From positions 1 through 63,900 of the IMG/VR virus record IMGVR_UViG_3300020469_000046: a stretch of DNA of 63,900 bases; one strand, given 5' to 3'. The position numbers were made by a program, and so were the translations under genes. Shown piece after piece: positions 1-63,900 of the stretch (the stretch's first letter is position 1; each line of letters opens with the position of its first letter). The notes below the pieces were generated by a model. It searched no databases, was not told the origin of the DNA, and worked only from the letters and a program-made list of their open reading frames with translations. Source of the stretch: a virus (taxonomy: Duplodnaviria; Caudoviricetes).

Positions 1-2
1 CA

Positions 3-131
3 TCTGGATTCAACATCTACTTGTTAGAACTTTTAGTTCTTTACTGGGGAGGTGCAGCATGTATCGTCCTCAATGGTCCTGGTAATTTCTCAATAGATCA
101 TCTCATAAAACGGAGACTCATAAATGATTAA
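3..131 (+). CDS. DoxX-family membrane protein, C-terminal fragment (5' end outside window)
   Basis: Own translation: SGFNIYLLELLVLYWGGAACIVLNGPGNFSIDHLIKRRLIND*. A hydrophobic helix followed by GPG-x-FS-I-D is typical of DoxX C-termini. Confidence 0.6.
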   Translation, partial: SGFNIYLLELLVLYWGGAACIVLNGPGNFSIDHLIKRRLIND

Positions 132-369
132 AGCACTATTCAGTTTTATATTTGCTGCGGTGATGTGGGTACAAGTCCCACAGTGGCAGGATGACTGGAG
201 TAAGTGCGCTGTTGATGTGCCTGACACAGCATGTCATTGGTACATCACAGCACCCGATAGCACCATGGGTGTTGGATTTAATTGGGAGAATGCTCCCTGG
301 TTCAGTGCTGAAGGTCTCCTAGACATTGGAGAACTTCATAACACAGTTCAATCACTACAGGAAGCATGA
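124..369 (+). CDS. Hypothetical cyanophage protein with N-terminal hydrophobic/signal segment
   Basis: 81-aa ORF overlapping both neighbours in an operon-like arrangement; upstream GGAG. Confidence 0.6.
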   Translation: MIKALFSFIFAAVMWVQVPQWQDDWSKCAVDVPDTACHWYITAPDSTMGVGFNWENAPWFSAEGLLDIGELHNTVQSLQEA

Positions 370-581
370 ATAACTTTGAAGTCTTCCTTTATTTTGTATG
401 CTTCTCTGCTATTGGTGGTGCTGCGTTTGCAATGATGTGGAGTAACATTCAATCTATTAATATAGAGATGAATAAACCCAAACCTAAACTACGTCATCCT
501 GAAGCACCTGAACCTGGTGAAGAAGTGATGTATGTTGATCTTTCTAGAAAAAAACTAGAAGATCTTTACAACGACAATTAA
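366..581 (+). CDS. DUF2973-like small membrane protein
   Basis: N-terminal TM helix followed by RHPE...GEE.MYV motif; ATGA overlap with the previous gene. Confidence 0.55.
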   Translation: MNNFEVFLYFVCFSAIGGAAFAMMWSNIQSINIEMNKPKPKLRHPEAPEPGEEVMYVDLSRKKLEDLYNDN

Positions 582-592
582 TATGTTATAAT

Positions 593-617
593 AAGAGGGT
601 TCACTACCCTCTTTTTT
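593..617 (+). terminator. Rho-independent terminator
   Basis: AAGAGGGT-tcact-ACCCTCTT stem followed by a T run. Confidence 0.7.
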
Positions 618-1091
618 ATGGGAATTTGTATGGGAGTTTCTACTATTTCAGGATTTTTTATGACTGCAATGGTAGGAACAATAACTCCCGATGAAGTAAA
701 AACTTATACGTCACTACATCTTGGAACTGAAAGTGATCTCCTCAGGTTCAAAGAACCCATGGGGTCATACGGAATACAATATGATTTAACCAATTTCATT
801 CAAGTATTTGCCGAGCACCAATCATCACCAATGCAATGTGATGATCATCCTGGATTGAACTATGCAGGATTTAAATTTACTGCCCCGTTGACTGATGATG
901 TTACTGCATACAGTGGAATCGCAGTAAAGAGTGGACAATTTGATAATAAAAATACTCTCAAAAATCCTATTATAATCAGTGGGATTGAAGTTGGTGGTAA
1001 TACAATCAAATTGTTTTCTGAATATATGCATAGTGCAGAGAGATTGAATAATGGTAGATTGTATGGCGGAGTCAAATATATTTTTAATTAA
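618..1091 (+). CDS. Hypothetical protein, possibly a small beta-barrel
   Basis: 157-aa ORF with hydrophobic N-terminus, alternating-pattern strands and aromatic C-terminus (GGVKYIFN). Confidence 0.55.
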   Translation: MGICMGVSTISGFFMTAMVGTITPDEVKTYTSLHLGTESDLLRFKEPMGSYGIQYDLTNFIQVFAEHQSSPMQCDDHPGLNYAGFKFTAPLTDDVTAYSGIAVKSGQFDNKNTLKNPIIISGIEVGGNTIKLFSEYMHSAERLNNGRLYGGVKYIFN

Positions 1092-1125
1092 CCTATACAA
1101 TAAATAAAACAAATCTTAAATTATT

Positions 1126-1347
1126 ATGTCTTGTAATCTTCGCGTCAAAATGTTAGATGCTCTAGTTGCTGATGCTCAAGGTAATATTGCCAAAGCAAAA
1201 GCAAACGTAGAAGTATACCTACACAATCCTGTAGGTATTGGTGAGCACCCTGATGTGCTTGCTGCTATTCAGGAACAACTAGATATCATTGCTCATGAAG
1301 AAGAACGTATCGAAGTTATCGGTAAGCACTTTAGTGATCACGAATAG
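1126..1347 (+). CDS. Conserved T4-like cyanophage hypothetical protein
   Basis: Helical-hairpin protein with a LHNPVGIGEHPD motif that I recall from T4-like marine phages. Confidence 0.7.
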   Translation: MSCNLRVKMLDALVADAQGNIAKAKANVEVYLHNPVGIGEHPDVLAAIQEQLDIIAHEEERIEVIGKHFSDHE

Positions 1348-1417
1348 AGGATGCTGTGGTGCTGGATGTCCAGACTGTCCATTCAGACCACCTCCTAGAC
1401 CGTCCACCTCTGTTTGA
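1334..1417 (+). CDS. Cys-rich micro-peptide (CCGxGCxxCP, DUF5522-like)
   Basis: Own translation from GTG: (M)ITNRGCCGAGCPDCPFRPPPRPSTSV*; ends inside the terminator stem. Confidence 0.4.
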   Translation: MITNRGCCGAGCPDCPFRPPPRPSTSV

Positions 1418-1432
1418 CAGGGGTGTTTTTTT
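1405..1432 (+). terminator. Rho-independent terminator
   Basis: CACCTCTGT-ttg-ACAGGGGTG stem (one G-U pair) followed by TTTTTTT. Confidence 0.7.
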
Positions 1433-1451
1433 ATTAATATCGATGACTCCC

Positions 1452-1481
1452 TTGACAATCAACTCATCCATCATCTATACT
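1452..1481 (+). promoter_or_regulatory. Sigma70-type (early) promoter
   Basis: TTGACA-18 nt-TATACT, about 30 nt before ORF 1513. Confidence 0.65.
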
Positions 1482-1512
1482 GCGAACAGCAATTTTATCA
1501 ATCACCCAAACC

Positions 1513-2055
1513 ATGACTGCTCTTGATTATGTCATCTCTAGAATTAATGAGTATGACATGAGCAAATTTAAGTATAATACTTTTCTAACACTAGATGAAA
1601 ATCGTGGTGCCTTTTTGTGGAGTAGAATTGCACAGTTCATTGGAGATTATGTTGAGGCAGCAATTCCTGAGTGGGATCCAGACCCAGAAGCATTGCATCT
1701 TGGTGTTGGTAAAAGGGTTGATTGGGAAAATTCCAAAATAGTTGTAGAACAAAAGAGAAATCCTAAAGGTGATAATTCAGCATCTAGAAAATCAAATCTT
1801 ATCAAATTAAAAGAATCTGCTTTGGAAAAAAATAAAATTCCAATTTATGCATATTGGGAAGATCGGGAAAAGAACGACTATATTAAAGATGATGTTCTTC
1901 ATCTGCATGGCAAAGCAATTTTTAAACATCTTGGTATAGAAGATGACTGGACAGACTTTCTTTCTCATGTGGATGATGTTAAGATGACTATCAAACAAGG
2001 ACTTACTAAAAAATTTAATGAGCATTATGAATCCTTTAGCACAACTTCTTCATGA
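1513..2055 (+). CDS. Putative PD-(D/E)xK type II restriction-endonuclease-like protein
   Basis: Motif order IGDYVE...RVD...VVEQK-RNPKGDNSAS...LHGKAIFKHLG resembles Eco47II-like type II REases (G-x-x-x-E helix, D, ExK, N-x-x-N-S). Confidence 0.5.
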   Translation: MTALDYVISRINEYDMSKFKYNTFLTLDENRGAFLWSRIAQFIGDYVEAAIPEWDPDPEALHLGVGKRVDWENSKIVVEQKRNPKGDNSASRKSNLIKLKESALEKNKIPIYAYWEDREKNDYIKDDVLHLHGKAIFKHLGIEDDWTDFLSHVDDVKMTIKQGLTKKFNEHYESFSTTSS

Positions 2056-2674
2056 AGATATTGATTGTAGAGATGCAAATGTAAAGGATTTTGTAGTCAA
2101 ACCAACTACTATTCAGTACGTAAGAGAATTTGTGGAGACATGGCATTATTCATCTAATGTTAATGGTCTCCGTATTTCTAATGTGTTTGGGTTATTTCAT
2201 AATGAAAAACTCATTGGTGCCATGATTTATGGTCCACTTGGAATGGCAAATACTTGGAAAAAGTATGCTAGTTCTGAGAATGAAATTGTAGAGTTACGTC
2301 GTCTATGTTGTATAGACAACACTCCAAAATGTACGGAAAGTTATTTTATTGGTAAAACATTAAGATGGTTAAAAAAGAATACTGACTATAAAATTGTAAT
2401 TTCTTATGCTGATACTTTTCATAACCATGAAGGGACTATTTACAAAGCATCAAATTTTCAACATTGTGGACTAACTGCAAAGGGTAGAGTAATCCAGTAT
2501 GGTGATAGGACTTATCATGATAAATGTATTCGTACATATCATGTAGATAAGAATGGTAATAAAAAATTAAAACCCTTTGCTCAGAGGGTCAAAGATGCTT
2601 TAGAAAATGGAGATGCAGAATATGTAGAAACTCCAGGAAAACACATTTATGTGTATAAATTAAAGAAAAAATAA
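2018..2674 (+). CDS. mom: Mom-family (GNAT-fold) DNA adenine-modification protein, copy 1
   Basis: WHYS, FGLF...LIGAMIYG, ELRRL, ESYFIG, ISYAD...HEGTIYKASNF motifs as in phage Mu Mom homologues. Start may be the ATG at 2027. Confidence 0.8.
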   Translation: MSIMNPLAQLLHEDIDCRDANVKDFVVKPTTIQYVREFVETWHYSSNVNGLRISNVFGLFHNEKLIGAMIYGPLGMANTWKKYASSENEIVELRRLCCIDNTPKCTESYFIGKTLRWLKKNTDYKIVISYADTFHNHEGTIYKASNFQHCGLTAKGRVIQYGDRTYHDKCIRTYHVDKNGNKKLKPFAQRVKDALENGDAEYVETPGKHIYVYKLKKK

Positions 2675-2675
2675 A

Positions 2676-2876
2676 ATGTTAACTATCATCAATCATGTAA
2701 CAGCTTTTTGGTCTGTTGTTGTGATAAATTGTATTCAACCAGTGAACTGGCAGTATTGTCTTCCAGTTCATGAATGGTTAATTCCAGATGTTTATCATGG
2801 TATTCAGATATACCTTGACAAAAACCATAACTCATTGTATAAATCAGAAAGAGACTACCTCGAACAAAATAAATGA
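2676..2876 (+). CDS. Hypothetical cyanophage protein
   Basis: 66-aa ORF tightly packed between mom and talC. Confidence 0.55.
   Translation: MLTIINHVTAFWSVVVINCIQPVNWQYCLPVHEWLIPDVYHGIQIYLDKNHNSLYKSERDYLEQNK
2815..2843 (+). promoter_or_regulatory. Promoter upstream of talC
   Basis: TTGACA-17 nt-TATAAA(T). Confidence 0.45.
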
Positions 2877-3532
2877 AAATTTTTCTAGATACCGCAGATA
2901 CAGAAGTAATTAGAGAACACTTTGAGACTGGATTAATTGATGGGATTACCACCAACCCCACATTAATCCGTAAGTCTGGAAGAGATCCTGAAGATGTGTA
3001 TCAGGAACTTGCTGACATTGGAATTAAAGATGTCAGTATGGAAGTTGTAGGTAATGCACAAACCATGTTGGAAGAAGGTCTCCGTTTATCTGAAAAGTTT
3101 GGTTCAATTGCTACAATTAAACTTCCATGTGATCGTGATGGTCTTCGTGTTTGCCATGAACTAAGTAAAGAAAAGATTCGCACTAATGTAACTCTTATCT
3201 TCTCTACTTCTCAAGCAATCCTTGCCGCAAAGGCAGGTGCAAGTTACGTTTCTCCATTTGTTGGACGCCTCAATGACAACTCTTTCAGTGGTGTTGAACT
3301 GGTTCGTGCAATCTCTGGCACATACAGTGTTCATGGAGTCCGTACAGAGGTCTTAGCGGCGTCTCTGAGAGATTGTCACCATGTCTCTAGGTGCATTCTA
3401 TATGGCGCTAATATCGTAACGATTCCTCCAGCAGTATTCTTAAAGATGTATGATCACGTTTTGACCCGTGAAGGACTTGCTATTTTTGAACGTGACTGGG
3501 CACTTGTCAATTCCCAATCTAATGATGTATGA
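2873..3532 (+). CDS. talC: Transaldolase (TalC/FSA family), auxiliary metabolic gene
   Basis: MKIFLDTAD, GITTNPTLI, catalytic K in TIKLP, NVTLIFS, SPFVGRL, LAASLR motifs. Confidence 0.96.
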   Translation: MKIFLDTADTEVIREHFETGLIDGITTNPTLIRKSGRDPEDVYQELADIGIKDVSMEVVGNAQTMLEEGLRLSEKFGSIATIKLPCDRDGLRVCHELSKEKIRTNVTLIFSTSQAILAAKAGASYVSPFVGRLNDNSFSGVELVRAISGTYSVHGVRTEVLAASLRDCHHVSRCILYGANIVTIPPAVFLKMYDHVLTREGLAIFERDWALVNSQSNDV

Positions 3533-3756
3533 TTAGAAAAGTTCGGGAATTTCTTCAAAGAGATAGTGATATCACGTATAAGATTGAACTTGATTATATC
3601 AAAATAACAATCGTTGAACTTATACATATTATGAAGTTAAATTTAAAAAATGCTATTGTATCCAACAGAAAAGGACTACTTATTTCATTTAGTGACAACT
3701 TCTCCACAAGAGGCAAAAAATCTCTGGAGAAAATCAATAAAAACGAAATGGGGTGA
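3529..3756 (+). CDS. Possible hypothetical protein
   Basis: ATGA-coupled to talC, but its last 107 nt overlap the HNH gene, so it is uncertain. Confidence 0.3.
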   Translation: MIRKVREFLQRDSDITYKIELDYIKITIVELIHIMKLNLKNAIVSNRKGLLISFSDNFSTRGKKSLEKINKNEMG

Positions 3757-4018
3757 ATGTGCTTACTGCGGATCAAAAGAAAATTTAACAATCGACCATA
3801 TAGTTCCCCGATCAAAAGGTGGAAATAACCATATAACTAATGTTCTATGTGCTTGTGAAAAATGTAATAAATCAAAAGCACATTATGAATGGGAAGATTG
3901 GTATTTTCAACAGGAATTTTTTGAATATACTCGTCATAAGAAAATTAACTCTTGGATGACTCAATTATCTGAGAGTGAGCTCAAACCCTATAAACCTCGA
4001 AAAAATTTAAAGTACTAA
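3650..4018 (+). CDS. HNH endonuclease
   Basis: CAYCG...LTIDHIVPRSKGG...NVLCACEKCNKSK. Confidence 0.92.
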   Translation: MLLYPTEKDYLFHLVTTSPQEAKNLWRKSIKTKWGECAYCGSKENLTIDHIVPRSKGGNNHITNVLCACEKCNKSKAHYEWEDWYFQQEFFEYTRHKKINSWMTQLSESELKPYKPRKNLKY

Positions 4019-4020
4019 CC

Positions 4021-4332
4021 ATGAGTAACAGACCATCATTTAGAGTTTATCATAAACCAGATTGTGCAGAGACAACTCAGTTTCTAGATCTTTTGGGACA
4101 GTGGAATCTAGAATATGAAACTATTGTTATTGGTACAGATATTAGTGAAAGTCAACTTGAAGTCCTAGTTGGAGAAGATGCTGTTAAAGGCTGTCCAAGA
4201 GTTCTTATGTGCAATAATCATAATGAGGATAGATTACGCCTTGCTTCAGGTAAGGAATGGACGAATATGGGTAGTGTAGAAGACACTACTAGATTTCTAA
4301 AGTACGCTAACAATGTTGATAGTTTTAATTGA
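4021..4332 (+). CDS. Atypical glutaredoxin-fold protein (single Cys at the active-site position)
   Basis: FRVYHKPDCAET...LEYE...GCPRV...MGSVED pattern of the Grx fold, without CxxC. Confidence 0.55.
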   Translation: MSNRPSFRVYHKPDCAETTQFLDLLGQWNLEYETIVIGTDISESQLEVLVGEDAVKGCPRVLMCNNHNEDRLRLASGKEWTNMGSVEDTTRFLKYANNVDSFN

Positions 4333-4341
4333 GGAACTTTT

Positions 4342-4581
4342 ATGTCTACATTTATTGTTTATTCTAGATCAGGATGCCCCTACTGCACAAAGATTGTTAA
4401 TGTCTTGCAGTTATCTGAAATGAAATATGTTGAATATAAACTGGGAAGAGATTTTGACCGAACTGAATTTTATTCTAAATTTGGAACGGGTTCTACTTTT
4501 CCCAGAGTAGTTAAAGATGATAAATTAATAGGCGGTTGTACTGAGACCGTAAAATATCTACGGGAAAATAAGTTAGTTTAA
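4342..4581 (+). CDS. nrdC: Glutaredoxin
   Basis: CPYC active site, TFP cis-Pro loop, IGG motif. Confidence 0.9.
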   Translation: MSTFIVYSRSGCPYCTKIVNVLQLSEMKYVEYKLGRDFDRTEFYSKFGTGSTFPRVVKDDKLIGGCTETVKYLRENKLV

Positions 4582-4943
4582 TGGAAGAAATCAATCTCCA
4601 CGAAATATATACTGATGTTGAAAAAGCAATAGATTATGCTTTTGAAAACAAATTTATATTGAAGTTCTATGATTATTTAAAAATCAAAAAAATTAAAAAA
4701 TATGAAGTGGAGAAATTTATTGATAGTTCTGTTGCACATGAATTAGAGTCTGTTGTAAATGAACTAGAGCAATATCTTGAGGGTGGAAATGATAATAATC
4801 ATAAACAACTTCGTGAAGGATATGGACATATCCCAAAACCTCAAGCAAGGAAAATTAAAAATTATTTGTACGCAATACTAGAGGACGCATGGAAATATAA
4901 CCATGATAAACGAAAAGGAAGACGAAAAAAAATCTCTAAATAA
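4581..4943 (+). CDS. Conserved cyanophage hypothetical protein
   Basis: 120-aa ORF, TAATG-coupled; LREGYGHIPKPQARKIK motif. Confidence 0.7.
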   Translation: MEEINLHEIYTDVEKAIDYAFENKFILKFYDYLKIKKIKKYEVEKFIDSSVAHELESVVNELEQYLEGGNDNNHKQLREGYGHIPKPQARKIKNYLYAILEDAWKYNHDKRKGRRKKISK

Positions 4944-5118
4944 CAGTGAACTCAAACTGGATCGAGGGTTTGAGTTAATGTTAAGAAAACAAAATAGTAA
5001 AAGGAGAGAAAAACCTTTACCAAAGACATTTCAAATTACTTTTGGTAAAATGATATCTCTCCTGTCTAGAGAGGTACATCTGAATTTTGATTTTTATATT
5101 GATATAAAAAAGAAGTAA
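4903..5118 (+). CDS. Hypothetical protein
   Basis: 71-aa ORF filling the gap within the operon. Confidence 0.55.
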   Translation: MINEKEDEKKSLNNSELKLDRGFELMLRKQNSKRREKPLPKTFQITFGKMISLLSREVHLNFDFYIDIKKK

Positions 5119-5136
5119 CTCTCAAGGAGAAAGACG

Positions 5137-5364
5137 ATGGAAACACCAGTAATTTTAACGTTCAGTGTTTTATTTACGTTCATGTTTTTTGTATTAGGAG
5201 GTATTATTGGATGGATAGTAAAACAATCCCAGTACGAAAACTTGTATGGAATACCAAATCTTCATCCTGAAATGTTTGATGTAAATGGCAATTTAATTCC
5301 CGATGAAATTTTATCAGTGAGGTTTGAAAACGATTATGGCTACGAAGACGAAAACGACGACTAA
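5137..5364 (+). CDS. Small membrane protein
   Basis: AGGAG RBS, one TM helix, HPEMFDxNGN motif. Confidence 0.7.
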   Translation: METPVILTFSVLFTFMFFVLGGIIGWIVKQSQYENLYGIPNLHPEMFDVNGNLIPDEILSVRFENDYGYEDENDD

Positions 5365-5899
5365 ATTACAAGCAAATCCATTTCAAAATGAGATTCTTGA
5401 GTTAGTATCTAAGCAAAGATCTAATGCTAAAAAAGTAGAAGTACTCAAAGAGTATCGAAATGATGCATTAGTTTCTTTGCTTATTTGGAACTTTGACGAA
5501 AGTGTTTATTCTGCACTTCCAGAAGGTTCAGTTCCTTATGCTGATAATGATGAGCAAACTTCTATAGGTGGAAATCTTACTGATCTTGTTGATAGTAAAG
5601 TTAAATCTAGAAATTTGAAGAATGGTGATTATGCTGGTACTGATGAAGTTATGAATAAACAGCATACTTCACTTAGAAATGAAGCTAATAGATTTTATAT
5701 CTTTATTAAAGGTGGGTCTACTATGCTTTCTCAAGTAAGAAAGGAAACTATATTCATTGAAATGCTTAAAGGTTTACTTCCAGAAGAAGCAGAATTGATG
5801 TGTTTAGTAAAAGATAAAAAACTCTCCGATAAATATAGAATAACTCATCAGAATGTTAAAGACGCATATCCCGACATTACTTGGGGGAATCGTTCATGA
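5324..5899 (+). CDS. Conserved T4-like protein (DUF6433-like); likely start 5336
   Basis: EIL..VSK...LIWNFD...LPEG.VPY...ETIFIEML.GL...EAEL...KDK motifs. Confidence 0.7.
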   Translation: MKTIMATKTKTTTKLQANPFQNEILELVSKQRSNAKKVEVLKEYRNDALVSLLIWNFDESVYSALPEGSVPYADNDEQTSIGGNLTDLVDSKVKSRNLKNGDYAGTDEVMNKQHTSLRNEANRFYIFIKGGSTMLSQVRKETIFIEMLKGLLPEEAELMCLVKDKKLSDKYRITHQNVKDAYPDITWGNRS

Positions 5900-6231
5900 C
5901 AGAACAAACTAATACAGAAGGTTTGCCCATGCCATGGTCAGAAGAAGAAAAATTAAATTTTCCTCCACAATATGGATGCCAAATTTTACTGAGTGATACT
6001 ACAGATGCTAAGGTTAATGATCCAACATTTCCTACTGATGCATATCTAGTTTATTATGAGGAAAATGAAAAACCACATATGGATCTTTGTAGAACTCGTA
6101 AACTGGTAAGTTTATTTGATATGTATTATGATAAATTTGGTCCAAATTCTATAAAGAAAATTGAATTTGGATATGGTAGAAAGAGACCTAATCTTTGGGG
6201 ACTAAAACCAAAAGAAACTAAGAAAAAATGA
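5881..6231 (+). CDS. Conserved cyanophage hypothetical protein; likely start 5896
   Basis: PTDAYLV.Y...DL...FDMYYD...GYG..RPNLWG motif. Confidence 0.7.
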   Translation: MGESFMTEQTNTEGLPMPWSEEEKLNFPPQYGCQILLSDTTDAKVNDPTFPTDAYLVYYEENEKPHMDLCRTRKLVSLFDMYYDKFGPNSIKKIEFGYGRKRPNLWGLKPKETKKK

Positions 6232-6566
6232 CATCCTTATTGGGGCAACATTTTCTTTTAAATATATACGGATGCTCATCATTGCAACTAAATGATGAGT
6301 TTTTTCTTTGCGATCTTATTGAAAATGCTGCTGAATCTTCTGGTGCAACAGTGATTAAAACTATATCATATCACTTTTTACCTCAAGGTGTAACAGCAGT
6401 TAGCTTACTTTCAGAGAGTCATATAAGCATACACACCTGGCCTGAAAGAGGTGAGGCAGCGATTGACATTTTTACATGTGGTGATTGTATTCCAAAGGTT
6501 GGTTGTGATATTATATTGGAGCAATTGAAACCTACGTATCATAATTTAAAAATAATAGACCGCTAA
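6228..6566 (+). CDS. speD: S-adenosylmethionine decarboxylase proenzyme
   Basis: GQH, HFLPQGVT, LLSESHISIHTWPE (pyruvoyl-forming ES), DIFTCG. Confidence 0.95.
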   Translation: MTSLLGQHFLLNIYGCSSLQLNDEFFLCDLIENAAESSGATVIKTISYHFLPQGVTAVSLLSESHISIHTWPERGEAAIDIFTCGDCIPKVGCDIILEQLKPTYHNLKIIDR

Positions 6567-6669
6567 ACCAAAAATCAGCTTTTGTTTTCAAAAAAGGGGC
6601 GAAAAAAACCCGGCAATTTTTTTGACCTGTAGGGTTTTTTATAACTTGTATGATACTATACCATACTGC

Positions 6670-6698
6670 TTGACTATATAATATATGTGGTCTATAAT
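6670..6698 (+). promoter_or_regulatory. Strong sigma70-type promoter driving the riboswitch leader
   Basis: TTGACT-17 nt-TATAAT; predicted start about 6705, just before the structured RNA. Confidence 0.75.
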
Positions 6699-6705
6699 AG
6701 ACCTG

Positions 6706-6935
6706 TCGTTCATCCCGCTCTAGAGTGGGACGCAAGTAAGTCGCGGAACGGAGCGTTCATCCCATGATTGATCTGTTGCTTTATTCATCTATATCATGTG
6801 CTGATGCTGATTCTATTATGATCAGAATCAAAGCAAGAAATGATCTACCTCAAGTAGTTCAAGTTGAATTGATTGAGACCGTAAAGGAATCAACTCCAGA
6901 TTGCTATTGGGACGCACACGACTGAAGGAACGGGG
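6706..6935 (+). ncRNA. Glutamine-riboswitch-like RNA (glnA/Downstream-peptide class), two interlocked aptamer units
   Basis: Two copies of CGTTCATCCC...GGGACGCA...GGAACG; E-loop halves AGTA and GAA; AGTCG/CGACT complementarity; located upstream of a DUF4278 gene. Confidence 0.7.
6764..6925 (+). CDS. 53-aa ORF embedded in the second aptamer
   Basis: Own translation: MIDLLLYSSISCADADSIMIRIKARNDLPQVVQVELIETVKESTPDCYWDAHD*; GGAG 10 nt upstream. Confidence 0.6.
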   Translation: MIDLLLYSSISCADADSIMIRIKARNDLPQVVQVELIETVKESTPDCYWDAHD

Positions 6936-6969
6936 ATTAAAAACCCTCTATTACTTTAGGAGTAACAAC

Positions 6970-7137
6970 ATGAACACACTTAACTTAATTCGTAAGCAGA
7001 TCAACAAAGCATCTGCACTTCACAACGCTCAGATCTCTCACACCTCATATCGTGGTGTTGAGTATGATACACGTTGTGTAGAATCAAAAGAGACTCACGG
7101 TACATTCTGTTATCGTGGTAAAGTCTATAATAAGTGA
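6970..7137 (+). CDS. DUF4278 family small protein (YRG motifs)
   Basis: AGGAG RBS, then MNTLNLIRKQ...SYRGVEY...CYRGKVY. True start is 6970, not 6901. Confidence 0.75.
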   Translation: MNTLNLIRKQINKASALHNAQISHTSYRGVEYDTRCVESKETHGTFCYRGKVYNK

Positions 7138-7158
7138 TTACTTGTACATATGTTCGTT

Positions 7159-7185
7159 AGAGAGGTTGACTACCTCTCTTTTTTT
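7159..7185 (+). terminator. Rho-independent terminator overlapping the next promoter
   Basis: AGAGAGGT-tgact-ACCTCTCT followed by a T run. Confidence 0.75.
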
Positions 7186-7194
7186 GTGTATAAT
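7166..7194 (+). promoter_or_regulatory. Sigma70-type promoter
   Basis: TTGACT-17 nt-TATAAT, with the -35 box spanning the terminator loop. Confidence 0.65.
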
Positions 7195-7215
7195 TGGAAC
7201 AGTCAACCTTGAGGT

Positions 7216-7398
7216 ATGGATAAGGAAAATTTAAACGATATTATTAAAGAAATAGAAATTCTTTTGGAAACTCTAAAGTCTGAAATCTATTCTGGTGTAA
7301 ATTCTGTTTCACGTCAGGAAAACTTTGATGATCCAGCGGAAAACTACATCGTTGATTATGATGAATTATTTGATAGCGAAAACGAATACTTTGATTAA
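7216..7398 (+). CDS. Acidic hypothetical protein
   Basis: 60-aa ORF downstream of a promoter. Confidence 0.6.
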   Translation: MDKENLNDIIKEIEILLETLKSEIYSGVNSVSRQENFDDPAENYIVDYDELFDSENEYFD

Positions 7399-7403
7399 AA
7401 ACT

Positions 7404-7583
7404 ATGTACGAAGAATTAGACTCATTTGAAAGATCACTACAACATTTTGGTACAAGAGTAGAAGTAATAACTTGTATGGAAATGGGTGGTAAAATATCAT
7501 CTGAAGATGCTTATCAGTTAATTAAAGATGAAATTAAAGAACTAAAAAAAGTAAGAAAGGAGTGGAAGAAGACGAATGAATGA
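7404..7583 (+). CDS. Conserved cyanobacterial/cyanophage small protein (not in ORF track)
   Basis: Own translation: MYEELDSFERSLQHFGTRVEVITCMEMGGKISSEDAYQLIKDEIKELKKVRKEWKKTNE*. Confidence 0.7.
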   Translation: MYEELDSFERSLQHFGTRVEVITCMEMGGKISSEDAYQLIKDEIKELKKVRKEWKKTNE

Positions 7584-8265
7584 TTGCAAACTGGTTTCAG
7601 TAACCCCTGGTGCAGAGAAGCACATGGCCTATTGTGCTCGCGTTAGTAATCCAAATAATCAAGAAAATGAAAAGTTTTCTGGACTTCTAAAGTATTGCGT
7701 AAAGCATCAACATTGGAGTATCTTTGAACAGGCATATATGACTGTTGAAATTAATACTACTCGCGGACTGGCAGCTCAAATACTTCGGCATAGAAGTTTC
7801 ACATATCAAGAATTTTCACAACGTTACGCTGATTCTTCTTTACTTGGTGATACTATTCCTCTACCTGAATTACGTCGTCAAGATACCAAGAACCGTCAGA
7901 ATTCTATTGATGATATTGATCCTTTTACAAGGCAAAGGTTTGAGATCCTGATTCAGGAACACTTCAAGCGTAGTATGGAATTATATCAGGAGATGCTTGA
8001 AGCAGATATAGCAAAGGAGTGTTCGCGTTTTGTGCTCCCCCTCGCTGTACCCACCAGACTCTACATGACGGGCTCTGTGAGGTCATGGATCCATTATATC
8101 GATTTGCGCTCTGCTAACGGCACACAGAAGGAGCATATGGATATTGCAAATGCAATTAAATGCATTTTCTGCTGTCAATTCCCTTCTGTTGCTGAAGCAC
8201 TCGAATGGGAAAGACATGAAGACTGTCCAGAATGTCAAGATCAACCATCAATCACACTTGAATAA
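7576..8265 (+). CDS. thyX: FAD-dependent thymidylate synthase
   Basis: HWSIFE, RHRSFTYQEFSQRY (RHRx7S) signature. Confidence 0.96.
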   Translation: MNDCKLVSVTPGAEKHMAYCARVSNPNNQENEKFSGLLKYCVKHQHWSIFEQAYMTVEINTTRGLAAQILRHRSFTYQEFSQRYADSSLLGDTIPLPELRRQDTKNRQNSIDDIDPFTRQRFEILIQEHFKRSMELYQEMLEADIAKECSRFVLPLAVPTRLYMTGSVRSWIHYIDLRSANGTQKEHMDIANAIKCIFCCQFPSVAEALEWERHEDCPECQDQPSITLE

Positions 8266-8293
8266 TAAATAAACCATACATCATTTAAATTTT

Positions 8294-8542
8294 ATGGCTA
8301 CATACCCCGTTGTTAATAAGACTACTGGTGAACAAAAAGAGGTGAAACTGAGTGTTCATGAATGGGATCAGTGGAAAGAAAGTAATCCTGAATGGGATAG
8401 AGATTGGTCAGACCCCTCTACTTGCCCCTCTGCTGCAGAGATTGGTGAGTGGAAGGATAAACTCATTAAATCTAGACCAGGATGGAATGATGTTTTAGAA
8501 AAAGCATCAAGAGCACCTAAATCTCAAGTAAAGAAAATTTAA
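8294..8542 (+). CDS. Conserved cyanophage protein (FmdB-like, lacking the Cys pair)
   Basis: MATYPVVNK.TGE...GWNDVL motif; usual position before phoH; TAAATA late box upstream. Confidence 0.65.
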   Translation: MATYPVVNKTTGEQKEVKLSVHEWDQWKESNPEWDRDWSDPSTCPSAAEIGEWKDKLIKSRPGWNDVLEKASRAPKSQVKKI

Positions 8543-8546
8543 ACCT

Positions 8547-9305
8547 ATGGCAAGAAAAAGAAGAAGTAATTCTGAGCAACCAATCGGAGTCGGTCTCACT
8601 GCGAAGCAAATGAGAAGGAAAAAACCGGTTAATTCAGACCTTCTTATAGATATTGAACCTTTAACTGACAATCAGAAAAAGTTATTTGAATCTTACGCTG
8701 AAGGAAAACATCTTGTTGCTTATGGTTCATCTGGAACCGGTAAAACTTTTATTACTCTTTACAATGCATTAGCAGATGTTTTAGATGATAGAACTCCATA
8801 TGAAAAAATTTATCTTGTTCGTTCTTTAGTTTCAACAAGAGAAATTGGATTCCTTCCTGGTGATCATGAAGATAAGTCTTCACTGTATCAGATTCCATAT
8901 AAAAATATGGTAAAGTATATGTTCCAGATGCCATCTGATGCTGACTTTGAAATGCTTTATGGAAATTTAAAAACACAAGAAACTATTAGTTTTTGGAGTA
9001 CCTCATTCATTCGTGGAACAACATTAGATAACTGCATTATTATTGTTGATGAATTCCAAAATCTTAATTTTCATGAACTTGACTCTATTGTTACTAGAGT
9101 TGGTGAAAACTCAAAAATTATGTTCTGTGGAGATGCAACACAAACAGACTTAGTAAAACAAAATGAAAAAAATGGCATTGTTGATTTTATGAAAATCTTA
9201 AATGTCATGCCATCGTTTGATGTTATTGAATTTGGTATTAATGACATTGTAAGATCTGGTATTGTTAAAGAATATCTTATTGCTAAAATGGAGTTAAATT
9301 TGTAA
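8547..9305 (+). CDS. phoH: PhoH-family ATPase
   Basis: GSSGTGKT Walker A, IGFLPG, TSFIRG.T, IVDEFQN, TRVGE, GDATQTD. Confidence 0.96.
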   Translation: MARKRRSNSEQPIGVGLTAKQMRRKKPVNSDLLIDIEPLTDNQKKLFESYAEGKHLVAYGSSGTGKTFITLYNALADVLDDRTPYEKIYLVRSLVSTREIGFLPGDHEDKSSLYQIPYKNMVKYMFQMPSDADFEMLYGNLKTQETISFWSTSFIRGTTLDNCIIIVDEFQNLNFHELDSIVTRVGENSKIMFCGDATQTDLVKQNEKNGIVDFMKILNVMPSFDVIEFGINDIVRSGIVKEYLIAKMELNL

Positions 9306-9347
9306 ACATTTTCCTAATATAAGAAGTTCATTCATTATCCACACTAA

Positions 9348-10043
9348 TTGATAGAAAAAATAGTTATGAAATCGCATTTTGACCATAAAGAATTGGATCT
9401 AAAACCATTAAGTAGGAAAACACTTAATGGTGTAAGATACTATAATGTTCCTGGAAAAGAAGGTCCTTTAAAATTAGTTTCTATTACTTCTGTAATTAGT
9501 AATTATAAAAAAGAATTCTTCGCTGCTTGGAGAAAACGAGTTGGTGAAGAAAAAGCAGACAAGAAAACCAAACGTGCTACCAGTCGTGGAACTGATATGC
9601 ATACTCTTGTAGAGCACCATCTTAAAAATGAGAGTCTTCCTAAAGTTCAACCATTATCGGAATTTTTATTTCATTCAGCAAAGGCAGAACTAAGTCGTAT
9701 AAATAACATTTACGCCTTAGAGGGGGCACTGTACAGCGAGTATTTGGGAATTGCTGGAACAGTTGATTGTATCGCTGAACATGATGGCGAACTGTCTATA
9801 ATTGATTTTAAAACTTCTGAAAGACCAAAACCAAGGGATTGGATTGATGGATATTTTGTACAATGCTGCGGATATGCTTGCATGTTACATGAGATGACTG
9901 GTCTAACAGTTAAAAAGTTTGTGATTATTATGTCATGTGAGAATGGAGAAGTAGTAGTATACGAAGAAAGAAATAAAGAAAAGTATATTAGGATGTTGGT
10001 TCAATATATAAAGAAATTTTTAAATGATAAGTTGACAAAATAA
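9348..10043 (+). CDS. PD-(D/E)xK exonuclease (T4-like exonuclease A type); likely start 9366
   Basis: SITSV, RGTDMH, AGTVDCI, IIDFKTS, QCCGY motifs. Confidence 0.85.
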   Translation: MIEKIVMKSHFDHKELDLKPLSRKTLNGVRYYNVPGKEGPLKLVSITSVISNYKKEFFAAWRKRVGEEKADKKTKRATSRGTDMHTLVEHHLKNESLPKVQPLSEFLFHSAKAELSRINNIYALEGALYSEYLGIAGTVDCIAEHDGELSIIDFKTSERPKPRDWIDGYFVQCCGYACMLHEMTGLTVKKFVIIMSCENGEVVVYEERNKEKYIRMLVQYIKKFLNDKLTK

Positions 10044-10060
10044 AGATAATATATTAGTAT
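10032..10060 (+). promoter_or_regulatory. Sigma70-type promoter
   Basis: TTGACA-17 nt-TAGTAT upstream of gp33. Confidence 0.45.
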
Positions 10061-10084
10061 TTTCATATCACAATAAATCCTACA

Positions 10085-10381
10085 ATGTTACTAGAACTAT
10101 TAATGCCTACAACCAAAAAGAAAGAAGATCTTAATGTAGAAGAACTTTTAAAAAAGAAGTTCTTTTGTTCATCAAAATTTACTCAAGAAATAGAAAAAAT
10201 TGTATTGGAGAATACTGATATTAGTTACATTGATGCAATACTTTCATTCTGTGAGGTTAATAATATTGAACTAGAAACAGTTCCAAAATTAATTACAAAA
10301 CCACTAAAAGAGAAATTAAAATATGAAGCAATGAATTTGAACTTTCTAAAGAAAACTTCTAAAGCCAAATTAGTTTTTTAA
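10085..10381 (+). CDS. gp33: Late transcription co-activator gp33
   Basis: F.QEIE...SYIDAI..FCE.N.IE.E.V.KLI...LKEKL..EA..LNFL; synteny with gp59 and gp32. Confidence 0.9.
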   Translation: MLLELLMPTTKKKEDLNVEELLKKKFFCSSKFTQEIEKIVLENTDISYIDAILSFCEVNNIELETVPKLITKPLKEKLKYEAMNLNFLKKTSKAKLVF

Positions 10382-10383
10382 TT

Positions 10384-10971
10384 GTGAATCCTATAGAATG
10401 CTATAAAACTTATCTTTCTGTAAAAAATCATTTCTCTAAAGAGAGTTATGATTTTTTTAAGTATAAAGGAAAGACTAGAGTTTCAGAGAAAACTTTTTAT
10501 GCTAAAAAAGAAAGATTTTGGTTTGAAAAATTATCAAGGAATAAAAATGATAATGAAGTTGTAAATTTCTTTGTGTCAAATTATTCAAGTGTTGATGATC
10601 CATCGTCTCTTTGGATTGGGGATATTATAAAAAATGGTGAAGTTAGATATTCAGAATGGATAGAGAAAAAAAGTAATTTATTAGATATATTCTTATCAGA
10701 GTGTGAACATGTAACTAAAGAAAATTTTGACGATTATTTTAGAGTAGTTGGTAGTAGACACCCACAAGTTCTTAAAGATCATTTAAAAGGAGATATATCT
10801 ATTGAAACCTTAATAATATTTGATAGTATATTGAATTATAAAAAAGATTTTGATTCAAAACTTATCGATCCAATATGGGAAATGGTTTCATTAAGAATGA
10901 AAAAATATTCGGTTTTCCTACAAATAAATACTATTAAATTTAGAAAGGCGTTGAAGGAAATAATTTTATGA
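10384..10971 (+). CDS. gp59: Helicase loader gp59
   Basis: Y..YL..KNHF....YDFFKY.G motif; synteny. Confidence 0.9.
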   Translation: MNPIECYKTYLSVKNHFSKESYDFFKYKGKTRVSEKTFYAKKERFWFEKLSRNKNDNEVVNFFVSNYSSVDDPSSLWIGDIIKNGEVRYSEWIEKKSNLLDIFLSECEHVTKENFDDYFRVVGSRHPQVLKDHLKGDISIETLIIFDSILNYKKDFDSKLIDPIWEMVSLRMKKYSVFLQINTIKFRKALKEIIL

Positions 10972-11309
10972 CATTTTTTGATTCTGATCAAGTAAAAGAG
11001 GAACTAGATGTAATATTAGAACTCCAACAAAAAGTATATGGAAATATTCTTAACTTTGCATCTATGGATGATGATACAAAGATAGAACATATTGATCTCT
11101 TAGATTCTCTTTTAGAAAAACAAAAAATACTTTACACTAGATTAAGTTTGTCTGATGATCCAGAAGCAAAATCATTGAAAAGACAAATAGTAGATTCTGC
11201 TGTTATTATGGGTATGCCAAAAGACGTTGATATTAAAATAATCTTTAATAATATGAGTATTATGCTTACCATGATGCGAAAGCAGATCGAGGAAAAGAAA
11301 GGTTACTAG
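10968..11309 (+). CDS. DUF1825 family protein
   Basis: FFDS..V...EKQ...Y.RLSLSDDP.A motif. Confidence 0.8.
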   Translation: MTFFDSDQVKEELDVILELQQKVYGNILNFASMDDDTKIEHIDLLDSLLEKQKILYTRLSLSDDPEAKSLKRQIVDSAVIMGMPKDVDIKIIFNNMSIMLTMMRKQIEEKKGY

Positions 11310-11312
11310 GGC

Positions 11313-11341
11313 TTGACATCCCTCCAAGTTTCAACTATGGT
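11313..11341 (+). promoter_or_regulatory. Promoter upstream of gp32
   Basis: TTGACA-17 nt-TATGGT. Confidence 0.5.
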
Positions 11342-11376
11342 AAAGAAGTCCACAAGCCAAATACGATTTAATCTAA

Positions 11377-12348
11377 ATGTCAAATTTTTCTAATCTAAAA
11401 AAACAATCCGGTCTCGGTTCTTTGACTCAAAAACTAGTCAAAGAAGTCGAAAAGATGAACAACACCAACTCAAATTCAGATGAACGTTTCTGGAAACCTG
11501 AAATGGGTAAGGATGGAGTTGGATCAGCAATTATTCGTTTCCTCCCTGCACCAGATGGTGAGGAACTTCCATGGGTAAAGATTTATTCTCATGGATTCCA
11601 AGGTACTGGTGGTTGGTATATCGAAAACTCTCTAACTACACTTGGACAGAAAGATCCAGTTTCTGAGAGCAACCGTACTTTGTGGAACAGTGGTAATGAT
11701 AAGGATAAGGAAACTGCCCGTGCTCGTAAACGCAAACTTTCCTACTATAGCAATATCTACGTTGTAAAAGATCCTGCACACCCAGAGAATGAGGGTCGGG
11801 TATTCCTATTCAAGTATGGAAAAAAGATCTTCGACAAGATTCTGAATGCCATGCAACCTGAGTTTGAAGATGAAGAACCAATCAACCCCTTTGATTTTTG
11901 GGCAGGTGCAAACTTCCGTCTAAAGATCCGTAAGGTCGAAGGTTATTGGAACTACGATAAGTCTGAGTTTGATAGTGTAAAACCACTTTTAAATGATGAT
12001 GACGCTATGGAAGCAATTTGGAAGAAAGAGCATTCTCTAGAAGAAATGGTTGCACCAACTAATTTCAAAACTTATGAGCAACTAGAGGCACGTCTGAACG
12101 CTGTTCTTGGTCTCAACAAACCAAAAGCACGTCGTTATGATGAAGAAGAACTTGAAAATGAAAGTGAAGGTCGTGGATCGTTTACACCTAACTTCAAGTC
12201 TAAAGAAGAGAATGTAATGGAGGAATTGGAAAAGTCTTACCATCAAAGTAAGAGTGCTCCTACATCATCAGAATCAAAATCTTCAAGTGATGACGAAGAT
12301 GAAGTTGACACACTCTCTTATTTTCAAACACTTGCTGATAGCGAATAA
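11377..12348 (+). CDS. gp32: Single-stranded DNA-binding protein gp32
   Basis: DERFWK, IRFLPAP, HGFQG..GWYIEN, NPFDFW.GANF.LK, NYDKSEF; acidic tail. Confidence 0.96.
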   Translation: MSNFSNLKKQSGLGSLTQKLVKEVEKMNNTNSNSDERFWKPEMGKDGVGSAIIRFLPAPDGEELPWVKIYSHGFQGTGGWYIENSLTTLGQKDPVSESNRTLWNSGNDKDKETARARKRKLSYYSNIYVVKDPAHPENEGRVFLFKYGKKIFDKILNAMQPEFEDEEPINPFDFWAGANFRLKIRKVEGYWNYDKSEFDSVKPLLNDDDAMEAIWKKEHSLEEMVAPTNFKTYEQLEARLNAVLGLNKPKARRYDEEELENESEGRGSFTPNFKSKEENVMEELEKSYHQSKSAPTSSESKSSSDDEDEVDTLSYFQTLADSE

Positions 12349-13032
12349 TTAATCTACGTAGTAGTTAGGATCATCTGCTCTTAATAAGGTTTTAGTCAAA
12401 AATTGACTAGAACCTTTTTTATATTTCATGACAGACTTCAAATCATCTAATATAGTTGGTACATAAGATGGTTTTAATAAAGAGATATTTCTTTTATTAT
12501 CTTCTCTTTCTTGTTCGTATTGGAAGTTTGTAACTGCCTCAGTTATATTAGTTACAGTAGTTTCATTTCCAGTTCCAAGATCCCTATATGTGACACTATA
12601 GTTTTGATCTACTACTATTCCTTTTGGTAGAACTAAATTTCCATTACTATCACTAACTCCAAGGGTTCTATAATTTCTAACAGCATAAAGATTATCATAA
12701 GTACCATATTTTTCTAGTAAAAATCTATCAAATCCTTTTTGGGAAAGAGGCCATTCATCTCTAAGATTCAAAATATTGTTTGAAATTAAAACTATCCAAT
12801 CAAGAGATTCATCACCATAAAATTTATATGCAATTTGATCTGGTCTTTCATCTCCTTTAACTTGATAATTGGTAAAATAAACTAAATTGGAGAATATATC
12901 CTCTCTAATTTTTACTCTTCTGAATAAATTTTTTACAGGAATATACGAATTGAAGACACCTTCATCATCTGGTTGTTGACTAATAAATTCAAAGTTAGGA
13001 AGTTGTCTGAAGTATTTAAGTGATTCTGCCAT
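12349..13032 (-). CDS. gp53: Baseplate wedge protein gp53
   Basis: YF...P, LysM-like ERPDQIAYKFYG...WIVL.SN, EWPL; synteny. Confidence 0.9.
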   Translation of the reverse strand: MAESLKYFRQLPNFEFISQQPDDEGVFNSYIPVKNLFRRVKIREDIFSNLVYFTNYQVKGDERPDQIAYKFYGDESLDWIVLISNNILNLRDEWPLSQKGFDRFLLEKYGTYDNLYAVRNYRTLGVSDSNGNLVLPKGIVVDQNYSVTYRDLGTGNETTVTNITEAVTNFQYEQEREDNKRNISLLKPSYVPTILDDLKSVMKYKKGSSQFLTKTLLRADDPNYYVD

Positions 13033-13035
13033 TTT

Positions 13036-14358
13036 TTAAAATCCCATGGTGTTTTCTTTACCATTATAATCCTCATAATAAAGAGGTTCTAATTCAGTAA
13101 ATTGTAATGTCATTTTATAAGCAATCATAGATCCATCTGCAGAATGAGTCATATATGTATTTTGTGGTGTGTAATCAACTGCACATTCTCTCAGGGCGCA
13201 TTTTTTCTTCACCATATTAATATATGGATGATCCTCCTTATTTTCATACAGATATCTAATACTGAAAACATTAGGTGCTTGTAAGAATAAATTCTTAGCT
13301 GATCTTCTGGGTGCCATACCTTCTTTAAAAAATCTAATAATATTTCTAATTTGTTGTGCTTCTTCATTACTCCTTGGCGTCATTTCAATGGTGTAAGCAA
13401 AGTCTCTTAAAGCAGGACCACCAAACAGTAATTCAAGATTCGGATTAACAATTGCACCATTAAATCTAGCTAATGCATTATTAAGTCCTGCTGCTTGACC
13501 AGCAAGAGCAGTTTTAATTTGACCTTGAGTACCTGGATCACTCAGTGCATTAATAGCCTTTTCTAAAGCGGCTTTAGAACCCGCACCAAAATTATCCATC
13601 ATCGCTAGAGACGCTTTTGCAGCTTCTAATTCAAATGCATTTGCACTATCATCTTGCCAGTTTACTCTATTTGAATCTCTAATTCCTGTAGGAATTGCTA
13701 AAATTACACTACCATTTCTAGGTTCAAAATTGTCTTCTCTGCTCCCTACAGTACCAAAGTCTTGTCCTGTTCTAGATAATTTTCCATATCTAAATTGTTT
13801 AAACTCAATTGTATCCTGATGCAATAGTGTAGTTTCATGCATTTTGATGGGATATGTATAGTCGTCATAATGATCAGGATCTCCTAGTATTTCAATATCA
13901 AAATCAGGAAGTTCGTTAATTACTTGAACAGGAGGGGGTTCAGTATCACCCTCTTCTCCTGTGTTAGATAAAGTACTTTTATATCCATCTGTCTCAGATA
14001 TCTCTGATTTATCTTCTTCAGAAGAAGTTGATAATATAATCTGAGATGAACCACTTTTTGCATTATCTATAACTTTTGTAAGCCCGTCATTTCCAATCTC
14101 TTCTACAATTTGGTTGTAAGATTCAGAAGCATTGCTATCGTCTTCTGGAGGATCCCACTTATTCAATTTTGGATCATAATTGATAAATTCTATATTAGTT
14201 TCTTTATCAATTATAGTTATCTTTCCTGTAGTGTTGTCTACCTTAATAGAGAAATTTTTATTCGCGCCACTATCATCATCTTTAAGGGGGACGGGTACAG
14301 TTGCATTATATACGTTTGAGTCTTGAGTATCTACTGACCATCCTTGCGGGATATTCAT
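13036..14358 (-). CDS. gp48: Baseplate tail-tube cap gp48
   Basis: NPNLELLF.GP.LR.F, PRS..EA..I..II..FK, LQFTELEP. Confidence 0.88.
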   Translation of the reverse strand: MNIPQGWSVDTQDSNVYNATVPVPLKDDDSGANKNFSIKVDNTTGKITIIDKETNIEFINYDPKLNKWDPPEDDSNASESYNQIVEEIGNDGLTKVIDNAKSGSSQIILSTSSEEDKSEISETDGYKSTLSNTGEEGDTEPPPVQVINELPDFDIEILGDPDHYDDYTYPIKMHETTLLHQDTIEFKQFRYGKLSRTGQDFGTVGSREDNFEPRNGSVILAIPTGIRDSNRVNWQDDSANAFELEAAKASLAMMDNFGAGSKAALEKAINALSDPGTQGQIKTALAGQAAGLNNALARFNGAIVNPNLELLFGGPALRDFAYTIEMTPRSNEEAQQIRNIIRFFKEGMAPRRSAKNLFLQAPNVFSIRYLYENKEDHPYINMVKKKCALRECAVDYTPQNTYMTHSADGSMIAYKMTLQFTELEPLYYEDYNGKENTMGF

Positions 14359-14385
14359 TGAATAGTTAACCTTGTATGTGTTTAT

Positions 14386-14838
14386 TTATTTGATACCTAA
14401 ATCATATTCGGTAATAATTTTAAATTCAAGTTTCCTATCTTCGCAAAATTCTTTTGCTGCTTTCCATTTAGCAACATTTTTTTCATAAGTTAAAACTTCA
14501 GAAATAAAAGTTTTTTTTCTTTTATTTTTAGTTTCTTTCGGTGGCAAAGTCTGTTTTTGTGGTTTTACCTCAATAACATAACTTTTAGTTCTCCCCTGCT
14601 TATCTTTGACCTTCATTATAAAGTCTGGAAAGTATCTTCTAACTTTTCTTGTTGTTGGATCAAAATAAGGTATAAAAAATTCTTCAGATCCCCATTCAAT
14701 AATATTGTCATTTCTATCACAATATCTCATGAAATTTACTTCCCATGAAGATCTATATATTATATTATTAGGATCACCCTTATATTTTTGGGGGTTTGTT
14801 GGGTGGAACTTTCCTTGATGGTATTTACCGTCTCGCAT
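14386..14838 (-). CDS. gp4: Head completion nuclease gp4
   Basis: NPQKYKGD...YRSSWE...WGSEE..IPY...RYFPDF...IEVKP...KWKAA. Confidence 0.92.
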   Translation of the reverse strand: MRDGKYHQGKFHPTNPQKYKGDPNNIIYRSSWEVNFMRYCDRNDNIIEWGSEEFFIPYFDPTTRKVRRYFPDFIMKVKDKQGRTKSYVIEVKPQKQTLPPKETKNKRKKTFISEVLTYEKNVAKWKAAKEFCEDRKLEFKIITEYDLGIK

Positions 14839-14859
14839 ACATATTATATAAGGTTTTAA

Positions 14860-14867
14860 TATTTATA
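14860..14867 (-). promoter_or_regulatory. T4-type late promoter (TATAAATA) for gp4-gp48-gp53
   Basis: Plus-strand TATTTATA, part of the palindrome ATTTATATAAAT in the divergent gap. Confidence 0.6.
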
Positions 14868-14870
14868 TAA

Positions 14871-15650
14871 ATGGCTAGGCCAACACCACAAATTAAAAGT
14901 GTAGATCAGTTAAAGGCAAGTATTTTAAGTCCTGCAACAACATCTAATTATATTTGTAGATTTGCATTTCCATCTGGTGGCGGTAAAGAATTTACTGATC
15001 TCTATAAAGGTGCTAATCAAGAGTTATTGGAGATTTCTTGCTCAGAGGCATCACTACCTGGATCATCTTTAGCAACTCTTGATATCGATAACTCATTTCA
15101 TGGAGTATCGGAAAAAATGGCCTATAGAAAAATATATGATGATAGAGCGGATTTCACTTTTATTGTAGATAGAGATTACTTTGCTATTAAGTATTTTGAA
15201 AAATGGATTTCATTTATTGTAGGTGAAAGTGGTGATGTAAATGTACCTGCACTTAATCCTGCAATAGAACAAGATAATTATTCATATAGAGTAAAATACC
15301 CAGAAGCATATAGAACTGATCAATTATACATAACAAAATTTGAGAAAGATCATTTTGCTTCATCAAAGGTTCAGAAGACAGCAACATTGGTATACAAATT
15401 TATTGGTGCGTACCCAATTTCAATAGTTAGTATGCCTGTAAGTTATGATCAATCACAATTATTAAAATGTACGGTATCATTTACATATTTAAGATATGTA
15501 GTGAACCCCATAAAAGAACCTGTAGAAGACACTCTATCAGGGTCAGAAAATTCTACAGGAGGTCAAAGTCTACCAATCCAAAATCCATCTCTTGATGCTA
15601 CTCTTGGTGCAAACGACCTTTTATCTAGTATCGATCTAGGATTATCCTAA
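14871..15650 (+). CDS. Tail-tube/baseplate junction protein (gp54/gp19-like)
   Basis: C..ASLPG, F.VD, FEKW, AYPISI, CTVSF.Y tube-fold motifs. Confidence 0.75.
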   Translation: MARPTPQIKSVDQLKASILSPATTSNYICRFAFPSGGGKEFTDLYKGANQELLEISCSEASLPGSSLATLDIDNSFHGVSEKMAYRKIYDDRADFTFIVDRDYFAIKYFEKWISFIVGESGDVNVPALNPAIEQDNYSYRVKYPEAYRTDQLYITKFEKDHFASSKVQKTATLVYKFIGAYPISIVSMPVSYDQSQLLKCTVSFTYLRYVVNPIKEPVEDTLSGSENSTGGQSLPIQNPSLDATLGANDLLSSIDLGLS

Positions 15651-15682
15651 TAAATAATAATAACTGAATTGTATTACGTATT

Positions 15683-16402
15683 ATGCCTTTACCCAAGATT
15701 TCTACGCCAACTTATGAGTTGGAGTTGCCATCGACTGGAAAAACTGTAAAATTTAGACCATTTTTAGTAAGAGAAGAAAAAGTATTGGTAATTGCTCTTG
15801 AGAGTGAAGACACCAAACAAATTACAACAGCAATCAAAGATGTAATTAGAAATTGTATTCATACTAAAGGAATAGAAGTTGAAACTCTTCCTACTTTTGA
15901 TATCGAGTTTTTATTCTTAAACATTAGAGCGAAATCCCTTGGGGAAGAAATTGAAGTCAATGTTATTTGCCCAGATGATGAAACTACAACTGTACCTGTT
16001 AAAATCAATGTAGATGATATTAAGGTACAAAAAAATGATAAGCATACTAATAAAATTAAACTTGATGAAACTTTAATGATGGAGATGAAATATCCATCAT
16101 TGGATCAGTTCATTCAAAGTAATTTTGATTTTAGTGAAACAAATCAACTAGAGCAATCATTTCAGTTAATTTCTAGTTGTGTTGATAAGATTTATAGTGA
16201 AGAAGAGGCATGGGATTCTTCTGATGTAACTAAAGATGAAATTGTTGAATTTCTTGAGCAAATGAATTCTTCACAGTTTAAAGAAATTGAAACTTTCTTT
16301 GAAACTATGCCAAAACTTGCACATACAATTAAAGTAAAAAATCCAAATACCAAAGTTTCAAATAGCATCACTCTGGAGGGACTATCAAGTTTTTTCGCAT
16401 AG
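15683..16402 (+). CDS. gp26: Baseplate hub assembly protein gp26
   Basis: MPLPKI.TPTYEL.LPS, FRPFLV.EEK, DIEFLFL.IRAKS.GE, C-terminal LEGLSSFF. Confidence 0.93.
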   Translation: MPLPKISTPTYELELPSTGKTVKFRPFLVREEKVLVIALESEDTKQITTAIKDVIRNCIHTKGIEVETLPTFDIEFLFLNIRAKSLGEEIEVNVICPDDETTTVPVKINVDDIKVQKNDKHTNKIKLDETLMMEMKYPSLDQFIQSNFDFSETNQLEQSFQLISSCVDKIYSEEEAWDSSDVTKDEIVEFLEQMNSSQFKEIETFFETMPKLAHTIKVKNPNTKVSNSITLEGLSSFFA

Positions 16403-16404
16403 GA

Positions 16405-16578
16405 ATGTCTCACATGAGTTTGGCTAGTTATTTTGAACTTAATTTTGCGTTAATACAATATCATAAATACTCATTAACAGAAATTGAAAGTATGATACCT
16501 TGGGAGAGAGACATTTACGTTGCTATGTTGCAGAACCACTTAGAAGAAGAAAAACTAAAGCAGCAACAAAATGCCTAA
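16405..16578 (+). CDS. gp51: Baseplate hub assembly catalyst gp51 (not in ORF track)
   Basis: Own translation: MSHMSLASYFELNFALIQYHKYSLTEIESMIPWERDIYVAMLQNHLEEEKLKQQQNA*; NF.L.Q.HKYSL.E.E.M.PWER.IY motif. Confidence 0.88.
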   Translation: MSHMSLASYFELNFALIQYHKYSLTEIESMIPWERDIYVAMLQNHLEEEKLKQQQNA

Positions 16579-19090
16579 GAAAGAGATTATAAGTATAAGA
16601 ATTTTAGAACTCCTTAATCTTGAGAGTGAGTTTGAGATTTCTTATGAAGAATATTCTCGTCACTTAAAAGAGGCCCTTATTGCTGCTAGACTAACCAAGT
16701 CAAAATTTTCAACGGAAGAAGCAGAAATATTAACTAATGAATTTAAGAGAGTAAAAAATAAGAAGGGAAGATTTACAATAAATCCTAAAAAGGAAAAATC
16801 CAATCAAAATTCCAATCTAAAATCTAATGTTTCTTCAAATAAAAAGAAGAAAGCAATAGCATTTCTAACTGGATCTAAAGAAACGCCTATAAAAAAAGAT
16901 AATACAAAAAAAGATAATACAAAAAAAGATAATACAAAGACTACTTCATCATCAATATTAGAAAAAATATCATCAACAGTTGATAAAATCTATAAAAATA
17001 TTCAAAACCTCAATAAGATTTTAGATTCTTCATTTGAAAAAGATAGAATAAAAAGTATAAGATCAAGACGAAAAGGAAAAGAAGAACGTCTTGAAAAAAG
17101 TCCCCTTGATGGTATAGTAAACGCAACTAAAAATTTAATTAAACCATTCAAGTCTATCTGGGATAGAATTATTCAATTCTTGGTGTTTACTTTCTTGGGT
17201 AGACTTTTCACAATGTTTACTGATTGGGCAAGTAAACCAGAAAATGAAAAAAAAGTTGAATCCTTAAAACGTTTATTTACAGATTTTGCTCCTGCAATTA
17301 TTGGGTCTGCATTTTTATTCTTAACTCCATTTGGAAAATTCATAAGAACTGCAGTTGGAATAGCAACTAAATTATCTGCAAGATTACTCCTTAAAGGCAT
17401 ACCTGCTTTGCTTAGTATGATACGAAGGAATCCAAAAGCAGCCTTATTAATTGGAACTACTCTGGCTGCTGGAAAATTATATTTGGATTCAAGAGGTGCT
17501 GGTGAAAAGGCAATAGAAGAAAAGGAAAAAGAATTAGGTAGAGAATTAACTAAAGAAGAAGAAACACAAGCTGTTCAGGAAAAATTTCTATCAAATCCAA
17601 TATTGAATCCTATTTCTAATTTTATGATTCCAACATTAACTAATCAGGTAACTGATGATGATAAACCAGAAGGTGAAAAAAATATTGGTGATTCTGCATT
17701 AGATATTGGTGGAGGAATGTTTGATAGTATAAATCAGTTCCTTCCAGACTTTAGTGGTATATTTACTGGGGAGTTTAATAAAGGTGGTGTTTTCAGTGGT
17801 TTAGTAGATAAAAATACTGGAACAAGAGTACCTGGATTTGGTAAAGATACTCAGTTCTTACCTATGGCAGACGGTAAGAGTGGTGTTGTTGTTCAACCTG
17901 GAGAAATTGTTATGAATAAAGAGCAGCAAGAGAAACTTGCTGCTGAAACTGGAGTAGATCCAAGAATGTATGTTCCTGGACCTAAAACGGGTAAAATACA
18001 AAAATTTAATGCTGGTGGAATCATAGGATCCAACCCAAATTATAAAATCGCCTATGATAATATAAGCGATAATTTCCCATCAGCAGAACCACATCATATT
18101 GCTGGTGCTCTTGGTAATTTTGAAACTGAAGCACCTGGATTAAAACCAAATACATATCAACTTGAAAATGGTCCTGGTCGTGGTATTGCTCAATGGGAAA
18201 TTGATCATGGTGGAAATAACTATATGGGTAGATGGCCAAAAGCAGAAGAAATGTATGGAGAGGGTGTAATTAATAGTTTAAGAGACCAATTGAATTTTAT
18301 GAAATGGGAAATGGAAACGGGACACCCTCTTCCAGATGGAAGACCAAATCTTCCTTATGGATATGCAACTAAAGATACTTGGTTGGGATCTCCAAATTTG
18401 AGAAGCGCAACTTTAAACTTTATGAAGGCATATGAAGCTCCTAGTGAACCTCACGCTGACAGAAGACTTGCCAATGCAAAGAAATTTTTAGATCTATCTA
18501 AAAATTTTGGTTCAAAAAAACAAATGGTATCATCTCCTTCATCACAATCATCTTCTTCATCGCAAAATAAAGATATTTTTGAACCATTTAAAAAAGCGTA
18601 TGGAAACTATGAGTCTTTTAGAGATAGTGAAAGTGGACAAAAGTTACAGTCTGCTCTTAGAAATCTCCTAGGACTTAAAGGTGGAGGAAAAGTTACAGAA
18701 AGTACTGGTGTTGATATCCCTGGAGCAACTGATGATAGACAATTAGTATCATTTAGAGTTCAACCCGGAGAATATTTGAGAGTATTTACAAAAGATTTTG
18801 TAGATAAAGGTGGAATGTCCTTTGTAAATCAACTTCAATCTGAATTAGATTATGATTCAAATGCTAGAAAGAGTGGAATACAACCATTAAGTATGAATAG
18901 ATATATTCCAGAATCTCCCTCTACATCTAATGGTGGTATTCAAATTATTAATTTACCCACAGAAGTTATATCAAATTCACATTCTTCTTCACCAAGCAAA
19001 AGTAGTTCTGTTCCAGATATCGATCCAATATCTTCAGACTCTGTAGATACTAGATTGTCAATAGCAAAGATCTACGGGATGATGGAGTAA
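16571..19090 (+). CDS. Tape-measure/hub-like protein with phage tail lysozyme domain
   Basis: Basic helical N-terminus, hydrophobic segment, AGALGNFETE...GRGIAQW...QLNFM.WE...YE.P (Phage_lysozyme2-like). Confidence 0.7.
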   Translation: MPKKEIISIRILELLNLESEFEISYEEYSRHLKEALIAARLTKSKFSTEEAEILTNEFKRVKNKKGRFTINPKKEKSNQNSNLKSNVSSNKKKKAIAFLTGSKETPIKKDNTKKDNTKKDNTKTTSSSILEKISSTVDKIYKNIQNLNKILDSSFEKDRIKSIRSRRKGKEERLEKSPLDGIVNATKNLIKPFKSIWDRIIQFLVFTFLGRLFTMFTDWASKPENEKKVESLKRLFTDFAPAIIGSAFLFLTPFGKFIRTAVGIATKLSARLLLKGIPALLSMIRRNPKAALLIGTTLAAGKLYLDSRGAGEKAIEEKEKELGRELTKEEETQAVQEKFLSNPILNPISNFMIPTLTNQVTDDDKPEGEKNIGDSALDIGGGMFDSINQFLPDFSGIFTGEFNKGGVFSGLVDKNTGTRVPGFGKDTQFLPMADGKSGVVVQPGEIVMNKEQQEKLAAETGVDPRMYVPGPKTGKIQKFNAGGIIGSNPNYKIAYDNISDNFPSAEPHHIAGALGNFETEAPGLKPNTYQLENGPGRGIAQWEIDHGGNNYMGRWPKAEEMYGEGVINSLRDQLNFMKWEMETGHPLPDGRPNLPYGYATKDTWLGSPNLRSATLNFMKAYEAPSEPHADRRLANAKKFLDLSKNFGSKKQMVSSPSSQSSSSSQNKDIFEPFKKAYGNYESFRDSESGQKLQSALRNLLGLKGGGKVTESTGVDIPGATDDRQLVSFRVQPGEYLRVFTKDFVDKGGMSFVNQLQSELDYDSNARKSGIQPLSMNRYIPESPSTSNGGIQIINLPTEVISNSHSSSPSKSSSVPDIDPISSDSVDTRLSIAKIYGMME
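16891..16935 (+). repeat. Perfect 15-bp tandem repeat x3 (KKDNT)
   Basis: AAAAAAAGATAATAC x3. Confidence 0.9.
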
Positions 19091-19094
19091 ACTA

Positions 19095-21983
19095 ATGGCA
19101 TTAAATACTCAAAAACTTCTTCCAGGGTCTAATTCAAAAACTAAATCTGCCCTAGCGATTATTCCAAAAACTAAATCACCTTTAGTGGGTATTCAAAAAA
19201 GTACGGGAAAATCCACTTTTGCAAATAAAGGCAATCCACTGATCAATATTTTAAATAAAACTATATTAATTAATAAAACTCTTGTAAAAATTAATAAGCA
19301 ATTAATTAAAAATAAAAAAACACAAAAAAGAAAAACAATTGCATCAAATCGTAAAAATGAAGAAACTAGACTTGAAAAATCTGAACAAAGTAAGGCAAAA
19401 ACTGAAAAATCTGATTCTACTAACAAATTATCATTTTTAGATAGAATTAAAAAATTTTTAACGTTTACTTTCCTCGGATGGTTGTTTGATAAGACTGCAA
19501 AATATTTACCTAGACTATTAAAAATTATTTCGCTTTTGGCACCAATAGGGGAGTTTATAGCAAAAGTAATTGGAACTATTGGTAATGCTATGATTACCTT
19601 TATTGATAAGGGATATGAATTGTGGGATAAGTTTAAAGAATGGAAGAAAGATAATATTGATGGAACTAATTTTCAAAAATTATTTGATCCAGTAATCAAC
19701 AATTTAGAAACCTTTGCAAATCTTGCATTAGTTGCGGGTTTACTTGCTACTGCTGGAGGAGGTGGTGGAAATAGAAATAATGATCGTTTTAGAAGAGGTG
19801 GTGGAAATAATCGTGGAAGAAATTTCAGACCCAGAGGTGGAAATAAAAGAAGTTTCAATAACAGAGGTAGAGGATTTTTTAGAAATCCATTTAGAAGAAA
19901 ACCTTCAATTACTGGAACTCGTAAAGATAGACTTTTCAGGAATCCATTTAGGAGAAGACCAGGAACTACAGGAGGAAGAGTAGATAGATTAAAACAAGGT
20001 TTTCAGAAAGTTAATCCACTTAGGAATAGAGCACCTGTTACAGTAAGTAGTGGTACAAGAATACAACTTCTAAAAGATAAAATAAAAGATTTACAAGGTA
20101 ATATAAAAAAACTTAATACTACTCTATCAAATCAAGCAAAAAGAATAGCACAATTAACTAAATCTGGACTTGATGCTATTAAGGTAAAAGCGCCAGCAAA
20201 AATAAACCAGGTAGTATCAAAAGGAAAACAAGTTGTAGATGTTACTTTTGATGCTATAAAAAATGCTATATCAAAAGGTAAATTTAAAGTAGACCAACTT
20301 ATTGAGTTAGCAAAACCTCTACTAGGTAGAATAGTAAGTGGTGGGAAATCAAGTTTAACTTCGATTAAATCACTATTAAGACCTTTATTGAAACCAATAC
20401 AAACTCCAATTAGATCGATACCATTTATTGGTGCTCTGATTGATTTTGGTATTAATACTTTTATATTTGGAGATTCACCAGGTGAAGCAGCATTTAAAGC
20501 AGCATTTGCGGGCATACTCGGTGCAATTGGTGGTGCTGCTGGTAGTATTGCTCCCGGTCCAGGTACATTTATTGGTGCGACTCTAGGGGGTATGCTTGGA
20601 GATCGAATAGGAGGATGGATTTACAATAGAACTATTGGAAGCGGTTCAGGTGAAGAACCAAAAGTAGGTGAACTTGAATTAAATCAATTTAATAAAGGTG
20701 GTACTATAAGAGAACATAGAGGTAGACGTGAGAAGGAACAAGAAGTAGAAGTCTTTAATAGACCATTGATGCCTCCACTTATGGGATCTTTAAGATCTCA
20801 ACAATTATTCCCAATAGCATCTGAACGTGGATATCAAAATCCTCAAGGTTTCCTTAGAGATTCTATTAAAGCAATGAGAGAAATTCCATATTATGGACAT
20901 TTATTTAACTTATTTGGCGAATCTATATTGGGAAAAAGAATGTCTACGAGAGATATAGACAATATTGGTCTTGATATTTCATCTTTAATAAGTAAAATAT
21001 TTAAAGAGCAAACAGAAAAGGGTGAACCTTGGTATTCTATTATTAGTAATCTGCCAAAATTAATCTACGATCTTACTCATAATATAATATCGTCTAATTC
21101 TAATAAAGTGGTAAATAGATTACTTTATGAAAGTAGGTTAAAAATAATTTATGATAATGAATTAGTTGAAAAAATAAAAACCTTAGAAGGAAGACTAAAA
21201 GAAAAAGAAGAAGAATTAAAAAGAACAAACGCATCTACAGGTAGTGGATCTACAAGTAGTTCTACAGGTAGTGGTTCTGCAAGTAGTCCCACAATACCAT
21301 TGGTTCCACTTGGATCTGGGGGAGGATCACTTAAGAATATGACTGATCAAGATTTTAGTGATCTGGCATATATTGTTAGTCATGAAGCATTAAGAAATAC
21401 TGATGATGAATATGCTGTTGCTGCTGCAGTCTTGAACCGAGTTACTGACCCAAGATTCCCAAATACGATCATGGGAGTCGGTACTGCACCTGGCCAGTTT
21501 GAAGCGGTATTTACAGGAAGAGCATATAGAGATCCAAAACTTGCCGAAAAACTTAAAGCAAATCAAAGTAAAATTATTGATGCTCTGAAGAAATTAGATG
21601 GAAGAACAGACTTCAAAGCATATAGTAGTATGGGACAATATATGGGTGATAGTGATATCATGTTTGCTCCAAGTGGAAATTTTTATCATTATTCAGAACA
21701 GGTAAGAAAATCCGATCCTATTCCTAAAAATATTCCTCAAAACTGGAAAACCTTACTAGGAAAAGGAATGAAGGGTGGAGGAGATCTTGTCAAGATTAAT
21801 GAACCAAGATCATTTAAATCATTGAAAGAAAGAACTTCATATGAAAATTCTATGATCATCTTAGTCAAGCGTGAAAGAGAGATTGTGCATGTACCAATAA
21901 ATAAAGGTGCGGCATCAAGGATTATTGTAAAAGGTAATAATAATTCGCTATCACCAGAAAAATTTAAATCCTTCATGAAGTAA
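19095..21983 (+). CDS. Tape-measure/hub-like protein with SleB-type cell-wall hydrolase domain
   Basis: Glycine-zipper hydrophobic region; C-terminal LAYIVSHEA...AVAAAVLNRV.DPRFPNTI..V..APGQFE. Confidence 0.72.
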   Translation: MALNTQKLLPGSNSKTKSALAIIPKTKSPLVGIQKSTGKSTFANKGNPLINILNKTILINKTLVKINKQLIKNKKTQKRKTIASNRKNEETRLEKSEQSKAKTEKSDSTNKLSFLDRIKKFLTFTFLGWLFDKTAKYLPRLLKIISLLAPIGEFIAKVIGTIGNAMITFIDKGYELWDKFKEWKKDNIDGTNFQKLFDPVINNLETFANLALVAGLLATAGGGGGNRNNDRFRRGGGNNRGRNFRPRGGNKRSFNNRGRGFFRNPFRRKPSITGTRKDRLFRNPFRRRPGTTGGRVDRLKQGFQKVNPLRNRAPVTVSSGTRIQLLKDKIKDLQGNIKKLNTTLSNQAKRIAQLTKSGLDAIKVKAPAKINQVVSKGKQVVDVTFDAIKNAISKGKFKVDQLIELAKPLLGRIVSGGKSSLTSIKSLLRPLLKPIQTPIRSIPFIGALIDFGINTFIFGDSPGEAAFKAAFAGILGAIGGAAGSIAPGPGTFIGATLGGMLGDRIGGWIYNRTIGSGSGEEPKVGELELNQFNKGGTIREHRGRREKEQEVEVFNRPLMPPLMGSLRSQQLFPIASERGYQNPQGFLRDSIKAMREIPYYGHLFNLFGESILGKRMSTRDIDNIGLDISSLISKIFKEQTEKGEPWYSIISNLPKLIYDLTHNIISSNSNKVVNRLLYESRLKIIYDNELVEKIKTLEGRLKEKEEELKRTNASTGSGSTSSSTGSGSASSPTIPLVPLGSGGGSLKNMTDQDFSDLAYIVSHEALRNTDDEYAVAAAVLNRVTDPRFPNTIMGVGTAPGQFEAVFTGRAYRDPKLAEKLKANQSKIIDALKKLDGRTDFKAYSSMGQYMGDSDIMFAPSGNFYHYSEQVRKSDPIPKNIPQNWKTLLGKGMKGGGDLVKINEPRSFKSLKERTSYENSMIILVKREREIVHVPINKGAASRIIVKGNNNSLSPEKFKSFMK

Positions 21984-23333
21984 ATGTCATTACCAAGTAC
22001 AGCAGCACAATATGGTAATATAACCAAGTTTTCAGTATTTTCAAACTATACTGGAAAGGAGATTGATATTAGGGGTGGTCTTGCATCATTTAAATATTTT
22101 GAAAGTATTATGGATAATACGGTCAGAGTTCAGGCAAATATTGTGGATGGTGGTGTTGAAATAGGTAGTGAAGATTCTGCCGCTAAAATTGAATATCCAC
22201 AATCACTTACAGTTGGTGAGAAGTGCCTTATTTCTATTGAGGATGGATATGGTCAAGAAATAAACTTATTAGATGAATATCATCTAAGAGTAAAAAATAC
22301 TAGTAATAGTATGTCAAGTGTTTTATCATCTTTTTATACTTTAAACCTTTGGTCTGAAGAATCTATCAAAAATTATCAGGTTTCTAGAAGAGTTGTTGGT
22401 AAATTTGAAGGAAAGGTTAGTGATACAGTTTTACAAATATTAAGACTTGATTTAGAGACAGAAAAGCAGGTTTTTATTGATAGCACTATAAATGAACTTG
22501 TTGTTTATGGTGAAAGAAAAAAACCCCTAGCAAAAGTACACGAATTAGCTGCTAGATCTGTTCCTGATATTCCAGATGCTACTGGTCTTCGGGCTGGATA
22601 TGTCTTTTATCAGAATAGTTTAGGATATTATTTTAGATCTATAGATAAACTCTTTACTCAAAAACCAGTAAGAAGATTTATACATAATAATACTACAGGA
22701 TTACCAGAAGGTTATCATGCTAAGATATTAACTTATAATTTTAGTAGTTTTGTTGATCTTGAGTCTAAACTTATAGATGGATCTATGTTTGAATCAGAAG
22801 TAATATCATTTAATACTTTTAATTCTGAATATAAAGGTGAGGAACAAAATCTATTTGATGCTAGAAAACAGACTGAAGATGAAGAATTTACTGGAGGAGA
22901 AGATCAAATAAAGATAGCAGATGATCTTGAACTTGGTTCAACAAGAACAGATTTTAGAACAAGAGATGTTGGAATTTCAAATCCAGGAAATACTTTTGAA
23001 AAGCAATTAGAAGAATCAAAGAGAGATAATTACGATGTAGACACTATTTTACGACAATCTAGAACAAGATATGGTAGTTTATTTACAGTCTCAATGTCTA
23101 TAACAATACCAGGAGATTTTGCTCTACATTGTGGAGAATTAATTCATGTAGCGATAGCAGAACAGTCAACATCAAAAACTATGCAAGAAAGTCAGCGTAA
23201 TAGTGGCATATATATGATAGTAGATTTATGTCACTACATTGATTCTAATCCTGCTGCAACTGGTACTAATGGAAACTGTTATACTAGGTTGAATTTAGTT
23301 AGAGATACATTTGGAAAAAAACCCACTACTTAG
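21984..23333 (+). CDS. Baseplate hub protein (gp27-like)
   Basis: YFESI...FYQN..GYYFRSID.L...I.IPGDF.LH.G...SG.Y.I..LCH...T.L.LVRD; lies before gp5. Confidence 0.7.
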   Translation: MSLPSTAAQYGNITKFSVFSNYTGKEIDIRGGLASFKYFESIMDNTVRVQANIVDGGVEIGSEDSAAKIEYPQSLTVGEKCLISIEDGYGQEINLLDEYHLRVKNTSNSMSSVLSSFYTLNLWSEESIKNYQVSRRVVGKFEGKVSDTVLQILRLDLETEKQVFIDSTINELVVYGERKKPLAKVHELAARSVPDIPDATGLRAGYVFYQNSLGYYFRSIDKLFTQKPVRRFIHNNTTGLPEGYHAKILTYNFSSFVDLESKLIDGSMFESEVISFNTFNSEYKGEEQNLFDARKQTEDEEFTGGEDQIKIADDLELGSTRTDFRTRDVGISNPGNTFEKQLEESKRDNYDVDTILRQSRTRYGSLFTVSMSITIPGDFALHCGELIHVAIAEQSTSKTMQESQRNSGIYMIVDLCHYIDSNPAATGTNGNCYTRLNLVRDTFGKKPTT

Positions 23334-23343
23334 GAAAATTTAA

Positions 23344-23571
23344 ATGGAAAGTATTGAAAAGCATATTGAAAAGGATAAGGAGATCCTAGAGGATCCTACA
23401 ACTAATCCACAGATGCGTCGTCACATTGAAGGAGAACTACATGAGTTGGAAGAATATGTAGAACACCACAAGAAAGAAATCGAAAAAGGTGATCATCACG
23501 ATCCTACTTACTTGGAACTTTACTGTGACCAAAACCCTTCTGAACCAGAGTGCCTGGTATATGACGACTAA
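23344..23571 (+). CDS. cp12: CP12 Calvin-cycle inhibitor, auxiliary metabolic gene
   Basis: C-terminal LELYCDQNPSEPECLVYDD motif. Confidence 0.92.
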   Translation: MESIEKHIEKDKEILEDPTTNPQMRRHIEGELHELEEYVEHHKKEIEKGDHHDPTYLELYCDQNPSEPECLVYDD

Positions 23572-23573
23572 TT

Positions 23574-26500
23574 ATGACGGATAGCAATTCTTTAATTTGG
23601 CATGGACAGATAGTAGATGACCTCGTTTGGAAGGATAACGAAAACTCCAAAAAATGGGGAAATAGTGACGATGTTCAAGGATGGCACAAAAGATATAAAG
23701 TCAGAATTTTTTCTGAACATCCAAAATCAAAAGAAGAATTACCCGATAATTCACTTCCTTTGGTTGATGTAGTTTATCCAGTTACTGGAGGAAGTGGTCA
23801 TGCTGCGTCTTTCCAAACATCAAATTTAAGGAAGGGATCCTACGTTATTGGGGTATACGTAGAAGACCATCAACCAATAATCATTGGTACATATGGAAAT
23901 AGTGATCAAACACCACTATTATTTTCTAATCCACCAGAAGGATATATACCATTCTCTGGATTATATGATGAGAACGTTCCTTGGTATTCAATTCCCGGAG
24001 AAGGTCAAAACGGACAGGGAAATGTTTATGGAAGTCCTAATGAAGCTACAGGATTCTTAGGAACTAACTGGGAAAGTGTTAGTGATCTCAATATTAGAAA
24101 ACGAATACACAAGGAATCTCCGTTAAAATCAACACACAAATGTGCTCAAGGTAGTGGTGCAATTGGTGGTATGCAATTAGCGATCCTTGATATGATTACT
24201 GAAATTGAAGATATTAAAAAAAGAACTACAAGTTGGTATCATGGTGTTCAAGATTGGACAGATAATGATATAAAAAAGGCAATAGAAAAGGCATCCAAAG
24301 ATATTTCAAGAGAACTAAAAGATATAATTGAAGACATTCGTCAATTTATAACCGCAAAAGTAAATGATATCACCAAAGCATTACAAAGTTTAGTTCCACC
24401 TAATGAAAGACAAAAAAGTCAATCTGCAGTAGAAACAGTCTTAGATCTAATAAATTGTTTATTTGATAAAGTTGTCAATGCACTTATTAGTATGGTTGTC
24501 GATATGTTATTATCGATAGTTGATCGTTTTATAAATGCTCCTCTAGCTGCTATAGAAACACTTGGTCAAACATTAATAGGAAATGTATTTGGATATATTC
24601 TAGGAAGTATTGATAAAATTATGGCACCATTGGAAGCAATATTTGGTGCTACCGGACTTATATCCTCAGTATCAGGATCAGTATTAAGTTTTCTTGGAGA
24701 AATATTAGGATTCCTATCATGCCAAAATGATTCAAATTGTCCAGAGGTAACTAAATGGAGTATGGGTGGAGGAAATGGAACAAGAACAGAAAATTTCTCA
24801 TCAGATATTAATTCAATTTTAAATAAGGTACAAGAGATTGGTAATCAAGTTGCAGCACTTGGAGATCCTGATACATTTTCATTTGATCTTGATTTTTCAG
24901 GAGCGGTTGCTGATAGTATAGCTCAACATAATGTTGGTCCTATACTCTGTGGTCCTCCAACAGTTGAATTCTTTGGTGGTGGAGGAGGAAGTGGTGCTCA
25001 AGGAAATGCTATTGTAAGTACAACTGGAGAGATTCTTGGAATTGATATGGTTTCCTTTGGAAGTGGATATACAAAAGCACCCATTGCAAAAATTGTAGAT
25101 TCTTGTGGAAGAGGTCAAGGTGCAATACTTCTTCCAATTATAGGATCAAATCAAGGTGGTGGATTTGTAAACAAAGAACCAGTTTCAATTAGTAAAGATC
25201 CCAATTTTGAAGATAATCCATCGATCACACTTAGTGGTGGAGATAAAGAAATTATTACTGTAACTAATACTACTTTTATAAACACAGCATCAACTATAAA
25301 AGCACATTGGGAATTAACTGCACCAAGACAAGTGAACCTAGTAGTCACTGGAGAAGGAAATGCTAAAATTAGAATAGATATGAAAGTTGATGATGATCCT
25401 GACGATTATGGGTCATCATATAGAGACGCATTTATTCAAGGAACTGGTATTGATTTTAATTTTGGGGATGGACAAGAAGATGATTTTGATGAAGATAACT
25501 TTACACCTGGAACTTATAAATTCAAAATAACTGAACTTATAATGGATCTAATCTTAGAAAAAAGTGATAAAAAAATTAAACTAAGAGATACCGATGGACA
25601 GGATACTAACGCATCATTTGAAATTACTCAAATAACACAAGGTTCTTATCTTAAAGAAACTAAAGTACCTGAAACTGAAGTAGTTACAACTCCGTTAGAA
25701 GTACGTGACAATTTAACTCCTTTTGAACCAACTAAAATTCTTGAAGACTATGATTATCCTAGAGATGATCGAGGTTTGACAAGTGGAAATCCCTGTGCTG
25801 CAACTACAAACCTCAGTGTTGTGTCTTCATATGAATTATATGAAAACTATGAATTGATAACTACAAGAGAATCTGGTTTTTATCCAAAAGTTAATGGTGA
25901 GTGGGCATATCATAATTATGGAGGTAATGCTAATCTTTGGTCTGGAGAAAATGATTTTATTGAAAAACTAGTTAATTTAGAAGGTGGTAGTGGTTATGGA
26001 TTGCAAGTTTTAGTAAGATTGGAAGCACTTCTTGGCAGAGGTGGAAACCCAAATAATACTCAGTATAAAATTATATCGATAAGAAATCATGGTATTGGAT
26101 ATCAAGTTGGTGATATATTAAGATTTCCAAATATTGATGATAGACCCACTAAAAATATGGGTGATGTATTTAAAATTACTGGTTTAAAATCTATTGAATC
26201 TTTCAATGGTAGTGAATCAGTAGAAACTGAATCTGTTGAAGTGTTAGCTGGCGGAGGTATGCTAAGTTTCAGTATCTATTCTAATTATGAGATAGTTGAA
26301 CCAACAGGTTTCTATGACCGAGAGTTGGGTGAACCAGCTTATCATGTTTGGGGTGGTAGAGCAGAAGCATGGGGAGAACTTGATGATACTATTGTATTAG
26401 AAGTTAAACCTGTAGGTGGTAGTGGAAAGGATATGGTTCTTACGATGAGATTTAGTGCTTATCCTGGATTAGCAGGAAATCCAAATAATACCATGTATGC

Positions 26501-27824
26501 AATCATAGAAATTACTAATCCAGGAACTGGATATAAAGTAGGAGAAACATTGTCAGTTCCAGATGTTAGTTTTTCAACTACTCCAGGATTTGATTTAAGT
26601 GAAGAGGCTATTTTTATTGGAGATACAAAAAAATTTAGTGAAATGGGTCAAATAATTAGAGTTGATAGTGTGACTGATCCATTATTTGAAGATCGTATTA
26701 TAGAGCAAGAAATTATTCCTACAGATCCATCAACTGTAAATGAAAATAATACTGGAATTGGAATAACCTTTGGTGGAGGAAGTGACGTTGTATGTCCTCC
26801 AAACTTAATCATAGATACTTTTAATGATACCTGTAACAAAGAAATTAAAGATGAGCGTTCACTAGGTGTTACTCAAGTTATTGTTATTCAACCAGGAGTT
26901 GGTTATACTAATTTTCCTGATGGTTCTTTAGGAGGATCGGGAAGAGTCTGGGCAAATCCAGAAGATACAGTTGTACAAAGGATTGATGGACGATGGGATA
27001 TTCCATATCCACCAGATGTTCAACTCCCAGAAAATTTAACTTTATGTGATAAAATATATCCCCCAGGTGATCCACCACCTCCAGGTGATCCAGGTGATCC
27101 TGGAGAACCAGGTGATCCAATTATTCCTGATTCTCCTGGAGGTCCAGGCGATCCTGGTCCAGGAGATCCACCTGGACCATTTCCAGGAGATCCAGGTGGA
27201 GATGATCCTCCGCCAGGTGAACCAGGTGACCCTGGAGAACCAGTTGGTCCCATAATTCCACCTCCACCACCTCCAGTAGAGGAAGAGATTAATATAATAG
27301 GAATTCCAAATTATCCTACAATTGGAATTTCAACATATGATACAATTTTATATCTTTGTGATGTTTATATTGAAAATGGTGGAGTAAATTATTCACAGGG
27401 AGATACTATAGAAATAATTCCTGACTTTGGTGCTTCTGCAGAACCAATTATTTCAGATACAGGTGTTTTACTAGGAGTAACTATTTTAGATGGAGGGGAG
27501 GGATTTACTACAAGACCTATCTTGACATTAAAAAGTACTACAGGTTATAATGCAGTTATGGTTCCAGTATTCTGTATAGACAGAATTGGTGATGCACCAG
27601 AACCAGAACTACCTCCACCTATAGACATAGTATCAGTAATTGATTGTGTCGGAAAACCATTAACAGGACTTGGAAGAGAACCAAAAGTTGAATCTCCTCT
27701 AGTAGAAGACTCTCCTCCACAGACAAATAACGTGGAACAAAGTAACAGACAAGGTGGTATTCCAAAAGAAGTAATAGAAGTAATTGATTGTGTAGGAAAA
27801 CATCCATTAAAGGACAATACGTAA
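23574..27824 (+). CDS. gp5-like baseplate hub/spike protein with large insertions
   Basis: N-terminal OB-fold (W.G.IVD...RYKVRI...H...LP...V.G...QPIIIG), GSGY repeats, Pro/Gly-rich segment. Confidence 0.72.
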   Translation: MTDSNSLIWHGQIVDDLVWKDNENSKKWGNSDDVQGWHKRYKVRIFSEHPKSKEELPDNSLPLVDVVYPVTGGSGHAASFQTSNLRKGSYVIGVYVEDHQPIIIGTYGNSDQTPLLFSNPPEGYIPFSGLYDENVPWYSIPGEGQNGQGNVYGSPNEATGFLGTNWESVSDLNIRKRIHKESPLKSTHKCAQGSGAIGGMQLAILDMITEIEDIKKRTTSWYHGVQDWTDNDIKKAIEKASKDISRELKDIIEDIRQFITAKVNDITKALQSLVPPNERQKSQSAVETVLDLINCLFDKVVNALISMVVDMLLSIVDRFINAPLAAIETLGQTLIGNVFGYILGSIDKIMAPLEAIFGATGLISSVSGSVLSFLGEILGFLSCQNDSNCPEVTKWSMGGGNGTRTENFSSDINSILNKVQEIGNQVAALGDPDTFSFDLDFSGAVADSIAQHNVGPILCGPPTVEFFGGGGGSGAQGNAIVSTTGEILGIDMVSFGSGYTKAPIAKIVDSCGRGQGAILLPIIGSNQGGGFVNKEPVSISKDPNFEDNPSITLSGGDKEIITVTNTTFINTASTIKAHWELTAPRQVNLVVTGEGNAKIRIDMKVDDDPDDYGSSYRDAFIQGTGIDFNFGDGQEDDFDEDNFTPGTYKFKITELIMDLILEKSDKKIKLRDTDGQDTNASFEITQITQGSYLKETKVPETEVVTTPLEVRDNLTPFEPTKILEDYDYPRDDRGLTSGNPCAATTNLSVVSSYELYENYELITTRESGFYPKVNGEWAYHNYGGNANLWSGENDFIEKLVNLEGGSGYGLQVLVRLEALLGRGGNPNNTQYKIISIRNHGIGYQVGDILRFPNIDDRPTKNMGDVFKITGLKSIESFNGSESVETESVEVLAGGGMLSFSIYSNYEIVEPTGFYDRELGEPAYHVWGGRAEAWGELDDTIVLEVKPVGGSGKDMVLTMRFSAYPGLAGNPNNTMYAIIEITNPGTGYKVGETLSVPDVSFSTTPGFDLSEEAIFIGDTKKFSEMGQIIRVDSVTDPLFEDRIIEQEIIPTDPSTVNENNTGIGITFGGGSDVVCPPNLIIDTFNDTCNKEIKDERSLGVTQVIVIQPGVGYTNFPDGSLGGSGRVWANPEDTVVQRIDGRWDIPYPPDVQLPENLTLCDKIYPPGDPPPPGDPGDPGEPGDPIIPDSPGGPGDPGPGDPPGPFPGDPGGDDPPPGEPGDPGEPVGPIIPPPPPPVEEEINIIGIPNYPTIGISTYDTILYLCDVYIENGGVNYSQGDTIEIIPDFGASAEPIISDTGVLLGVTILDGGEGFTTRPILTLKSTTGYNAVMVPVFCIDRIGDAPEPELPPPIDIVSVIDCVGKPLTGLGREPKVESPLVEDSPPQTNNVEQSNRQGGIPKEVIEVIDCVGKHPLKDNT
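27058..27280 (+). repeat. PGDP/PGEP low-complexity coding repeat
   Basis: Repeated CCAGGTGAT/CCTGGAGAA units. Confidence 0.8.
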
Positions 27825-27825
27825 C

Positions 27826-28407
27826 ATGCAAAATTTTCACACTATAAGATATGGAAATAAGGATGGTGAATTAAAGTTTGGTCACGTTCATAGCGATCAA
27901 CAGATGTCATCATTTTTAATAAGAAGTGGTCATGATGATCGTCATTTTATGACTATGGATTGTACTGGAAGTAAACCTGAAGGTAGAAAAGGTGGAACTT
28001 TAAACTCTTGTCCAGGATCTTTTCAAATAAAATGTGGTGATGATGTTGATGATAATATTCCTGCCCTTTTTATTGAAGCAGTAAATGGAGATATTGTTTT
28101 AAAAGCTAGTCGCGGAAGAATCCGCATGGAAGCAGAAAATATTGACATGATTGCTTCTGGTTCTGGAGGTGGAATTGGAAATATACACATGACTGCTAAT
28201 GAAAATGTTGACATAAAATGTAAAAATTTTGATTTTACTGCACGTTCTTTAGGAAAAGTTATATCTAATGGGGCATTAAAAATTACAGGAGACACAGTAT
28301 TAAATATATACGGAAGTATAATTGATGCAGCATCAGCGGCATCAAAAATTAAAAAATCCAAGGCTGGTCCATGGACAACAGAAACTGAGAACAATTCTTT
28401 AATTTAA
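27826..28407 (+). CDS. gp5 C-terminal-like beta-helix spike protein
   Basis: IEAVNGDIVL.A..GRI...AENI repeats; follows the gp5-like gene. Confidence 0.55.
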   Translation: MQNFHTIRYGNKDGELKFGHVHSDQQMSSFLIRSGHDDRHFMTMDCTGSKPEGRKGGTLNSCPGSFQIKCGDDVDDNIPALFIEAVNGDIVLKASRGRIRMEAENIDMIASGSGGGIGNIHMTANENVDIKCKNFDFTARSLGKVISNGALKITGDTVLNIYGSIIDAASAASKIKKSKAGPWTTETENNSLI

Positions 28408-28413
28408 AAGGTT

Positions 28414-29211
28414 ATGACACTTAAAACTGATGACTTTTATGTAGGAAAACGTTTGTTTGTTGGTGAAGGATTTCCGATTGGATTAGGAATTGGTCCTGCT
28501 GAAGCAAGAGGTTCTGCATATTTTGAAGGACCTACAATTACTGGGGAACCATTAATGTTTCCGGTTCCTCAGGCAACTACAATGATTGGTCCAAACAGAA
28601 ATAGTGAGATAATTCCTCCTATAATTTTTGGAGCAATTTCTGGTTTTAATTTTTCACCATACTCATTATCGGTTGTGGGTGATGCATGTATTTTTGATAA
28701 TTTGACCGCTAATGGCATGATTAATGTAGGAACTCACGTTCTTGCACAAGGAGAAGTAATTTCAAGAACATTAGGAGGACAACACATCCTCTCAATGAAA
28801 AAGAATTTTGATATTCCTCATCCAAAAAAAGAAAATTGGAGACTGAGACATACTTGCCCAGAAGGACCTTCTAATGATGTATATCATAGAGGTAAAATAA
28901 ATAATAAAAATCACATAGATCTCCCTGATTATTGGGAGACTTTTGTTGATATAGACTCCATTACAGTAAATATAACTCCCATTGGAAGTTGTCAAACTAT
29001 TTTTGTAGAAAAGATAGAAGATAATAAAGTTTACTTAAATTCAAATTCTGAAGAACCAATTAGTTGTTACTATCATATCTTTGCAGAAAGAAGTGATGGT
29101 GAAAAACTAATCCCAGAATATGAAGGAGAAACTCCAAATGACTACCCAGGTAACAACGATGAGTATTCCGTTGTTGGTTGGGATTATGACAATAGTAGAG
29201 GTATAAAATGA
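28414..29211 (+). CDS. Virion structural protein with FDIPHP/LRHxCxEGP C-terminal domain
   Basis: KNFDIPHP...LRHTCPEGP...YHRG...LPDYW. Confidence 0.6.
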   Translation: MTLKTDDFYVGKRLFVGEGFPIGLGIGPAEARGSAYFEGPTITGEPLMFPVPQATTMIGPNRNSEIIPPIIFGAISGFNFSPYSLSVVGDACIFDNLTANGMINVGTHVLAQGEVISRTLGGQHILSMKKNFDIPHPKKENWRLRHTCPEGPSNDVYHRGKINNKNHIDLPDYWETFVDIDSITVNITPIGSCQTIFVEKIEDNKVYLNSNSEEPISCYYHIFAERSDGEKLIPEYEGETPNDYPGNNDEYSVVGWDYDNSRGIK

Positions 29212-29996
29212 CACAAGAATTTCCGGGTTATAATGAAGAAGAACTTCTAAAAATTCCTGTAGATCCAGTAACTGGAGAAAGAATAGATGTTGGTAAAACT
29301 CTTGAACCAAGAGAAATTGGAAGTAAAAATTGTGATGCTAAAGTAATTGGAGGACAACCACACTATAGATATGATTATGTGCCAAAACCACAAAATGATG
29401 ATAACGATATAGATGAGGAACTTAAGAAAATACTGAAGGATGAATGTACACCTTTTTATTACTATAATGTAAAATTTGGCAATGTCTCAACTGAACAAGA
29501 AGTGATATCAAATAATGGTATGCATCAACTGTCTAATAAAAAAAACTTACCATTTGATATGCCTCATCCTAATAAAAAAGGATGGAGACTAAGGCATGTT
29601 TGTATTGAAGGACCAGAGATTGCAGTATATTGTAGAGGAAAAGTTCCAGAAGATGGAATAATTAACCTACCAAGTTATTGGGAAGGATTAATTAATCCAG
29701 AGGATATGACAATTAATATTACACCAATGGGGCATTGGCAAGAGTTATTTGTCAAGGAAGTTAGATGGGGTAAACAAGTAGTTGTTAGAAACAATGCTGG
29801 TGGTTCCATCAATGCAAATTATCATATTGTTGCTCGTAGATTAGATGATGATCTTATCGTAGAATATGAAGGAGAAAATTATACAGATTATCCTGGAGGA
29901 AACGAAGGATATTCATTTAACTATGAACATAACTATGTTGAAGGTTTAATTAAGGACACTGTAGAAAAAACCATTAGAAGTATAAAGGAGAAGTGA
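29208..29996 (+). CDS. Paralogue of the previous gene (same C-terminal domain)
   Basis: PFDMPHP...LRHVCIEGPE...YCRG...LPSYW...EYEGE...DYPG.N. Confidence 0.6.
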   Translation: MTQEFPGYNEEELLKIPVDPVTGERIDVGKTLEPREIGSKNCDAKVIGGQPHYRYDYVPKPQNDDNDIDEELKKILKDECTPFYYYNVKFGNVSTEQEVISNNGMHQLSNKKNLPFDMPHPNKKGWRLRHVCIEGPEIAVYCRGKVPEDGIINLPSYWEGLINPEDMTINITPMGHWQELFVKEVRWGKQVVVRNNAGGSINANYHIVARRLDDDLIVEYEGENYTDYPGGNEGYSFNYEHNYVEGLIKDTVEKTIRSIKEK

Positions 29997-29997
29997 T

Positions 29998-30873
29998 ATG
30001 GGAGTTAATTTTCCATTTGCAGGACTACCTGAACAATTTACACATACTGGAATAGCAACTGTCTTCCAGGGAGATATCAATCGAAATCAAGCATTAACTG
30101 TTGAAAATGGTGCTAATATCATTGGAGTTCTAACTGCAACATCCTTTAAAGGTTCTGGTGCTTCTCTTACTACACTTAATGCATCCAGACTTTCTTCTGG
30201 AACTATACCAGGTGCTAGATTTCCTGCAACACTACCTACTGCTAGTGGTGCTAACTTAACCAACTTAGATGCATCGGATCTTGCTTCTGGAACTATTCCT
30301 GATGCTAGATTTCCAGCAGTACTTCCAGCAATCAGTGGTGCTAACTTAACTGACCTTCCAGGCGGCAGCGGTGGACAAGGAAATGGTGCTCAAGGAACAC
30401 AAGGTATTCAAGGAGCACGAGGGCCTACTGGAGGTCTTCAAGGAGCACAAGGACAAAGTATCCAGGGTATTCAAGGTATCCAGGGTATTCAAGGTATCAC
30501 GGGTATTCAAGGTATCCAGGGTCTCCAAGGTATCTTAGGTGTTCAAGGATCTAGTGGAGGTAGTGGTCTTCCTCAGAATAATAAAGAGGGTGATTCATCT
30601 CCATACACATTAGTTGCATCAGATTCTGGAAAACACATTGTAATTGATACTGATGGGATAAATCTTAATAATAATATTTTTACTACTGGTGAAACTGTTA
30701 CTATCTTTAACGACTCCGCAACTACACAGATGTTAAATGTTGCTAATGGTGTTACTGTAATAAGAGCTTCTCTTGGTGATACTGGTAATAGAGGATTGAA
30801 TCAATATTCTCTTGTAACTTTACTTTGTATCGGTTCTAATAAGTATGTAATTACTGGTGCAGGATTGACATAA
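29998..30873 (+). CDS. Short collagen-like fibre protein
   Basis: L.SGTIP.ARFPA.LP repeats, GIQ triplets, C-terminal YTL..SD.GK...YVITGAGLT domain. Confidence 0.75.
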   Translation: MGVNFPFAGLPEQFTHTGIATVFQGDINRNQALTVENGANIIGVLTATSFKGSGASLTTLNASRLSSGTIPGARFPATLPTASGANLTNLDASDLASGTIPDARFPAVLPAISGANLTDLPGGSGGQGNGAQGTQGIQGARGPTGGLQGAQGQSIQGIQGIQGIQGITGIQGIQGLQGILGVQGSSGGSGLPQNNKEGDSSPYTLVASDSGKHIVIDTDGINLNNNIFTTGETVTIFNDSATTQMLNVANGVTVIRASLGDTGNRGLNQYSLVTLLCIGSNKYVITGAGLT

Positions 30874-31889
30874 TGTCTATTTCTATTATTGCAGCGAATA
30901 CAAATAGTCAGGTTGCTATCGGATATAGTTTTGTTTCTCATTTAAATAGATTTGATCAACTTCTCCCACAAATATCATTAAATCTTCATCACTTTAGTGA
31001 AGGTTCTGCTGCTTCCAGACCTGTTGTATTTGTTATTCATGGAGGAGGTTGGTATCAAGGAGATAAAACTCGGTTTGATTCACATAAACCAAGATTTTTT
31101 AATTCCTTGGGTATGATATATGTAAGTATTAATTATAGATTAGCAAGACCACCTCTAACTAATAATTCTCCTTACAACAATAGTTATGATCCAAATAGAG
31201 TTAGATTTCCTATCCCTGTTCAGGATTGTGCATATGCTTTAAAGTGGGTTAGTGATAATATTTCAGATTATGGAGGAGATCCAAATAATATAACTTTACT
31301 TGGACACAGTTCAGGAGGACACCTTGCTTTGTTATTAGCAACAAATACTACTTATATTAATACAGCTGGAGTAAATATTAATTCAATTAAATCTTGTATA
31401 TCATTAGATACAGCATTTTATAATATTAAAGATATCGTAGATAATAAAAGTACTGCAGATTCAACAGAAGGAGGTAACTCCGCACTACTTTGCGAAAATG
31501 CTTTTGGAATTGAATATAAAGCGTCCAGAGTTATAAATGACTTCTCTAGTGTTGCAGAAGAAACTGCTGCATACAATGCGGGATCTCCAGATGAACATAT
31601 ATCATCTGGAATAGTACCTAGTTTTTTAATCTGCATTCAAGGTAGTGCTTCTAGAATCCAGAAAGCCCGCAACTTTGTAAGTTCTTTAGGTGCAGTTGGT
31701 ATAGGAACATCAATAGGCATATACTTAAGTACATATGATCACGAAGAGATGCAAAGTCATATAGGTAATCCTTTAACTATTCCAGTGGGCAATTCATTAC
31801 CTACTGCTGCAGAAATAGAACAAGGAGCTGCAGACGTAGACATAAGTACATTAATTTCTAGGTATCTAACTCAAATAGGTATTATATAA
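30873..31889 (+). CDS. Alpha/beta-hydrolase (HSL/BD-FAE-like esterase)
   Basis: HGGGW oxyanion motif, SINYRL, GGDPNNI.LLGHSSGG nucleophile elbow, C-terminal His (YDH). Confidence 0.88.
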   Translation: MSISIIAANTNSQVAIGYSFVSHLNRFDQLLPQISLNLHHFSEGSAASRPVVFVIHGGGWYQGDKTRFDSHKPRFFNSLGMIYVSINYRLARPPLTNNSPYNNSYDPNRVRFPIPVQDCAYALKWVSDNISDYGGDPNNITLLGHSSGGHLALLLATNTTYINTAGVNINSIKSCISLDTAFYNIKDIVDNKSTADSTEGGNSALLCENAFGIEYKASRVINDFSSVAEETAAYNAGSPDEHISSGIVPSFLICIQGSASRIQKARNFVSSLGAVGIGTSIGIYLSTYDHEEMQSHIGNPLTIPVGNSLPTAAEIEQGAADVDISTLISRYLTQIGII

Positions 31890-31900
31890 GCATATGCCAG

Positions 31901-31929
31901 TTGACAGGCGTTTGTTCGTGTGTTATGGT
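31901..31929 (+). promoter_or_regulatory. Sigma70-type promoter
   Basis: TTGACA-17 nt-TATGGT. Confidence 0.55.
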
Positions 31930-31953
31930 GTAGAGGTACTTCAACTTATCTAG

Positions 31954-32130
31954 ATGACAAACGAATATTTGACACGTTGTGTTGTGAATCCGATCAACCG
32001 ATCTGTCAACATCTATTCAAACGAAGGAAATCACAAAACTATCAATTGCGAAACAATAGATGAGTTTATTAACATTCTTGGTGTGATTCGCAACTTAGTT
32101 TCTGAAGACGAACTTGTATTTACAGACTAA
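31954..32130 (+). CDS. Conserved cyanophage small protein (not in ORF track)
   Basis: Own translation: MTNEYLTRCVVNPINRSVNIYSNEGNHKTINCETIDEFINILGVIRNLVSEDELVFTD*; TAATG-coupled to the next gene. Confidence 0.65.
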   Translation: MTNEYLTRCVVNPINRSVNIYSNEGNHKTINCETIDEFINILGVIRNLVSEDELVFTD

Positions 32131-32348
32131 TGTCATTCATCAAACACAATCTTTCCGAACTTGTAGAAAAAAGAGTGAAAACTAATCCAGAAAATGTTCA
32201 AGAAGCAAATCAAGGTTTGTTTCATGCAAAGATGACTCTACCTGCTGCAGCAAAACATTGTGGAATGACTGAAAAAGAAATGAAACTAACTTTTTGGGAG
32301 TTTCTAAAATATCATCCTATAGAATACGATCCAAATAATAAGGAATGA
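32130..32348 (+). CDS. Small HTH-like hypothetical protein
   Basis: MTLPAAAKHCGMT.KEMK resembles a helix-turn-helix. Confidence 0.6.
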   Translation: MSFIKHNLSELVEKRVKTNPENVQEANQGLFHAKMTLPAAAKHCGMTEKEMKLTFWEFLKYHPIEYDPNNKE

Positions 32349-32388
32349 TATAACTAGTCTATATAATAAAATTGCATTCTTATGAGTT

Positions 32389-32664
32389 ATGGAATATCAA
32401 TACGAAATTTCATGCCGATATTGTTGGTATAACAACAGATCACAACTAGTAAGAATGTATTTTATAGAAGGTACTCCATTCACATTTGATGATGTTCCTG
32501 ACGCATTTTATGATGATCAAGAAATTTTAGATTTAGCGGACTGTATGGATTCTTATGAAATAGAAGATATTTACAGATCATCAGACTATCTAATTGCAGA
32601 ACAGTGTCATCCCATTTTATTTGAATTAAGATTAAGAAATCCAGAACTATTACCTATTGACTGA
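32389..32664 (+). CDS. Conserved cyanophage hypothetical protein
   Basis: V.MYFI.G.PFTFDD...S.YL..E.CHP motif. Confidence 0.65.
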   Translation: MEYQYEISCRYCWYNNRSQLVRMYFIEGTPFTFDDVPDAFYDDQEILDLADCMDSYEIEDIYRSSDYLIAEQCHPILFELRLRNPELLPID

Positions 32665-32852
32665 TGAAAATTAACCTTTGGTATTCTAAAAGTATGCAAA
32701 ATTGGAGATGGACATTATCTGAAGAATTTAGAAATGGTGTAACTAAAATAGAACAACATTCTGGACAAAGGCCAATCTTAAGAGATGCTATGAATGATGT
32801 TGCTAACACCGTAGAACATATATTAGAAAACCATGACAAAGATAAGCATTAA
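32664..32852 (+). CDS. Conserved cyanophage hypothetical protein
   Basis: MKINLWYS..M..WRWTL...LRDAMNDVANTVE. Confidence 0.65.
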   Translation: MKINLWYSKSMQNWRWTLSEEFRNGVTKIEQHSGQRPILRDAMNDVANTVEHILENHDKDKH

Positions 32853-32858
32853 TGCTCA

Positions 32859-33458
32859 ATGAAGAGTGATTTTTATATAGATAAAGTCTATAAGGAAGAT
32901 GTGAAGGGTCTTCTTTATACTCATCATTACTTAAAAGATGAATCAAAAGACTTTAAATCTGGATATAACTATGGACTTTTCAGGCATACTGATTGGGAAT
33001 GCCCTCTTAGAATTGGCGGGTGTATTGGTGTTTGTATTTTTACTGGTCTCCCAGTTCCAGAAATTGCCGTAGGTGCATTTGGATTAGAAAGAGATCAACA
33101 AGAAGGTTTATTTGAACTTTCTCGTCTCTGTATTGATCCTAAAACACAGGAAGAAGAATATAATATTACATCATGGTTTGTAAGTAAGTGTATCAAGCAA
33201 TTCAGAAAAGACGTTAACGTTCGAGCTATCCTTAGTTATGCTGATAGTTCTCGTCATAGTGGAACTATATACCGTGCTTGTAATTTTAATTATTACGGGT
33301 TAACAGAACCAAAGAAAGATTTCTATTACTTAGATGGAACAAAGCATTCTAGAGGGTCTGTAAAAGGATTAGAAGGTGAGTGGAGAGAAAGATCTCGTAA
33401 ACATCGGTATTTAATGGTATTCGATAAAAGGTTAAATATTTTATGGAAACAAAGTTAA
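32859..33458 (+). CDS. mom: Mom-family DNA modification protein, copy 2
   Basis: HHYL, YGLF, GVCIF, FELSRL, ILSYAD...HSGTIYRACNF.Y.G, KHRY. Confidence 0.8.
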   Translation: MKSDFYIDKVYKEDVKGLLYTHHYLKDESKDFKSGYNYGLFRHTDWECPLRIGGCIGVCIFTGLPVPEIAVGAFGLERDQQEGLFELSRLCIDPKTQEEEYNITSWFVSKCIKQFRKDVNVRAILSYADSSRHSGTIYRACNFNYYGLTEPKKDFYYLDGTKHSRGSVKGLEGEWRERSRKHRYLMVFDKRLNILWKQS

Positions 33459-33506
33459 TTATTTTGTTAATAAATAAGATATAATAGAAATTATAGTAGT
33501 AATAAA

Positions 33507-36500
33507 ATGGGTCTCAGTCGTCTGGACAATTTTCTTAAGAATGTAAAAGGTGAAATAATTTACGTAGATTCTAACAATATTGATGCTACTGATGCGGTAG
33601 AGAATCAAGGAAATTCCCTTGCAAGACCGTTCAAAACTCTACAAAGAGCATTAATAGAAGCGGCTAGATTTTCTTATCAAGGTGGACTTGATAACGATAG
33701 ATTTAATAAAACAACTATTTTACTGTATCCAGGTGATCATTACATTGATAATAGACCTGGATGGATTCCAACGACTGAAGGTAACTTCCTATTAAGAGGT
33801 GGAGTTTCTTCCACCGACTTTAATCAATTTTCTGCAACAAGTAATTTTGATATTACAAATCCTAACAATGATTTATATAAACTCAATAGTGTTCATGGTG
33901 GAGTAATTGTACCAAGAGGTACTTCAATTGTTGGAATGGATCTTAGAAAGACTAAGATTCGTCCAAGATATGTACCCAATCCACTCAATGATAATATTGG
34001 AAGATCTGCACTATTAAGAGTTACTGGTGCTTGTTATTTCTGGCAACTCTCGATTTTAGATTCTAATACTAGTGATTTCTGCTATAAAGATTATACAACA
34101 AATAAATTTACTGGAAATTTCTCTCACCACAAACTAACATGTTTTGAATATGCTGATGGTGTGAACCCTGTTGTCATCAATGATGAATTTGTTTCATATT
34201 CAACAGATCGTACTGATCTGGATATGTATTATGAAAAAGTTGGTTTACTATTTGGTGTATCCAGCGGAAGAAATGTTTCTCCCGATTATCCAGATGCCAA
34301 TCTGGATATCCAACCCAGAGTAGAAGAATATAGAATTGTTGGTACTAGAAGTGGTGAAGTTGGTATTGCAAGTATTAGATCTGGAAATGGCACAATACCA
34401 TCTAGTTTAGTTACTGTAATTTTATCAGAACCTCTTGATGAAATTGATGTAGATAGTATTATCAGAATTGAAGGTATAAATTCTCCTGGTTATGATGGAG
34501 AGCATAGTGTTACCCGTGTCATTAATTCTTCAGAAATACAATACAAATTAGATTCTACTCCATTAGATGCAAATCCATCTACATCAGGTGCTACAACAAA
34601 CATTATTATTGACACTGTAGATTCAGCATCTCCATATATCTTTAACTGTTCTCTCAGATCTGTTTTTGGTTTGAATGGACTACATGCAGATGGATCCAAG
34701 GCAACTGGATTTAAATCCATGGTTACGGCTCAATTCACTGGAATTGGTCTGCAAAAAGATAATAATGCTTTCGTAAAGTATAATACAGTTAATGGTATCT
34801 ATCAAGATACTAATACTTTCGGAAATGAAAACATTCACACAGACTCTAGAGCAAGATTTAGACCTGACTGGGAAAACTTCCACATTAAATGTAGTAATGA
34901 TGGATACATTCAGTGTGTTTCTATCTTTGCTATTGGATTTGCAAAGCACTTTGTTGCAGAGTCTGGTGGTGATCAATCAATTAATAACTCTAACTCCAAC
35001 TTTGGTTCTCATGCATTTGTAGCATCAGGATTCAGAAGTGCAGCATTCCCTAAAGATGATGTTGGATATATTACTCATATAATTCCTCCCAAACAGGTAG
35101 ATACAAATGTCACTAGTTTAGAGTTCTATCCCATTGATATTAATGCTACTACAACAAGTGTAGCTAAAGTTCATTTTTATAATCAAAGTGATCCTAATAT
35201 TATACCTGAAGATACTTATCAAGGATATAGAATTGGTGCAAAAGATTTTGATCAAATAAAAGTAATTCAAGGAAATAGTACTTACTCGGCAACAATTGTT
35301 ATGCCGAATACTGAAACTACTACTAGAAGAACTTCAAAGAAAATAAGCACAGTAAGTAGAACTATTGCTGGCATTAGTAGTATTTCAAATAATATTGTAA
35401 CTTTCACCGAACCTCATGAATTTCTTGACGGTGAATCAATTAGAATTATCAGTGATAATGGAAATCTACCTGTAGGATTAGTAGAAGATGAGATATACTA
35501 TGCAATTACAACTGCCGATGATTTTACAGATTCTACGGTACAAATTAAAATTGCGAAGACTGTAAATGATGCCTTAAACAATAATGAAATCTTAATTAAT
35601 TCTGCTGGCGGAGTTCTTAGAGTTGAAAGTAGAGTATCTGACAAAAAACCAGGAGAACTTGGACATCCAATTCAATATGATTTTACAAAGTTACTATGGT
35701 ATATAACTGTATCTAATAATTCAACTCAGAATACGATAACTAGTGGATTAACTGGAAATGGAGCTACATCAAGATCTTATTTTGAAAGACTTACCGATAC
35801 TAGACCTGATGACGATAGAATTTATCGTTTGAGGTATGTAATTCCTTCGGATTCACCATCTTTAGGAAGACCTCCTCTTGAGGGATACGTCCTACAAGAA
35901 TCTAATTCTACTATTGGTAAAAATAATAGTGAAATTGTAAAACAATTTAGTATAACTGATTCTGCATTAAGTAACTCCACTGAATTAAGAAACTTTAGAA
36001 TCATTAATTCTGCTACTTGGGGAGCATCTGTAGGTGGAGGTGGAACAGCAACTGGTATTGCGACCTTTACTTCAGAATTACCTCACGATTTAATCTCGGG
36101 AACAGAAGTTGAAATTGTAAGTATTGCAAGTACAAATAATACTACAGCAACTACAAATCGTGGATTCAATGGTAGATTTGAAGTTACTGGTATATCAACT
36201 GTAGTAAATCAATTCAGTGTAGAAATTCCAAATGATCCTGGAGAATTTACTGGAACTGCATCTTTAAGAGTTACAAGTATTCCAAGATTTAAAAAAGTTT
36301 TTACAAAGGATAGTTTCATAATCTACAGAAGTGAAGAAGTTCAAGAGTATATCCAAGGACAACAAGATGGTGTTTACAATTTAATCGTATTAAACGCATC
36401 AAATTCTCCAGAAGTAGAACCATATGCATCACAAAAATTCTCACAACCAGTTAAAAATCTTTATCCACAATTAGATAGAGATAATTTAAAATCTGATCCT

Positions 36501-39500
36501 GGTGCATCTTCTTCATATGCACTTTCAAATGTACTAGGAAAAGTAGTACTAAATGACCCTGAGAAGAGTGAAACAAAAGAAACATTAAATAAATTCCTCT
36601 ACAACTTTGGTTCTGGAAATAAGATTGTTTCAATTACTCCATTAGGAGGATCTAGTGTAAGACTTAAAACTGAAAAAAATCATAATTTTAGTAAAGTTAC
36701 CAGTATAGATATCACAAATACTGGAGGTGGATATGGAACTGGTGCTGTTGGTTCATTCTTTGGAGCAGAATTAACTGGAGGATCTGGTTCTGGAGCAAAT
36801 GCTCTTGTATCGGTAAATGCATCTGGACAATTAACTGGAGTAAGAGTAATTCATGGTGGAAGTGGATATAATACTGGAGATACTTTAGGTCTTGCTGGAA
36901 TTAGTACATTTGCATCTGTTACAGAAGCATCATTTAACGTTTTCGCAACTAGTGATTGTATAGATGATATAGTTGAAATTACTGGTGTTAATCATAGAAA
37001 GTATAATGCTTTTGGTAGAATTATTTCAATAGTTTCTCCCAATGAAATTGATGTAACTCTAGACAACTATGGATATCATGCAAATCTACCAGAACCAGAT
37101 GATTTAGATTTATCTAATGCAACATATCATCCAATTGGAACAAAATGTTTCAATATTGCTAGTGTATCAGCTAATTCTAACAATAGAACTTTAACTATAA
37201 CTAAGTCTTCTACAGAGTCAACTGTTAAATTAAATGTTGGTGATACTATTAAGGTTTCAAATAATTCTGCAAATGGTATATTTGATACTAATACCACAAT
37301 AAATCGTGAGAGATCCTTTATAATTGATAGTATTAGTGGAAATAATATTACAGTTAAATATGGAGATTTTTCTATAGGTCAATTAAATCTTTCAAGTTCT
37401 GGAGATTTTATATTCCATAATGGATATTCTTCAAGAACTGGATCTTCAGATGTTATTAATACAAGAACTGTACCTATCTACAAAGATGCTATTGGAATAC
37501 TTCAGTCACAAATTTCAACAAAAACAACAACTGTATTCTCAATTGCTGGTCTAACTAATCTTGGTTTAAATATTGGAGACTATTTACAAGTTAATAATGA
37601 AATAGTTAGAATTAAAGAAACTGTTTCGACAACAGTAGGAATTCTAAATATCAGTGTTTTCCGTGGAGTATTAGGATCACAAGCAGAAACTCATAATGTA
37701 AATGATCCAATCAAACAAATTAAAGTAATTCCAGTTGAACTCAGAAGAAACTCTTTAATTAGAGCATCTGCTCATACTTTTGAATACCTTGGTTTTGGTC
37801 CTGGTAATTATTCCACCGCATTCCCAGAGAAGCAAGATAGAAAATTAAGTGCGGATGAAGAAAAACTTTCTCATTCATTGAGATATAATGGTGGTGTCAG
37901 TGTATTCTCTTCTATGAATGCTGATGGAAACTTCTTTATTGGTAATAAAAAAATTAACTCTGCAAGTGGTAAAGAAGAAGTATTTGATGTACCAGTTCCA
38001 TCAAATGTAGGAGAAACTGATTATAAGAGAACTGACTATAATATTACAAGTTCTGATAAAGTTTCTGTTTCAAAATCTATTAAAGTTTCTGGAGGAAAAG
38101 ATAGTAAAGACATTTCTGAGTTTTATGGACCTGTATTCTTTGGTGATAAAATTACCTCAACATCAACCAAAGGTCTTGAGTCCGTATCTATCTTCCTACA
38201 AGGTGATGAAACTATATCAAGAAAGTTTACAATATCAGATACTCAACCTACAATTGCAGGTAATCCTGGTGATATTGTATTTAATTCAAAACCTGCTGAT
38301 GCAAAACTTGTTGGATGGATTTATGCTACTGGAAATCAGTGGTTAGAATTTGGTGACTCTCCAGGAATTGAAATTACAACAGATAATTCTTCTGGTACAG
38401 ATCATTACTTAACTTTCCTTGAAACTTTATCTCCCCCAGATGAAATTGAGAGTTTAAAAAATTCCTCAAAACTTAAATTTAAACCTGCAACAGGAGAATT
38501 AACTGCAACAAAATATCAAGGTGATGGTGGAGAACTTGATAACATTCATCCAGCAGCATTAATCCCAAGAGATCCTGTAAAATCTAATAATTCTTTTGAT
38601 AATTATCTATATGAAACTAGGAAACAATTTACTTTAACTGATAGTAAAACAATTACTGGATCTGCAGTATTTGGAGATACTGTTTTCACAAGTCTTGACG
38701 TTATAGATATTCCGTCTGGAATGAATCTTTCAGTATCACCTGGAACAAATTTTGTAGTTGGAGAAATTAGCGGTGTATTTAAAACAGATGATACTCAAGT
38801 TGATACACAACTTGAAACATATACGGGAACATTAGTAGATTGGAAAGTTGGTATTGAAGGTCCTGCATCTGCTCCAGATTATGATAATGATGTATTTAAA
38901 ATTATGTCTCAAGGGGGTGGTATAAGAACTACCGTTCTATCTGCAGGACCAGACGGAGTTGTTGGTGTTAATGCAGTTGAAACAATGTTCAATGCATCAC
39001 CATCTTCAATTGATAAATTACAGTCACTACAAGTAAGAGGAAGAGCAAATCAAACAGGTACACATATTTCAATTCTACCAAGAATAGGAAGTTCAGGTGC
39101 TTCAGAATTAAGACTATGGAATGGAGGTCCTGTAACTGAATGGTTAATTGGACAAAGATCTGGTACTAGTCATGAGTTAAGTTTCTCAACATTGATTTCA
39201 AATACTGTAACACCAAGAGTTACTATAGAAACTGATGGAACTATAAATGCAAATAGTTTTAACCTAACATCCGATATTAGGTTAAAAGAAAATATCAAGG
39301 TTATAAAAGATCCTTTATCATTAGTAAAGCAAATAAACGGAGTTACTTTTAATTGGAAGGATAATGCCAAACCTTCAGTTGGTTTAATTGCACAAGAAGT
39401 TGAAGAAATTTTACCACAACTTGTTAATACCAATGATCGAGGTAAATCAGTTAATTATAGTGGTATTATTGGATTACTTGTTGAGTGTATTAAGCAACAA

Positions 39501-39548
39501 CAAGTTGAAATTGATCTGCTGAGGATTTCCATATCAGATCCCGAATAA
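33507..39548 (+). CDS. Large virion structural protein with C-terminal peptidase S74 chaperone
   Basis: MGLSRLDNFLK start, IYVD...PFKTLQRA, beta-helix-like body, TSDIRLKENI...[10 protein letters not shown]; TAAATA late box upstream. Confidence 0.8.
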   Translation: MGLSRLDNFLKNVKGEIIYVDSNNIDATDAVENQGNSLARPFKTLQRALIEAARFSYQGGLDNDRFNKTTILLYPGDHYIDNRPGWIPTTEGNFLLRGGVSSTDFNQFSATSNFDITNPNNDLYKLNSVHGGVIVPRGTSIVGMDLRKTKIRPRYVPNPLNDNIGRSALLRVTGACYFWQLSILDSNTSDFCYKDYTTNKFTGNFSHHKLTCFEYADGVNPVVINDEFVSYSTDRTDLDMYYEKVGLLFGVSSGRNVSPDYPDANLDIQPRVEEYRIVGTRSGEVGIASIRSGNGTIPSSLVTVILSEPLDEIDVDSIIRIEGINSPGYDGEHSVTRVINSSEIQYKLDSTPLDANPSTSGATTNIIIDTVDSASPYIFNCSLRSVFGLNGLHADGSKATGFKSMVTAQFTGIGLQKDNNAFVKYNTVNGIYQDTNTFGNENIHTDSRARFRPDWENFHIKCSNDGYIQCVSIFAIGFAKHFVAESGGDQSINNSNSNFGSHAFVASGFRSAAFPKDDVGYITHIIPPKQVDTNVTSLEFYPIDINATTTSVAKVHFYNQSDPNIIPEDTYQGYRIGAKDFDQIKVIQGNSTYSATIVMPNTETTTRRTSKKISTVSRTIAGISSISNNIVTFTEPHEFLDGESIRIISDNGNLPVGLVEDEIYYAITTADDFTDSTVQIKIAKTVNDALNNNEILINSAGGVLRVESRVSDKKPGELGHPIQYDFTKLLWYITVSNNSTQNTITSGLTGNGATSRSYFERLTDTRPDDDRIYRLRYVIPSDSPSLGRPPLEGYVLQESNSTIGKNNSEIVKQFSITDSALSNSTELRNFRIINSATWGASVGGGGTATGIATFTSELPHDLISGTEVEIVSIASTNNTTATTNRGFNGRFEVTGISTVVNQFSVEIPNDPGEFTGTASLRVTSIPRFKKVFTKDSFIIYRSEEVQEYIQGQQDGVYNLIVLNASNSPEVEPYASQKFSQPVKNLYPQLDRDNLKSDPGASSSYALSNVLGKVVLNDPEKSETKETLNKFLYNFGSGNKIVSITPLGGSSVRLKTEKNHNFSKVTSIDITNTGGGYGTGAVGSFFGAELTGGSGSGANALVSVNASGQLTGVRVIHGGSGYNTGDTLGLAGISTFASVTEASFNVFATSDCIDDIVEITGVNHRKYNAFGRIISIVSPNEIDVTLDNYGYHANLPEPDDLDLSNATYHPIGTKCFNIASVSANSNNRTLTITKSSTESTVKLNVGDTIKVSNNSANGIFDTNTTINRERSFIIDSISGNNITVKYGDFSIGQLNLSSSGDFIFHNGYSSRTGSSDVINTRTVPIYKDAIGILQSQISTKTTTVFSIAGLTNLGLNIGDYLQVNNEIVRIKETVSTTVGILNISVFRGVLGSQAETHNVNDPIKQIKVIPVELRRNSLIRASAHTFEYLGFGPGNYSTAFPEKQDRKLSADEEKLSHSLRYNGGVSVFSSMNADGNFFIGNKKINSASGKEEVFDVPVPSNVGETDYKRTDYNITSSDKVSVSKSIKVSGGKDSKDISEFYGPVFFGDKITSTSTKGLESVSIFLQGDETISRKFTISDTQPTIAGNPGDIVFNSKPADAKLVGWIYATGNQWLEFGDSPGIEITTDNSSGTDHYLTFLETLSPPDEIESLKNSSKLKFKPATGELTATKYQGDGGELDNIHPAALIPRDPVKSNNSFDNYLYETRKQFTLTDSKTITGSAVFGDTVFTSLDVIDIPSGMNLSVSPGTNFVVGEISGVFKTDDTQVDTQLETYTGTLVDWKVGIEGPASAPDYDNDVFKIMSQGGGIRTTVLSAGPDGVVGVNAVETMFNASPSSIDKLQSLQVRGRANQTGTHISILPRIGSSGASELRLWNGGPVTEWLIGQRSGTSHELSFSTLISNTVTPRVTIETDGTINANSFNLTSDIRLKENIKVIKDPLSLVKQINGVTFNWKDNAKPSVGLIAQEVEEILPQLVNTNDRGKSVNYSGIIGLLVECIKQQQVEIDLLRISISDPE

Positions 39549-39584
39549 ATAGAAATTAAGGAACTTGACTAAAGTTAGAATCTA

Positions 39585-40853
39585 ATGTCTTTACTTAAAG
39601 TAGATACTATAAGAAATAGAAGTAATAGTGGTGCTCCCGAATTTGATTTGGGACTCAATGTAATTACTGGGATATCTTCTCTAGGGAGTGTGAAAGTTCA
39701 TGCAGGAATTATAACATCAGTATCTAATACAGGAATTGTTACTTTTTATGGAGATGGAAGCGGTCTCAGTCAAGTTCCAAATTCATCTCTAATTAATTCA
39801 ACAATTTCTGGTAGAGCTCTTGGAACGAATTTAAGAAATTTAACTCCAGGAACTTATATTACAGGAAGTACTTATAATGGTGGTACTGCAAGAACATTTG
39901 CTGTAGATGCAACTTCTTCAAATACTGCAAGTAAAGTAGTTGCTAGAGATGGTAGTGGAGACTTTTCATCTCGTTATATCACGGCAACTAAATTTGTAAA
40001 AAGTAGTGGAACTTCTTCACAGTTTTTAAAGGCTGATGGAAGTATTGATTCTAATGCCTATTTAACGAATGCTAATGTTGGAAATGGAAGACTAACTCTT
40101 TCTGCTGGAACTGGTGTTAGTTTGAGTGCTACTCCAAGGTTTGATGCCAATCAAACCGCAAATAAAACTATTACGGTATCTACAAACGGAACTTCTTCTA
40201 ACACTGGCAGTACGCTTGTCTTGAGAGGTTCTGGTGGTGAAGTATCTGTTGGAGCAATTACTGCTAGTAGTGCTGAATTGACGGGTAATATAACTGCATC
40301 TGGATTCTTAGTTACAGGACAATCTGGATTTTTAAAAGCAAATGGAACTGTAGATACTACAACATATCTTTCTAATGGAAATATTAGTGATTCTCAAATA
40401 ACCTTTACAGCTTCTGGAAGTGGATTTTCGATTGGAGCAACCCAATCAGTTACATTAAATCAATCTGGTGCTGCAACTATTGCATTTTCATTAAATTCTG
40501 CTACTGGAAATACTGGAAGTACATTAGTATTCAGAGATTCAAATGGAGATTTTTCTGCTAGAGATATAAGTGCTAGAACTTTTGATACAACTTCAGATGC
40601 AAATTTAAAAACTAATGTTCTAAAAGTTGATAATGCATTAGATGTACTTGAAAAAATCAATGGAGTTTCTTTCAAATGGAAGAACAACGGTGAAAATTCA
40701 ATGGGTGTAATTGCACAAGATGTTGAAAAAGTCCTTCCAGAATTAATTAATAATTCTGGCGAATATAAGTCCGTAAACTATAATGGACTAATCGCAGTAT
40801 TAATTGAGTCTATTAAAGAATTAAAAGAAGAGATAGAAGAACTAAAAAAATAA
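39585..40853 (+). CDS. Tail fibre with peptidase S74 chaperone
   Basis: FLKADGS/RDxxGDF fibre repeats; TSDANLK...GVIAQDVE.VLPE. Confidence 0.8.
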   Translation: MSLLKVDTIRNRSNSGAPEFDLGLNVITGISSLGSVKVHAGIITSVSNTGIVTFYGDGSGLSQVPNSSLINSTISGRALGTNLRNLTPGTYITGSTYNGGTARTFAVDATSSNTASKVVARDGSGDFSSRYITATKFVKSSGTSSQFLKADGSIDSNAYLTNANVGNGRLTLSAGTGVSLSATPRFDANQTANKTITVSTNGTSSNTGSTLVLRGSGGEVSVGAITASSAELTGNITASGFLVTGQSGFLKANGTVDTTTYLSNGNISDSQITFTASGSGFSIGATQSVTLNQSGAATIAFSLNSATGNTGSTLVFRDSNGDFSARDISARTFDTTSDANLKTNVLKVDNALDVLEKINGVSFKWKNNGENSMGVIAQDVEKVLPELINNSGEYKSVNYNGLIAVLIESIKELKEEIEELKK

Positions 40854-40877
40854 CTAAATATTAGTAAATAAAAAGGG

Positions 40878-40964
40878 GGGATAGTGAACTCCAGGAGATC
40901 AAATGTCAATAGATAAGAATTTCGTAATTAAGAATGGATTAGAAGTTGACGCTGGAACACTATT
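40878..40964 (+). repeat. 87-bp exact repeat, copy 1 (leader and 5' end of a fibre gene); similarity continues for about 700 bp
   Basis: Identical to 46751-46837 by eye. Confidence 0.85.
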
Positions 40965-43900
40965 TGTAAACCCACAAAGTAATTCGGTTGGAGTAGGAAC
41001 TACCAATCCAAACTATAACTTAGAAGTTTCTGGTATAATTGGACTTAGTAGTGCTATTAGTATCGGTGGTACTACTGGAATCACAGGACAAGCTTTATTT
41101 TCAACTGGTGATGGCGCTGAATGGAGAGCATTACCAAATTTAAGGGAGAGTGTATTAGAAATTGCTACTGAGGGACAAACTATATTCCCTGCGTCAGCTA
41201 TATTTGAACACAATCCACTATTATTAGATGTATTTTTGAATGGTGTAAAATTAAGAGAAATCTCAGAATATACTTCCGTTAATAGTGACACAAGAGTTCA
41301 AATCTTAGTACCTACATTTCTTGGCGATGTTGTAGAATTAATTACTTATAGCGCCACAAGTTTTGCATCAGGATCTCAAGGAGTTCAGGGTTTCGGAGGA
41401 ATAAACGGGGCACAGGGTGCTGATGGTATTCAAGGATCTGATGGTGCATTTGCTGCTCAAGGTATTCAAGGTACTCAAGGTATTCAAGGATCTCCAGGTA
41501 CTCAAGGATTTGAAGGAATTCCAGGACCTTTAGGTATTCAAGGTGTTCAGGGAAATTTAGGAGTCCAAGGAGAACGTGGTGTTCAAGGAAGTACTGGCCC
41601 TCAAGGATCCCAAGGTGTACAGGGACTTATTGGTCCAATCGGAATTCAAGGAGATATAGGATTCCCAGGTGTCCAAGGTTCTATGGGTTACACTGGACTT
41701 CAAGGTAATCCAGGTTCTCAAGGTATTCAAGGATCACAGGGTGATCAAGTAACTGCAAAAACATATACATTTACAGCTGCTGGTGGTGAATACTATATTG
41801 ATGGTATTGTAAAAGATACCCTTCATTTAATTAGAGGTCAAAAGTATATCTTTGATGGATCTGCTGCTACAACTCATCCAATAAGACTATCCACAGATTC
41901 TGGAAATAGTGTTCCTTATTCAAGTGGTTATACTGTCGGATCTAATAACACTCATACTTTTGTAGTTCCTTATGATGCACCAGATACACTTTATTATTAT
42001 TGCACCAATCACTCAAATATGGGTGCTTCTATATCTATTAAAGATCTAACAGGAAACGATCTTCAAGGTATTCAAGGAATCTCTGGATCTGCAGTAGCAC
42101 AAGGTATACAGGGTAGTACTGGTCAAGGTGCTCAAGGTACTCAAGGTATCCAAGGTATTCAAGGAACAGGAATTCAAGGTACTCAAGGAATACCAGGATC
42201 ATATGCTGGGCAAGGTATTCAGGGTACACAAGGCCTTCAAGGTAGTTTTGGTAATCAAGGAACTGCTGGAAACTTTGCAGCTCAAGGTATTCAAGGTATC
42301 CAAGGTCTTCAAGGTATTCTTGGTCCTCAAGGTGGTGTGGGTATTCAAGGTGTTCAGGGAATTATTGGTAATCAGGGTATTCAAGGACGCCTAGGTACCC
42401 AAGGTCCATTTGGAACACAAGGACCATTAGGATTCCAAGGAAACCAAGGTGTACAAGGTACGCAAGGATTAGTTGGTGCTGTAGGTTCTCAAGGAACTGC
42501 TGGTGAATTTGCAGCGCAGGGTATTCAAGGTGCTCAAGGAACTTCAGGTGTTCAAGGTGAAGCATCAAATGCTGAAGGTTACTGGGAAAAAAATACCTAC
42601 AACTCTGGAATTTCAACAACATCAGATGTTGGTATTGGAACAACTTCTGTTTACGGACCAAATGCAGTTGATCGTGGAAATACTGCAATACTTGCAGTTG
42701 GTTCAATTAGAACTCGTAATGTCAACTCAATTAATTTAAATCTATCTGGAATTGCTACTGTAGGAAGTGGTTTAAATGTAGTAGGAGTAACTACATTATC
42801 TTCTGGAAGAATTCAAATTGATGGAGCAAAAAATATAAGAATTGGTAATTCTGCAGCAGGTAGTGGTAGTAATAGAAACATTGCAATTGGCGATCAGGTT
42901 TTAGGTTCTCTTGCTAGTGGTAATGGTAGAAATATTGGTATTGGTGAATTTGCACTTAACGATATTACTAGTGGTGCATATAATGTTGGACTAGGTGTAA
43001 GAGCAGGACAAAAGATAGACTCTGGTTCTTATAATGTTGTTATAGGTGGATATGATGGAGATGAAACAAGTTTAGATATTACAGAATCATCAAATAATGT
43101 AGTAATTTCTGATGGTGAAGGTAATATTCGTCAATATATTGATTCTGATGGAAAAGTTTGCATCAATACAACTGTACCTCGCACTGAACTAACAGTTTCT
43201 GGTATTGTTTCCGCAACAAGTTTCTATGGACAACTAAATGCTTCTCAACTTACAGGATCACTACCTCCGATTGATGGTAGTAATTTGATAGGAGTTGTTG
43301 CTACAAATTCTGGTATTATAGTTGCAAACAATGGTTCCACACTTGGTGTTGGTGCAACACTTAATTTTGCAGATGACTTAGATATTGAACTTAGTGCTGG
43401 TGTTGCTACAGTATCTCTAAACGATAATCAGAACTTTACTGAACTCAACGTATCTGGTGTTTCTACATTTAATGGTGTAAGTTTGATGTCGGATATATTA
43501 TCCTCTAATATAAACAATACTGGGATTATTACTACATCTCAAATTAGATTTGGATCAATTGGAGCGATAACCGATCTAAATTATGATATACGTCAAGCAA
43601 ATACCTTGACGTTTGGTGGCGGGGAAATGGCAATGTATACCCGATCTGATGGTAGTCGGAATTATAGTCAGATACTTATAGATAATTATCCACTTTACAT
43701 TGGAACACAGGGTGATCAGGGTGGTAATTTTTATTACACCTCTCTATTAAGTGTAAATCCTGGTAACGATTCTGGTAGTTCTGGAACTAGTGATGCTTTC
43801 ATTTCTTTAGGTCATGGACAACATATAAGTAATGGTAGCGGTGGTAATGTAACAACCAGATTAAAAACTACTGGAACGGGTGTTACTGTATTTGGTAATT

Positions 43901-44571
43901 TAGATTTACTTTCTGGCAATGTAAGTGTTTCTGGAGTTATTACAGCGACATCATTCACTGGTTCAGGTGCAAACTTAACTAATCTTCCAGCAGGACAATT
44001 AACTGGTGCTCTACCATCACTTGATGGTTCTGCATTGACTGGTGTGATTGCATCAGGAACTGGCATTGAATTTAAAAATAATGATTCAACAGTTGGTACA
44101 GCAGGAACGGTAAACTTCGGAGACGGATTAGATGTACAATATAATTCAAACACAGGAATTACAACAGTTGTAGCATCTGGAGGATCTCTTCAGTCAAGAA
44201 CTACAGTATCTGGTTCTACAACGTCAATTGCAGATAACGCAACTGCATACATTTCAATCAATGGATTTAAATCTTATGCTCTAATGCACGTTGGATTATC
44301 CACAGAAGGTTGGATAAGACTATATACTGATAGTACATCCAGATCAAATGATTCTACCAGAAGTCTTGGAGATGATCCACTTTCTGGTAGTGGAGTAATT
44401 GCTGAAGTAGCAACTTCAGGAATTTCAACTCAACAAAATATTTCCCCATTTGTACTTGGTGGAAATATGAATGATCCAGTTGACACAACGATTTATGTTG
44501 CTATTACTAATCTTTCAGGATCGACACAATCTATTACTGCATACCTAAAAATTCTTCAACTGGAGGCATAA
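40903..44571 (+). CDS. Collagen-like tail fibre with cupredoxin-like module
   Basis: KNFVIKNGL N-terminus, Gly-X-Gln repeats, HP...YYCTNHSNM, NxAIG/YN repeats. Confidence 0.8.
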   Translation: MSIDKNFVIKNGLEVDAGTLFVNPQSNSVGVGTTNPNYNLEVSGIIGLSSAISIGGTTGITGQALFSTGDGAEWRALPNLRESVLEIATEGQTIFPASAIFEHNPLLLDVFLNGVKLREISEYTSVNSDTRVQILVPTFLGDVVELITYSATSFASGSQGVQGFGGINGAQGADGIQGSDGAFAAQGIQGTQGIQGSPGTQGFEGIPGPLGIQGVQGNLGVQGERGVQGSTGPQGSQGVQGLIGPIGIQGDIGFPGVQGSMGYTGLQGNPGSQGIQGSQGDQVTAKTYTFTAAGGEYYIDGIVKDTLHLIRGQKYIFDGSAATTHPIRLSTDSGNSVPYSSGYTVGSNNTHTFVVPYDAPDTLYYYCTNHSNMGASISIKDLTGNDLQGIQGISGSAVAQGIQGSTGQGAQGTQGIQGIQGTGIQGTQGIPGSYAGQGIQGTQGLQGSFGNQGTAGNFAAQGIQGIQGLQGILGPQGGVGIQGVQGIIGNQGIQGRLGTQGPFGTQGPLGFQGNQGVQGTQGLVGAVGSQGTAGEFAAQGIQGAQGTSGVQGEASNAEGYWEKNTYNSGISTTSDVGIGTTSVYGPNAVDRGNTAILAVGSIRTRNVNSINLNLSGIATVGSGLNVVGVTTLSSGRIQIDGAKNIRIGNSAAGSGSNRNIAIGDQVLGSLASGNGRNIGIGEFALNDITSGAYNVGLGVRAGQKIDSGSYNVVIGGYDGDETSLDITESSNNVVISDGEGNIRQYIDSDGKVCINTTVPRTELTVSGIVSATSFYGQLNASQLTGSLPPIDGSNLIGVVATNSGIIVANNGSTLGVGATLNFADDLDIELSAGVATVSLNDNQNFTELNVSGVSTFNGVSLMSDILSSNINNTGIITTSQIRFGSIGAITDLNYDIRQANTLTFGGGEMAMYTRSDGSRNYSQILIDNYPLYIGTQGDQGGNFYYTSLLSVNPGNDSGSSGTSDAFISLGHGQHISNGSGGNVTTRLKTTGTGVTVFGNLDLLSGNVSVSGVITATSFTGSGANLTNLPAGQLTGALPSLDGSALTGVIASGTGIEFKNNDSTVGTAGTVNFGDGLDVQYNSNTGITTVVASGGSLQSRTTVSGSTTSIADNATAYISINGFKSYALMHVGLSTEGWIRLYTDSTSRSNDSTRSLGDDPLSGSGVIAEVATSGISTQQNISPFVLGGNMNDPVDTTIYVAITNLSGSTQSITAYLKILQLEA

Positions 44572-44578
44572 GTAAAAA

Positions 44579-46495
44579 ATGGCAATTTCAAAAAATATAG
44601 TTTCACTCAACCCTGGATTTGGAAGTACTGATGTAATTTATCAATTAGAACAGCAATTTACATATTTAAATTTACATGGAACTGGACGTTCTGGATTAAT
44701 TGTTGGTGTTTCTAGTTATACCGATCCAGGAAGAACCTCTTCTGTGAGAAATGAGAGATTTAGCGATATAAGACAAAAATCAACAACTGGAATTGGAACT
44801 GGAGCAAGTTTTTATGTATATAGACAAGGTAATGGAGATGTAAATGAACTTCGCCCCAATAGACCAGGATATGGATATACTGCAGGAGATACAATAACAC
44901 TATCAGCAGAAGATTTAGGTGGATCTGCAAATGGTGCTAATGATGTAATAATCAAACCAGCAATTTATGCTCATAAAACTTCAGATGCACAAACATTTGA
45001 TGTAGAACTGACAGGTCTCTATGAAATATCTGGAACTGATAGAAATGGAACTATTTCAGATAAAACAATTACTGTTAAAGAAGGTGATAGTATAAGGTTT
45101 ACTGATAATTTAGGAAGCCAGTATTATGGATTCGGTGTATATTGGGATAGAGGACCTTATAATTCCACATTCCAGGCTGCAGATGGTAATGGGCGTTACT
45201 ATGGTAGTGAGTATAATAGGGTTTTTAATACATATTACGCCTCCTCAAATGGTGGGGGTGGTGAAATTATTACATGGACACCCGAATGTGGACAAAGAGG
45301 AATTTTTAGAGTCTTAGATAATAGTAACTATTCATCTGTTCCAATTACAATTATTGTAGAACCAGATGATAGTAACTGGGCTTATCCTACTGTTGGAAGT
45401 GCAACAACATTTCACGGAAGATTCTCTGATCCAAATGCAATTTATGCATGGGGAGTATTAAAACATGACATTGAACCTGACAAAAAATTTGGATCAACTT
45501 ACAGAGCATTTCAAGTTGTTTCAGATAACAATATGGTAATTAATGTTGGAAGTGACTTTTATCCAAACATAGGAATATCTACTATTTCTAGAGGCACTGA
45601 TTCCTTTACAAGTGCATATAGACGTAATAGATTTTGTGGAGCGTATATGTCTGATATGCCATATAACCTGACCAGCATTCCTGGTATGCTTAATGACAAT
45701 TCATATGAAAATGATTATTCAAATCCCACCAAAATCTATACGAATTATTGTCAAATTAAAGCATCAGAATTTAAATATACTGAGTCAAATGCATATCGAT
45801 TAGACTTAACTTCATATAAATCAGGATTAAATCCAAAATTTGTTGTTTATTCTTATAGACAACCAACACGTTCTTCAACTAATTTAGGTGGAAACACTTA
45901 TGCAACTTTTATACTTCATGATCATATTGGTACAATTTGGGATCATGATAATTGCTTTACTTCTGGAGTGACCAAAATTAATTTTGGAGGAGGTAGTCCA
46001 GATAATCCATATATTTCATTTACAACTCATATTGCTGGAGATCATTATGATAGATATAATGCCCAAGCCTCACAAAGAGCAGGTGAATATGGATATTTAA
46101 ATTCTGATTTTGGTAATTATTCAGATTATTATGACCAGGCTACTACAATTTATCATCCAAATTCATATAAAACGGGAAGTGATGTTTCTACCAGTGATTC
46201 TAGAATTTATTATCGTGGTTTAGAGGATAGGAGAGATCGTGATGGTATAACTGCTGATATGGACTTTAATGCAGTTATTAAAGGAATTCCAATTTGTACT
46301 CAGTTAGTCCCATTCCCTTTCTATATACCAGATGATTTTGTACTAATTCAATTTGATTATGCAACACCAAATTCAAATATTCAACAAGGTGATACTGTTA
46401 CAGTTAGTGGAAGTGAAATTTATGAAGTTATTGTTGGTTCTTATAATCAAACTGATAGAACCAGAGGTATTCTATTCTGTGCGAGGACAACCTGA
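44579..46495 (+). CDS. Fibre-associated hypothetical structural protein
   Basis: 638 aa; G.GASF.V...GYGY..GD.I module; follows the fibre gene. Confidence 0.6.
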   Translation: MAISKNIVSLNPGFGSTDVIYQLEQQFTYLNLHGTGRSGLIVGVSSYTDPGRTSSVRNERFSDIRQKSTTGIGTGASFYVYRQGNGDVNELRPNRPGYGYTAGDTITLSAEDLGGSANGANDVIIKPAIYAHKTSDAQTFDVELTGLYEISGTDRNGTISDKTITVKEGDSIRFTDNLGSQYYGFGVYWDRGPYNSTFQAADGNGRYYGSEYNRVFNTYYASSNGGGGEIITWTPECGQRGIFRVLDNSNYSSVPITIIVEPDDSNWAYPTVGSATTFHGRFSDPNAIYAWGVLKHDIEPDKKFGSTYRAFQVVSDNNMVINVGSDFYPNIGISTISRGTDSFTSAYRRNRFCGAYMSDMPYNLTSIPGMLNDNSYENDYSNPTKIYTNYCQIKASEFKYTESNAYRLDLTSYKSGLNPKFVVYSYRQPTRSSTNLGGNTYATFILHDHIGTIWDHDNCFTSGVTKINFGGGSPDNPYISFTTHIAGDHYDRYNAQASQRAGEYGYLNSDFGNYSDYYDQATTIYHPNSYKTGSDVSTSDSRIYYRGLEDRRDRDGITADMDFNAVIKGIPICTQLVPFPFYIPDDFVLIQFDYATPNSNIQQGDTVTVSGSEIYEVIVGSYNQTDRTRGILFCARTT

Positions 46496-46725
46496 TGGCA
46501 GATTATTCATTTCCTAATTTAGATACAACAATTAGTTTATCAGATTCAACAAAAGATTTTAAAATTCAAACAACAAATACTTTTGTTGTTGAATCTAGTA
46601 ATGGAACAATTTCTGTTGGCAACTTGTCTTTAGAATTGGATACAACTCAATATTCATCACCTCCAAGATTGAGAGCAGCACCTCCAAGAAGAGGTAGATT
46701 TGGTCAACTCTACCCAAGATTTTAA
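46495..46725 (+). CDS. Small hypothetical protein
   Basis: TGATG-coupled; ends GQLYPRF. Confidence 0.55.
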   Translation: MADYSFPNLDTTISLSDSTKDFKIQTTNTFVVESSNGTISVGNLSLELDTTQYSSPPRLRAAPPRRGRFGQLYPRF

Positions 46726-46750
46726 ATAAATAATACTACTAAAATAAGGA

Positions 46751-46837
46751 GGGATAGTGAACTCCAGGAGATCAAATGTCAATAGATAAGAATTTCGTAA
46801 TTAAGAATGGATTAGAAGTTGACGCTGGAACACTATT
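46751..46837 (+). repeat. 87-bp exact repeat, copy 2
   Basis: Identical to 40878-40964. Confidence 0.85.
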
Positions 46838-49800
46838 CGTAGATCCTAATACAAGTTTGGTTGGAGTAGGAACTACAAGTCCTAATTACAACTTAGAAGT
46901 TTCTGGTATAATTGGACTTAGTAGTGCTATCAGTATTGGTGGTACTACGGGAATTACAGGGCAAGCATTATTTTCAACTGGTGATGGTGCCGAATGGAGA
47001 GCTCTCCCTAACTTAAGAGACAGTATTTTAGAAATCGCTAGTGAAGGACAAACTATATTCCCTGCGTCAACTATATTTGAACATAATCCTTTACTTTTGG
47101 ATGTATTTTTAAATGGAGTAAAGTTAAGACAAATATCTGAATATGCTTCCGTTAATAGTGAAACAAGAGTTCAAATCCTAGTACCTACATTTCTTGGCGA
47201 TGTTGTAGAATTGATTACCTATAGTGGTACAAGTTTTGCATCTGGTACGCAAGGAATTCAGGGTTTGGGAGGAATAGACGGAGCACAGGGTAGTCAAGGT
47301 GTTCAAGGAAATGATGGTGCATTTGCTGCACAAGGTATTCAAGGCGTTCAAGGTGTTCAAGGATTACCAGGTTCTCAAGGATTTGAAGGAAATCCAGGAC
47401 CTTTAGGTATTCAAGGTATTCAAGGAAATCCTGGAATACAAGGAGACCGTGGTGTTCAGGGAAGTACTGGCCCTCAAGGGAATTTTGGACCTCAAGGAAT
47501 TCAAGGATCTTTAGGTATACAGGGTAATTTTGGATATCAAGGTATTCAAGGTATTCAAGGTGTCATTGGTATTCAAGGAGACTTAGGTGTTCAAGGACCT
47601 GCTGGAGCTGGGGCACAAGGTATTCAAGGAATAGGAAACACTGGTATTCAAGGTGTTCAAGGAAATGACGGTCCTCAAGGTACACAAGGTATTCAAGGAA
47701 TAGGAAACACTGGTGCCCAAGGTGTTCAAGGTGTTCAAGGAACTGATGGTGCCTTTGCTGGTCAAGGTATTCAGGGTACACAAGGTCTTCAAGGTAATTT
47801 TGGTGTTCAAGGATCATCAGGATTATTTGCTGGACAAGGTATCCAAGGCATTCAAGGTCTTCAAGGTATTCTTGGTCCTCAGGGTGATGAAGGTATTCAA
47901 GGTGTTCAGGGGATTCTTGGAGGAAATGGATTACAAGGTATCCAAGGAAACAACGGATCTCAAGGTATTCAGGGTAATTTAGGACTCAAAGGAAATCAAG
48001 GTATTCAAGGTACTCAAGGAATAGTTGGTCCTCAAGGTGCTAATGCATCAGGAGGAAATTATACATTATCTGAAACAGGAGCAATTTCAAGATCTTTTGA
48101 TTCAAAATTAGATGACTTTGTAAGTATTCTTGACTTTGGTGTTGAAGAAGGATCTTCTAAAAGTGAATCTATTAGAACAGCAAACACAAGTCGTTTTATA
48201 TCAGCATTACAGACAGAAAGATCGGTTTATATACCAAAAGGAACTTATGAATTTAATAGTGAAGTATTAGTTCAAAATAAAAATGTAACTATCATTGGTG
48301 ATAGTGAAAGAAATACTATTTTAAAATGGACATCTTCAACTGGATCTAATGGAATAGACTGGACAACCAATACTGCAGAAAGAACATTAATAGTTAGAAA
48401 TGTTAAATTTATTGCTGCTGCAAATAAATCAGGAAGTCCAATCTATGCAAAGGATACTTCAACAAGTGGAGGAACTGTTAAACCAAATGTAGTACTAGAG
48501 AATGTTTCTGCAGAATATGAAGGATCTTTAAGTAGATGGGGTAAAGGATATCATTTTGAAGATTGTAGATGTGGTTACATGAATAGAGTTACATTTGGAG
48601 GAAATCCAACTTTAGATTGTGACTATGGTTTCATATTTACAGGAACTGAGATGGGATGTATTGATAATTATCTCGCTCAATGCCAAGTATCTAATGTTCA
48701 TGGTTCACCTGGTGCTGCTTACTTAGTTAGAGGTACTACTGAAGGAGTGCATATTAGTAATTGCATGGCCATCAATTGCGATGAAGGCGTACGTTCTGAT
48801 CAACATGTAAATGCTAGTGGAGTTCTTCAAGGAGAACCATTTGTAACAGTTCAAGATTCCCACTTTAATGTACATAAAAATGGAATTTACTTAGAGCGTG
48901 TATTACAAAGTTTTATTACTGGCAATTTAATCTACGCATCTAATGTAACAGTTTTTGGCGAGACTCTAGTTAATTGGTGTGGAATTAAATTTGCTGGAAG
49001 TACAGCTAGTATTAAATCTTATAATATTTTAATTACAAATAATATTTTCCACGGTGGTTTTCCAGGTAGAGAATCAGTAACTGATCAAGGTATTTTTCTA
49101 AGATATGCGGAGCATGTTCAAATTGATAATAATCAATTTAAATCATGTGATTCTCCTGCAGTAAAGATTAATGCAAATGCATCAGAATCACAAGTTTTAA
49201 ATAATAGATTCCAGGATTGCACTGAACCAACAATTACCAATTCTGGAGTTAACGTAACTGTTGGAAGTGGTATTGGTGATGTCATAGGAATTAACACTTC
49301 TGGTACTTCAACATTCAAAGATGTAAGAGTAACTGGAATTTTAACTGCAAATCAGATTAACACTGTAGGTGGTGGAACTCCAACAATTACAAGTCCAAAT
49401 AACGTAAATATCAACGCAAATAATGTTGCAATAAGTACCAATGTATCTGTTGGTGGAACTATTAGTGTATATGGTGCAGTAAAATTAGCAACAATTAATC
49501 CTACTCTTGTAGGTACTTCAGGTACAACTGGTGATATTAAAGTTATTCAAGGTGCTCCATTTTATCATGATGGACTTAATTGGAGAGAATTTTATCTTAA
49601 AGAAGGTATACCCGTAACTCAATCTGCAGATACTGAATGGAGTAGTGTTATCTTTAGAAATGATTTTAATACTAGTCTTACAGATCAAAAATTATCAGCA
49701 GCACCAGATTCTATAAATGATGCTGATTTAGTTGCATCTCCACGTAAATATGGTTCTAAAGCATTAAGACTTCAAGATGCTAATTTACGTTATCCACATA

Positions 49801-52400
49801 GATCGGAATATGTTTTTGATGGTGCATGGACTATAGAAGGTTGGTTTTTCTTTGATTCTTTACCTGTTGGAACAGGTAATAATATGGATATATTAATATC
49901 AAAAACAAACTCCGGTGGAAATAATCTTACTGATCAATGGTATTTGGGCGCTTCATTATCAACTAGTGGTCTATATTTTTACTGGTTGAATCGAAATAAT
50001 AGTACTCATAGTAGTGGTGATGGAACTATATTGGATGCTGTTACAGCATCAAGTTATACACAAACATGGTTCCACATTGCTTTGGTTAGAAATCCAGATA
50101 ATGGATCAATACATTTCTTTATAAATGGAACTGAATCTTCTTATACCAGTTCTGATCAAATAATTGATAATGATATTATAGACAATCCTAATAATGATTT
50201 ATTCCTAGGAAGAGACCCATATTATGGTAGAGCATTTGATGGAATGATAGATGACCTTAGGATATCTACTAATGTAAGATATTCATCTAATTTTACTCCA
50301 CCAACTGAAGCATTACCAATAACTGGAACACTTTCTGGTCCTTTTGAACCAAATTACTATAAATCTATTAGAAATATTAGTGATTTAGTTGATGTATCTG
50401 GATCTCCATCTACTGGTCAAGTACTTAAATATAATGGAACAACTTGGGCACCTGCATCAGACTTGACTGCTGATGGTGGATCTGGTATTAGTCTCACAGA
50501 TTTATCTGTAACATCAAATCCAGCAGGAACAAATGCATTATCATACAATAATTCATCAGGAACTTTTGCATTTACCCCAACATCTTTAGTTGGATATGCT
50601 ACTGAAACATTTGTAAATACTGCTATCTCAAATGTTAATACTTATATTGACAGTACAATCGTAGGATTCCTCACTTCTGGAGGATCTGCTTCAGGTTTAA
50701 CTAACCTAACAGGTGCTTCAGCGGGAACATATGGAAACAATGGAAACTCTGCACAAATTGTTGTTGATGGAAATGGAAGAATTACGGGTATCTCTGAAGT
50801 AGCAATTATAGGAAGTTCTACATTTGATATAACAACAACTGCACCTGGTTCGTCGTTCTACAACCTTAGTGGAACTGATAGGAACGGTGCTGTTAGTGGT
50901 AACAATGCAGGAGTAGATGTATATGTTGGAGATACAATCAACTTCAATTTAAGCAATGTATCAGGTAGTCATCCATTCTATATTAGAGTATCAAGTGGTG
51001 GTAGTAATGTAAGCACACCAGGTGCTACTGGTCAAGGTTCTACAGGTAATAGCGTAGTATCATGGACTCCTAATACAGCAGGAACATATTATTATCAGTG
51101 TGGTAATCATAGTGGTATGATTGGAACTATCACAGTATCAAATGCACCTGGTAATAGTATAAATGTATCTGGTATTTCTACATTTAATGATAATGTTTCA
51201 TTCGGTTCAACAATACTAGTCAGTGGTGCAGTAAATCTAACAACCAATAATGCCACTGTAGCAGGTACTTTTGGTGAAACTGGTGATATTAAAATGATTG
51301 GTAGTTCTCCATTCTTCTATGATGGAACTGCTTGGAGAGAATTTTCACTTACTTCTGGAACCGCAATTACTACACCAGGAGATACTGAATGGGATAATGT
51401 TATCTATAGAAATGATTTTGACACTAGTCTTACAGATCAAAGATTAGTGGGAGCAGCAGCAACTTCTATAAATGATGCTACTTTAGTTACATCTCCAGTT
51501 AAGGTTGGTACTAAAGCATTAAGAATTCAAGACGGTGGTTATGTTCAGTATAGACATAGAAGTGAATATGAATTTAGTGGTGAGTGGACTATAGAAGGTT
51601 GGTTTTTCTTTGATTCTTTACCTGTTGGAACAGGTAATAATATGGATATATTAATATCAAAAACAAACTCCGGTGGAAATAATCTTACTGATCAATGGTA
51701 TTTGGGCGCTTCATTATCAACTAGTGGTCTATATTTTTACTGGTTGAATCGAAATAATAGTACTCATAGTAGTGGTGATGGAACTATATTGGATGCTGTT
51801 ACAGCATCAAGTTATACACAAACATGGTTCCACATTGCTTTGGTTAGAAATCCAGATAATGGATCAATACATTTCTTTATAAATGGAACTGAATCTTCTT
51901 ATACCAGTTCTGATCAAATAATTGATAATGATATTATAGACAATCCTAATAATGATTTATTCCTAGGAAGAGAACCATATTATGGCAGAACATTTGACGG
52001 ATCAATAGATGACTTAAGAATAACTAAAAAAGCATTATACACATCTAATTTTACTCCTTCAACAACAGCACTTCCTATTTCTGGAACTGTTACAACCGAA
52101 ACTTTTGTACCTAATAATAAGTATGGAGAAATTGTTCTTGGTTCCTCTCCTTCTTGGTTAGGAACATCTGGTGTTACTGTTTCACAACAATCTTCTGGAA
52201 ACTACCGTCTGACATTCACTACATCATATACAAATAGTAATGATTATTCTGTTACATCACAAGGAATGGATCAAGGATTCGCATCCTATATTAGTGTTGT
52301 AAGGTCTGCTACTCATATAGATTTTGCGATTAATAGGCAGAGTAATGATTCTGCTGTAGACACTGGATCTATTTCAGTTCGAGTAATTAATCATGATTAA
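46776..52400 (+). CDS. Collagen-like tail fibre with pectate-lyase-like beta-helix, two LamG domains and a cupredoxin-like module
   Basis: KLDDFVSILDFG...VYIPKGTY tailspike entry; WTIEGW...W.HIALVR...FING...G.IDDLRI twice; HPF...YYQCGNHSGM. Confidence 0.82.
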   Translation: MSIDKNFVIKNGLEVDAGTLFVDPNTSLVGVGTTSPNYNLEVSGIIGLSSAISIGGTTGITGQALFSTGDGAEWRALPNLRDSILEIASEGQTIFPASTIFEHNPLLLDVFLNGVKLRQISEYASVNSETRVQILVPTFLGDVVELITYSGTSFASGTQGIQGLGGIDGAQGSQGVQGNDGAFAAQGIQGVQGVQGLPGSQGFEGNPGPLGIQGIQGNPGIQGDRGVQGSTGPQGNFGPQGIQGSLGIQGNFGYQGIQGIQGVIGIQGDLGVQGPAGAGAQGIQGIGNTGIQGVQGNDGPQGTQGIQGIGNTGAQGVQGVQGTDGAFAGQGIQGTQGLQGNFGVQGSSGLFAGQGIQGIQGLQGILGPQGDEGIQGVQGILGGNGLQGIQGNNGSQGIQGNLGLKGNQGIQGTQGIVGPQGANASGGNYTLSETGAISRSFDSKLDDFVSILDFGVEEGSSKSESIRTANTSRFISALQTERSVYIPKGTYEFNSEVLVQNKNVTIIGDSERNTILKWTSSTGSNGIDWTTNTAERTLIVRNVKFIAAANKSGSPIYAKDTSTSGGTVKPNVVLENVSAEYEGSLSRWGKGYHFEDCRCGYMNRVTFGGNPTLDCDYGFIFTGTEMGCIDNYLAQCQVSNVHGSPGAAYLVRGTTEGVHISNCMAINCDEGVRSDQHVNASGVLQGEPFVTVQDSHFNVHKNGIYLERVLQSFITGNLIYASNVTVFGETLVNWCGIKFAGSTASIKSYNILITNNIFHGGFPGRESVTDQGIFLRYAEHVQIDNNQFKSCDSPAVKINANASESQVLNNRFQDCTEPTITNSGVNVTVGSGIGDVIGINTSGTSTFKDVRVTGILTANQINTVGGGTPTITSPNNVNINANNVAISTNVSVGGTISVYGAVKLATINPTLVGTSGTTGDIKVIQGAPFYHDGLNWREFYLKEGIPVTQSADTEWSSVIFRNDFNTSLTDQKLSAAPDSINDADLVASPRKYGSKALRLQDANLRYPHRSEYVFDGAWTIEGWFFFDSLPVGTGNNMDILISKTNSGGNNLTDQWYLGASLSTSGLYFYWLNRNNSTHSSGDGTILDAVTASSYTQTWFHIALVRNPDNGSIHFFINGTESSYTSSDQIIDNDIIDNPNNDLFLGRDPYYGRAFDGMIDDLRISTNVRYSSNFTPPTEALPITGTLSGPFEPNYYKSIRNISDLVDVSGSPSTGQVLKYNGTTWAPASDLTADGGSGISLTDLSVTSNPAGTNALSYNNSSGTFAFTPTSLVGYATETFVNTAISNVNTYIDSTIVGFLTSGGSASGLTNLTGASAGTYGNNGNSAQIVVDGNGRITGISEVAIIGSSTFDITTTAPGSSFYNLSGTDRNGAVSGNNAGVDVYVGDTINFNLSNVSGSHPFYIRVSSGGSNVSTPGATGQGSTGNSVVSWTPNTAGTYYYQCGNHSGMIGTITVSNAPGNSINVSGISTFNDNVSFGSTILVSGAVNLTTNNATVAGTFGETGDIKMIGSSPFFYDGTAWREFSLTSGTAITTPGDTEWDNVIYRNDFDTSLTDQRLVGAAATSINDATLVTSPVKVGTKALRIQDGGYVQYRHRSEYEFSGEWTIEGWFFFDSLPVGTGNNMDILISKTNSGGNNLTDQWYLGASLSTSGLYFYWLNRNNSTHSSGDGTILDAVTASSYTQTWFHIALVRNPDNGSIHFFINGTESSYTSSDQIIDNDIIDNPNNDLFLGREPYYGRTFDGSIDDLRITKKALYTSNFTPSTTALPISGTVTTETFVPNNKYGEIVLGSSPSWLGTSGVTVSQQSSGNYRLTFTTSYTNSNDYSVTSQGMDQGFASYISVVRSATHIDFAINRQSNDSAVDTGSISVRVINHD
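49827..50215 (+). repeat. 389-bp exact direct repeat, copy 1 (LamG core)
   Basis: No mismatch to 51585-51973 found by eye. Confidence 0.88.
51585..51973 (+). repeat. 389-bp exact direct repeat, copy 2
   Basis: Offset 1758 bp (in frame) from copy 1. Confidence 0.88.
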
Positions 52401-52454
52401 AAACTGGATAGATCTTTAACTAAATAAATATAGAAAAGAGTAAGCAAATCAACA

Positions 52455-53777
52455 ATGTCTGAAATTAGAGTTGATACTATAAAAAATAGGGCTGGAACAG
52501 GTTCTCCTGCCTTTACTGGTAATATTACCGCCGATGGTTTCATCATTTCAGGCGGAGGATCTGGATTTGTAAAGGCAGATGGAACAGTAGATTCTAATAC
52601 TTATCTTTCCAGTATAAATGTTGGTGATGGCGACATTACATTTGCCGCTAGTGGAAATGGATTAAGTCTTAGTGCAGATCCAAAATTTAATCTAAATCAA
52701 TCTAGTAATAAAACTATCACATTTACATTATCAAGTTCTACTGGAGCATCTGCCAATAGTATTTGTAGAAGAGATGCTAATGGAGATATTACTTTTAGAA
52801 ATCTAAATGCAACTGATGTTCTTGCATCGGACGATGTAATTGCCACAGGTGCAATCGCTAGTAAAGGTGGATCATATTTTTATAATACTAGTATGGTGAA
52901 TAATCCATTGACATTGACTGATTATTATCAAAGTCGAGGATTAGGAACTGATGTTTCAGCAACTTTTGCAACTGGAATAAACGTTGCTATTGCATCCCCC
53001 AATGTAAACGCTGCTACAGTTGAATTTTATAAGACCAGAAGAACTGGATCTTTAACTGTAAGTAGAGTGACAGCTGAGGCAGGAGATGCCATGATGGGAC
53101 TTGTCTCTAGTGCTGATGATGGAACTTCCGATGTCTTTGTTGGTGCCATGTACTGCAGTGTAACCAGAACAGAATCACTAGCAAATTCCACTAACAAGGC
53201 TGGTTTCTTCCAGTTTGTCTATAACGCAGATGATTCTTTTGGAAGTAATGCACCAAGAAGAGAATGGGTTACGATTGGCGAGGCAACCAGCAATGTAGAC
53301 GCTGTTGGACCAACTACAGTTAGAATTCCCTTTGTTACACAAACTTCAGGAGGAAATACTGCTAGATTTGATGCTCAGAACCGATTGATAAAGGCTAACT
53401 CAAGTAGAGAATTCAAAACAGGTATTGAAGATCTTGATCGTAATTATGCTTATAATATGTTAAATAACCTAAAACCTGTTTGGTTTAGGTCTAAATGTGA
53501 AGCAGATAATCCAAATTGGTCTTGGTATGGAATGATTGCTGAAGATGTTTCTGAAGTAGATCCCAGAATGGCTGTCTGGGAATATGCAGAAGATCAGTAT
53601 GAACTTATTACTGAAAAAGATGCTATAAAGAAAACATTAAAACCTGGAGCACAATTATCTCCACAAAGTGTTCAATATGATAAACTTGCAGTTATTCTTT
53701 GGAAAGTTGTTCAAGATCAACAAACTGCAATAACAGACCTAGAAACAAAGGTTAGAGCACTTGAATCTGCCGCTTGA
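52455..53777 (+). CDS. Tail fibre with peptidase S74-like chaperone
   Basis: N-terminus paralogous to the 39585 gene; SSREFKTGI...LKPVWF...YGMIAEDV.EV.P. Confidence 0.78.
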   Translation: MSEIRVDTIKNRAGTGSPAFTGNITADGFIISGGGSGFVKADGTVDSNTYLSSINVGDGDITFAASGNGLSLSADPKFNLNQSSNKTITFTLSSSTGASANSICRRDANGDITFRNLNATDVLASDDVIATGAIASKGGSYFYNTSMVNNPLTLTDYYQSRGLGTDVSATFATGINVAIASPNVNAATVEFYKTRRTGSLTVSRVTAEAGDAMMGLVSSADDGTSDVFVGAMYCSVTRTESLANSTNKAGFFQFVYNADDSFGSNAPRREWVTIGEATSNVDAVGPTTVRIPFVTQTSGGNTARFDAQNRLIKANSSREFKTGIEDLDRNYAYNMLNNLKPVWFRSKCEADNPNWSWYGMIAEDVSEVDPRMAVWEYAEDQYELITEKDAIKKTLKPGAQLSPQSVQYDKLAVILWKVVQDQQTAITDLETKVRALESAA

Positions 53778-53816
53778 TTATTTTAAATTATTACTTAACT
53801 TTATATTTTAATTAAA

Positions 53817-56576
53817 ATGTCAGCAAATAGAGAACTTTCACAATTTGGAACCTTTGTAGATGTAGATGATACATTAGAAACTATAGGTTTATCTACTGAC
53901 GTTAGAATTTTTGGTAAGTTAACTGCAACTGAACTCGACGGATTAACAAATCCTGTAGGAAAAACTATTTTTGTTGCAAAAGGTGGTAGTGACGATAATA
54001 CTGGATTAACTGAAGCAGATGCAAAACTAACAATAAAATCTGCAGTGTCTATGGCAATGCCAGGAGACACTGTTGTTGTCTTTCCAGGACAATATATTGA
54101 AGATAACCCTATTTTTCTAAAGAAAACAGTAACTGTAAGAGGAAAAGAATTAAGAAACTGTCTCATAACTCCCAAAAGAAAAAATCGTGATATTTTTCAT
54201 GTATCAAATGGTGTTCACATAACCGATTTTTCCTTCGTTGGTCCTGCAATGACTGATGGAGCAGCAATAGTTGCATTCCAACCACTAGCTGGAGTTTCTT
54301 CTGATAGATATTTTGATGCTGCAAGACTTATCAGAGATAATTTAAATTTTATTGCAGCAGAATCGGTAGGATATATAACGAGTACCGCTTATAGAAGTCC
54401 TGCATTTGTAGTTGCGGACGCACAAGGAAATCCAACAGATCCTCAATCATGTAGAGATGATGTCAGAGATGTATTAAAAGCAGTTTGTTTTGACCTCACA
54501 AGAGGAGGAAACTCAAAATGTATTAATGCTGGTAAACTATATTATACTAATGCTGGAGCTTTACAACATGTTGTTGGTGTAAAAACAGAAACTATTGATA
54601 CGTTAAATTATGCAATTGGAATTGCACAATCTTGTATTAATAATGTTATCTGGGAAGGTGACCATCAAGATACTTACTTCCAAGTTAGAGATTTAAGTAT
54701 CCAAGGAGATCCGATAACATCTTCAAATGTAAGTCCAGACTCATGTGCTACTATTAAAAGTTCAATTGCAAATTGTGTTGGAATTGTAACTAGTATTATC
54801 CAAGAAGGATTAAACATTCTTAGTCCTGCAGGTATTCAAACATCATATCCTGGAAATGCTGGATATGGAATAACAAACTTTAAATATGTAAATACTTCAT
54901 CTTATAATGCAGAAACTGGAGATTTAGATCTTTCAATTCCAAATTTCACAGTAAAAAGAGGTGATTTAATTGAGATTAGAGATTTAAAATATGAATGTAC
55001 TTCTGGTGGAATTACATCTACTACTGAATTCCCATCAGGAAAAAATGGGAGTGAATTTATTGTTGATAAAATTAATAATGATGGATCCTTTAGAATCAAT
55101 GTAGGTATTTCCACTATTGAACATAACTATGTTGGAGGTGGATTTGCTGTTGATAGATGGTATGATATTCAAAATGTTCTTTATGATGGAATAACAGGAA
55201 TTACAACAATTGTTGCATCTTCAGATCTAAGAGTAAAAACTGGAGATTTTGTAGAACTAAGAGATATTGAATTCCAATGCAGTAGTGGTGCAGCAACTAC
55301 TACATTCTATCCAAGTGGAAAGGAAGGAGTAGACTTTGTAATTTCTAGTGTTACAGGCGCTGGAACTACACAAACATCATTCACTGTGAATGTAGGAGTT
55401 TCTACTATTCCCCATAATTATGTTGCTGGTGGATTAATTAGATCACCATATTCTGCTGGAGTTGGTCCTATTCTACAAGGTCCATATACAAGAAACTGTA
55501 CCAACTTCATTCCCGATAGTATCGGAATGAAAGTGAATGGATTTGCTGCAGAACCAGGAGATCAAGAAGATACTGGTGTTACTGGATCCATGTCAGTTGA
55601 CTCTTATACTCAGTTTAATCAGGGTGGTATTGGAGTTTCAATTACAAATGGTGCTTACTCTCAGTTAGTTTCTATTTTCACAATTTGTAATGAGATTGCT
55701 ATTTACACAGAATCTGGTGGTCAATGTGACCTAACAAACTCTAACTCTTCATTCGGTAATTTTGGATTAGTTTCAAGTGGAGTTGGAGATGCTACTAGTA
55801 GATCTGTCTATAGATTTACTGGAATTTCAAGTGCAGTAGCAACAACTGAGGATGATGTACTTGTAGTTGGTGATCTTGGAATAAGACCATATACTGGTCA
55901 ATCAATGTTTATCAATGAATTATTCTATGATGTAAAATCTATCAGAATCACAGATGAAGGTTCAGGTTATACAACTCCACCAATAATTACAATCACCGAA
56001 CCAAGTGGTCCACAAGCAATTAGAGCAGAAGCATTTGCAACATTAAAACCTGATGGTAGTCTTGCAGAAATATCTCTAATTGGTAATGGTAGAAACTATA
56101 GATTATCAGATAATGCAACTATAACTTTAACTGGTGGTGGTGGATCTTCTGCTGCTGCAGAGGTTGAAATGAGACCTCTTTACTATAAAATAAATACCGC
56201 AACTAATCCAACGGCAGGAATTTCAAGTGTAACAATTTCTGGAACATTTAATAATGATATTTCAATTGGTTCTACTTGTTATTTTACCAGACAAAGTTTA
56301 CAAATTGTATCTTCACATTCTTTTGAGTTTATTGGTTCTGGAAACGATATTTTAAAGGCAAAACCAGGTCTTGGTGGAGTCACGATCACTGCAAATGAAA
56401 TTATAAAAGAGAATGGTGGTCAAGTTGTTTACACAAGTACGGATCAAGATGGTAACTTTGCAATTGGTGATGATGTTTTAATCAACCAGGCAACTGGTAC
56501 AATTGAGGGTAGAGCATTTGAACAAAGTCTACTAAATACAGTAACACCTCTAATTATCGCACTGGGCGGACTCTAA
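53817..56576 (+). CDS. Virion structural protein (beta-helix type)
   Basis: IFVAKGGSDDN.G...LTIKSA...PGQY.E.NP; SMSVDSYTQFN.GG.G; SSH.FE..G.G. Confidence 0.7.
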   Translation: MSANRELSQFGTFVDVDDTLETIGLSTDVRIFGKLTATELDGLTNPVGKTIFVAKGGSDDNTGLTEADAKLTIKSAVSMAMPGDTVVVFPGQYIEDNPIFLKKTVTVRGKELRNCLITPKRKNRDIFHVSNGVHITDFSFVGPAMTDGAAIVAFQPLAGVSSDRYFDAARLIRDNLNFIAAESVGYITSTAYRSPAFVVADAQGNPTDPQSCRDDVRDVLKAVCFDLTRGGNSKCINAGKLYYTNAGALQHVVGVKTETIDTLNYAIGIAQSCINNVIWEGDHQDTYFQVRDLSIQGDPITSSNVSPDSCATIKSSIANCVGIVTSIIQEGLNILSPAGIQTSYPGNAGYGITNFKYVNTSSYNAETGDLDLSIPNFTVKRGDLIEIRDLKYECTSGGITSTTEFPSGKNGSEFIVDKINNDGSFRINVGISTIEHNYVGGGFAVDRWYDIQNVLYDGITGITTIVASSDLRVKTGDFVELRDIEFQCSSGAATTTFYPSGKEGVDFVISSVTGAGTTQTSFTVNVGVSTIPHNYVAGGLIRSPYSAGVGPILQGPYTRNCTNFIPDSIGMKVNGFAAEPGDQEDTGVTGSMSVDSYTQFNQGGIGVSITNGAYSQLVSIFTICNEIAIYTESGGQCDLTNSNSSFGNFGLVSSGVGDATSRSVYRFTGISSAVATTEDDVLVVGDLGIRPYTGQSMFINELFYDVKSIRITDEGSGYTTPPIITITEPSGPQAIRAEAFATLKPDGSLAEISLIGNGRNYRLSDNATITLTGGGGSSAAAEVEMRPLYYKINTATNPTAGISSVTISGTFNNDISIGSTCYFTRQSLQIVSSHSFEFIGSGNDILKAKPGLGGVTITANEIIKENGGQVVYTSTDQDGNFAIGDDVLINQATGTIEGRAFEQSLLNTVTPLIIALGGL

Positions 56577-56577
56577 A

Positions 56578-56919
56578 ATGGCAGCAATTGCACTTAATAC
56601 TTACAAAACAGTAAGAGCACCTGTTGGTATCAACACTGTTGGAATTTACACCGCACCTCAAGGAGTAGCAACTATTATTCTTTATGCACAAATTGCAAAT
56701 ACCAGTGCTGGAATTGTAACGGTATCTGCTTATCATAGTAGAGCGACTGATGGTCATGAAGATGTTGAAATTATATTAGAAGCAAAAATTCCACCCAATG
56801 ATGCATTAAATATTTTAGATGGTAGACTAGTTCTCGAAACTGGAGATATTCTAAAATTTGAGGGAACCCAAGATAATAGTATGAAAGCAATTGTGAGTAT
56901 CCTAGAATCTGCAAAATAA
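56578..56919 (+). CDS. Small virion protein
   Basis: IYTAP...IAN...IP..D...G.LVLETGD.L...SILE motif typical of T4-like fibre clusters. Confidence 0.65.
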   Translation: MAAIALNTYKTVRAPVGINTVGIYTAPQGVATIILYAQIANTSAGIVTVSAYHSRATDGHEDVEIILEAKIPPNDALNILDGRLVLETGDILKFEGTQDNSMKAIVSILESAK

Positions 56920-56923
56920 TTAA

Positions 56924-59689
56924 ATGGCACGACTAGTTAGCGGTAGAGTTGGTGTAGCATCAACTGGGCAATTAGATCCCAATAGATCCCAATATTTAAC
57001 ATTATCTCAGGCAGAACCAAATCTGGGGAATCCTCCTATTGATGCAGGTTATCTTTTAACTTCAGATACTCGCGGTACTAGATCTTGGACTCTAGGATTA
57101 CAAGGACCTCAAGGTATCCAGGGTGTTCAAGGACGCCAAGGTATTCAAGGTCTTCAAGGAATACAAGGTTCTCAAGGATTGCAGGGTATTCAAGGCATCC
57201 AAGGTATTCAAGGAATTCAAGGTATTCAAGGAATTCAAGGAATACAGGGTACTACTGGCGCTCAAGGTGCTGAAGGAGCGCAAGGTATTCAGGGCACTGA
57301 TGGTGTTCAAGGAACTGATGGTCTTCAAGGTACTGATGGAACATCTGTTACTATTGTTGGTATTGCAACAGATGTTCAAGATGAATATCCAGATCCAACA
57401 ACTGGACCAAATGGTCCAAATGATCCAGATGGTTATCTAAATTATAATTTCCCAAGTTCATCTGCTGGAGATGGCGTATTAAACAATGTAGATGGGCACT
57501 TATGGGTTTCTGATGGTGCTGCAACTGCTGACTGGGTTGATGTTGGTGAAATTAGAGGTCCTCAGGGTCTCCAAGGTATTCAAGGAACTTTTGGTCCACA
57601 AGGAATTCAAGGTATTCAAGGAGTTCAAGGAATTCAGGGTGCTGTTGGACCTCAAGGTATTCAAGGAAACCAAGGTGTTCAAGGAACTGATGGTATACAG
57701 GGTCTTCAAGGAACACAAGGTATTAATGGTGCCCAAGGAATTCAAGGTGTTATTGGTATCCAAGGCACAGAAGCAGCTTTAAATGGACATTCTTTTGCAT
57801 ATCTATATCTCAATGATATAAGTGATACAGATCCTGGACAAGGAGTTGTAAAATTTAATGCTTTAAATATGAACGATGTTACAGGAATGTTCATCGATGA
57901 TATAACTCAAGATTCCACTGATATTCAAGACTGGTTAAGAAATGAAGTTGGAAAATCAACTAATCCAGGTAATCCTTCAGATTTAACCATATTCAAAAAA
58001 GGTGACCCTTCTGTATTCTTTAGTTTTGCAGTCACTCAAACTCCAGTAGAAAGAATTGGATATTTTGCAGTTAATTTAACCCCATCGTTTGTAGGAATAA
58101 CATCTACACTTACAAGTGGAGACGATCTTATATTATCATTCACAATTATAGGTGATCAAGGTGAACAAGGGATTCAGGGTATTCAAGGTCTTCAAGGTGC
58201 CATTGGACCTCAAGGAATTCAAGGTATTCAGGGTACACAAGGTCTTCAAGGTATACAAGGTATTCAAGGATTACAGGGCATTAGTGGAACTTTAGGTTCT
58301 CAGGGTATTCAGGGTATCCAAGGAATGCAGGGCACTACTGGTGCTCAAGGAACTAATGGTGTACAAGGTATTCAAGGAACACAAGGACGCCAAGGACTCA
58401 CGGGTATTCAAGGTTCAAACGGTTTCCAAGGTATTCAAGGAACCCAAGGTATCCAAGGTATTCAAGGTATTGCCGGAGAAGATGGTGGAGATGGTGTACA
58501 AGGAATCCAAGGATTACAGGGTATTCAAGGAATACAGGGAATTACTGGAACCATTGGTGGTCAAGGTATTCAAGGAACCCAAGGTCTTCAAGGACTTCAA
58601 GGTATCCAAGGAAACCAAGGTCTCCAAGGTACAGGTGGAGGTACTGGTATCCAGGGTATCCAAGGACGCCAAGGAATTACTGGTGCCCAAGGTATCCAAG
58701 GAATTCAAGGAATTAGTGGAGGTTCTGGTATCCAGGGTATCCAAGGTATTCAAGGACGCCAAGGACTCCAAGGAATTCAAGGAACTAGTGGTGCCCAAGG
58801 TGTTCAAGGACGCCAAGGTATCCAAGGCCGCCAGGGTCTTAGAGGACAACAAGGCATCCAAGGACGCCAGGGTATTCAAGGATTAAGAGGAATCCAAGGA
58901 TTACAGGGTATCCAAGGTCGTCAAGGTCTTCAAGGAGCAACAGGATCACAGGGTACTACCGGCGCAGGGGGAGGTATTGGTGGTCAAGGTATCCAGGGTA
59001 TCCAAGGACGCCAAGGAACCAAAGGAAATACTGGTAATCAAGGAACTACTGGAAATAATGGTACTCAAGGAACCAAAGGAAATACTGGTAATCAAGGAAC
59101 TACTGGATCACCTGGAGGTGGTGGTAGTCAAGGAATACAAGGACGCCAAGGAACCAAAGGAAATACTGGTAATCAAGGAACTACTGGTACTGGTATTCAA
59201 GGACCTGCTGGAGGTACTGGTGGATTCAGTGGTACATTCACTGTTAATCAATGGTTTAATTCTTCTGATGGTAAAAATAGACTTTACTTCGCAAATAACT
59301 CACATACTTACATTAAATCAGCTGATAACATCTACTTCAGAACAGAAAATTCCGATACGAATGTAATTACAATATCTAACGATGACCTAACGGTTAATGG
59401 TGACATCAACACTAGTTCTGACGTTAGATTAAAGAAAAATATAACTGCGCTTGAAAATAGTCTCGAAAAGATTATATCTATGAGAGGAACTGAATATGAT
59501 AGAGTTGATATCAATAATAGACATGAAATTGGTTTAATTGCACAAGAAGTTGAATCTATTGTTCCTGAACTTGTATCTACTGATGAAGAAGGAATGAAAT
59601 CAGTTTCTTATAGTAGAATAGTTGCAATTCTAATCGAAGCAGTTAAAGAACTAACTGCTAGAATCAAAAAATTAGAATCAGATTCATAG
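56924..59689 (+). CDS. Long collagen-like fibre with peptidase S74 chaperone
   Basis: Several hundred residues of Gly-X-Gln triplets; [10 protein letters not shown]...[11 protein letters not shown]. Confidence 0.82.
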
Positions 59690-59709
59690 TTAGCAGCGAT
59701 AAAATTTAT

Positions 59710-60273
59710 TTACCTATACCATCCGACCATTGTAATGCGTCTTCCGCTTTTCATTGGTCGGACTCTATGGTAAGTATCTGAAGGAAAAACAATAAAATCT
59801 CCATAATCAAACTTTATTGTATACACCTCATTATTACTTTTCTTACGAATATCAAACTCTGCTCCACCGTAATTAGTTTTCTTACTCAAGCAGTAAACAA
59901 TTGACAATCTTCTATCAGAACAATCTCCTTGAAAGTTGTCAATATGCCAACCATAATGATGACCCTCCCCAGAGTATAACGTATACTGTATATCAGCATC
60001 CCACTCATTATCAAGTGGCATTTTCCATATCATCTCATTCACATTCCAAAGAATTTTTTTCAATCCAATTTCAATAAAATTAGACTTTTGAACATTTATC
60101 CAAGACACTGAACATTTTCTATCATAATGTCTTGGTAGGTCTTCATGACCAACCGTTGCTTCCTCTAAGTCTAATTTTTGTATTGGACAGGCATTTAATA
60201 TCTCTTCTGTTGCTTCAGGAGATCCTAAATTACCGATAAAAAAATCTTCAGTTTGAATTCTTTTAGGTCTCAT
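59710..60273 (-). CDS. 2OG-Fe(II) oxygenase (PKHD/prolyl-hydroxylase-like)
   Basis: HxD (WHID), distal H (YHRV), R in GRRITMVGW; FPS motif. Confidence 0.9.
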   Translation of the reverse strand: MRPKRIQTEDFFIGNLGSPEATEEILNACPIQKLDLEEATVGHEDLPRHYDRKCSVSWINVQKSNFIEIGLKKILWNVNEMIWKMPLDNEWDADIQYTLYSGEGHHYGWHIDNFQGDCSDRRLSIVYCLSKKTNYGGAEFDIRKKSNNEVYTIKFDYGDFIVFPSDTYHRVRPMKSGRRITMVGWYR

Positions 60274-60292
60274 ATTTTACAAACACTTTCGA

Positions 60293-60364
60293 CTCCCCTT
60301 CCTGGGATCGAACCAGGGACATATCGGTTAACAGCCGATCGTTCTACCGCTGAACTAAAGAGGA
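60293..60364 (-). tRNA. trnN: tRNA-Asn (GTT), CCA not encoded
   Basis: TCCTCTTTAGTTCAGCGGTAGAACGATCGGCTGTTAACCGATATGTCCCTGGTTCGATCCCAGGAAGGGGAG folds into a cloverleaf. Confidence 0.93.
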
Positions 60365-60418
60365 ATATAGGTCTTACACTGCGAATCAGTCTCCCAATCC
60401 CTTGTTGCCTATGAATAA

Positions 60419-60447
60419 AGCATAACACTGTTCAATTATTTCGTCAA
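60419..60447 (-). promoter_or_regulatory. Promoter for tRNA-Asn and the 2OG oxygenase
   Basis: TTGACG-17 nt-TATGCT on the minus strand. Confidence 0.55.
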
Positions 60448-60959
60448 GCCCCAGACTCAAAATAAAACTGTTTCCACTCCTTAATCGTTGTCTTTTCAAT
60501 ATCCAAAAGAACTCGATTAAACGGTGGTTTTGGTTTTTTTCTAAGTTTCATGTTAGTCTCATGCAATAATTTATCACCTTTTTTAACATTACAAGTTGCA
60601 CATGCAGCAACTACGTTATCCCAAGTATCTTTTCCACCTTTAGATCTGGGAATTACATGATCAATGGTTAATTTCTTTTTATTTCCACAATACTGGCATT
60701 CATAATCATCACGTTTGTAAATCAGTTGTCTTGATGGATTTTTTTCATTTTGATTAGAGAATGGTATCCTTACGTAATTAACTAATTTTATTACTCTATT
60801 AGAAATTTTTTTTGCTTTCTCTTTAAAAATTAAAACTATTGCTCTTTTCCAATTTGTAAAGTGTAGAGGTTCATAAGTACTATTTAAAACCAGTATAGTT
60901 GAGTAGGTCTGAGTATACTCCATACTATCCATTAGGTTGAAATTATTTAGCAGGACCAT
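60444..60959 (-). CDS. HNH endonuclease; likely start about 60923
   Basis: LVLNSTYEPL...RD.Y.CQYCG...LTIDHVIPRSKGG..TWDNVV.AC..CN..KG. Confidence 0.92.
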   Translation of the reverse strand: MVLLNNFNLMDSMEYTQTYSTILVLNSTYEPLHFTNWKRAIVLIFKEKAKKISNRVIKLVNYVRIPFSNQNEKNPSRQLIYKRDDYECQYCGNKKKLTIDHVIPRSKGGKDTWDNVVAACATCNVKKGDKLLHETNMKLRKKPKPPFNRVLLDIEKTTIKEWKQFYFESGA

Positions 60960-61053
60960 TGATACTTAGTAGTTATCAACCTTGACAAGGCAAATTTTAT
61001 CTGTATTATGATTTTATGTCAACTCTAGACAATTTTGAAACTGTCCACTATAG

Positions 61054-62349
61054 TTGCCAGACCCAAGGTTTATCCACTATAATATTTTTATTGATATGAA
61101 AGCCATGCAACTTCGCTCTCATCAAGTCGAAGCAACTCAGCAGATGCATCAGAATGATCGTGGCATTGTAGTTGCTCCGACTGGTGCTGGTAAGTCTTTC
61201 ATGCAAGTCAAGTATGCTATGGACTTGTTTGAAGGATCACCTGGAAAAACTGTAGTTGTCGTTGCTCCTCGTATTCTTCTGGCATCTCAACTTTGTGAAG
61301 ACTTCCTGAAGTTTGTAGACAGGAAGAATACTCATGTGATGCACGTTCATACTGGAGAAACTAATCATTTCTCTTCCACTAAACCAGAGAAGATTCATCT
61401 TTTCACAAATGTTGCTCGTACTGCTGGTGAAAATGTAATCATCTTTTCTACTTATCACTCCCTGCATCGTATTTTGCAGGCAGATATTGAAATCAATTGT
61501 GTTTTGTTTGATGAGGCACATAATGCTACTAAGAGAAACTTTTATCGTTCTGTAGAACCTGTTGTTGAGATCGCAGAGAAAGCATTTTTCTTTACTGCAA
61601 CACCAAAATATTCAAATGTTTATAACAAACCAGGAATGAACTGGGTAGAGACGTTTGGTAAGATCATTTACAATGTTTCAGCGCCAAATCTTATTAGGAA
61701 TGGATCTATTCTCCCTCCTAAAGTTAAGGTCATGAAAATCAATGCTGTTCGTGATAGACAAGACAATCCAGCAGAACGTGACTGCATGACTCTTCTTGAC
61801 TCTATTGTTAATGAAGATCATATGGAGAAGGTTCTGGTGTGTTCTCCTAACACTAAAGTTTTGATTCGGATGCTTGCTGAAACTGACTTCATGGAAGAGG
61901 TTCAGTCTCATGGTTATGATGTGTTTTGGATCACTGCAAAGTATGGTGCATTCTTCAATAATCAGAAAATTGGTAGAGAAAAGTTCTTTGACATGATCTC
62001 TGAGTATGGAAAGGATGATACCAAAAAGTTTATCGTCCTCCACTACAGTATCTTGTCTGAAGGAATCTCTGTTCCAGGACTGACCAGTTGTATCATGATG
62101 CGTCAAATGAATGTCATTGAGATGACACAATCTGTTGGTCGGGTTCTTCGGTTACACTATGATGACATCAAAAGCATCGAGTCTGGACAAATCACCCCTG
62201 GTGATGTAGAATCTTATCGAAAATCATTTGGTCTTGTCCACTTGCCTGTATACAATAATGTAGGTATTGCAACTGTTCGACGTTTAGAGTCCATTGTCCA
62301 CACAATTTTTGAGGAAGGACAACCTGCTATTTCTGTAATCAACAAGTAA
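61054..62349 (+). CDS. SF2 (DEAH) helicase, ResIII-like; likely start 61096
   Basis: LR.HQ, APTGAGKS, DEAH, TAT, LSEGI, QSVGRVLR; TTGCCA-18 nt-TATAAT at 61054-61083. Confidence 0.88.
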   Translation: MPDPRFIHYNIFIDMKAMQLRSHQVEATQQMHQNDRGIVVAPTGAGKSFMQVKYAMDLFEGSPGKTVVVVAPRILLASQLCEDFLKFVDRKNTHVMHVHTGETNHFSSTKPEKIHLFTNVARTAGENVIIFSTYHSLHRILQADIEINCVLFDEAHNATKRNFYRSVEPVVEIAEKAFFFTATPKYSNVYNKPGMNWVETFGKIIYNVSAPNLIRNGSILPPKVKVMKINAVRDRQDNPAERDCMTLLDSIVNEDHMEKVLVCSPNTKVLIRMLAETDFMEEVQSHGYDVFWITAKYGAFFNNQKIGREKFFDMISEYGKDDTKKFIVLHYSILSEGISVPGLTSCIMMRQMNVIEMTQSVGRVLRLHYDDIKSIESGQITPGDVESYRKSFGLVHLPVYNNVGIATVRRLESIVHTIFEEGQPAISVINK

Positions 62350-62354
62350 TTCTC

Positions 62355-62924
62355 ATGAGCGATCTGAATTTTAACGAACTTCAAAAAAGAATCCTTCAAG
62401 TAAAACTTGAAGAAGAACAAACAGTTTCCTTTACTCGGGACTTTATTGAATGTCTACTGACAAGACATGATCTAAAGGACATGTTGGAACATGAGTATGA
62501 TGATGTTCCACAAGAAATCATGAAGTATATTCGGAAAGGAGAAGTTCCTCCTAAAGAAGTATTAGAAGTTCTTGATGCTGATGATCAAGACTTCTTACTA
62601 AAGGATTTTATCTTCATGTGCGGAATGGGTGCGATTTCTTATTATTCTGATCATAACCCAACTTATCAAGACATGGATCCTAAACCATTTGATAACATTA
62701 TTAAGATGTGTGACCTGTCTCCTGGACATAATACAGCATCGTATATTGTTGCTGCATTAGCATTACTTTTATCAGATATTCCTGCACAGGATATGACAGA
62801 AGCATTGACTAATGGTTTTGATTCTAGCGAAGAACAGGTTGAAAAAAATGTTCTTTTGTTTAATGAATTATGCGTTTCTATCTTGAAACGATACATGGAA
62901 GACAAAGCCTACTATTTTAATTGA
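62355..62924 (+). CDS. Hypothetical protein
   Basis: 189-aa ORF in an operon with the helicase. Confidence 0.6.
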   Translation: MSDLNFNELQKRILQVKLEEEQTVSFTRDFIECLLTRHDLKDMLEHEYDDVPQEIMKYIRKGEVPPKEVLEVLDADDQDFLLKDFIFMCGMGAISYYSDHNPTYQDMDPKPFDNIIKMCDLSPGHNTASYIVAALALLLSDIPAQDMTEALTNGFDSSEEQVEKNVLLFNELCVSILKRYMEDKAYYFN

Positions 62925-63124
62925 TTATGCAACGTAAAAAATTCATCTGTGTCTCACCAAAATCCAACATTGCAAGGCAAAGGTTTATTAATGAAATGGA
63001 TAGTTTTCATTCATGTTTAGTTGAAAATGAAACTTGTAATGAATATTATCTTTCCTCATTAAATAAAGAGTACTATTTTATTCTTCCTAAAAAAGAAGAC
63101 AAACACTGGAAAATTCATAGGTAA
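62921..63124 (+). CDS. Conserved cyanophage hypothetical protein; likely start 62927
   Basis: V.PKS..A..RF.N.M...H.C.VE...L.S.N..Y.F...D.HW. Confidence 0.6.
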   Translation: MIMQRKKFICVSPKSNIARQRFINEMDSFHSCLVENETCNEYYLSSLNKEYYFILPKKEDKHWKIHR

Positions 63125-63128
63125 ATGC

Positions 63129-63281
63129 ATGAAGATGTGGGAGACAAAATGTGATAGTTGTGGTAAGATGACCCCAGCGAATAAAACACCTCAGTTAGGA
63201 CATCAAGCACCTGATGGTAGTTGGACAAATTCGTTATGTAAACCTTGCTGGTTGAAAAAACAAAATCTATTATGGAAGTAA
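63129..63281 (+). CDS. Small zinc-finger protein (not in ORF track)
   Basis: Own translation: MKMWETKCDSCGKMTPANKTPQLGHQAPDGSWTNSLCKPCWLKKQNLLWK*; two CxxC motifs. Confidence 0.6.
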   Translation: MKMWETKCDSCGKMTPANKTPQLGHQAPDGSWTNSLCKPCWLKKQNLLWK

Positions 63282-63900
63282 TTACAGAAGGAAAAGTAAA
63301 AACGGTATACGCAGGTGATGATGCTGAACGTGTCATCATTGAGTATCACGACAAAGTAACTGCTGGCAACGGTGAGATGGTTGATCATCCACTAGGTAAA
63401 GGTTCTCTTTGTTGTAGTATCTCATCTATAATCTTTGAGAAACTTTCCAAAGAACATATCCCAACCCATTATATTAATATGGTGGGTGCTAATAAGATGA
63501 TCTGTAAGAAAGTAGATATTGTACCATTAGAAGTTATCTGTAGGAATCGTGCTGCTGGGTCTATTGTTCGTGAGACAACTCTTAAAGAAGGAGCACCACT
63601 ACCACATCCCATTGTAGAATTCTTTCTGAAGGATGATAGCAAGCATGATCCTCTGCTCACACCTGATCGTGTGAAATTAATGGGGTATGATCCAGAACCT
63701 TTCATTGAGATGACACTACGGATTAATGATTATCTCCGACAGATGTTCTACATCTTGGGTATTGACCTTGTAGATTTTAAGGTTGAGTATGGTTATGATG
63801 CTCATGGAGATTTGTACCTTGCAGATGAGATTAGTCCTGATAGTATGAGACTATGGAAGATTGGTAGTGATGAGAGATTTGATAAGGATTTGTTCAGAAA
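63272..63900 (+). CDS. purC: SAICAR synthetase, 3' end outside window
   Basis: Own translation: MEVITEGKVKTVY...D.VTAGNG...IPTHY...PLEVICRNRAAGS...KDD..HDP...LVDFKVEYG...LADEISPDSMRLW...FDKDLFR. Confidence 0.93.
   Translation, partial: MEVITEGKVKTVYAGDDAERVIIEYHDKVTAGNGEMVDHPLGKGSLCCSISSIIFEKLSKEHIPTHYINMVGANKMICKKVDIVPLEVICRNRAAGSIVRETTLKEGAPLPHPIVEFFLKDDSKHDPLLTPDRVKLMGYDPEPFIEMTLRINDYLRQMFYILGIDLVDFKVEYGYDAHGDLYLADEISPDSMRLWKIGSDERFDKDLFR

Follow-up and report, generated by a model that had tools for sequence, protein, structure and literature searches.

A Mom-family DNA modification gene overlapping a restriction endonuclease-like gene in a marine cyanophage: a candidate restriction-modification-like cassette

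Positions 1405 to 2674 of the window (the whole 63.9-kb viral contig that was analysed) probably hold a two-gene, type II restriction-modification-like (R-M-like) module in which a Mom-family protein marks the phage DNA as self. The carrier of this cassette is a marine cyanophage. The first gene, orfA, encodes a protein resembling PD-(D/E)XK restriction endonucleases (REases), and its end overlaps the start of a gene for a homologue of Mom, the DNA adenine hypermodifying enzyme of phage Mu.

Gene context is the strongest evidence that orfA and mom form one module. An overlapping Mom gene comes next on every one of the 23 IMG/VR viral contigs with an orfA homologue, these being related cyanophage contigs, several of them nearly identical, so that they do not amount to 23 independent events. 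The genes that flank the cassette in the window are absent at all 23 loci, and at least four slots are occupied (between regA and hsp20, between hsp20 and gp43, near psbA/psbD, and the window's own). A second, divergent Mom-coupled branch is represented by the protein of the phage DSL-LC03 type, for which GenBank gives the annotation type II restriction endonuclease. Homology links this protein both to the Eco47II-like set (96.2%, 162 columns) and to orfA (95.6%); Mom lies downstream of its gene at 10 of 13 loci, and the remaining three contigs stop short of the position. In a sister branch of 62 Eco47II-like loci, mostly from giant-virus MAGs, a C5 cytosine methylase is adjacent at 60 and Mom at none. 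The recurrent linkage of orfA and mom that a sequence-only reading of this DNA had predicted is thus borne out, and the sister clade shows related nucleases coupled to methylases instead. No relative of the intermediate clade (P0056, P0057 and P0060) was found in viral, metagenome (two scans) or genome collections.

Layout, borders and occurrence of the cassette

The left border of the cassette is a terminator-like hairpin and T-run on the plus strand (positions 1405-1432), which ends the upstream gene (1126-1347). The hairpin itself (1405-1425) has a 9-pair stem with 5 G-C pairs, followed by TTTTTTTATT, and contains a TTGACA hexamer within its loop (1414-1419). Further downstream on the same strand is a sigma-70-type promoter-like site (1452-1481), TTGACA and TATACT separated by 18 nt, which matches the consensus at 11 of 12 positions and scores highest of the 13 promoter-like sites found in positions 1000-3200, an ordinary number given that shuffled sequence averages 10.3. 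The promoter-like site is followed on the plus strand by orfA (1513-2055, 180 aa) and mom (2018-2674, 218 aa, the product being referred to here as Mom1), which overlap by 38 nt (2018-2055). The terminator, the near-consensus promoter and the two overlapping ORFs described in the sequence-only reading are therefore all in place. The overlap suggests translational coupling of the two genes; an overlap of this type is present at all 23 orfA-type loci, and that in phage DSL-LC03 is also 38 nt long.

Among the 22 related loci with upstream sequence, 13 distinct upstream regions were recognized, and all 13 have a promoter-like site, matching at 10 to 12 of 12 positions and lying 21-42 nt 5' of the start codon. 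In the upstream regions that were printed, the -35 hexamer is often within the loop of the preceding terminator. The megablast matches of cassette-less relatives end at about position 1435, and in one virome run the contigs of variant phages part from the window sequence at 1393-1402, at the hairpin.

Near-identical sequence is present in metagenomes, both marine and viral, with at least half of the sampled words found in 15 runs from 9 studies, 8 of which are runs that may include the source sample. Two oligo-dT RNA-library runs from one study, in which DNA may be present, contained five contigs, each about 150 nt long and 100% identical, that fall within positions 1355-2474, and in a third RNA run only the upstream gene was covered; as a sign of cassette expression, these RNA-library matches are weak.

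Family, fold and catalytic residues of orfA

The family placement of orfA, which draws on profile and fold comparisons, is of moderate strength. The window's own protein retrieved no match in Pfam at E up to 1, where it does not reach the gathering threshold of RE_Eco47II (PF09553), and none in NCBIfam or PADLOC; PHROGs returned only phrog_19881 (E 0.092), and tblastn against 50,697 phage records gave no match. A family profile found 28 proteins among 1.84 billion representatives, and in these sequences the family HMM reaches Eco47II-like proteins with E-values of 1.4e-6 to 5.6e-4. When the 16 most distant profile hits of at least 100 aa were scanned against Pfam, 13 matched RE_Eco47II at E up to 0.1, and 8 exceeded its gathering score of 25.9 bits. 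Using hhalign, the orfA family aligned to 11 Eco47II-like relatives with 99.0% probability (E 4.6e-18, 125 columns), a comparison that is not fully independent because the 11 sequences were taken from orfA's own profile hits. This alignment pairs D70, E79-x-K81 and DNSAS of orfA with GLD, ELK and TDNSSS. The direct profile alignment of orfA to AvaII was weak (E 0.85), and searches of PDB sequences with profiles A1, A2 and A4 produced no meaningful match. By profile comparison, orfA is statistically homologous to the Eco47II/EcoO109I/AvaII-like superfamily. A protein-atlas feature search also retrieved influenza PA-X endonuclease clusters (0.90) and a PvuRts1I-like cluster (0.87), which we treat as leads only.

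The order of four motifs had led the sequence-only reading to guess that orfA is a type II REase, and all four are present: GDYVE (residues 44-48), VD (69-70), EQK (79-81) and DNSAS (87-91). No change at E48, D70, E79, K81, N88 or S91 is seen in any of the 27 aligned family members, and D70 and K81 remain invariant across 48 sequences from three clades. Aligned with AvaII, E48, D70 and E79-Q-K81 correspond to E123, D147 and Q161-V-K163, of which the roles of E123 and D147 have been described, AvaII being an active enzyme with Q-x-K (PMC7337904). orfA accordingly has the catalytic constellation of helix Glu, PD Asp and (D/E/Q)-x-K, with E48, D70, E79 and K81 as the candidate catalytic residues; in the DSL-type branch, Q replaces the E of ExK.

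The AF2 model of orfA, generated from 48 sequences, has a pLDDT of 93.8 and a pTM of 0.87. It replaced a mediocre model from 27 close homologues (pLDDT 79, with 51-68 in the catalytic core), the matches of which were weak (EcoO109I at E 0.17, plus long-helix rows in VIA-wide). Foldseek gave EcoO109I as the best match to the new model (E 1.2e-3, probability 1.00, TM 0.59), with an E-value that narrowly misses 1e-3. VIA-align likewise matched it to EcoO109I (Z 8.8, rmsd 4.6, 171 aligned), at a Z near the range that VIA-align calls common, as well as to AvaII (Z 6.5, rmsd 4.8, 138 aligned) and Hjc (Z 6.4), and among the other 50 rows those identified are PD-(D/E)XK-type nucleases. An unrestricted VIA search yielded mostly long-helix matches with Z of about 7. 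The comparison with PD-(D/E)XK REases that the sequence-only reading had proposed for 1513-2055 thus finds a restriction-endonuclease fold, at moderate strength.

Modelling also supports a symmetric homodimer of orfA, with a prediction score of 0.47 compared to 0.01 for the best control, by a mark which 20 of 30 known one-chain pairs and 1 of 23 single chains attain. Three runs agreed on at least 81% of contacts, with a partner pLDDT of at least 88. We would like to note that similar dimers (EcoO109I and AvaII) have been solved, so this pass may reflect likeness to them. Taken with the profile homology, the fold matches and the invariant residues, the predicted homodimer favours the guess that orfA is an REase.

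The Mom partner, methyltransferases and the target site

The second ORF had been called a clear Mom homologue, and it matches both Pfam PF25680 (E 1.3e-35, 123.4 bits, cut-off 27.1) and phrog_1384 (E 1.5e-59) as such. In an alignment to Mu Mom (8bv8_A, E 6.9e-6), the Mu residues H58, Y59, R111, S124, D149 and Y159 are retained as H43, Y44, R95, S108, D132 and Y142 of Mom1. By HMM and by Mu catalytic residues Mom1 is therefore a member of the Mom family, with the exception of Mu R151, which is F134 in Mom1. Residue roles in Mu Mom, including that R151 is essential, are given in PMC13219725, where the substrate of Mom is Gly-tRNA(Gly) and not acetyl-CoA, so that the earlier account of Mom chemistry needs correcting. 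The same paper reports that Mu modifies adenines in an SAS context and that Mu Mom and mined homologues are sufficient alone.

In phage S-SSM7, a close relative of this Mom occurs by itself. The window also has a second Mom gene, Mom2 (32859-33458). Relative to the window pair, identities are 41-76% for orfA homologues and 71-84% for Mom, so that orfA diverges faster, as restriction enzymes usually do compared to their modification partners.

That no DNA methyltransferase is adjacent to the cassette also holds: scans of the 56 ORFs of at least 75 aa in the 63.9-kb contig (4 ORFs at E up to 1 and 52 at E up to 1e-4) returned no DNA methyltransferase family, and tblastn with two C5 methylases gave no match within the window. 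The phage sequence covers only this contig, and a methylase may therefore lie elsewhere in the phage. A C5 methylase was searched for at the 23 orfA loci and found in none. Canonical type II R-M systems place a SAM-dependent methyltransferase beside the REase, and here that neighbour is Mom; we infer that the cassette works like an R-M system and is not a canonical member.

Enzymes of the Eco47II/Sau96I/EcoO109I/AvaII lineage cut GGNCC-type sites. A GGNCC site can contain no more than a single adenine, on either strand of its central pair but not on both, which would make adenine modification an awkward protector unless the specificity of the nuclease has changed. In the window, neither GGNCC (57 observed vs 57.4 expected) nor GGSCC is depleted. 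AGCT is strongly depleted (39 vs 111.5 expected), but equally so in the cassette-less relative ACG-2014e (56 vs 149.8), and thus provides no handle on the orfA target; palindrome statistics of the window gave no cassette-specific signal for it. Asn88 of orfA aligns with Asn170 of AvaII, a guanine-reading residue, and a GGNCC-like core suggested by this alignment and by the lineage is only a guess. The residues with which AvaII reads the central pair (H108, M112 and E115) are not kept, the aligned window residues being A33, S37 and A40.

Proposed mechanism, alternatives and related systems

As we picture the R-M-like module, it would be a promoter-driven, self-contained mobile cassette of T4-like cyanophages, perhaps expressed early in infection, with Mom in the methyltransferase slot. 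orfA would act as a homodimeric PD-(D/E)XK endonuclease with its ancestry in the Eco47II/EcoO109I/AvaII lineage of GGNCC cutters, and Mom would be produced from the downstream frame that overlaps orfA. Mom would convert phage adenines to N6-carbamoylmethyl-adenine with Gly-tRNA(Gly) as substrate, as it does in phage Mu, and if its target overlaps the cleavage site, this modification would keep orfA from cutting the phage's own DNA. DNA that lacks the modification would be cut, be it the host chromosome or that of co-infecting phages without the cassette. We consider it an even question whether the fuller account also holds, namely that this is a genuine R-M system with N6-carbamoylmethyl-adenine from Gly-tRNA(Gly), not methyl, as its self mark; that an Eco47II/AvaII-type endonuclease swapped its cytosine methylase for Mom and was re-tuned to an adenine-containing site; and that the system spreads as a promoter-terminator-bounded cassette in marine and freshwater cyanophages, destroying host DNA and excluding rivals.

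The mobility of the two genes could instead reflect a selfish, homing-like or addiction cassette, in which orfA cuts cassette-less cyanophages in mixed infection, the cassette is copied into them by repair or recombination at the promoter-terminator stem-loops on its flanks, and any benefit to the phage is secondary. This explanation is favoured by the spread of the cassette over at least four different hyperplastic slots, which share nothing but the two genes, by the divergence of variant-phage contigs at the hairpin and by the presence of two HNH endonuclease genes in the window. It is also favoured by the 13 distinct upstream regions with a promoter, which, having the -35 often in a terminator loop, resemble PeSL motifs, through which T4-type phages are reported to shuffle modules (PMC2839356, PMC4122927). 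Nevertheless, R-M systems are generally mobile and selfish, so this explanation overlaps the R-M-like one more than it competes with it, and as a separate account we find it unlikely.

Whether orfA cleaves DNA at all is a further point, as it could be a nuclease-derived, non-cleaving DNA-binding partner that targets or regulates Mom from a Com- or controller-like position, or that fixes the sequence context of Mom. Its place as an upstream overlapping gene mirrors the com-mom order of Mu, and in the DSL-type branch the ExK glutamate is replaced by Q. The invariance of E48, D70, E79 and K81 in all 27 family members argues for cleavage, however, as does the Q-x-K of active AvaII (PMC7337904), and orfA is a 180-aa protein with an REase fold, not a zinc-finger Com-like one. 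With Mu Mom and its mined homologues reported to be sufficient alone (PMC13219725), a non-cleaving orfA appears quite improbable. It is very improbable, in our estimate, that orfA is a real restriction enzyme protected by a conventional methyltransferase elsewhere in the phage, with Mom a neighbouring general anti-restriction gene of an accessory island. In its favour, the genome sequence analysed extends over only 64 kb, 4 of the 23 loci (L007, L010, L023 and L024) have a D12-class N6-adenine methylase 1-2 kb upstream of the cassette, and Dam is said to occur in 36% of cyanophages (PMC12801897). But core genes (clamp loader, regA) separate the D12 methylase from the cassette, and the cassette-less phage S-SKS1 likewise has one; the overlap with Mom, by comparison, is kept across different slots at 23 of 23 orfA loci and at 10 of 10 testable DSL-type loci, and the C5 methylase that is adjacent at 60 of 62 sister-clade loci is at none of those of orfA.

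R-M is in practice defined by methylation, and a bulky, tRNA-derived adenine self mark would, if true, widen that definition and give Mom a second role besides evading host enzymes. The cassette lets one ask how a nuclease changes its protector, and its ecological meaning for cyanophages may be that of a weapon, used to break down host DNA or to exclude other phages.

The sequence-only reading knew of no characterised Mom-REase pairing. We too found no experimental test of such a system in the literature, but the idea itself has a precedent in the Mom-REase 'momylation' systems predicted by Iyer, Anantharaman, Krishnan, Burroughs and Aravind in 2021 (Viruses 13:63, PMC7824862), who describe Mom fused to REase-fold domains for restriction and protection in group 2 jumbo phages. 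Both their systems and the cassette combine a Mom-family GNAT with an REase-fold endoDNase, with Mom as the proposed protector and the nuclease directed at the host or at superinfecting phages, and both are predictions. Theirs are described as fusions in jumbo phages, whereas the cassette consists of separate overlapping genes, not one polypeptide, in T4-like cyanophages of roughly the 170-230-kb class. No fused orfA-Mom form was present among the 28 profile hits, all of 60-257 aa, or in word-index searches for a fused orfA at 99-315 aa and 451-2000 aa, the range of 316-450 aa being covered by the profile search only. Klebsiella jumbo phage RaK2 was considered as a fused Mom and rejected, its Mom being a stand-alone 194-aa gene. 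Being small (180 + 218 codons), with a nuclease lineage of solved structure and a C5-methylase sister clade, the cassette would allow a clean test of the 2021 prediction.

With the Eco47II/Sau96I/EcoO109I/AvaII group, orfA shares the fold, the E...D...(E/Q)xK layout and, as predicted, the homodimer, and with AvaII also the K-x6-N spacing (Asn170). The partner in that group is a C5 or N4 cytosine methylase, in contrast to Mom, and orfA has 180 aa, below Pfam thresholds, compared to 238-272 aa in the solved enzymes. The com-mom pair of Mu resembles the cassette in that an overlapping upstream gene precedes Mom, and Mom blocks restriction there as it would here. Mu Com is a small zinc-binding translational activator of mom, whereas the upstream gene of the cassette encodes a 180-aa REase-like protein without a Com-like family match, and Mu Mom counters host enzymes as a stand-alone defence, unlike the role proposed here. 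In chlorovirus and giant-virus R-M systems, as in T4 with EndoII/EndoIV and hydroxymethylcytosine, a viral nuclease leaves the modified DNA of the virus intact and can break down that of the host. Methylation or replicative base substitution is the basis of those systems, whereas the cassette would use post-replicative, tRNA-dependent adenine hypermodification, and the sister clade of orfA, with its C5 methylases, is found mainly on giant-virus MAG contigs.

The cassette and its genomic slot

The elements described in the sequence-only reading were all found: a terminator-like hairpin (1405-1425) followed by a T-run, a promoter-like site (TTGACA-18-TATACT, 1452-1481, 11/12 matches), and two ORFs overlapping by 38 nt, orfA (1513-2055, 180 aa) and mom (2018-2674, 218 aa). 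The latter had been called a clear Mom homologue, and it matches PF25680 (E 1.3e-35) and phrog_1384 (E 1.5e-59). As had also been noted, no methyltransferase is adjacent; no methyltransferase family was detected among the 56 ORFs of at least 75 aa in the 63.9-kb contig, which represents only part of the genome.

The contig (34.6% G+C) is from a T4-like cyanomyovirus, and its gene content includes talC, nrdC, speD, thyX, phoH, gp32, gp59, CP12, and baseplate and fibre genes. In megablast searches, the left flank (1100-1435) is 85-94% identical to Synechococcus phages ACG-2014e, i, b, and d, with the similarity ending at the hairpin, while the cassette proper retrieved zero matches among 50,697 phage records. 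Because of this boundary, the lack of matches, and the presence of purC in the corresponding slot of ACG-2014e, the cassette is placed by sequence comparison in a variable accessory island. Two HNH endonuclease genes in accessory regions of the window (3650-4018, + strand, PF01844; 60447-60959, - strand, PF14279) are possibly homing endonucleases.

In one virome run, a 3.5-kb contig spans 1371-3000 without a difference, and contigs of other variants diverge at 1393-1402. Near-identical sequence occurs in marine and viral metagenomes, with at least half of the sampled words present in 15 runs from 9 studies, although 8 of these 15 runs may include the source sample. Contigs from the RNA libraries of one study overlap the cassette, which is no proof of transcription.

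orfA as a restriction endonuclease-like protein

By itself, orfA matched no Pfam, NCBIfam, or PADLOC model, and a search of 5.8 billion proteins gave 46 close relatives, for which the sources supply either no name or 'hypothetical'. An alignment of 27 orfA relatives contains 40 invariant columns, E48, D70, E79, and K81 among them. Searching 1.84 billion representatives with the orfA-family profile yielded 28 proteins (60-257 aa), and the 16 most distant of these, each at least 100 aa long, were scanned with Pfam. RE_Eco47II was matched by 13 of the 16, with 8 exceeding the gathering score, and one distant relative also matched PADLOC REase_II (E 2e-10). When the orfA-family profile was aligned with a profile of 11 Eco47II-like relatives, the probability was 99.0% (E 4.6e-18, 125 columns), with the D, ExK, and DNSAS motifs in register; these 11 sequences came from orfA's own profile matches, so it is their Pfam assignment that counts as independent. 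Three proteins (P0056, P0057, and P0060) are intermediate between the two clades (profile E 5e-17 to 3e-8), and four collection scans located none of them on a contig. The orfA profile's match to AvaII is non-significant (E 0.85), but several functional residues nonetheless align: G44 with G119, E48 with E123, D70 with D147, E79-x-K81 with Q161-x-K163, and N88 with N170. In AvaII, E123 and D147 are described as metal ligands, and N170 as reading guanine (PMC7337904).

An AF2 model of orfA (48 sequences from three clades) reached pLDDT 93.8 and pTM 0.87. Its best Foldseek match was DNA-bound EcoO109I (E 1.2e-3, probability 1.00, TM 0.59). VIA-align likewise matched the model to EcoO109I (Z 8.8, rmsd 4.6, 171/180 residues aligned), AvaII (Z 6.5, 138 aligned), and Hjc (Z 6.4), and those identified among the other 50 rows are PD-(D/E)XK-type nucleases. 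Since long-helix look-alikes (Z ~7) dominate an unrestricted VIA search, with BsaWI and Hjc at Z ~6, the model-based fold evidence for orfA as a restriction endonuclease is moderate. The sequence-only assignment of orfA to this class is nevertheless upheld by the Eco47II-type profile link, the EcoO109I and AvaII fold matches, and the four invariant residues.

Homodimer prediction scored 0.47 versus 0.01 for the best control. Of 30 known one-chain pairs, 20 reach this mark, as does one of 23 single chains. The runs agreed in at least 81% of contacts with partner pLDDT of at least 88, and the predicted interface comprises residues 22-39 (including the invariant ENRG motif) and 157-161. These predictions support a symmetric homodimer; as similar dimers have already been solved, the score may stem from likeness to them.

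One protein lineage with alternative partners

Gene context is the core of the case for an orfA-Mom module. Relatives of orfA (41-76% identity) were found in 23 IMG/VR loci, and in every one of them a mom gene (71-84% identity) begins inside the orfA 3' end. The window's flanking genes are common to none of the 23. Most of these cassettes are bordered by hsp20 on one side and by either regA or DNA polymerase on the other, one (L006) adjoins psbA/psbD, and orfA and mom are the sole genes travelling together across loci. No C5 methylase is present in any of the 23. Four of the loci carry a D12 adenine methylase 1-2 kb 5' of the cassette; core genes separate the two, and the cassette-less phage S-SKS1 has the D12 methylase too.

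The Eco47II-like relatives occupy 62 IMG/VR loci, mostly giant-virus MAGs. Here a C5 cytosine methylase adjoins the endonuclease-like gene in 60 (the contig of one exception ends at the match), mostly on the opposite strand just downstream, and Mom is found in none. Given Mom throughout the orfA-type loci versus a C5 methylase in nearly all Eco47II-like loci, this is one protein lineage with two alternative partners. The Eco47II-like gene and its C5 methylase look like a widespread giant-virus restriction-modification module.

Synechococcus phage DSL-LC03 has a gene, labelled 'type II restriction endonuclease' in GenBank, that represents a third branch. The gene product has marginal BLAST similarity to orfA, and profile comparison of DSL-LC03-type proteins shows homology to both the Eco47II-like set (96.2%, 162 columns) and orfA (95.6%). 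The DSL-LC03 endonuclease gene and mom also overlap by 38 nt, and mom lies downstream in 10 of 13 loci of this type, the other 3 contigs ending before that position. A Mom phylogeny recovers the DSL-linked Moms as a clade with support of 95/98 but does not resolve those linked to orfA. The arrangement seen in the window is confirmed, and comparative evidence supports its interpretation as a candidate restriction-modification-like module.

Mom, target specificity, and known systems

Mu Mom is described as moving glycine from Gly-tRNA(Gly) to adenine N6 in SAS contexts, the product rearranging to N6-carbamoylmethyl-dA, with R111 and S124 essential and D149 and R151 important (PMC13219725). Compared with the Mu structure 8bv8, the cassette Mom keeps H58, Y59, R111, S124, D149, and Y159, and has F134 at the R151 position. 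It is probably active, and we infer its cofactor and motif by analogy with Mu. A second, divergent Mom-family gene (32859-33458, + strand, 199 aa, PF25680 E 1.1e-20) aligns with the cassette Mom by BLASTP over one 86-residue stretch (38% identity). It has no restriction endonuclease-like ORF upstream, and its best phage match is the non-cyanophage Roseobacter phage CRP-212 (52%). For these reasons, the window phage has two independently acquired mom genes, one nuclease-coupled and one standing alone. The Mom of Synechococcus phage S-SSM7 (2998-3621 of its locus, directly 3' of four tRNA genes) is 67% identical to the cassette Mom and also stands alone, with no restriction endonuclease-like gene; it may be an 'orphan' after nuclease loss or the ancestral state.

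Under the proposed mechanism, phage DNA would arrive already modified, the cassette would be transcribed from its own host-type promoter with coupled translation of orfA and Mom, Mom would maintain modification of replicated phage DNA, and the orfA dimer would cleave unmodified DNA of the host or rival phages. Specificity is the weak point. EcoO109I (RGGNCCY), AvaII (GGWCC), and Eco47II (GGNCC) are one specificity group, and sites of the GGNCC type contain no more than one adenine, located in the central pair. Where the site is GGWCC, as in 53 of 57 GGNCC occurrences in the window (a proportion as expected), this adenine has a G-A-C (SAS) context. If only one strand were modified, however, replication would yield one daughter duplex lacking protection. 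The orfA target has probably shifted. No target could be inferred from the window's site counts. Across the whole window, AGCT (39 observed, 111.5 expected) and GGTACC (1 observed, 12.2 expected) are strongly depleted, and AGCT depletion is not linked to the cassette, since cassette-less ACG-2014e (1-50000) is equally depleted (56 observed, 149.8 expected). Freshwater DSL-type loci almost entirely lack CCGG (0 observed, 33.8 expected) and GGACC (1 observed, 15.0 expected). Such depletion probably mirrors host restriction pressure.

The sequence-only reading knew of no characterised pairing of this kind. Full-text literature searches likewise found no experimental characterisation of a Mom and restriction endonuclease pair, but the concept is already in print as a prediction by Iyer et al. 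(PMC7824862). The DSL-LC03 genome paper mentions neither Mom nor a restriction endonuclease, and a 2025 cyanophage paper presents Mom purely as a counter-defence gene, new to cyanophages (PMC12801897). What is new here is the unfused, overlapping two-gene form, the assignment of orfA to the Eco47II/EcoO109I/AvaII lineage, the sister clade coupled to methylases, the two Mom-coupled branches, and the mobility of the cassette among cyanophage hyperplastic regions. A sigma-70-like promoter (10-12/12) lies 21-42 nt 5' of the start codon in 13/13 distinct upstream regions from the related loci. Among the listed upstream sequences of orfA homologues (for example L003, 3925-4000, and L010, 2645-2720), the -35 TTGACA often falls in the loop of the preceding gene's terminator hairpin, with the T-run and then a TATAAT box after it. 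This combination of promoter and terminator, which flanks the cassette, is similar to the PeSL motifs of T4-type phages, reported as mediating modular shuffling (PMC2839356, PMC4122927).
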